Source: Alphaproteobacteria bacterium (GTDB lineage: Bacteria; Pseudomonadota; Alphaproteobacteria; UBA7985; JAUIBT01). Taken from it: a DNA stretch of 32,000 bases. The notes below the pieces were generated by a model. It ran no database searches and had not been told where the DNA came from. It was given only the letters and a program-made list of their open reading frames with translations. Location of the stretch: contig JAUIDR010000026.1 in NCBI GenBank assembly GCA_030428565.1, forward strand, positions 12,754 through 44,753, in the 5' to 3' direction. Both the position numbers and the translations under genes were made by a program. Below are positions 1 through 32,000 of the stretch, one piece after another. Position 1 is the first letter of the stretch; each line of letters begins with the position of its first letter.

Positions 1-524
1 ATGCGCGGGGCGTTGAACAAAGCCAGCGGGCGCAGCGTCGAGCCGATAAAATCAATGTCACCGTTGACCAGCTGGTCGTCCATAGTGGCCAGATCGGGCG
101 CATCGAACAGGCGGCTAAAGCTCTTGAGCTTGTCGGCGCTAAAGGCCCCTTCGACATAAATGCCTTCAGAAAAAGCAAAGTGGATGGGGATGGCTAGATC
201 GCTGAGTCCCACCTCAAAATCACAGCCGTGATTGCGGCGCAACTCCTTGAGCTGACGCAGCAAGTAGCCGGCGAAAAGATCGGGGCGGGTGATGGTGGTG
301 GCAAAATCGCCGCTGGTATCGCAAAAGCCGAAGGAGCGCCCATCGTGGTCGTTGAGCGCTTCGGTGATGGCGACCCGAATTGCGGGGTAATAGGCGTGCA
401 CCGGCTGATCGGGCTCGTTGCCCGCCACGAAGGCGTCAAAGGCCTGGCGCAGGCGTTGGGTCTCTTGCGCGTAGAGGTCGATCAAGGCCTCGACGGCGGC
501 TTGGGGACTGGTGTAGGTCTGCAT
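1..524 (-). CDS. amn: AMP nucleosidase, N-terminal ~174 codons (5' part of the gene; continues beyond the window start)
   Basis: The reverse strand is open from ATG (complement of 524-522) to position 1. It is missing from the ORF track because it runs off the edge. My translation is MQTYTSPQAAVEALIDLYAQETQRLRQAFDAF...RSFGFCDTSGDFATTITRPDLFAGYLLRQLKELR...LRPLALFNAPR. From memory this matches the N-terminal domain of E. coli Amn (...YTTTITRPTLFRSYLNEQL... and ...PLSHFDARR...). The catalytic domain lies outside the window. Confidence 0.75.
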   Translation of the reverse strand, partial: MQTYTSPQAAVEALIDLYAQETQRLRQAFDAFVAGNEPDQPVHAYYPAIRVAITEALNDHDGRSFGFCDTSGDFATTITRPDLFAGYLLRQLKELRRNHGCDFEVGLSDLAIPIHFAFSEGIYVEGAFSADKLKSFSRLFDAPDLATMDDQLVNGDIDFIGSTLRPLALFNAPR

Positions 525-592
525 CGCAAAGGCTTACGCCCAAGCGCGTGACAAAATCAAGACAACTCGGTTCGCGGTCACGGACTTTGACC

Positions 593-622
593 TTGACTCT
601 GGCGTGCCGCTTGGCCTATCTA
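593..622 (+). promoter_or_regulatory. Candidate sigma70-type promoter for rplJL (TTGACT-N18-TATCTA)
   Basis: TTGACT at 593-598, an 18-nt spacer, then TATCTA at 617-622, about 320 nt upstream of the rplJ ATG. This is a motif match only. Confidence 0.25.
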
Positions 623-943
623 GCCGCTCTCTTTGTTGGGACGGGCTTCGGCCTGTCCTCGTAAAGCGAACTGTCCAAGACGATTGGGTCGGTGGTCCGG
701 CGGCTTTTTGAGCCAAAGGCGCGCTGTAAATTCCCTTTCTAGACGGAACGCGATTGAGTTTGTCGTTTGTGTCAGACCGCTGCTTGTCAGCGCGGACCCA
801 GGCGCCAACTTTGCTTCCTTTGGACAGTGTTGTGCGGTGTGGCTTTGACCTCAAGTTGGTCAAGGGGCTTGCTTGCGAGCGTCTTGAACGGCCCAAGGCT
901 AGAGCTGCTTCCTCTAACCCTACCTTTTTGAAAGGAGATCCGA

Positions 944-1468
944 ATGGATCGCGCAGAAAAGGAAGCGTTGGTTAAAGAACTTCGCGCGCAGTTTGAGGCG
1001 TCTACATCGGTGGTCGTTGCCCGTCAAAAAGGCATGACCGTTGCTAAGACCCAAGACCTGCGTGGCAAGATTCGCGAGAAGGATTGTTCCTTCCGCGTGG
1101 CGAAAAACCGCCTCGTGCGCATCGCGATCGAAGGAACACCCTTTGAGCCTCTCAGCCCCGTTCTGGAAGGCCCAACGACACTGGCTTTCTCCTCTGACCC
1201 CTCGTCAGCGGCGAAAATTATGGTCGATTACTGCAAGGGCAGCGACAACCTGGAAATCGTAGCAGGCGCCATGGAAGGCGAACTGTTCGATGCTGACGGT
1301 GTTGTTAACATCCTGTCAAAAATGCCTACTCTGGACGAGATCCGCGCCACTCTGGCCGGTCTGCTCAAAGCCCCTGCGTCCAAGATGGCTGGTGTTCTCA
1401 AGGCCCCTGCTCAGAAGGTCGTCGGCGTCATCAAGGCGTACGAAGACAAGCTGGCAGAAAACGCCTGA
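944..1468 (+). CDS. rplJ: 50S ribosomal protein L10
   Basis: 174-aa ORF starting MDRAEKEALVKELRAQFEAS...VAKNRLVRIA. SD GAAAGGAG lies 5-12 nt upstream. It is directly followed by rplL. Confidence 0.96.
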   Translation: MDRAEKEALVKELRAQFEASTSVVVARQKGMTVAKTQDLRGKIREKDCSFRVAKNRLVRIAIEGTPFEPLSPVLEGPTTLAFSSDPSSAAKIMVDYCKGSDNLEIVAGAMEGELFDADGVVNILSKMPTLDEIRATLAGLLKAPASKMAGVLKAPAQKVVGVIKAYEDKLAENA

Positions 1469-1552
1469 TCTTAGATCAACCTTACCCTTATTTTTTCGAC
1501 ATTTCCCTGGGGTGCAAACGGCCCTGGTGGAAGCAAAACCTGGAGAAGACAC

Positions 1553-1945
1553 ATGTCTGATGATGCACTGTTTGATGAACTAGTAGAAAAGCTGTCGGCC
1601 CTGACCGTTAAGCAAGCCGCGGACCTGGCAAAGCGCCTGGAAGACGAGTGGGGCGTTGAAGCTGCCTCTGGTGGCGGCATGATGATGATGGCTGCTGCAC
1701 CTGGTGCAGACGCTGGCGCTGCTGCTGAAGAAAAGACCGAGTTCGACGTGATCTTGGCCTCTGCTGGCGACAAGAAGATCAACGTGATCAAGGAAGTTCG
1801 CGCTATCACTGGCCTGGGCCTGAAAGAAGCCAAGGCACTGGTAGAAGAAGCTCCGAAGCCGGTTAAAGAAGGCGCGTCTAAGGACGAAGCTGAAGAGCTG
1901 AAGAAGAAGCTGGAAGAAGCTGGCGCGACCGTCGAAATCAAGTAA
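1553..1945 (+). CDS. rplL: 50S ribosomal protein L7/L12
   Basis: 130-aa ORF with an N-terminal dimerisation helix ([22 protein letters not shown]), an Ala/Gly/Met hinge, and the conserved C-terminal domain ([24 protein letters not shown]...[11 protein letters not shown]). Confidence 0.97.
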
Positions 1946-2006
1946 GCCTCGGCTTAGTTGAGCGCCGCTTGGCGGCGGCGACATCGCGCGGTTCGACCGC
2001 ATCAAA

Positions 2007-2040
2007 CGGCTGGTCCCGATTGGGGCCGGCCGTTTTTTTT
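2007..2040 (+). terminator. Intrinsic terminator downstream of rplL
   Basis: CGGCTGGTCCC (2007-2017) pairs with GGGGCCGGCCG (2022-2032), giving 11 bp including 2 G-U pairs, with a GATT loop. T8 follows directly at 2033-2040. Confidence 0.8.
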
Positions 2041-2075
2041 GTGCCCTGATGCTGCGGGCCAAATTGGCAGAAAAC

Positions 2076-2104
2076 TTGGCTGTGTTTGAACAGTTTGCTA
2101 AAGT
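2076..2104 (+). promoter_or_regulatory. Candidate promoter for the Cys-rich repeat gene (TTGGCT-N17-TAAAGT)
   Basis: TTGGCT at 2076-2081, a 17-nt spacer, then TAAAGT at 2099-2104. It sits in a visibly more AT-rich stretch between the rplL terminator and ATG 2179. This is a motif match only. Confidence 0.3.
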
Positions 2105-2178
2105 GTAAATCACAAAATTTCGCTTGTCTGTCCCACTGGCCTATTCTGAAATCAGGTCCGTGCAAAAGGAAAGAGATC

Positions 2179-2988
2179 ATGCGGGCGTTCGATCGCGTCT
2201 TGGTTGCTATGTTGCTGTTGTCCAGTCTCTTGGCTTTGGGCACCTTCACGCCCGCGCAATCGCAAGGGCTGAAATTCATCAAGGGTATCGGCGATTCTTG
2301 CGCGGGGCCTTACGACGAATGCACGCCAACGGCCTTCTGCAACGAATATAAAATCTGTCAGCCCAAGTCGGTGCAGACCATTCGCGGCATTGGCCAATAT
2401 TGCGGCGGCCCCAACGATATCTGCCAAGACGGGGCCTTTTGTAACGCCCAACGCGTCTGTCAGCGCCGCGCCAGTGGCGGCAACATTCGCGGCATCGGTG
2501 AGTCCTGTGGCGGCGGCCAAGACCAATGCCAGACCGGCAGTTTTTGTAACGAATACCGTGTCTGTGAGCGGGCAGGGGCCCGTTTGGTCAAGCGCTTGGG
2601 CGAGAGTTGTCGTAGCTCCAACGAAATCTGTGAGCCAGGAACCTACTGCAACGACCAACAAATTTGCGCGCAGCAAACGATCCGAGTTCTGCGCGGTATC
2701 GGCGATTATTGCGGGCGCCCCACCGACGAGTGCGCCTTTGGTAGCTTCTGCAACGCGCAAAAACGCTGCGAGGCTAGCGTCCTAAAAATTATCCGCGGCA
2801 TCGGCCAGTTCTGCGGCGGCCCGAATGATGAATGCGCGCAAGGCAGCTTTTGCAACGATCAACAGCTTTGTGAGAGCAGCGACACCATCAAATTCGTTAA
2901 AGGTGTTGGCGAATCATGCGGCGAACCCAACGAGATTTGCTCGCAAGGGGCTTATTGCAATATCGATTTTATCTGCGAGTCGTACTAG
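2179..2988 (+). CDS. Secreted cysteine-rich tandem-repeat protein of unknown function (269 aa, 28 Cys)
   Basis: The track ORF 2086-2988 opens with a TTG. The internal ATG at 2179 has SD AAAGGAAAGAG at 2165-2175 and yields a classical Sec signal peptide: MRAFDR + VLVAMLLLSSLLALG + TFTPAQSQ, with no lipobox Cys. The mature part consists of seven modules of the form [IVL]-[RK]-G-[IV]-G-x-x-C-x4-[DE]-x-C-x2-G-x-[FY]-C-N-x4-C. This periodicity exists only in this frame. Confidence 0.85.
   Translation: MRAFDRVLVAMLLLSSLLALGTFTPAQSQGLKFIKGIGDSCAGPYDECTPTAFCNEYKICQPKSVQTIRGIGQYCGGPNDICQDGAFCNAQRVCQRRASGGNIRGIGESCGGGQDQCQTGSFCNEYRVCERAGARLVKRLGESCRSSNEICEPGTYCNDQQICAQQTIRVLRGIGDYCGRPTDECAFGSFCNAQKRCEASVLKIIRGIGQFCGGPNDECAQGSFCNDQQLCESSDTIKFVKGVGESCGEPNEICSQGAYCNIDFICESY
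2269..2985 (+). repeat. Seven diverged in-frame tandem coding repeats of 90-111 bp (30-37 aa modules)
   Basis: Module boundaries, checked codon by codon: R1 2269-2379, R2 2380-2484, R3 2485-2586, R4 2587-2688, R5 2689-2790, R6 2791-2895, R7 2896-2985. The DNA copies differ at many synonymous positions (compare R2 attcgcggcattggccaatattgcggcggccccaacgat with R6 atccgcggcatcggccagttctgcggcggcccgaatgat). The duplications are therefore old, not a recent expansion. Confidence 0.85.
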
Positions 2989-3022
2989 TCAGCCGCGAAA
3001 GAGCCAAAAAATCGTTCCACCA

Positions 3023-3056
3023 GGGGTTGCAGCACTTTGCCGCAGACCCCTTTTTT
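3023..3056 (+). terminator. Intrinsic terminator downstream of the Cys-rich repeat gene
   Basis: GGGGT...ACCCC outer stem (3023-3027 / 3046-3050) with inner TGC/GCA pairs. T6 follows at 3051-3056, 35 nt after the stop codon. Confidence 0.65.
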
Positions 3057-3099
3057 AGCGCCTTATGGCCGGTGTTGCCGCTGTTCGAGTGCTTAGGGC

Positions 3100-3128
3100 T
3101 TGTCAAGTCTCTATCCAGCCCCTATACA
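3100..3128 (+). promoter_or_regulatory. Candidate dedicated promoter for rpoBC (TTGTCA-N17-TATACA)
   Basis: TTGTCA at 3100-3105, a 17-nt spacer, then TATACA at 3123-3128, just downstream of the 3023-3056 terminator. This is a motif match only. Confidence 0.3.
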
Positions 3129-3405
3129 AGGCGGCCCGACACGAATGGATGGTGTCGCCGCAACTCCCCTCTCTTCTATTTTCGTGTAGCGCTGGCTTTG
3201 CGCTGCCAATCACTTTGGTGATTTCTTTGACAACACGAGTTTCTTGGTAAGCAGTTAGCTTGTCGGAGTGCGCAGCGACCCCCGATTTTCGGCGCTTGGT
3301 CGACTGCGCTGTTGGCGTTTGTCTCGGTCGCATACCAGACCGACGATAGCCCGAACCGACCCCCTGATTGCCCGCCATCGAGGCTCCCAAATAAATGGTA
3401 GGTCC

Positions 3406-7587
<4,182 letters not shown>

Positions 7588-7708
7588 GTCGCCGCCAAGC
7601 CCGGTACTCCGATCCCCAGCGGGTCGGAGCCACCGGGACGCTCGCCCATATTTAGCGTAGCTGCCAGGCCCGTCCGGCCGCCGCGCCGTCCCCAAAAGGA
7701 GACACCTT

Positions 7709-11875
<4,167 letters not shown>

Positions 11876-11897
11876 GGGCCAAAAGCTAAACGACTCT

Positions 11898-11934
11898 AAA
11901 AACGGCGATCTTGTTTCAGATCGCCGTTTTTTTT
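11898..11934 (+). terminator. Intrinsic terminator downstream of rpoC
   Basis: ACGGCGATC (11902-11910) pairs perfectly with GATCGCCGT (11919-11927), with an 8-nt loop. T8 lies at 11927-11934 and an A5 run lies upstream, so it could function in both directions. Confidence 0.85.
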
Positions 11935-12296
11935 GCCCACAACTCACAAAAATGACCTGATTTTGCTTGCTTATCCGCGCAAAGCCGCTCTGCGGCCCCA
12001 TGGCATGCCTGCCATGCGCTTTCTAGGGCAGATATCGCTTGACTAGCCCCAAGAGCGTCACTAGGTTGCGCGAACCGTTGAGCAGCGGTGGGCTCCTCTA
12101 TGCCCGGTCTCCAGCAAAACTCAGGGTTTGTGCCCAGAGTTGCGTTCTCGGCCATCGGCGAGTGAGTTCCTTGTTGTTCGCACAGTTTGGACTCTCCATT
12201 CAGCAAAATAGCAGCCACGTGTTTTTACCCCCTTGAAATTCAAGGTGTGGATTACACGAAGGCCCATATCTTTGCTTCAAAGACCTAAGGTTAGGT

Positions 12297-12668
12297 ATGC
12301 CAACGATTAACCAGTTGATCCGCAAGCCGCGGAAAGACAAGCCCGCGCGCAACAAGGTTCCGGCTCTGGAATCTTGCCCTCAAAAGCGCGGTGTTTGCAC
12401 ACGTGTTTATACAACCACGCCCAAGAAGCCAAACTCGGCGATGCGTAAAGTCTGTCGTGTGCGTTTGACAAACGGCTATGAGGTCACGTCTTACATCCCC
12501 GGTGAGGGTCACAACCTGCAAGAGCACTCTGTTGTGATGATCCGCGGCGGCCGTGTGAAAGACTTGCCCGGTGTCCGCTATCACACTCTGCGTGGTGTCC
12601 TGGATACCCAGGGCGTTAAAGACCGTAAGCAGCGTCGTTCTAAGTACGGCGCTAAGCGTCCTAAATAA
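12297..12668 (+). CDS. rpsL: 30S ribosomal protein S12
   Basis: 123 aa, [13 protein letters not shown]...[19 protein letters not shown]...[13 protein letters not shown]. First gene of the str operon. Confidence 0.98.
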
Positions 12669-12674
12669 GGGTAA

Positions 12675-13151
<477 letters not shown>

Positions 13152-13187
13152 CAATAGTAACCGCAAGCGAGCACAGCAGGTTTCCCC

Positions 13188-15296
13188 ATGGCACGTAACA
13201 CGCCACTTGAACACTATCGCAACGTCGGCATCATGGCGCACATCGACGCCGGTAAAACGACGACTACTGAACGCATCCTGTACTACACCGGTGTTGAGCA
13301 CAAAATCGGTGAAGTGCACGAAGGCGCTGCTACCATGGACTGGATGGAGCAGGAGCAAGAGCGCGGCATTACCATTACTTCTGCGGCCACAACCTGCCAC
13401 TGGCAGTTGGTGGACATGGAAGGCAACATGGACCCGACGCGTTACCGCATCAACATCATCGACACCCCGGGCCACGTGGACTTCACCATTGAAGTTGAAC
13501 GCTCTTTGCGCGTTCTGGACGGCGCTGTTGCTGTGTTCGACTCGGTTGCTGGTGTTGAGCCGCAGTCTGAGACCGTTTGGCGCCAGGCCGACAAGTACGG
13601 CGTGCCTCGTATGTGTTTCGTCAACAAGATGGACCGCATGGGTGCCGATTTCTATCGCACCGTCGACATGATTGTCGACCGTCTGGGCGCAAACCCGCTG
13701 GTGACTCACTTGCCGATTGGCGCCGAGTCAGACTTCGAGGGCGTTGTTGACCTGATTCGCATGAAAGAAATTCTGTGGAAGGGTGAAGACCTGGGAGCGT
13801 CTTTCGAATACGTCGATATTCGCGACGAATTGAAGGACCGCGCTGACGAGTATCGTGAGAAGATGGTCGAGACCGCTGTCGAAATGGACGAAGCGGCGAT
13901 GGAAGCCTACTTGGAAGGCGAAGAGCCCAGCGATGATACGCTGCGCGCTTGCATCCGTAAGGGCACCATTGCGGGTGAATTCGTTCCCGTCTTCTGCGGC
14001 ACTGCCTTTAAGAACAAGGGTGTTCAGCCCCTGTTGGACAGCATGATCTGGTACATGCCTGCGCCGACCGACGTTGAGGCGATCAAGGGTGTTGATGCCA
14101 AGACCGAAGAAGAGACCGTCCGTCGTTCATCTGACGATGAGCCTTTCTCTTCACTGGCCTTCAAGATCATGAACGACCCGCACATGGGCTCTTTGACCTT
14201 TGCACGCATCTACTCTGGTGTCCTGAAGAAGGGCACACAGGTGTTGAACTCTGTGAAGGGCAACAAAGAGCGCGTGGGCCGTATGGTTCAGATGCACGCT
14301 CGCAAGACCGAGGATTTGGATGAAGCCTACGCGGGCGACATCGTGGCGATTGCTTCGCTGAAAGACACTACAACAGGCGACACCCTGTGTGATCCCATGA
14401 AGCCGGTTATCCTTGAGCGCATGGAATTCCCCGATCCCGTTATTTCGATCGCGGTTGAGCCCAAGTCAAAGGCCGACCAAGAAAAAATGGGTCTCGCCCT
14501 GGGCCGTTTGGCTAAAGAAGATCCTTCGTTCCGCGTTCAGTCGGACGATGAATCCGGCCAGACCGTGATTTCAGGCATGGGTGAATTGCACCTGGACATC
14601 ATCGTTGACCGCATGAAGCGCGAGTTCAAGGTCGAGTGTAACGTGGGTAACCCGCAGGTTGCTTACCGCGAATCTATCACCAAGCCTTACCGCGTTGACT
14701 ATACCCACAAGAAGCAGTCTGGTGGTTCTGGTCAGTTCGGTCGCGTGATTGTTGAGGTCGAGCCCAACGAAGCTGGCGCTGGCTTCGAGTTCGAAAGCAA
14801 GATCGTCGGTGGTTCTATTCCGCGTGAATACATCCCGGCCGTCGAATCGGGCTTCAAGTCATCGATGGATGCTGGCGTCATTGCCGGCTTCCCCATGGTT
14901 GACGTTAAGTTCACTTTGATGGACGGCGCCTACCACGACGTTGACTCGTCTGCCATCGCATTTGAAATTGCTGCTAAGGCAGCCTTCCGTGAAGCCATTC
15001 CTAAGTGTGGTCCCCAGCTGCTGGAGCCCATGATGAAGGTTGAGGTTCTGACACCGGAAGACTACATGGGCGACATCATCGGTGACTTGTCATCACGTCG
15101 CGGCCAAGTGACAGGCTCTGAACCCCGCGGCAATGCCGTTGCGGTAAACGCCTTCGTTCCTCTGGCAAACATGTTTGGTTACATCAATAACCTGCGCTCT
15201 ATGAGCTCTGGTCGTGCGCAATTTACCATGCAGTTCGACCACTACGAGCCCGTGCCGAAGCAGGTTGCTGATGAGGTTGTTGCGAATCTGGCCTAA
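13188..15296 (+). CDS. fusA: Elongation factor G
   Basis: 702 aa, with the G-domain motifs [27 protein letters not shown] and NKMD. It has the domain IV/V sequences and the conserved str-operon position. Confidence 0.98.
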
Positions 15297-15393
15297 GCGA
15301 CTATAAACACCGTTCTTTTCTCCCCGGGGGTGGCCACCCCCAACCACTCCTGCCCGGGTACCCCGGGGTTGACTAATCTAACGAGGCTTTGAA

Positions 15394-16581
15394 ATGGCTA
15401 AGGAAAAGTTTGAGCGTAATAAACCGCACATGAACATCGGCACCATCGGTCACGTTGACCATGGTAAGACCACGTTGACCGCTGCAATCACCAAGGTAAT
15501 GGCGGAAACTTACGGTGGTGAAGCAACCGATTTCGATAACATCGATAAGGCGCCTGAAGAAAAAGCACGCGGCATCACCATCAACACTGCGCACGTAGAA
15601 TACGAGACTGAGACTCGCCACTACGCGCACGTCGACTGCCCTGGCCACGCTGACTATGTGAAGAACATGATCACTGGTGCGGCTCAGATGGACGGTGCGA
15701 TCCTGGTTGTGAACGCAGCTGACGGCCCAATGCCCCAGACCCGTGAACACATCCTGCTGTCTCGCCAGGTTGGCCTGAAGCACTTGGTTGTATTCCTGAA
15801 CAAGGTTGACCAGGTTGACGATGAAGAGCTGCTCGAGCTGGTTGAAATGGAAGTTCGTGAGCTGCTGTCTGAGTATGAATTCCCCGGCGACGATATTCCG
15901 ATTATCGCAGGTTCTGCTCTGGCGGCTCTGGAAAACCGTGACGACAACATTGGTAAAGACAAGGTTGTCGAGCTGATGAAAGCGGTCGACGACTACTTCC
16001 CCGAGCCCGAGCGCGCGGTCGACGGCGACTTCTTGATGCCGATCGAGGACGTGTTCTCAATTTCTGGCCGTGGTACCGTTGTTACCGGCCGTATTGAGCG
16101 TGGCATCCTGAAGGTTGGCGACGAAATCGAAATCGTTGGTATCCGCGACACTGCGAAGACCACTTGTACCGGCGTTGAGATGTTCCGCAAGCTGCTGGAC
16201 CAGGGCCAGGCTGGCGACAACATTGGTGCCCTGCTGCGTGGTGTGGGTCGTGAAGACGTTGAGCGTGGCCAGGTTCTGGCTAAGCCCGGCTCAATCAAGC
16301 CGCACTCTAAGTTCGAAGCTGAAGCCTACATCCTGACCAAGGATGAAGGTGGCCGTCACACGCCGTTCTTCACAAACTACCGTCCTCAGTTCTACTTCCG
16401 TACAACTGACGTCACCGGTGTTGTGACTCTGCCCGACGGCGTTGAGATGGTTATGCCCGGCGACAACGTGAAAATGAACGTTGAGCTGATCGCGCCGATC
16501 GCGATGGACGAGCAGCTGCGCTTTGCGATCCGTGAAGGTGGCCGTACCGTTGGTGCCGGCGTGGTATCAAAGATCAGCTAA
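15394..16581 (+). CDS. tuf: Elongation factor Tu
   Basis: 395 aa, [34 protein letters not shown]...[26 protein letters not shown]...NKVD. Confidence 0.98.
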
Positions 16582-16605
16582 GGTCATTTTTGGCTATTGG
16601 TGAAA

Positions 16606-16632
16606 GCGCCCAGCGGCTAGCTGGGCGTTTTC
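16606..16632 (+). terminator. Terminator/attenuator hairpin between tuf and rpsJ
   Basis: GCGCCCAGC (16606-16614) pairs with GCTGGGCG(T) (16620-16628) around a GGCTA loop, followed by TTTTC. The U-tract is short, so termination is probably partial, acting as an attenuator ahead of the S10 cluster. Confidence 0.55.
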
Positions 16633-16663
16633 TATCCTCAGCAAGACTATTGTAGGTAGAAGA

Positions 16664-16978
16664 ATGGACAGTCAAAACATACGGATACGATTGAAGGCGT
16701 TCGACCATCGTATTTTGGACAACTCGACGCGCGAAATCGTCAACACGGCCAAGCGCACCGGCGCCGAGGTACGTGGTCCTATTCCGCTGCCGACTCGTAT
16801 CGAAAAGTTCACGGTTCTGCGTGGTCCCCACGTCAACAAGAAGAGCCGCGATCAGTTTGAAATCCGCACACACAAGCGGATGTTGGACATTGTAGATCCG
16901 ACGCCCCAGACCGTCGACGCGCTGATGAAGCTCGACCTGGCCTCTGGCGTGGACGTAGAGATTAAGGTTCAAAGCTAA
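16664..16978 (+). CDS. rpsJ: 30S ribosomal protein S10
   Basis: 104 aa, [19 protein letters not shown]...[30 protein letters not shown]. Confidence 0.98.
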
Positions 16979-17730
16979 TGGCAAACCGTACCGGATTGGT
17001 TGCCCGTAAGCTGGGCATGACACGCATTTTCTCCGAGAACGGCACACACGTGCCCGTTACGGTTCTGCAAATGGACGGCTGCCAGGTTGTTGCGCAGCGT
17101 ACGGAAGAAAAAGACGGCTACACCGCTTTGCAGTTGGGTGTTGGCGCTGCGAAAGCCAAGCGCACCAGCAAGCAAATGCGTGGCCACTTTGCTAAGGCCA
17201 ACGTTGAGCCTAAGGCAAAAGTCGTCGAGTTTCGTGTGCCCGCTGAAGGCATGATCGGGGTTGGCCAAGAATTGACCGCCGATCACTTCCAGGTTGGCCA
17301 ATACGTCGATGTGACTGGCACGTCTATCGGTAAAGGTTTTGCCGGTGCCATGAAGCGTCACAACTTCGGCGGCATGCGCGCGACCCACGGTGTGTCTATC
17401 TCACACCGCGCGCACGGCTCTACCGGCCAGTGCCAGGATCCCGGGAAGGTCTTCAAGAACAAGAAGATGGCCGGTCACATGGGTGACGAGCGCGTCACCA
17501 CTTTGAATTTGACCGTCGCGCGCACCGATGTTGAGCGCGGTTTGGTTTTCATCCGCGGCGCTGTTCCTGGCGCTGAGGGGGGCTGGGTTCTGATCCGCGA
17601 TGCGGTCAAGAAGACCATGCCAGAAGATTTGCCGATGCCCGGCGCACACCGCACTTTCGGTGCGGCAGTCGCCGAGACACCAGCAGAAGAAGTTGCTGAA
17701 GAAGCTGCAGACGCAGCGACCGAAGAATAA
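16978..17730 (+). CDS. rplC: 50S ribosomal protein L3
   Basis: 250 aa, [18 protein letters not shown]...[15 protein letters not shown]. The start overlaps the rpsJ stop (TAATG). The C-terminal tail is acidic and Ala/Glu-rich. Confidence 0.97.
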
Positions 17731-17758
17731 GTTTTAGACGAACCGAGGGTAAAGGCTT

Positions 17759-18379
17759 ATGAAAGCGCCAGTGGTCACGATTGACCAGGAGAAAGTCGGT
17801 GAGGTCGAGCTGCTTGACAGCGTGTTCGACACAGCGGTTCGCGCGGACCTGATGCACCGGACGGTGACTTGGCAGTTGGCCAAGCGTCGTCAAGGCACGC
17901 ACAAGGTCAAGACGCGTTCCGAGAACAACCGCACAAAGAAGAAGTTTGGTCGCCAGAAGGGCGGCGGTGGCGCGCGTCACGGCTCACGTAATGCGCACAT
18001 CTTTATCGGTGGTGGTCAAGTCCACGGGCCGACCCCCCGCGATCACGGCTTTGATTTGCAGAAAAAGGTCCGAAAGGCGGCCCTGCGTTCGGCGCTGTCG
18101 TCTAAGCAGCAAGGTGGCCAGTTGATCATCTTGGAAGACGCAAAGCTGGACAGCGGACGCACCCGCGAACTGGCTGCCAAGTTGGCCAAGTTTGACGCTA
18201 AGTCGATCCTGTTCGTAACGGGCGCTGACGTCGACGCAGGCTTTGCCCGCGCGGCGCAAAACCTGATCGGTATCGACGTGCTGCCTCAGCAGGGCGCAAA
18301 CGTCTATGACATCCTGAAGCACGACGCGCTGGTCCTGACCAAGGACGCGGCCGCAGCCCTAGAGGAGCGCCTGTCATGA
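17759..18379 (+). CDS. rplD: 50S ribosomal protein L4
   Basis: 206 aa, with ...[26 protein letters not shown].... Conserved position after rplC. Confidence 0.96.
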
Positions 18380-18723
18380 GCCGTGGTTTGATGCTTACTC
18401 GCCGCGCTAAGGCCCAGCCGAAAGTCGCGGTCTCTGCCGAGCGCAGCTATGAAATTCTGCGTCGTCCCATCGTCACCGAAAAGTCAACCGGTGGTGCTGA
18501 ACACAACCAATACACCTTTGAAGTCGCAATTGATGCCAGCAAGCCAGAGATCAAAGCCTCTGTCGAGAGCATCTTTGGCGTCAAGGTCAAGGCGGTCAAC
18601 ACCTTGATCACCAAGGGTAAAGTCAAGCGTTTCCGTGGACGCCTGGGCCAGCGCTCAGACGTGAAAAAAGCGGTTGTTACGCTGCAAGCCGGCCAGGTCT
18701 TGGACCTGGGTGCCGGGGTGTAA
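18376..18723 (+). CDS. rplW: 50S ribosomal protein L23 (start codon uncertain)
   Basis: The core [14 protein letters not shown]...[41 protein letters not shown] is typical L23. ATG 18376 overlaps the rplD stop (ATGA) and gives 115 aa, about 15 aa longer than usual. ATG 18391 is an alternative start. Confidence 0.9.
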
Positions 18724-18735
18724 GGAGAAACAATC

Positions 18736-19566
18736 ATGCCGATGAAGTCCTACAATCCCGTCACTAATGGCCAGCGTGGTCTGGTTCGTATCGACCGCTC
18801 AGGCCTGTACAAGGGCAAGCCGGTTAAGAACCTGACCGAAGGTCTGACCCGCACTGGCGGTCGTAACAACACGGGCCGTATCACATCTCGCCACATCGGT
18901 GGCGGCCACAAGCGCCGTTACCGCCTGATCGATTTCAAACGTCGCAAGTGGGATATGGCGGCTGAAGTTCAGCGCCTGGAATACGATCCCAACCGCACCG
19001 CTTTTATCGCGCTGCTGCAGTATGAAGATGGCGAGCAAGCTTATATTCTCGCGCCGCAGCGCTTGAAGGTTGGCGATAAGGTTGAAGCCGGCGAAAAGGC
19101 CGACATCAAACCCGGCAACGCGCTGCCTTTGTCTAAAATTCCGGTGGGTACCATCATCCACAACGTCGAGCTGAAGCCTGGTAAGGGTGGTCAGATCGCG
19201 CGTTCGGCTGGCACCTATGTGCAGATTGTTGGTCGCGAGACCGGCTATGCGCAGGTGCGTTTGACCTCCGGCGAGCTGCGTTTGATCCGTCAAGAGTGCA
19301 TGGCCACTGTTGGTGCGGTCTCAAACGCCGAGCACAACAACGAGAACCTTGGTAAAGCCGGTCGTCGGCGCTGGATGGGTTGGCGTCCCCACGTACGTGG
19401 TGTTGTCATGAACCCCATCGACCACCCGCACGGTGGTGGTGAAGGCCGTACCTCAGGTGGTCGTCACCCTGTGACACCTTGGGGCAAACCGACTAAGGGC
19501 AAGCGGACACGCAGCAATAAGAAGACAGATCGTCTGATTATGCGCTCACGTCACGCTCGTAAGTAA
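18736..19566 (+). CDS. rplB: 50S ribosomal protein L2
   Basis: 276 aa, [17 protein letters not shown]...[15 protein letters not shown]...[25 protein letters not shown]. Confidence 0.98.
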
Positions 19567-19584
19567 AGAAGAGGCGATACCAAC

Positions 19585-19863
19585 ATGGCTCGTTCAGTCT
19601 GGAAAGGCCCTTTTGTCGACGGCTACCTGCTTAAGAAAGTAGAAGCTGTTCGTTCATCGGGCAAAAATGAAGTGATCAAGACTTGGTCACGTCGATCTAC
19701 AATTGTACCGCCCTTCGTTGGGCAAACTTTTGGCGTTTACAACGGCAAACAGTTCATCCCTGTTTTGGTCACTGAAGAAATGGTCGGCCACAAGCTGGGT
19801 GAATTCGCTCCGACCCGTACCTACTACGGTCACGGCGTCGATAAAAAAGCCAAGCGCAGATAA
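19585..19863 (+). CDS. rpsS: 30S ribosomal protein S19
   Basis: 92 aa, [18 protein letters not shown]...[33 protein letters not shown]. Confidence 0.98.
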
Positions 19864-19878
19864 GAAGGACGTATCTCA

Positions 19879-20268
19879 ATGGGTAAGATTTCCAGAGAGC
19901 GTCAGCTGGCTGATAACGAGGCCGCGGCAACGCTCAAAATGTTGAAGACCAGCCCTCAGAAGCTGAACTTGGTCGCGGGTCTGATCCGCGGCAAGTCAGC
20001 CGAAAAGGCGCTGGCGGATCTGACTTTCTCTAAGCGTCGCGTCGCTCAAGACGTGAAAAAGTGCTTGGAGAGCGCGGTTGCGAACGCAACCAACAACCAC
20101 GACCTGGACCCCGACAAGTTGATTGTCGCCGAGGCTTGGGTTGGCAAGAGCATGGTTCTCAAGCGCTTCCGTGCCCGCGCTCGCGGTCGTATTGGACGCA
20201 TCTTGAAGCCTTTTAGCCGGATTACCATTGTGGTCCGCGAAATCGAAGACCAGAAGGAAGCCGCCTAA
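19879..20268 (+). CDS. rplV: 50S ribosomal protein L22
   Basis: 129 aa, ...[40 protein letters not shown]...[25 protein letters not shown]. Confidence 0.97.
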
Positions 20269-20954
20269 TGGGTCAGAAGGTTAATCCAATTTCAATCCGC
20301 TTGGGTGTCAACCGCACCTGGGATTCGCGTTGGTACGCAAACCCGAAGGACTACATGGGTCTGCTGCACGAAGACTATAAGCTGCAGGATTACGTCAAGT
20401 CCAAGCTGAAGCAAGCGGCTGTCTCTCGTGTCATCGTCGAGCGCCAGGCTAAGAAGCCGCGCGTGACCATCTATTCAGGCCGCCCCGGTGTCATCATCGG
20501 CAAGAAGGGCGCTGACATTGAGAAACTGCGCAAAGAGCTGCAGAACCTCTGTGGTCAAGAAGTGGCGATCAACATCGTTGAGATCCGCAAGCCCGAGATG
20601 GACGCCCAGTTGGCAGCCGAGAGCGTTGCTCAGCAGTTGGAGCGCCGCGTTTCTTTCCGTCGTGCGCTGAAGCGTACCGTTCAGAACGCTATGCGTTTGG
20701 GCGCTGAAGGCGTTCGTTTGAACGTTGCCGGTCGTCTGGGCGGCGCTGAGATCGCCCGTACCGAGTGGTACCGCGAAGGCCGTGTGCCGCTGCACACCCT
20801 GCGCGCTGACATCGACTACGGTTTTGCAGAAGCGCTGACCACTTACGGCATCATTGGCGTCAAGTGTTGGATCTATAAAGGCGAGATCATGGAGCACGAT
20901 CCCATGGGCCACGATCGCCGTATCACTGAAATGCAAGGATCTGGGGCTCGCTAA
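20268..20954 (+). CDS. rpsC: 30S ribosomal protein S3
   Basis: 228 aa, [24 protein letters not shown]...[31 protein letters not shown]. The start overlaps the rplV stop (TAATG). Confidence 0.98.
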
Positions 20955-20993
20955 GCGGGTCCTTGATCGCGTTAGACAAGGAGATTAAGAAAC

Positions 20994-21410
20994 ATGCTTA
21001 GTCCCAAGAGAACCAAGTACCGCAAGGCCTTTAAGGGCCGTCTGCGTGGTCAAGCCAAAGGCGGCTACGAGCTGAACTTTGGCTCTTACGGTCTGAAAGC
21101 CACGACCTCTGAGCGTGTGACTGCCCGCCAGATCGAGGCCAGCCGTCGTGCCATCACCCGCCGCATGCGTCGTGTTGGTAAGCTGTGGATTCGCGTATTC
21201 CCCGACCTGCCTGTTTCCAGCAAGCCCGCTGAAGTCCGTCAGGGTAAAGGTAAGGGTTCACCGGATTACTGGGCTGTTCGCGTTGCACCGGGCCGCATCC
21301 TGTTCGAGCTGGACGGTGTTCCCCGCGATATCGCTGAAGATGCCTTCCGCCTGGCTGCTGCCAAGCTGCCGGTCAAGACACGCTTCATCGAGCGTATCGG
21401 CGCGCAGTAA
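20994..21410 (+). CDS. rplP: 50S ribosomal protein L16
   Basis: 138 aa, [19 protein letters not shown]...[41 protein letters not shown]. Confidence 0.98.
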
Positions 21411-21422
21411 GGAGAGTCAGAC

Positions 21423-21623
21423 ATGTCAAAAGCAAGTGAGCTGCGCGAAAAGTCAGCCGACGATCTGAAGAAGACCGTTCTGGACCTGCGCAAAGAAAAA
21501 TTGAACCTGCGTTTTCAGCAAGCTGGCCTTCAGTTGCAGAAGACTTCAGAAGTGCGTCGTGTGCGTCGGGACATCGCCCGCGCGAAGACCATTCTGAGCG
21601 AAAAGCAAAACGCTAAAGGATAA
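21423..21623 (+). CDS. rpmC: 50S ribosomal protein L29
   Basis: 66 aa, [32 protein letters not shown]... Conserved position. Confidence 0.95.
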
Positions 21624-21632
21624 GGAAAAGCC

Positions 21633-21875
21633 ATGCCCAAGCGCGTATTGCAAGGCCGGGTCGTCAGCAACAAGACCGACAAAACAGCCACCGTGCTGGT
21701 TGAACGTCGCGTGATGCACCCCATCTACCGCAAGTTCATTAAGCGTACGAAAAAGTACGCGGCGCACGACCCCGAAAATCGCTGTAGCATCGGCGATTAC
21801 GTGCGCATTGAAGAAACCGCACCCATCTCCAAGACCAAGACTTGGAAGGTGCTGTTTGATGAGACAACCGCCTAA
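21633..21875 (+). CDS. rpsQ: 30S ribosomal protein S17
   Basis: 80 aa, [46 protein letters not shown]. Confidence 0.97.
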
Positions 21876-21932
21876 GCCGCCGTCTGGGCTAGGAACGGTT
21901 TTTGGACAGACGATTTTTAAAGGGTAACTGCC

Positions 21933-22301
21933 ATGATTCAGATGCAAACCAACTTGGAGGTCGCCGATAACTCCGGCGCGCGCCGAGTGCAGTGCATCAA
22001 GGTTCTGGGCGGCTCGAAGCGGCGCTTTGCGTCGGTGGGTGATGTGATTGTGGTGTCTGTGAAAGATGCCTCACCCCGCGGCCGTGTCAAGAAAGGTGAT
22101 GTACGTCGTGCGGTAATCGTGCGGACTGCAAAGGACGTGATGCGTCCTGACGGTTCTGCGATCCGCTTTGACACCAATGCCGCTGTGTTGATCAACAAGA
22201 GCAACGAGCCAATCGGTACACGTATCTTCGGCCCCATTCCTCGTGAATTGCGTGGCAAGAACTTCATGAAGATCATCTCTTTGGCCCCCGAGGTTCTGTA
22301 G
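21933..22301 (+). CDS. rplN: 50S ribosomal protein L14
   Basis: 122 aa, [28 protein letters not shown]...IRFD.NAAVLIN....[13 protein letters not shown]. Confidence 0.98.
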
Positions 22302-22316
22302 GACAGAGAAAAGCTA

Positions 22317-22649
22317 ATGGCAGCAAAAATTAAACGCGGTGATAAGGTCATGGTCATGACCGGTCGGTCCAAGGGACAGACCGGTGTTGTGACCCAGGTC
22401 ATCACCGAGACCGGACGCGCACTTGTTGAAGGCGTGAACATGGTCACCAAGCACCAAAAGCCCAGCCAGACCGCAGCCGGCGGCCTAGTGCAAAAAGAAG
22501 CTTCTTTGGACCTGTCGAACCTGATGGTTCTGGACCCTTCTGATGACAAGCCGACCCGCGTTGGTTTCCGCATCGAAGATGACGGCAGCAAAGTGCGCGT
22601 ATCCAAGCGCAGCGGCACCGTTATTCCCGAACCCGACTGGAGGGCCTAA
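22317..22649 (+). CDS. rplX: 50S ribosomal protein L24
   Basis: 110 aa, [25 protein letters not shown] (KOW motif). Conserved position. Confidence 0.96.
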
Positions 22650-22652
22650 GGC

Positions 22653-23195
22653 GTGGCACGTTTAAAAGACCACTACAATGACGTCGTGCGCGGCAAGTTG
22701 CAGGAGCAGTTCTCTTACCAGAACGTCATGCAGATCCCCCGCCTGCAAAAGATCGTTGTCAACATGGGCGTTGGCGAAGCGGTTGCTGACAAGAAAAAGC
22801 TGGATGCTGCAATCGCGGACATGGCTTTGATCACCGGTCAAAAGCCGGTCGCAACAGCGGCTCGCAACTCCATCGCGGGCTTCAAGCTTCGTGAAGGCAT
22901 GAAGATCGGCTGTAAAGTCACACTGCGCGGCGAGCGCATGTACGAATTCTTGGATCGCCTGGTGAACATCGCCATGCCCCGTATTCGTGACTTCCGCGGC
23001 ACCAATCCCAAGGCTTTCGACGGCCGTGGCAACTACGCACTGGGTCTTAAAGAGCAGTTGATCTTCCCCGAGATCGACTACGACAAGATCGACCAGGTTC
23101 GTGGTATGGACATCGTTTTCGTGACCTCGGCTAATACGAACGAAGAAGCCAAGGCATTGTTGGAGGGTTTTGATATGCCCTTCAGCAAGTCGTAA
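22653..23195 (+). CDS. rplE: 50S ribosomal protein L5 (GTG start)
   Basis: 180 aa, (M)[42 protein letters not shown]...RDFRG...[23 protein letters not shown] at 22653 lies 3 nt after the rplX stop. Confidence 0.97.
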
Positions 23196-23207
23196 GGAGA
23201 GGCTGTT

Positions 23208-23513
23208 ATGGCTAAAAAAGGTATGATCGAGCGCGAAAAGAAGCGGGCCGCCAACGTGGCGCGTCTGGCTGAAAAGCGCGCTACCCTCAAGGCACAGGCC
23301 AAGGATATGAACTTGGCTCCTGAGGAGCGTTTCTTGGCGCAATTGAAGCTGGCAAAGTTGCCGCGTTCTTCTTCGAAGGTGCGCATGCACAACCGTTGTT
23401 TGCTGACCGGACGTCCCCACGGCTACTACCGCCGTTTGGGCATGTCTCGTATTGCGCTGCGTGAGTTGGGATCTGCAGGTAAGATTCCCGGCATGACGAA
23501 ATCAAGCTGGTAA
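23208..23513 (+). CDS. rpsN: 30S ribosomal protein S14 (long form lacking the zinc ribbon)
   Basis: 101 aa, [13 protein letters not shown]...[43 protein letters not shown]. It has a single Cys, so this is not the CxxC...CxxC short form. Confidence 0.97.
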
Positions 23514-23526
23514 GGGAGGAAAGTAC

Positions 23527-23925
23527 ATGTCTTTATCTGATCCTCTCGGCGATTTGCTGACCCGTATCCGCAACGGCCAGATGGCTAAATTGTCCAAAAT
23601 CACCTCGCCAGCATCAAAGCTGCGCGCGGGCGTTTTGGACGTATTGCGCGACGAAGGTTACATCCGTGGCTACACCACCTCTGAGGTCCGCAAGGGCATT
23701 TCTCAGCTGGAAATCGAACTGAAGTACTTCGATGGCGAGCCCGTCATCCGCGAAATCGCGCGTGAATCGACACCGGGTCGTCGCAAGTACTCTGGCATCA
23801 AAGACCTGCAGCGTTACCGCGGCGGTCTTGGCACCTACATTCTGTCAACGCCCAAGGGTGTTATGTCAGACGCGAAGGCTCGCCAAGAGAACGTCGGCGG
23901 CGAACTGTTGTGCCGCGTGTTCTAA
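23527..23925 (+). CDS. rpsH: 30S ribosomal protein S8
   Basis: 132 aa, [20 protein letters not shown]...[33 protein letters not shown]. Confidence 0.98.
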
Positions 23926-23935
23926 GGAGTAGAGA

Positions 23936-24469
23936 ATGTCTCGTGTAGGTAAGAACCCGGTCGATGTTCCCAGCGGCGTTGAAGTCAACGTTAAGGGATC
24001 TGTGGTCTCGGCTAAAGGCAAGTTGGGTGAGCTGAGTTATGAGTTCCCCGCTTGCATCGGCGTCGCGTTGGAAGACGGCAAGGTTGTCGTTTCTCCGGCC
24101 GACAATTCTAAGCATGCGCGTGCCATGTGGGGCACCGCGCGTGCGCGTATCGCAAACCTGGTCGATGGTGTCTCTAAGGGCTTTGAAAAGCGCCTGGAGC
24201 TGGTCGGCGTCGGCTACCGTGCTCAGATGAAGGGCACGGACGTGAATTTGCAGTTGGGCTATTCGCACGACGTGCTGTTCAAGATTCCCGCTGGCGTCAC
24301 CGCTGCCACCGACGGCCCGACCCAGATCATTCTGACCGGTGCTGACAAGCAGAAGGTCGGACAGGTCGCGGCTGAAATTCGTGCATGGCGCTCTCCTGAG
24401 CCTTACAAAGGCAAGGGTGTTCGCTACCAGGGCGAATACGTAATGATGAAAGAAGGGAAGAAGAAGTAG
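23936..24469 (+). CDS. rplF: 50S ribosomal protein L6
   Basis: 177 aa, [24 protein letters not shown]...[19 protein letters not shown]...[13 protein letters not shown]. Confidence 0.97.
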
Positions 24470-24471
24470 CC

Positions 24472-24834
24472 ATGGCGAACGCACGGAAACTCTTCGTTCA
24501 ACGCAAAATGCGCACACGCGCTCAATTGCGTCGCAAGGCCAATGGCCGCCCTCGCTTGTCTGTTTTCCGCTCTGGCCGGAACATCTATGCGCAGGTCATC
24601 AACGATGTTGAAGGCAAGACCGTTGCTTCTGCATCGACGATGGACAAAGCGCTGCGTGGCGACATCACCAAGCCTTGGTCAGTAGAAGCCGCTAGCGAGG
24701 TGGGCAAGGCTGTTGCCGAGCGCGCTAAGGAAGCTGGTGTTACCCAAGTGGCCTTCGACCGTGGTGCTTACCGCTTCCACGGCCGCGTAAAAGCCTTGGC
24801 TGAAGCCGCCCGCGAAGCCGGCCTTGAGTTCTAA
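24472..24834 (+). CDS. rplR: 50S ribosomal protein L18
   Basis: 120 aa, ...[31 protein letters not shown]...[28 protein letters not shown]. Confidence 0.97.
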
Positions 24835-24861
24835 GGGCGACGGAAATCTAAGGAGAGATAC

Positions 24862-25410
24862 ATGGCCCGAGGTCAAAAAGAAGAACGGCAACAGCGCGAA
24901 GATAGCGACCTGGTAGAAAAGCTGGTCGCCATCAACCGTGTTGCCAAGACAGTAAAGGGTGGTCGTAACTTCGCGTTCGCTGCTCTGGTCGTTGTCGGCG
25001 ACGGCAAAGGCCGCGTTGGTCACGGTCACGGCAAGGCGAAGGAAGTTCCTGAAGCCATCCGTAAGGCAACCGAGACCGCCAAAAAGGCAATGATCCGCGT
25101 TCCGCTGCGCGAAGGCCGCACGCTGCACCACGACGTTGATGGTCGTTTCGGTGCCGGTAAAGTGGTCTGCCGTACCGCGCCCGCGGGTACAGGCATCATC
25201 GCCGGTGGTCCCTCACGCGCCGTATTTGAAGCCCTGGGCGTCAGCGACGTGGTTTCCAAGTCAAAGGGTTCATCGAACCCCTACAACTTGGTGCGTGCTA
25301 CTTTCCAGGCTTTGGAGCAGAACCAAAACCCCCGCCAAGTGGCTCAGCGCCGCGGCAAGCGCCAGCAAGACATCTTGCAACAGCGTGGCGGCGACCTGGT
25401 AGAGGAGTAA
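24862..25410 (+). CDS. rpsE: 30S ribosomal protein S5
   Basis: 182 aa, ...[53 protein letters not shown]...[28 protein letters not shown]. Confidence 0.97.
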
Positions 25411-25416
25411 GACGGC

Positions 25417-25599
25417 ATGGCGAAGAAGACTGTTACCGTTAAGCTGACCGGCAGCCACTGCAAATGTACCGCCAAGCAAAAGGGCAACCTGCTGGGCTTG
25501 GGTCTGAAAAAGCGCGAGACCGTTCGCACTTTGGAAGATACGCCGGCGGTCCGTGGCATGATCAACAAGGTAAGCCACCTTGTAACCGTATTGGATTAA
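25417..25599 (+). CDS. rpmD: 50S ribosomal protein L30
   Basis: 60 aa, [13 protein letters not shown]...[34 protein letters not shown]. Conserved position between rpsE and rplO. Confidence 0.93.
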
Positions 25600-25603
25600 G
25601 ACC

Positions 25604-26086
25604 ATGAAACTGAACGAACTTCGAGACAATTTGGGCGCTCGCAAGTCGCGCTCTCGCGTGGGTCGCGGTATCGGCTCGGGCATGGGCAAGACCTCGACGT
25701 CTGGTGTTAAGGGTCAAAAGGCACGCTCAGGCGTGGCGATCAACGGCTTCGAGGGTGGTCAGATGCCCTTGTACCGTCGCTTGCCCAAGTTTGGCTTTAA
25801 GCGCCCCAACGCACCGGTTTTCGCGGAAATCACCACCGGACGCTTGCAGCGTGCGATCGACGCGGGCCGTCTGGCAAGCGATGGCACCATCGACGCAGCC
25901 GCTCTGAAAGCGGCGGGCGTTGTCAAGCACACCCGCGATGGCGTTCGCTTGCTCAATAAGGGCGAGTTGAAAGCCAAGCTGAGCCTGTCTGTTGCAGGCG
26001 CAAGCGCTGGCGCCAAAGCGGCTGTTGAAGCCGCTGGCGGTAGCGTTGAGATCGTCGCCAAAGCGGCGGCTGACAGCGAAAACTAA
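25604..26086 (+). CDS. rplO: 50S ribosomal protein L15
   Basis: 160 aa, [43 protein letters not shown]....[16 protein letters not shown]. Confidence 0.97.
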
Positions 26087-26098
26087 GGATTAGGCAAC

Positions 26099-27478
26099 AT
26101 GGCATCAGCTGCCGAACAACTGGCTGCGAACTTTCGTTTCGGCTCCTTTTTCAAGGCAGGCGACCTGCGTGACCGGCTCTTGTTTACGCTGGGTGCCTTG
26201 TTGATCTATCGCTTGGGCACCTATGTGCCGCTGCCCGGCATCGACGCCGATGCCATGGCTGATCTGTTTAGCCAGATGAGCGGCGGCATCCTCGGCAACT
26301 TGAACCTGTTCGCCGGTGGCGCGGTATCGCGTATGTCGATCTTTGCGCTGTCGATCCTGCCCTACATCTCGGCCTCGATCATCATGCAGCTTATGCAAGC
26401 GGTGTCGCCATCGCTGGAAGCCATGAAGAAAGAGGGCGAGTCGGGCCGTCGCAAGCTCAACCAATACACCCGTTACTTGACCGTTGTTTTGGCCATGGGC
26501 CAAGCCCTGGGCATCGCCTACGGCCTGGAGAGCTCGACTTCAGCCTCCAACCCGTTGGTCATCGACCCGGGCATGTTTTTCCGTATTCAGACCGTGGTCA
26601 CGCTGGCGGGCGGTACCGTCTTCTTGATGTGGCTCGGTGAACAAATCACCTCACGCGGTATTGGCAACGGCATCTCTTTGATCATTTTCACCGGTATTAT
26701 CGCCCAAATGCCGCGCGCGCTTGGGCAAATCCTGGAGACAGTGCAGCAGACCGATCAGGCGCTGTTGTCGCTGCTGGTGGTCGTGGTGGTCATTGCACTG
26801 GTGTTCTTTGTCGTCTTTATCGAACGCAGCTTCCGCCAGATCGTGGTTCAGTACCCCAAGCGGGTGGTAGGCAACCGTCAGACAGAAGGCCAGACCCAGT
26901 ACCTGCCACTAAAGCTGAACACCGTGGGTGTGATCCCCGTGATCTTTGCGTCTAGCTTGCTGATCATGCCGCAGACCATTGTTAGCTTTGGCGTTGGCGT
27001 CGAAAACGAATGGCTCAATGTGATCTTGTCTCAAATGGGACGCGGTCAGCCGGGCTTTATTATCTTGTTCGGCGCCCTGATCATGTTCTTCGCCTTCTTC
27101 TATACAGCGATCGTCTTTAATCCGAACGAGACCGCTGAAAACCTGAAGAAGGGCGGCGGCTACGTGCCGGGTGTGCGCCCTGGCAAGAACACCGCGATCT
27201 ATTTGGACTACGTCCTGTCGCGCCTGACCGTGGTAGGCGCCGTCTATCTGGCCTTCGTTGCGCTGCTGCCCGAGATTTGGGCAGGTGCGTCCAGCTCGGC
27301 ACTGATCTTTGGCGGTACTTCCATCCTGATCGTCGTGTCTGTCACCATCGATACGGTGCAGCAGATCCAGTCGCACATGATTGCTCAGCAGTACGAGAGC
27401 TTGCTGGCCAAGCAGCGCCTGCGTAGCGGCGATAAAAAAGACACACCCAAGAAGACACGCCGGAGAACGCGTCGATGA
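26099..27478 (+). CDS. secY: Preprotein translocase subunit SecY
   Basis: 459 aa, polytopic and hydrophobic, with SecY motifs (...[24 protein letters not shown]...[19 protein letters not shown]...[14 protein letters not shown]...[20 protein letters not shown]...). The C-terminal tail is basic. Confidence 0.97.
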
Positions 27479-28128
27479 AGTTGATTTTGTTGGGCCCGCC
27501 GGGCGCCGGAAAGGGAACCCAAGCCAAGCGTCTAATCGATGCTTACGGTATTCCGCAGTTATCCACGGGTGACATGCTGCGTGCGGTGAGCAAGTCGGGC
27601 TCTGCCCTGGGCAACGAGATTGCCGAGATCATGAAGACCGGCGCCCTGATTTCCGACGATATCATCATTAAGATGATCGCCGCGCGCTTGGACGAATCGG
27701 ACTGCAAGAACGGCTTTATTTTGGACGGTTTCCCACGCACCGAGGCGCAAGCCGAGGGTCTGGACCGTATGCTGGCTGACAAGGGCATGACCCTGGACGC
27801 GGTGGTCGAGTTGACCGTCGATGTCAACGCCCTGGTCGAGCGCATCACCGGTCGGTACACATGTGCCAACTGTGGCGCGGGCTATCATGACACTTTCCAA
27901 AAGCCTAAGGTCGAGGGCGTTTGCGATAGTTGCGGAGGCACCGAATTTAGCCGTCGCGCCGATGACAATGAAGCGACCGTCCGCGATCGCATCAAGGTCT
28001 ATGACGACCAAACCAAGCCGATTATCCCGCACTATGAGCACAAGGGTTTGCTAAAGCGCGTCGACGGCATGCAAGACATCGACGCTGTAACGGCTTCGAT
28101 CAAGACCATCTTAGACGCAGTGCATTGA
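27475..28128 (+). CDS. adk: Adenylate kinase (long form with a Cys4 lid)
   Basis: 217 aa, with P-loop [20 protein letters not shown], ...[12 protein letters not shown], and a lid with C130-x2-C133-x16-C150-x2-C153. The start overlaps the secY stop (ATGA). Confidence 0.97.
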
Positions 28129-28251
28129 CAAAGCGGATTTAGGCTGCTATCGGCAGCTCCCTTTGTTGTGGCACTTCCTCGACTTTTGCGCGCATGCGCA
28201 TACCGTGTCTCGCCGCCGGCGGGCACCGATTGATTTGTAAGGAGAACGACC

Positions 28252-28620
28252 GTGGCCCGTATCGCCGGTGTCAATATACCAACGCAGAAGCCGCTGTGGA
28301 TCGCGCTGACCTACATCCACGGCATTGGCCAGACCACGGCCAAGAAAATCGTGAGCGACCTGGGCCTGGAGCCCATGCGTCGTGTCAACGAATTGAGCGA
28401 CGATGAAGTGCTGAAAATTCGCGAGACCATCGACGCTGACTACATGGTGGAAGGCGACCTTCGCCGTGAGCGCGCTATGAATATCAAGCGACTGATGGAC
28501 CTGAAGTGCTATCGCGGCCTGCGCCATCGTCACAATTTGCCGACTCGTGGCCAGCGCACGCGCTGTAACGCGCGCACCCGCAAGGGTAAAGCTGTGCCGA
28601 TCGCCGGTAAGAAGAAGTAA
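28252..28620 (+). CDS. rpsM: 30S ribosomal protein S13 (GTG start)
   Basis: 122 aa, (M)[32 protein letters not shown]...[34 protein letters not shown] lies upstream. Confidence 0.97.
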
Positions 28621-28632
28621 GGATAGAAAGAC

Positions 28633-29022
28633 ATGGCAAGACCTGAGCGCGGCGTTCGCCGCAGAGAGCGTAAGAACATCACTTCTGGTGTTGCGCACGT
28701 TGCTTCGACCTTCAACAACACCCTGATCACCATTACAGATGCGCAAGGCAACGCCATCTCCTGGTCATCGGCGGGTATGCAGGGCTTCAAAGGCTCTCGC
28801 AAATCGACCCCTTACGCGGCCCAGGTCGCGGCTGAGGATGCGGGTCGCAAGGCTCAAGAACACGGCATGAAGACCCTGGAAGTTTGCGTTAAGGGCCCCG
28901 GGTCTGGACGTGAGTCGGCTCTGCGTGCTTTGCAGTCTATCGGTTTTACCATCACGGCTATCCGCGACGTGACACCCGTTCCTCACAACGGTTGCCGTCC
29001 GCGTAAACAACGCCGCGTCTAA
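28633..29022 (+). CDS. rpsK: 30S ribosomal protein S11
   Basis: 129 aa, ...[49 protein letters not shown]...[23 protein letters not shown]. Confidence 0.98.
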
Positions 29023-29115
29023 CCGACGCCAGGCCGGTGCCGCTGGGCGGTGCTGGCCACGATCGGCGTGGGTGGCGACGAGCCACATGTTCTAGCGCCT
29101 TCGTTGTTTTTGTCA

Positions 29116-29149
29116 GGCGGGAGCCGTTTGCGGTGCTCCTCGCCTTTTT
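29116..29149 (+). terminator. Terminator-like hairpin (possible internal attenuator) between rpsK and rpoA
   Basis: GGCGGGAGC (29116-29124) pairs with GCTCCTCGCC (29135-29144), with one bulge. T5 follows at 29145-29149, about 40 nt upstream of the rpoA start. Confidence 0.35.
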
Positions 29150-29189
29150 GCCGTTTTAGAACGCCTTGTGCGTTGAAGGAGTGTATTCG

Positions 29190-30209
29190 GTGCTTCAAAA
29201 AAATTGGACCGATTTGATCAAGCCGACCGAGCTGGTTGTCAACCCTGGCGCGGACCCCAGCCGTATGGCGGTCGCGGTGGCGGAACCGCTGGAGCGTGGC
29301 TTTGGTCTGACCCTGGGGAACGCGCTGCGTCGCGTCCTGTTGTCGTCTTTGCAAGGCGCGGCGGTTACCAGCATTCAAATCGACGGCGTGCTGCACGAGT
29401 TCGCCTCGATCGACGGTGTGCGTGAAGACGTGACCGATATCGTCATCAACGTGAAGAAGTTGGCATTGCGCATGCATGCCGAAGGCCCAAAGCGCATGCG
29501 TTTGCGCGGCAACGGCCCGGGCGTTCTGACCGCCGGCATGATTGATTGCGGTTCTGACGTCGAGATCATGAACCCCGACCACGTTATCGCGACCTTGGAC
29601 GAAGGCTCTGTCTTCAACATGGAGCTGACCTGCAACACGGGCAAGGGCTACGTGCCGGCCGCTGCCAACCGCCCGGACGATGCGCCGATTGGCCTGGTGC
29701 CGGTTGATTCGATTTTCTCGCCGGTTCGCTCGGTCTCCTACAAGGTGGACAACACCCGTGTTGGTCAGGTGACCGACTATGACAAGCTGACTGTCAACCT
29801 GGAAACGACGGGCGCCGTCAGCCCTGAGGATGCTCTGGCCGTTGCCGCGCGTATCCTGCAGGACCAATTGCAGCTGTTCGTCAACTTCGAAGAACCTTCG
29901 CAGGCTGGCAAGCAAGAAGAGACGCGCGACGAGCTGCCGTTCAACAAGAACTTGCTGCGCCGTGTCGAAGAACTGGAATTGTCGGTTCGCTCGGCCAACT
30001 GCCTGAAGAACGACAACATCGTTTACATCGGCGATTTGGTTCAAAAGACCGAAGCCGAAATGCTGCGCACGCCGAACTTTGGCCGCAAGTCCTTGAACGA
30101 GATCAAGGAAGTGCTGTCGCAGATGGGCCTGCACTTGGGAATGGAAGTCACCGACTGGCCGCCTGAGAACATCGAAGACCTAGCCAAGCGCGTCGAAGAC
30201 CCGTTCTAA
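29190..30209 (+). CDS. rpoA: DNA-directed RNA polymerase subunit alpha (339 aa, GTG start)
   Basis: The track ORF opens at TTG 29166. GTG 29190 is preceded by SD GAAGGAG (29175-29181) and gives the conserved N-terminus (M)[16 protein letters not shown]. The C-terminal domain has ...[48 protein letters not shown]. Confidence 0.96.
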
Positions 30210-30359
30210 GCCTAGCGGACATCGCGCGGACCCCGGTTCGCGTCGCAAATCCCTCGAAGCCGGGGTTAAGGCTTCACAAGTCCAGGCGCCGTAAGCTCCC
30301 TTTGCTGCGTACTGTTACAAAAAACCCGCGCACCAATGCGCCCTTTGAGGAGATGACCC

Positions 30360-30785
30360 ATGCGTCACCGTCGTTCCGGCCGTCGCTTTAGCCGCACGGC
30401 TTCACACCGCAAAGCTATGTTTGGCAACATGGCGACCTCGCTGCTGTGGCACGAGCAAATCATTACCACTCTGCCCAAGGCAAAAGATTTGCGTCCCGTT
30501 GTGGAAAAGCTGATCACCAAAGCCAAAAAGGGTGGCTTGGCGAACCGTCGCGAAGTCTACAAGACCGTTAAGCAGGACGATGTTGTCCGCAAGCTGTTTG
30601 ATACCTTGGCCGAGCGCTACAAGGACCGCCCCGGCGGCTACGTGCGCGTTTTGAAGGCTGGTTTCCGCTATGGCGACATGACCCCCATGGCGGTCATCGA
30701 GTTGGTAGACCGTGATCCGGATGCCAAGGGCGCGCTGTTGTCCAACGAGCCCGAGCGCGATTTGGAAGTCGACGACGAGGAATAA
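30360..30785 (+). CDS. rplQ: 50S ribosomal protein L17
   Basis: 141 aa, [55 protein letters not shown]... Last gene of the alpha operon. Confidence 0.97.
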
Positions 30786-30852
30786 ATCTCGCACGGCAAA
30801 TCTGCTAACACGGCCTTTTGGTCGGCGTAAGTGCAGAGACAAGAATGAGAAA

Positions 30853-30883
30853 GGGACGGTCCAGCGGGCGCGTCCCTTTTTTT
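30853..30883 (+). terminator. Intrinsic terminator downstream of rplQ
   Basis: GGGACG (30853-30858) pairs with CGTCCC (30871-30876), and flanking AAA/TTT extends the stem. T7 lies at 30877-30883. Confidence 0.7.
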
Positions 30884-31199
30884 GTGCCCACGTTTTGCGC
30901 GCGCTGCCAAGGACAGCGGTGGCGAGCTGTCAGGGCGCGGTTGGGGTTGTGTATTTCTCACAGGGCTGTGAGAGGGCCAATATGGTCTCGCAAAGCCGGC
31001 CCAATTCATGCCTAATACCAACAGGCGACGGGCCGCCCTTGACCGGTCGCCGGTTCGATTGACCGACGCCCCCGCGTTCTCCGCCGCTCGGCCAAGCGCC
31101 TAAGGTCGGTTCTCAGGCGTCAATAACTCAGCTGGTCACCCGCATTAACGGTTGATTTGAGCACGCGGTGGCAAATTTTTTGCTCCGGCTCTCTATGGC

Positions 31200-32000
31200 A
31201 TCCACGCCAGGGCGCGCATGGGCTCTGATTTGCCTGTTTTGGGTAGTAGATTGGACCGTTTCCAGCGATTTTCGATGCACCTATTCTATGGTTTGTCGCC
31301 GTTCATGGAAGACGAGACGGTCAAAGTTGTAGGCCAAGTTAGCCAGTGTCAGTTTAGCCTTGGCTCTAGCCAACCCAATGGTGCGTATGAACAGGCCATA
31401 GCGGTTCTTCTGGTGGGCAAAGACGTGCTCAACCTTGGCTCTGACAGAAGACTTCTTTGCATTCGCCTGTGATGTTGCCTGGGGCATGGGCTTGCCCTTC
31501 GGCTTTTTGCGATGGATTTTGCTCGTCATCATGCGCTTGGCGAGCCAGCCCTCGTTGTTCGTCGAACGATAGGCTGTATCTGCCCAGACACTCGAAGCCG
31601 TATTGCTTTTGTCGATAACATGCTTCAGCTGACGGCCATCACTGGCTGCTGCCGAGGTGACATGGCCTTTGCGGATAAAGCCATAGCGCCGATCAATGCT
31701 GATGTGCGTTTTATAGCCGAAGGTGGGGGTTGCGATCTGAGGCAAAGGGCTGCCGTCCGGGCGGTAGCGGATCTTGCCCCCTATCTTCAGTGTCCACCGG
31801 GCCGAGGTGTCCTTTTGGGCCGCCTTGTTGGGTTTGTCAGGCCAAATCTGCTCAGCGCTTTTGCCCTCTTTGATGGCCGCCTTCTCGTCCTCGGTATTGC
31901 GCTGCTTCGGGGCTTGGACCAACGAGGCATCGACGATCTGCCCACCCATGGGCAAGTAACCCGCTGAGCGCAAGTGCTGATCAAAGGCTTGGAACAGCGC
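31200..32000 (-). mobile_element. IS5-family insertion sequence, one end only. The left boundary is approximate and the rest lies outside the window.
   Basis: This rests on the transposase gene above. The stop codon is at 31281-31283. IS5-group elements usually have tens of bp to about 100 bp between the transposase stop and the terminal inverted repeat. The end should therefore lie somewhere around 31160-31280. Without the partner inverted repeat I cannot fix it. Confidence 0.5.
31281..32000 (-). CDS. IS5-family (IS5-group) DDE transposase, C-terminal ~239 codons; the ORF continues past the window end
   Basis: The track ORF 31281-31973 'starts' at an internal TTG. The same frame stays open to position 32000 (ALFQAFDQH-L-RSAGYLPMGGQIVDASLVQAP...). 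The motifs are typical of IS5-group transposases: GGQIVDASLV, KDTSARWTLK, FGYKTHISIDRRYGFIR, WADTAYRS, RAKVEHVFAHQKNR, LANLAYNF. Confidence 0.88.
   Translation of the reverse strand, partial: ALFQAFDQHLRSAGYLPMGGQIVDASLVQAPKQRNTEDEKAAIKEGKSAEQIWPDKPNKAAQKDTSARWTLKIGGKIRYRPDGSPLPQIATPTFGYKTHISIDRRYGFIRKGHVTSAAASDGRQLKHVIDKSNTASSVWADTAYRSTNNEGWLAKRMMTSKIHRKKPKGKPMPQATSQANAKKSSVRAKVEHVFAHQKNRYGLFIRTIGLARAKAKLTLANLAYNFDRLVFHERRQTIE

Follow-up and report, generated by a model that had tools for sequence, protein, structure and literature searches.

In Escherichia coli, a terminator-like hairpin known as the attenuator lies directly 3' of rplL and sets ribosomal protein expression apart from RNA polymerase expression, and the downstream rpoBC genes depend on read-through of transcription (PMC4670729). 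In Bacillus subtilis, the gene order is rplK, rplA, rplJ, rplL, ybxB, rpoB, and rpoC, which places the non-ribosomal gene ybxB between rplL and rpoB (PMC4634966). The window analyzed here, a stretch of 32,000 nucleotides from an alphaproteobacterial contig, departs from the canonical E. coli-type layout, in which rpoB comes directly after rplL across a short attenuator spacer, as a 269-codon gene separates the two (Table 1). As with ybxB, exactly the rplL-rpoB junction is taken up by a gene that has nothing to do with ribosomes or RNA polymerase. The ybxB product is a cytoplasmic methyltransferase-like protein, and its gene is widespread in Firmicutes and lies inside a transcription unit. In contrast, the gene described here encodes an orphan Cys-repeat protein with predicted export, is found in two species, and follows a strong terminator, with an apparent promoter of rpoB farther downstream. 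The comparison with E. coli is similarly mixed. A hairpin, T1, holds the same post-rplL position as the attenuator, whereas rpoB in the window comes after a conserved promoter-like site and an extended conserved leader, and approximately 1 kb of extra DNA is present.

The interrupted rplL-rpoB junction is real and unusual for alphaproteobacteria. The gap spans 1460 nt here, whereas 76 other alphaproteobacterial loci among the matches listed have gaps of 125-478 nt, with a median of 211. The rplL product itself shares 59-74% identity with its counterparts in 70+ alphaproteobacteria. Linkage between the two genes also varies nearby; of the three next-closest RpoB relatives examined, two have no rplL ahead of rpoB, which is found there in the order ftsH-folP-rpoB or after DUF genes. 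The initial annotation of this DNA correctly placed the end of rplL at 1945, by ORF coordinates, and the start of rpoB at 3406, in agreement with the start in a sister genome. Its premise that rplL and rpoB are normally contiguous is overstated in view of ybxB in B. subtilis (PMC4634966) and of these two relatives. Firmicutes are already known to carry genes in this junction, so established knowledge is not overturned, and the locus is a mildly interesting local oddity that breaks no universal rule. The reading favored here, with a probability of about 70%, is that the interval holds a genuine lineage-restricted gene in the gap between two apparently independent transcription units, rather than an imported, self-insulated cassette.

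Table 1. Features of the rplL-rpoB interval and its flanks, in window coordinates.
Feature	Coordinates	Strand	Basis
Promoter-like TTGACT-N18-TATCTA 5' of rplJ (putative function)	593..622	+	Comparison with sister genome L086
rplJ (ribosomal protein L10)	944..1468	+	ORF; L086 ortholog matches Pfam Ribosomal_L10; 94% aa identity to L086
rplL (ribosomal protein L7/L12)	1553..1945	+	ORF; 92% aa identity to L086
T1, hairpin + U8, intrinsic-terminator-like	2004..2040	+	Terminator scan, folding, L086 comparison
Unconstrained spacer 5' of the ORF; holds TTGGCT-N17-TAAAGT and Shine-Dalgarno	2041..2178	+	L086 alignment
Whole ORF, 269 aa + stop: orphan Cys-repeat protein, predicted export	2179..2988	+	ORF translation, L086 ortholog
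Signal peptide, residues 1-29	2179..2265	+	Translation by inspection
Seven tandem 34-35-codon modules	2275..2985	+	Cys spacing, DNA repeat period, L086
T2, bulged hairpin + U6 3' of the ORF; terminator-like in this genome only	3022..3056	+	Folding
Promoter-like TTGTCA-N17-TATACA, probable rpoBC promoter (putative function)	3100..3128	+	Hexamers kept in L086
rpoB leader, conserved blocks	3129..3405	+	L086 alignment, folding
rpoB	3406..7587	+	ORF; Pfam RNA_pol_Rpb2 domains in homologs
rpoC	7709..11875	+	ORF

The most informative comparison is with the sister genome L086 (GCA_030428255.1), which was located by a full-length RpoB protein search, has an RpoB 96% identical to that of the window, and is the sole close relative found. 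A genome scan that used RpoB residues 1-400 as the query missed it and returned, among the matches listed, relatives of at most 68% identity. The sister genome carries an ortholog of the inserted gene at the same rplL-rpoB position, with 81% amino acid identity to the window protein and all 28 Cys residues kept. Substitutions per site between the two are 0.113 at nonsynonymous (pN) and 0.715 at synonymous (pS) sites, giving a pN/pS of ~0.16, and codon positions 1 and 2 are 88% identical, as opposed to 50% at third positions. The start codon and Shine-Dalgarno sequence are also kept. The initial description of a Shine-Dalgarno sequence, an ATG at 2179, and an 810-nt ORF was accurate in each detail; AGGAAAG is found at 2167-2173, the stop codon ends at 2988, and the translation has 269 residues. 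Because the ortholog lies at the same position, retains every Cys, and shows pN far below pS, the ORF is a real gene, one under purifying selection and with a position kept in two species.

The encoded protein begins with MRAFDR-VLVAMLLLSSLLALG-TFTPAQS, followed by QG after the predicted cleavage site. By inspection, this segment starts with a positively charged N-region, continues into ~15 residues that form a hydrophobic core, and ends with small residues at -3 and -1, which is the layout of a Sec (type I) signal peptide, and the sister protein has a matching layout. In the latter, the segment diverges (pN 0.23) except for its hydrophobicity and the closing PAQSQG. A lipobox (L-x-x-C), the mark of a type II signal peptide, is absent, with no Cys before residue 41. 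Sec-dependent export of the Cys-repeat protein is thus predicted, and the earlier proposal of a secreted, non-ribosomal protein gains support from the ortholog and from the signal peptide recognized by inspection. The mature part consists of modules starting at 2275, 2377, 2482, 2584, 2686, 2788, and 2893, each of the form [IVL][RK]G[IVL]G-x2-C-x6-C-x2-G-x-[FY]-C-N-x4-C. Each module contributes four of the 28 Cys residues, with perfectly regular spacing over all seven, and the DNA repeat families in the ORF have a period of 102-105 nt. Repeats within the ORF differ by a pS of 0.73 and a pN of 0.33, and each pairs 1:1 with its own counterpart in the sister genome. As synonymous sites between repeats are saturated, the modules were duplicated long ago.

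An AlphaFold2 (AF2) model of a single repeat forms a beta-hairpin with a pLDDT of 89.5, and each module is predicted to fold as a two-disulfide beta-hairpin, with 14 disulfides expected in total; the AF2 model of the whole protein is poor (pLDDT 62). The consensus of the disulfide-directed beta-hairpin is CX5-19CX2[G/P]X2CX6-19C. The module spacing C-x6-C-x2-G-x2-C fits this consensus, and the last loop, at five residues, is one short. The best structural neighbors of the single-repeat model are the N-domains of SIBD-1 (PDB 3zxb) and IGFBP and the disulfide-hairpin or knottin toxins, with query-normalized TM-scores (TMq) of 0.6-0.7 and an rmsd of about 2 A; at Foldseek E values of at least 0.2, the resemblance is not significant. 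Identity between the repeat and SIBD-1 is 38-44% over 32-34 columns, with no sequence-level PDB match. Unlike knottins, the modules have four Cys residues and not six, and they occur in a bacterial host as a seven-fold tandem array. Bacterial Cys-rich repeat proteins such as P0001 and P0003, built of C-x-D-G-x-F-C-N-G-x-E-x-C units, and Dickkopf_N-like modules have the half-motif C-x2-G-x-F-C-N-x4-C in common with the window protein. Matches of the P0001/P0003 type cover 15 of 35 profile positions (E = 1.7e-5 to 7e-4) in proteins of 1400-1560 residues with 10-17 copies, and they differ from the window protein in unit length, in Cys count, and in the N-terminal half of the unit ([IVL]RGIG-x2-C-G-G). 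As to function, the best guess, of low confidence, is a protease-resistant protein with a binding or structural role outside the cytoplasm, not an enzyme. If these assignments are right, the protein represents a sequence-orphan exported bacterial repeat family that could be of interest for studies of small disulfide-rich scaffolds.

Database searches recover little beyond the two species. The sole Pfam match of the 269-residue protein is UL128 (E = 1.3), with none at the gathering threshold, Dickkopf_N, EGF, and IGFBP included, and the sole NCBIfam match is aprA (E = 0.26). Among 5.8 billion protein clusters, a word-indexed search detects no significant relative, and a seven-repeat profile run against 1.84 billion representatives retrieves just three weak partial-motif matches. 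The PDB, searched by sequence with both the protein and the repeat profile, returns no match, nor does a metagenome scan with the protein. These negatives are weak because neither the window protein nor its sister ortholog is in the collections, even though RplL, a neighbor of the latter, is present, and the gene may be more widely distributed. A hand-made degenerate DNA motif finds 10 single-module look-alikes in unrelated Cys-rich ORFs from metagenomes, some of which score below threshold for Dickkopf_N or DUF7107; they are not evidence of homology because the imposed motif biases the matches. Among the matches listed, tblastn with the gene finds nothing in 80 alphaproteobacterial rpoB loci, and none of 76 other alphaproteobacterial rplL-rpoB spacers, which belong to many families, contains the gene. 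The accession numbers are not mentioned in the literature searched. The evidence supports a lineage-specific gene, confined to this organism and one sister species and found nowhere else so far, as the initial annotation had surmised.

One alternative, put forward in that annotation, is an acquired, self-contained cassette with its own promoter and two terminators, inserted into a co-transcribed rplJL-rpoBC string. The gene is indeed absent from other alphaproteobacteria among the matches listed, and two terminator-like hairpins bracket the ORF in this genome. The first, reported at 2007-2040, has the 11-bp core and U8 run ascribed to it; the full 14-bp stem of T1 extends over 2004-2035, with the G+C core at 2007-2032 and T8 at 2033-2040. 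T1 is called by a terminator scan and folds at -29.1 kcal/mol (z = -5.1), and 0 of 200 shuffles are as stable. The sister genome has a hairpin with U7 at the same place, with a changed stem sequence (-32.8 kcal/mol), and similar sites of hairpin plus T-run occur 45-110 nt 3' of rplL in many relatives that do not carry the gene, among the matches listed. Because it is kept in the sister genome and has comparable sites in relatives without the gene, T1 is evidently the ancestral post-rplL terminator or attenuator and not part of an imported unit, which runs against the cassette. The second hairpin, T2, given earlier as a terminator at 3023-3056, is bulged and spans 3022-3051, with T6 at 3051-3056 (-18 kcal/mol, z = -3.3); the simple terminator scan misses it because of the bulges. 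The hairpin and its U6 are present in the window but are not conserved, the homologous site in the sister genome having no U-tract and a fold of z = -1.8.

The proposed promoter fares no better than T2 in this comparison. The sequence TTGGCT-N17-TAAAGT does occur at 2076-2104, but it agrees with the sigma-70 consensus (TTGACA-N16-18-TATAAT) at 8 of 12 positions, under the scan threshold of 9/12, and has no counterpart in the sister genome, where the aligned sequence is unrelated and no candidate of at least 8/12 precedes the ortholog. The scan of 500-3600 yields 0 sites against a shuffle mean of 1.1. The spacer from T1 to the ORF, compared with that of the sister genome, is identical in 32% of alignment columns and contains indels of 45 and 22 nt. 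A search for an alternative-sigma promoter shared by the two genomes 5' of the gene finds just the Shine-Dalgarno sequence and CCCACT at -47/-48 in common, and by-eye RpoH-like and sigma-54-like readings were dropped for wrong spacing. As no conserved promoter is visible, the gene would depend either on transcripts that read through T1 or on a promoter that is weak or not of the sigma-70 type, and the earlier remark on T1 read-through becomes more plausible for the same reason.

Composition and mobility also weigh on the cassette account. In the 140 nt 5' of the ORF, G+C falls to about 50% (0.495-0.50 over 2001-2300), which bears out weakly the AT-rich segment described at first, but the ORF itself is composed like its neighbors and not like foreign DNA, with a G+C of 0.564 against 0.572 for the window and a GC3 of 0.67 against 0.57-0.75 in neighboring genes. 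Flanking repeats are limited to chance matches of at most 13 nt, and the locus, whose neighbors are rplJL and rpoBC, has no integrase and apparently no tRNA; the lack of flanking repeats and of an integrase had been noted before. Searches of plasmids, phages, and viral contigs give no match, and a plasmid- or phage-borne gene was rejected on these grounds. Recent horizontal transfer was likewise rejected, given the native composition and the saturated synonymous divergence between repeats and between species; because of this saturation, any transfer must be ancient. What remains of the insulated cassette is a real gene between two hairpins, as T1 is apparently ancestral, the promoter and T2 are unconserved, and the composition is native. 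The acquired cassette is accordingly considered unlikely.

The favored reading, a resident gene between two transcription units, draws on the sites that flank it. The rplJ site is found ~320 nt before the ATG, and the same hexamers and spacing occur in the sister genome, where the distance to the ATG is 318 nt (321 nt here). At the rpoB site, both hexamers and the spacing are identical in the two genomes, whereas the spacer is identical at 9 of 17 positions and the upstream flank at 40%; the distance to the ATG is 277 nt here and 268 nt in the sister. These promoter-like sites match the consensus at 8/12 (rplJ) and 9/12 (rpoB), are not called by the standard scan, and have been compared in two genomes only. 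The site at 3100-3128 is probably an rpoBC promoter in its own right, which suggests that rpoBC is not mainly read through from the rplJ promoter. Between this site and rpoB, blocks of the leader at 3140-3169, 3199-3283, and 3298-3321 are 94-97% identical to the sister genome, in contrast to 50% at third positions of the ORF. The leader contains the palindrome AATCAC-TTTG-GTGATT at about 3210-3225 and folds at -95 kcal/mol (z = -3.1). Rfam gives chance-level matches only over 500-3600 and none for the leader, and a search of 85 other loci, among the matches listed, finds the leader in the sister genome only. If this reading is right, a structured leader of ~270 nt without an Rfam family may regulate RNA polymerase synthesis in the clade.

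The unit boundaries between rplJL and rpoBC can be placed provisionally from these sites. The rplJ-rplL unit would start at the promoter-like sequence at 593-622 and end at T1, and the rpoB-rpoC unit would have its own promoter-like site and the structured leader. A gap between two such units could tolerate an extra gene, which would have grown via tandem duplication of its 34-35-codon unit and whose product would be exported and oxidatively folded into seven small modules. If so, insertions between rplL and rpoB are tolerated once rpoBC has acquired a promoter of its own, which fits the broken linkage seen in neighboring lineages.

Birth in place is a further alternative, in which a short stretch of the relaxed spacer or a small captured fragment gained a signal peptide and became a new protein family through seven-fold amplification. 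The strictly tandem architecture with its 102-105 nt period, the native composition, and the confinement of the gene to one small clade all agree with such an origin, as does the lack of a significant homolog in 1.84 billion representatives, Pfam, NCBIfam, and the PDB. The last point carries little weight, as the databases miss even the known sister ortholog. Moreover, the module is close to EGF, Dickkopf-N, and IGFBP-like hairpins, and G-x-C-x6-C-x2-G-x-[FY]-C-N-x4-C recurs singly in unrelated Cys-rich secreted proteins from metagenomes; because of this recurrence, capture of an existing module fits better than birth from non-coding DNA. Birth in place consequently appears rather improbable. 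An extended form of the idea is similarly doubtful, namely that rplJL and rpoBC now form separate operons in this lineage and that the gap between the two, being transcriptionally quiet, acted as a nursery where seven-fold amplification of a 34-codon disulfide-hairpin module in place gave rise to a new exported family, with T1 read-through coupling secretion to growth rate. If true, it would amount to a traceable gene birth within one of the most conserved bacterial gene strings.

Another possibility is that a larger group inherited the gene from its ancestor and lost it repeatedly, leaving the present arrangement as a relic. Saturated synonymous sites show the gene to be old, and the neighborhood is rearranged in related lineages, both of which suit this scenario. 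However, absence from 76 of 76 other spacers in many families, among the matches listed, would demand very many clean losses, making repeated loss highly improbable. Finally, an open frame arisen by chance in G+C-rich intergenic sequence, which might be suspected of an ORF with no matched database family and no entry in large protein collections, has next to no probability; a spurious ORF is ruled out by the sister ortholog, its pN/pS, and the contrast between codon positions, along with the invariant Cys residues, the conserved start codon and Shine-Dalgarno sequence, and regular Cys spacing across seven diverged repeats. The identical 269-residue protein is also encoded on five short contigs from other sequencing runs.

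The interruption between rplL and rpoB described in the initial annotation is real, and its 810-nt ORF, both hairpins and the TTGGCT-N17-TAAAGT element were all located where it had placed them. A full-length RpoB protein search identified one close relative, with 96% identical RpoB (P0005, GCA_030428255.1). The corresponding locus of this sister species, L086, has the order rplJ, rplL, a 270-codon gene without a Pfam match, rpoB and rpoC. The two cysteine-repeat proteins share 81% identity, with 28/28 cysteines invariant. Their genes agree at 88% of first and second codon positions and at 50% of third positions, with 0.113 substitutions per nonsynonymous site (pN) and 0.715 per synonymous site (pS). 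The ORF is a gene, and one that already existed before the two known species diverged. Because pN is only ~0.03 in each of rpoB, rpoC, fusA, rplJ and rplL, the gene is under purifying selection, yet evolves about fourfold faster than the surrounding core genes. An identical protein is also encoded in data of other sequencing runs, on five short contigs whose DNA is 99.9-100% identical to the window.

Coordinates of features in the window and in the loci compared with it
Feature	Locus	Position	Strand	Remarks
AMP-nucleosidase-like gene, divergent	window	3-524	-	ends ~420 nt upstream of rplJ (gap 525-943)
rplJ promoter-like TTGACT-N18-TATCTA	window	~320 nt before rplJ		conserved in window and L086
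rplJ	window	944-1468	+	ORF
rplL	window	1553-1945	+	ORF
T1 hairpin, then T8	window	2004-2035, 2033-2040		terminator scan; fold -29.1 kcal/mol, z = -5.1
T1-to-ORF stretch	window	2044-2178		32% identity to L086; 45- and 22-nt indels
Promoter-like TTGGCT-N17-TAAAGT	window	2076-2104		8/12 consensus positions
Cysteine-repeat ORF	window	2179-2988	+	810 nt
ORF to rpoB promoter-like site	window	2989-3099		40% identity to L086
T2 bulged hairpin, then T6	window	3022-3051		after ORF; fold -18 kcal/mol, z = -3.3; missed by simple terminator scan
rpoB promoter-like TTGTCA-N17-TATACA	window	3100-3128		also in L086; 277 (window) / 268 (L086) nt before ATG
rpoB leader blocks	window	3140-3169, 3199-3283, 3298-3321		94-97% identity to L086, vs 50% at synonymous sites of neighbouring ORF
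rpoB	window	3406 (ATG)-7587	+	ORF
rpoC	window	7709-11875	+	ORF
rpoBC-upstream region without rplJL	L087	812-3949		relative with 75-78% RpoB identity
rpoBC-upstream region without rplJL	L089	343-2971		relative with 75-78% RpoB identity
Look-alike module	L098	1868-1942	-	metagenomic cysteine-rich ORF
Look-alike module	L092	593-667		metagenomic cysteine-rich ORF
Look-alike module	L095	1302-1376	-	metagenomic cysteine-rich ORF
Look-alike module	L090	11539-11613		metagenomic cysteine-rich ORF
Look-alike module	L091	1459-1533	-	metagenomic cysteine-rich ORF

Among the 76 other alphaproteobacterial loci listed with rplL upstream of rpoB, the spacer measures 125-478 nt (median 211) and none encodes a relative of the repeat protein, which points to an insertion specific to this small clade. 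Insertions at this position are already known from other phyla. In Bacillus subtilis, ybxB lies between rplL and rpoB (PMC4634966), so that the junction likewise holds an extra gene and is not inviolable. The three next-closest RpoB relatives examined differ here: the first (78% identity) has ftsH-folP-rpoB, the second (75%) carries three DUF genes (DUF6502-DUF5666-DUF1801) ahead of rpoB, and the third (75%) retains the canonical order. No rplJ or rplL match was found in ~2.3, 5.0 and 6.0 kb upstream of rpoB at three of the 80 genome-scan loci listed (L037, L059 and L068). The gene orders compared indicate that rplL and rpoB have been separated on several occasions in this part of Alphaproteobacteria.

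The initial annotation viewed the gene as an insulated, acquired cassette. Its lineage-specific, apparently exported and non-ribosomal character holds, but the gene is neither a self-contained promoter-terminator unit nor compositionally foreign. G+C content does fall to ~0.50 at about 2001-2300, as the claim of an AT-rich segment had it, but the whole ORF stands at 0.564 against 0.572 for the window. Its GC3 (0.67) lies inside the range of the neighbouring genes; the composition is native. No marks of mobility were found around the gene.

The two hairpins do not bear out the cassette reading either. T1, the terminator-like hairpin 87 nt after rplL, keeps its structure in L086 with a different stem sequence (-32.8 kcal/mol, U7), and comparable pairs of hairpin and T-run were found in 26 of the 76 other spacers listed, many at 45-110 nt from the end of rplL. 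Since these spacers lack the gene, T1 is best explained as the ancestral rplL terminator or attenuator rather than a cassette boundary, of the same kind as the terminator/attenuator described after rplL in E. coli (PMC4670729). T2, the bulged hairpin after the ORF, is not conserved in L086. A second small terminator-like hairpin, GACGTGGATCGCGTC then CTCATTTTGG, is present at L086 6598-6620, inside a 45-nt insertion just past its rplL terminator that has no window counterpart.

The proposed cassette promoter fares no better. With 8/12 consensus positions it has no counterpart in L086, where no candidate of at least 8/12 lies upstream of the ortholog, and a promoter scan of 500-3600 called no promoter-like site. 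The T1-to-ORF stretch shares with L086 just the Shine-Dalgarno sequence and CCCACT at -47/-48. At the promoter-like site before rpoB, the hexamers are identical in L086, against 9/17 spacer positions and 40% of the flank. The first conserved leader block begins at about the expected transcription start. The leader of ~270 nt (window 3100-3405 including the promoter site, L086 7704-8000) folds with z = -3.1 and predicted long-range stems, contains the palindrome AATCAC-TTTG-GTGATT and matches no Rfam family; it could be a regulatory leader, particular to this clade, that controls RNA-polymerase synthesis. rplJL and rpoBC seem to form two distinct transcription units in this lineage, the former presumably ending at T1 and the latter with a promoter and leader to itself. 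The cysteine-repeat gene would lie between the two units, where T1 read-through or a promoter not yet recognised probably drives its expression.

By inspection, residues 1-29 of the repeat protein resemble a Sec type I signal peptide (MRAFDR, hydrophobic core, PAQS|QG) without a lipobox, a layout retained in L086 although the region diverges fast. The remainder is built of seven modules in tandem, each 34-35 residues long, matching a DNA repeat period of 102-105 nt, with the consensus [IVL][RK]G[IVL]G-x2-C-G-G-P-x-D-x-C-x2-G-x-[FY]-C-N-x4-C. Cysteine gaps are fully regular (7, 6 and 6 residues inside modules, 15-16 between them). Repeats within the gene differ at pN 0.33 and pS 0.73, a value at which synonymous sites are saturated, and every repeat finds its nearest L086 match at the same place in the array; the seven-fold array is therefore old and stable. 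AlphaFold2 modelled the whole protein weakly without an alignment (pLDDT 62), whereas a single repeat aligned with the seven repeats reached pLDDT 89.5, with a beta-hairpin across the last two cysteines. The closest solved structures, all with E >= 0.2, are SIBD-1, IGFBP N-domains and disulfide-hairpin or knottin toxins. SIBD-1, a spider single-IGFBP-domain protein, matches without significance (38-44% identity over 32-34 columns, query-normalised TM-score 0.65-0.69). The modelled module can be read as a two-disulfide hairpin of a generic type, akin to those of IGFBP-N, EGF or Dickkopf-N, and is placed in no family. Export of the protein is probable, as is its folding into seven disulfide hairpins; it most likely has a binding or structural role rather than an enzymatic one.

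No significant relative was found in Pfam, NCBIfam, the PDB by sequence, 5.8 billion protein clusters (word-indexed search) or JGI metagenomes, and plasmids, phages and viral contigs gave no match to the gene. A profile of the repeats, run against 1.84 billion representatives, likewise yielded no significant relative, its three weak matches being giant cysteine-repeat proteins that align only with the half-motif C-x2-G-x-F-C-N-x4-C. A contig index contains the window protein, and both it and its L086 ortholog are missing from the large protein collections, where L086 RplL is present. The negative protein searches thus fail their own positive control and carry little weight, and "orphan" means only that these searches make no relative visible. 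In sequence the repeat protein forms a new family, but its general kind is a known one. Searching with a degenerate DNA motif of one module retrieved 10 look-alikes, all of them single modules carried by unrelated cysteine-rich ORFs, two of which score sub-threshold for Dickkopf_N or DUF7107. Because the motif imposed the module pattern, they show only that such modules are common; they may represent a widespread, unrecognised bacterial small disulfide module. One example, in L098, reads GIGEECGGSSGTCALGAFCNENWICES, part of its similarity being forced by the DNA pattern used.

Upstream of rplJ, the divergent AMP-nucleosidase-like gene stands in place of secE-nusG-rplK-rplA. In L086 (788-5490), ~3.3 kb of extra genes separate it from rplJ: two ChaC-family genes, an 87-aa ORF and a LysR regulator. 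In both genomes, TTGACT-N18-TATCTA and a ~320-nt leader come before rplJ. In RplL, the linker that forms the flexible hinge (window 1670-1720) is unusual in composition, with a four-methionine run, and L086 RplL is 2 residues shorter than that of the window.

Follow-up and report, generated by a model that had tools for sequence, protein, structure and literature searches.

The question raised by this locus is what kind of protein is encoded by a cysteine-rich gene lodged between rplL and rpoB of an alphaproteobacterium, and what such a protein might do once exported. The gene lies in a window of 32,000 nt (the whole stretch of DNA that was analyzed), with rplL upstream and rpoB downstream, and occupies positions 2179..2988 of the + strand, stop codon included; starting with ATG, it encodes a cysteine-rich repeat protein of 269 aa. 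The location is unusual for a secreted accessory protein, which here is fixed within the highly conserved rplJL–rpoBC cluster and insulated by terminators, and a literature search yielded nothing relevant on published precedents of an insertion between rplL and rpoB.

Comparative data show that the gene is real. Orthologues occur in two alphaproteobacterial MAGs (loci L006 and L007, with 81% and 72% identity, respectively); L006 retains the full rplL–gene–rpoB synteny, and in L007, a 2-kb contig, the gene is directly 3′ of rplL. Sequence identical to the repeat gene is also present in five SRA-derived contigs. In both orthologues the order of the seven modules is the same, and 28 out of 28 cysteines are kept. 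A spurious ORF or a non-functional relic in the rplL–rpoB spacer could be proposed on the grounds that database homologues of the full-length protein were not found and that an upstream promoter consensus is lacking. However, the frame is intact in three genomes at 72–81% amino acid identity, synonymous sites are saturated, dN/dS among the orthologues is about 0.05, and the start codon, the Shine–Dalgarno sequence, and the signal-peptide cleavage region are conserved. The selection analysis refutes this explanation, leaving it a negligible probability, and sustains the earlier note, which had argued for purifying selection and against a spurious frame.

Coding from the opposite strand was likewise rejected: the 202-aa ORF at 2152–2760 of the − strand has CAI of 0.45, compared to 0.63 for the repeat-protein coding sequence, and is disrupted in the orthologues. 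An alternative TTG start at 2086 would add an N-terminal stretch that is not conserved, and was dismissed, as the ATG and its Shine–Dalgarno sequence are conserved. Recent horizontal acquisition was rejected given the native base composition (GC 0.565 and GC3 0.665, like those of the neighboring genes) and the absence of plasmid and phage relatives (zero tblastn matches against plasmids and phages). The repeat gene is best read as genuine and vertically inherited in an uncultured alphaproteobacterial (Rhodospirillaceae-like) lineage.

Its expression appears to be separated from that of both neighbors. The intrinsic terminator closing rplJ–rplL at 2004..2043 (+ strand), a 14-bp G+C-rich stem followed by T8, folds with dG of −29.1 kcal/mol (z = −5.0); a terminator-like hairpin with a T-run follows rplL in L006 and L007 too, and the terminator at 2004..2043 is the predicted upstream boundary of the repeat gene's own transcription unit. 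The Shine–Dalgarno sequence AAGGA at 2166..2170 (+) is 8 nt 5′ of the ATG, and its AGGA(G/A) core is kept in both orthologous loci, the remaining upstream spacer being unconserved. Downstream of the gene, folding predicts a terminator-like hairpin with T6 at 3022..3056 (+; dG of −18 kcal/mol, z = −3.3), and 0 out of 200 shuffles fold equally well; this hairpin was overlooked by the consensus scan because its predicted stem has an internal loop and a bulge, and its sequence is not conserved in L006. A conserved promoter-like site for rpoB is also found downstream of the repeat gene, and the consensus scan detected no sigma-70-like promoter upstream of it. As judged from the flanking hairpin terminators, the conserved Shine–Dalgarno sequence, and the promoter-like site of rpoB, the repeat gene is a predicted separate small transcription unit. 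An Rfam scan of the window gave zero matches, and the neighbors, ribosomal and RNA polymerase genes, give no hint of a target.

The encoded protein begins with a putative Sec/SPase I-type signal peptide (residues 1–29, 2179..2265, +). As read from the sequence, its n-region is basic (R2, R6), its hydrophobic core spans 15 residues, and its c-region is made up of small residues; it carries neither a lipobox cysteine nor a twin-arginine motif. These features are conserved among the orthologues, in line with the Sec export signal claimed earlier; the stretch P-A-Q-S-Q-G is invariant in all three, and cleavage probably occurs after AQS or SQG. Gly30 (2266–2268) falls between the signal peptide and the first repeat as these had been quoted before. 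The mature protein of 240 aa is acidic (pI about 5) and has zero His, Met, and Trp residues, and the 28 cysteines account for 10.4% of the 269 aa and 11.7% of the mature part. Profile searches detected no enzymatic or other domain, and no additional domain or sorting signal is present C-terminal of the last module.

The mature part is made of seven modules of 30–35 aa on the + strand: module 1 (residues 34–67, 2278..2379), module 2 (68–102, 2380..2484), module 3 (103–136, 2485..2586), module 4 (137–170, 2587..2688), module 5 (171–204, 2689..2790), module 6 (205–239, 2791..2895), and the C-terminal module 7 (240–269, 2896..2985). Translation of 2269–2985 (+) exactly reproduces the four-cysteine modules quoted in the earlier note. 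The spacing C-x6-C-x5-C-x5-C occurs seven times in the mature protein with a period of 34–35 aa, whereas in 20,000 residue shuffles its mean count is 0.03 and the maximum is two. The DNA copies, previously said to be well diverged, share 49–69% nucleotide identity and form no Tandem Repeats Finder array. The framework that had been called invariant mostly stands but fails at two positions, that is, at the first glycine of G-x-G, replaced by Arg in module 4, and at the glycine before [FY]-C, replaced by Thr in module 1. One glycine, the four cysteines, and the asparagine after Cys3 are invariant in the seven modules and in the 21 orthologous modules, and seven out of seven modules also have [DE] at the second residue before Cys2 and [FY] immediately before Cys3. 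The linkers share a conserved alternating hydrophobic/basic pattern, x-I-[RK]-[VIF]-[ILV]-[RK]-G-I-G.

No described family accounts for these modules, as the earlier note had suspected: sequence searches of Pfam, NCBIfam, PADLOC, PHROGs, and PDB gave no significant family match, Pfam toxin families had zero matches to the repeat protein or its modules, two JGI metagenome scans gave zero matches, and a literature search found nothing relevant on bacterial repeat families of the disulfide-directed β-hairpin (DDH) or knottin type. The full protein, a two-module profile, and a broad module profile all retrieved nothing from a word-indexed collection of 5.8 billion proteins; the repeat protein itself and both orthologues are absent from this collection, which makes the three empty searches uninformative. 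The broad module profile search also missed P0002 and P0004, although both are in the collection.

Exhaustive phmmer search of 1.84 billion representatives produced six weak matches. Two of these (P0001 and P0005) are spurious low-complexity repeats and were discarded as relatives. A handful of other bacterial proteins, unrelated and unannotated (P0002/P0012, P0003, P0004, and P0006), contain the same module. Like the repeat protein, they carry tandem v-G-x-G-E-x-C-x4-6-C-x2-G-L-x-C-N-x4-C modules, without any Pfam coverage of these modules. They differ from the repeat protein in their lipoprotein-type signal peptides, in a shorter first loop, and in additional domains (catalytic or carbohydrate-binding), and they are not orthologues, their phmmer E-values to the query being only 3e-9 to 1e-4. 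P0002/P0012 is an alpha-amylase with N-terminal modules behind a lipoprotein-type signal peptide; the modules in this amylase relative could be mere spacers. When the module profile of the repeat protein was aligned to that of the relatives using hhalign, the probability was 96.7%, a value that is partly circular, since the proteins behind the second profile had themselves been retrieved with the repeat-protein query.

As to the fold, most of the modules match a known cysteine consensus. The DDH fold has been described by the consensus C-x4-19-C-x2-[GP]-x2-C-x4-19-C (PMC3381931). As a regular expression, it matches six out of seven modules here (among them module 2), six out of seven in L006, and seven out of seven in L007, in total 19 out of 21; module 1 has Thr at the G/P position in this protein and in L006, and Gly in L007. 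In the AlphaFold2 two-module model, which opens with module 5 (pLDDT 82.8), each module has a hairpin bearing Cys3 and Cys4, with strands 19–21/26–29 and 53–55/60–63 around these cysteines. An antiparallel hairpin with the last two cysteines, the DDH criterion, is also predicted in seven out of seven modules of the full-length model.

The modules were also compared with known structures. The two best PDB matches of the module profile are the two solved native DDH toxins, the scorpion peptides LaIT1 (2lds, E = 0.0053) and LITX (2kyj, E = 0.006), with all four cysteines aligned; these matches are marginal, their 20 bits coming mostly from the cysteine columns, and the best E-value of the reversed-profile control is 6.5. 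Foldseek superimposes single modules on spider ICK toxins and U1-LITX-Lw1a with target TM of 0.6–0.76 and rmsd of 1.0–2.4 Å over about 30 columns. For 2kyj, target TM is 0.73 and rmsd is 2.1 Å over 34 columns, but E is 2.2; E exceeds 0.01 for every Foldseek match because the domain has only about 30 residues. Like the module, both toxins (LaIT1 and U1/phi-LITX-Lw1a) have G/P third after Cys2 and C-N at Cys3, with spacing C-x5-C-x5-C-x5-C as against C-x6-C-x5-C-x5-C in bacteria. They are single 36-residue animal peptides with insect or ryanodine-receptor targets, whereas the bacterial protein consists of seven fused modules and is exported. Identity is only about 20%, and thus homology and convergence are both possible.

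Among spider knottins, hainantoxin-I (1nix), TRTX-Hhn2b (2mqf), cyriotoxin-1a (6gft), and DkTx (6cuc, 5irx) have target TM of 0.65–0.76 to the predicted module, and the toxin motif K-G-F-G-K-S-C…C-x-G-x-x-C-N locally resembles R-G-I-G-E-S-C…C-x-x-G-x-F-C-N of the module. However, knottins have six cysteines and a threaded knot, while 21 out of 21 orthologous modules have four; the Cys I–Cys IV pair is missing, its positions being held by other residues, so that no knot is possible. Assignment to the inhibitor cystine knots, defined by six cysteines paired I–IV, II–V, III–VI, was rejected, as each module has exactly four. From the alignment of the four cysteines with those of LaIT1/LITX and with hainantoxin-I (Cys II, III, V, and VI) we infer the likely pairing C1–C3/C2–C4, that is, the disulfides of U1-LITX-Lw1a (PMC11891777); C1–C2/C3–C4 may be an alternative. 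Overall, the assignment of the modules, as modeled, to DDH-like mini-domains with a two-disulfide knottin core is moderately supported.

The fold also bears on the state of the cysteines. At 11.7% of the mature protein, cysteine is abundant, and this, together with the acidity, might suggest a metallothionein-like thiol buffer in the periplasm, with 28 reduced cysteines that trap soft metals or oxidants. Against this, the cysteine spacings are solely x6, x5, and x5, the CxC, CxxC, and CC motifs being absent; His and Met are lacking; and the cysteine spacing, the Gly/aromatic/Asn pattern, and the predicted hairpins fit disulfide-stabilized folds. Moreover, exported cysteines in the Gram-negative periplasm are normally oxidized by DsbA. 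We regard such a buffer as highly improbable, and membership among metallothionein-like proteins, with their clustered CxC/CxxC/CC motifs, was rejected.

Other small disulfide-rich domains were considered as well. The resemblance to Dickkopf-N/colipase modules suggested in the earlier note did not survive: PF04706 (Dickkopf_N) matches neither the protein and its orthologues (searched up to E of 1) nor single modules (up to E of 10), and Foldseek target TM to the N-terminal region of Dkk4 is only 0.30. These modules share with the bacterial one small size, richness in disulfides, and a C..G..C hairpin motif, but the Dickkopf N-terminal domain has 10 cysteines, compared to four per bacterial module. 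Colipase-fold proteins have been discussed as having DDH-like substructures, and the DDH fold is the better analogy. The structures of the IGFBP N-terminal mini-IGFBP subdomain and of SIBD-1, a spider protein with a single IGFBP domain (1boe/1h59 and 3zxb), contain G-x-S-C-G-x5-C-A-Q-G-L-x-C with the C-x6-C-x5-C spacing of the module, and SIBD-1 is the best Foldseek match of the two-module model (probability 0.66, TM about 0.4). The IGFBP domain, however, has a GCGCC motif and 12 cysteines, its fourth cysteine following a loop of about 19 residues instead of five. IGFBP membership was rejected, since there is no Pfam match and the PDB match to mini-IGFBP-5 is non-significant (E of 0.08–0.4 over 18 residues).

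In its architecture, the protein resembles the SCREP class (secreted cysteine-rich repeat proteins), having a signal peptide, as read from the sequence, followed solely by tandem, self-similar cysteine-rich modules, seven in this case. The name SCREP describes an architecture and does not imply homology among its members, of which the characterized ones are two-domain animal toxins or inhibitors. The class is reported to include many unreviewed bacterial sequences, none of which is functionally described in the same review, and all functionally characterized tandem cysteine-rich repeat peptides have high target avidity, the tandem copies of DkTx acting by bivalent avidity (PMC6262176).

Taking all this into account, we lean, with slightly better than even confidence, toward an exported, disulfide-stabilized, DDH-like bead-string that binds its target multivalently and is expressed as its own transcription unit between rplL and rpoB. 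The product would be exported via Sec and its signal peptide removed, and oxidation in the periplasm would create 14 intramodule disulfides. Each module of about 34 aa is predicted to fold as a DDH, with Cys3 and Cys4 on the hairpin strands tied to Cys1 and Cys2, and the hydrophobic/basic stretch of the short linkers is modeled as an extra strand. DDH modules joined by strand-forming linkers would therefore make a fairly stiff, protease-resistant bead-string without a catalytic domain. It would most likely act non-enzymatically, relying on avidity to bind a target outside the cytoplasm, for instance a polymer of the envelope or of the extracellular space, or an oligomeric protein.

Two other explanations were weighed. 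The repeat protein may be a polyprotein precursor whose modules are cut apart after export into knottin-like toxins, antimicrobials, or signals of about 30 residues; indeed, single modules resemble free-standing DDH/ICK toxins in size, cysteine framework, and predicted fold, and the linkers between them are short and variable. Yet the linkers have no conserved cleavage motif, showing instead the conserved strand-like pattern modeled as a β-strand; each module position keeps its own identity between orthologues (mean identity of 79% for orthologous modules versus 49% for paralogous ones); and the adjacent genes are rplL and rpoB rather than ones for a protease, a transporter, or immunity. Such processing seems quite unlikely.

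Alternatively, the protein could be a passive structural element, that is, a rigid disulfide-braced spacer or fiber of the envelope, perhaps with cross-links to itself or other proteins. The modules of distant relatives directly follow lipoprotein-type signal peptides, in one relative forming a stalk-like part between the N-terminus and the carbohydrate-binding/alpha-amylase part, and the residues common to all modules (Gly, Cys, aromatic, Asn) are determinants of the fold, with no obvious binding motif. On the other hand, a lipobox, an anchor, and a cargo domain that a stalk could hold are all missing from the repeat protein, and the even number of four cysteines per module argues for intramodule pairs. 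Modules 5–7 are the most constrained part of the protein: their loop residues are 81–94% conserved between orthologues, exceeding the need of a spacer, while module 4 drifts (mean conservation ranges from 57% in module 4 to 94% in module 6). A purely structural role is thus considered unlikely, and multivalent binding by a bead-string is preferred.

Published work treats free-standing DDH peptides as restricted to arachnids and one sea-star peptide, and the debate continues as to whether the DDH gave rise to the cystine knot or derives from it (PMC11891777, PMC4942781). It is very unlikely that the bacterial module and the arachnid DDH/knottin toxin core are truly homologous, rather than convergent, and that the protein is a multivalent effector directed against a membrane protein of a eukaryotic host. 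In case of true homology, no earlier bacterial family of the DDH fold would be known, and the DDH/ICK scaffold would either have arisen anciently in prokaryotes or have passed between bacteria and animals by gene transfer. The practical value of the repeat protein is limited pending a target. Its 14 disulfides, presumably non-consecutive, would make this protein a challenging natural substrate for oxidative folding in the periplasm. The bacterial module would constitute a domain family that is new to the catalogues and deserves its own Pfam entry, and the seven DDH-like modules, together with the occurrence of the module in other exported bacterial proteins, would extend the known range of this scaffold.

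The gene at 2179..2988 (+) encodes a protein of 269 aa with 28 Cys; its usable start is ATG 2179, with an AAGGA Shine-Dalgarno sequence 8 nt before it. The seven four-Cys modules described in the earlier note are exactly those given by translation of window 2269-2985 (+). The motif C-x6-C-x5-C-x5-C occurs seven times with a period of 34-35 residues (residue shuffles average 0.03 occurrences and never exceed 2), and every single module scores 41-63 bits against a profile built from the remaining six. The DNA copies of the modules are only 49-69% identical, and Tandem Repeats Finder did not detect them. The module framework had been termed invariant, which is a slight overstatement, the exceptions being Arg for the first Gly of G-x-G in module 4 and Thr for the Gly preceding [FY]-C in module 1. 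As read from the sequence, the N-terminus looks like a signal peptide: its n-region is basic, its hydrophobic core is 15 residues long, and its c-region (…TPAQSQG) consists of small residues, with neither a lipobox nor a twin-arginine motif. The mature protein has a pI of about 5 and lacks His, Met, and Trp.

Scanning GTDB at one genome per species yielded two orthologues, one from an Alphaproteobacteria MAG (locus L006, 81% identity) and one from an uncultured Rhodospirillaceae MAG (locus L007, 72% identity), both retaining seven modules in unchanged order and 28 out of 28 Cys. Between the window and L006, dN/dS is 0.056 over the whole gene (0.046 if only the mature part is counted) and dS exceeds 2; in comparisons with L007, synonymous sites are saturated. 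These selection data rule out the possibility that the ORF is spurious. The antisense ORF at 2152-2760 (-), 202 aa, which overlaps the gene, is a shadow ORF rather than a further gene, given its low CAI (0.45) and its disruption in the orthologous loci; CAI is 0.63 for the gene itself and 0.70-0.82 for most ribosomal genes. Both GC and GC3 of the gene match those of its neighbors, and short assembled contigs from five public sequencing runs carry the identical sequence. Hence, the gene and its repeat are solidly real and strongly constrained, and the product is an exported-looking protein under selection, made of four-Cys modules only.

Module cores are on average 79% identical between orthologues vs. 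49% between paralogous copies, and thus the seven-module array is older than the split of these genomes. Each module position keeps an identity of its own between orthologues: per-position identity is 94% for module 6, 81-83% for modules 5 and 7, and 57% for module 4.

The window covers a ribosomal super-operon region with the gene order rplJ, rplL, the seven-module gene, rpoB, rpoC, rpsL, rpsG, fusA, tuf, followed by the S10/spc/alpha clusters to rplQ. In both the window and L006, the gene has rplL on one side and rpoB on the other; on the short L007 contig, it lies directly 3' of rplL. A strong terminator follows rplL at 2004-2043 (14-bp stem, T8, dG -29 kcal/mol, z = -5), and a hairpin with T6 (dG -18, z = -3.3) lies 3' of the gene. 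About 45 nt past this second hairpin we find a promoter-like site, TTGTCA (3100-3105) and TATACA (3123-3128) separated by a 17-nt spacer; both hexamers are kept in L006, and the spacer sequence differs. Given the flanking hairpins and the promoter-like site before rpoB, the gene seems to form a separate, insulated unit; its upstream region showed no sigma-70 consensus. The spacers between rplL and the gene (233-302 nt) are barely alignable, and little but the Shine-Dalgarno sequence is conserved in them. A strong hairpin with a T-run after rplL is seen in all three genomes, at varying sequence and distance (about 5770-5800 in L006, about 720-745 in L007).

From the promoter-like site to the rpoB start runs a highly conserved leader, roughly 95% identical to L006 over about 3129-3325 and containing the perfect hairpin AATCAC-TTTG-GTGATT (3208-3223); it has no match in Rfam and may be an rpoBC leader or a regulatory RNA. 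According to the alignment with L006, rpoB starts at ATG 3406 (1393 aa in both genomes) rather than at GTG 3268, the start of the longest ORF (1439 aa). At the other end of the region, rplJ has no rplK-rplA in front; window 610-943 is the conserved rplJ leader, and window 1-561 on the minus strand matches the 5' part of the AMP nucleosidase gene amn. In L006, two ChaC-like genes and a LysR regulator, absent from the window, are inserted between amn and rplJ (1-4710). A DDE transposase ORF (31281-31973 (-), Pfam DDE_Tnp_1, E 1e-14), which may run past the window end, is found just beyond rplQ, where the ribosomal cluster ends.

Pfam searches with the protein and its orthologues gave no match except chance-level UL128 in L006 (E 0.009, below the cut-off), and with the seven single modules at E up to 10, only two chance-level matches to module 4 (E 0.02 and 0.22). 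NCBIfam, PADLOC, and PHROGs yielded nothing meaningful for the protein, and phmmer with the full protein found no match in PDB. With the family searches empty and a Foldseek target TM of 0.30 to the N-terminal region of Dkk4, the resemblance to Dickkopf-N modules suggested in the earlier note is not supported.

Exhaustive phmmer identified tandem modules of this kind in four proteins, namely P0002 (an alpha-amylase of 1171 aa that has a lipoprotein-type signal peptide), P0003, P0004, and P0006; two further matches proved spurious. Their repeat regions are not covered by Pfam and none carries a name; judging by these four proteins, the module is sporadic in bacteria and uncatalogued. When the two module sets are compared profile to profile, the probability is 96.7%, a partly circular value, since the query itself had been used to find the second set. 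A word-indexed protein search was empty even when the profile included P0002 and P0004, themselves representatives in the collection searched; such a search seems to miss Cys-rich short-repeat queries, and its empty result is not to be read as absence. Sub-threshold EB, DUF7107, and Stig1 matches are seen in P0006, and on the contig of P0012 (GCA_016648615.1) the module-bearing amylase adjoins a second alpha-amylase and a protein of 1077 aa that faintly matches EB-module and FG-GAP. These matches hint that the bacterial module may be linked to EB-type cysteine modules of eukaryotes.

The DDH (disulfide-directed beta-hairpin) consensus, Cys-x4-19-Cys-x2-(G or P)-x2-Cys-x4-19-Cys, describes a two-stranded hairpin with two disulfides and no knot (PMC3381931), and the module, C-x6-C-x2-G-x2-C-x5-C, conforms to it in 19 out of 21 orthologous modules. 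In the AlphaFold2 model made without an alignment (whole protein, pLDDT 62), all seven modules have a hairpin around Cys3 and Cys4; with the window's own modules serving as the alignment, a two-module model reaches pLDDT 82.8. Foldseek against PDB matches single modules to spider inhibitor cystine knot (ICK) toxins (1nix, 2mqf, 6gft, 5epm, and others; target-normalised TM 0.6-0.76, rmsd 1.0-2.4 A, about 30 columns) and to the native DDH toxin U1-LITX-Lw1a (2kyj, TM 0.73), and the tandem arrangement to DkTx, SIBD-1, IGFBP, and LDL-receptor repeats; all have E > 0.01, which is to be expected when a domain has only 30 residues, and indicate resemblance, not proof.

A broadened profile, combining the query modules with copies from other bacterial proteins, ranked LaIT1 (2lds, E 0.0053) first and LITX (2kyj, E 0.006) second among 177,635 distinct PDB sequences, with all four Cys aligned in both, vs. 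a best E of 6.5 for the reversed alignment, in which composition is unchanged and the Cys spacing mirrored. The LaIT1 framework, checked in PDB, is C-x5-C-x5-C-x5-C, whereas that of the bacterial module is C-x6-C-x5-C-x5-C (C-Q-P-P-L-K-C-N-K-A-Q-I-C vs. C-A-Q-G-S-F-C-N-D-Q-Q-L-C). In the HMMER alignment to hainantoxin-I, the module Cys fall on ICK Cys II, III, V, and VI, implying that the bacterial module would have C1-C3 and C2-C4 pairing, as reported for U1-LITX-Lw1a (PMC11891777). The DDH assignment is plausible, if marginal.

Free-standing DDH peptides are known only from arachnids and one sea star, according to a 2024 paper (PMC11891777), and in the literature searched there is no account of a DDH or knottin-type repeat family from bacteria or of an rplL-rpoB interval with an inserted gene. 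The seven-module family and its module are uncatalogued, while the architecture class of secreted cysteine-rich repeat proteins and the fold are known. Each module is predicted to fold as a DDH-like hairpin mini-domain, the linkers adding a short strand; 14 intramodule disulfides would be formed in the periplasm, yielding a stiff, protease-resistant bead string. Rival readings see the product as a polyprotein that is cut into free peptides, as a passive stalk or fibre, or as a thiol metal buffer. The gene neighborhood gives no clue to a binding target. Multivalent binding is the proposed mode of action of the bead string, by analogy with every characterised tandem cysteine-rich repeat peptide (PMC6262176) and given that the protein has no catalytic domain, and the constraint, strongest on modules 5-7, suggests that these hold the putative main binding surface.
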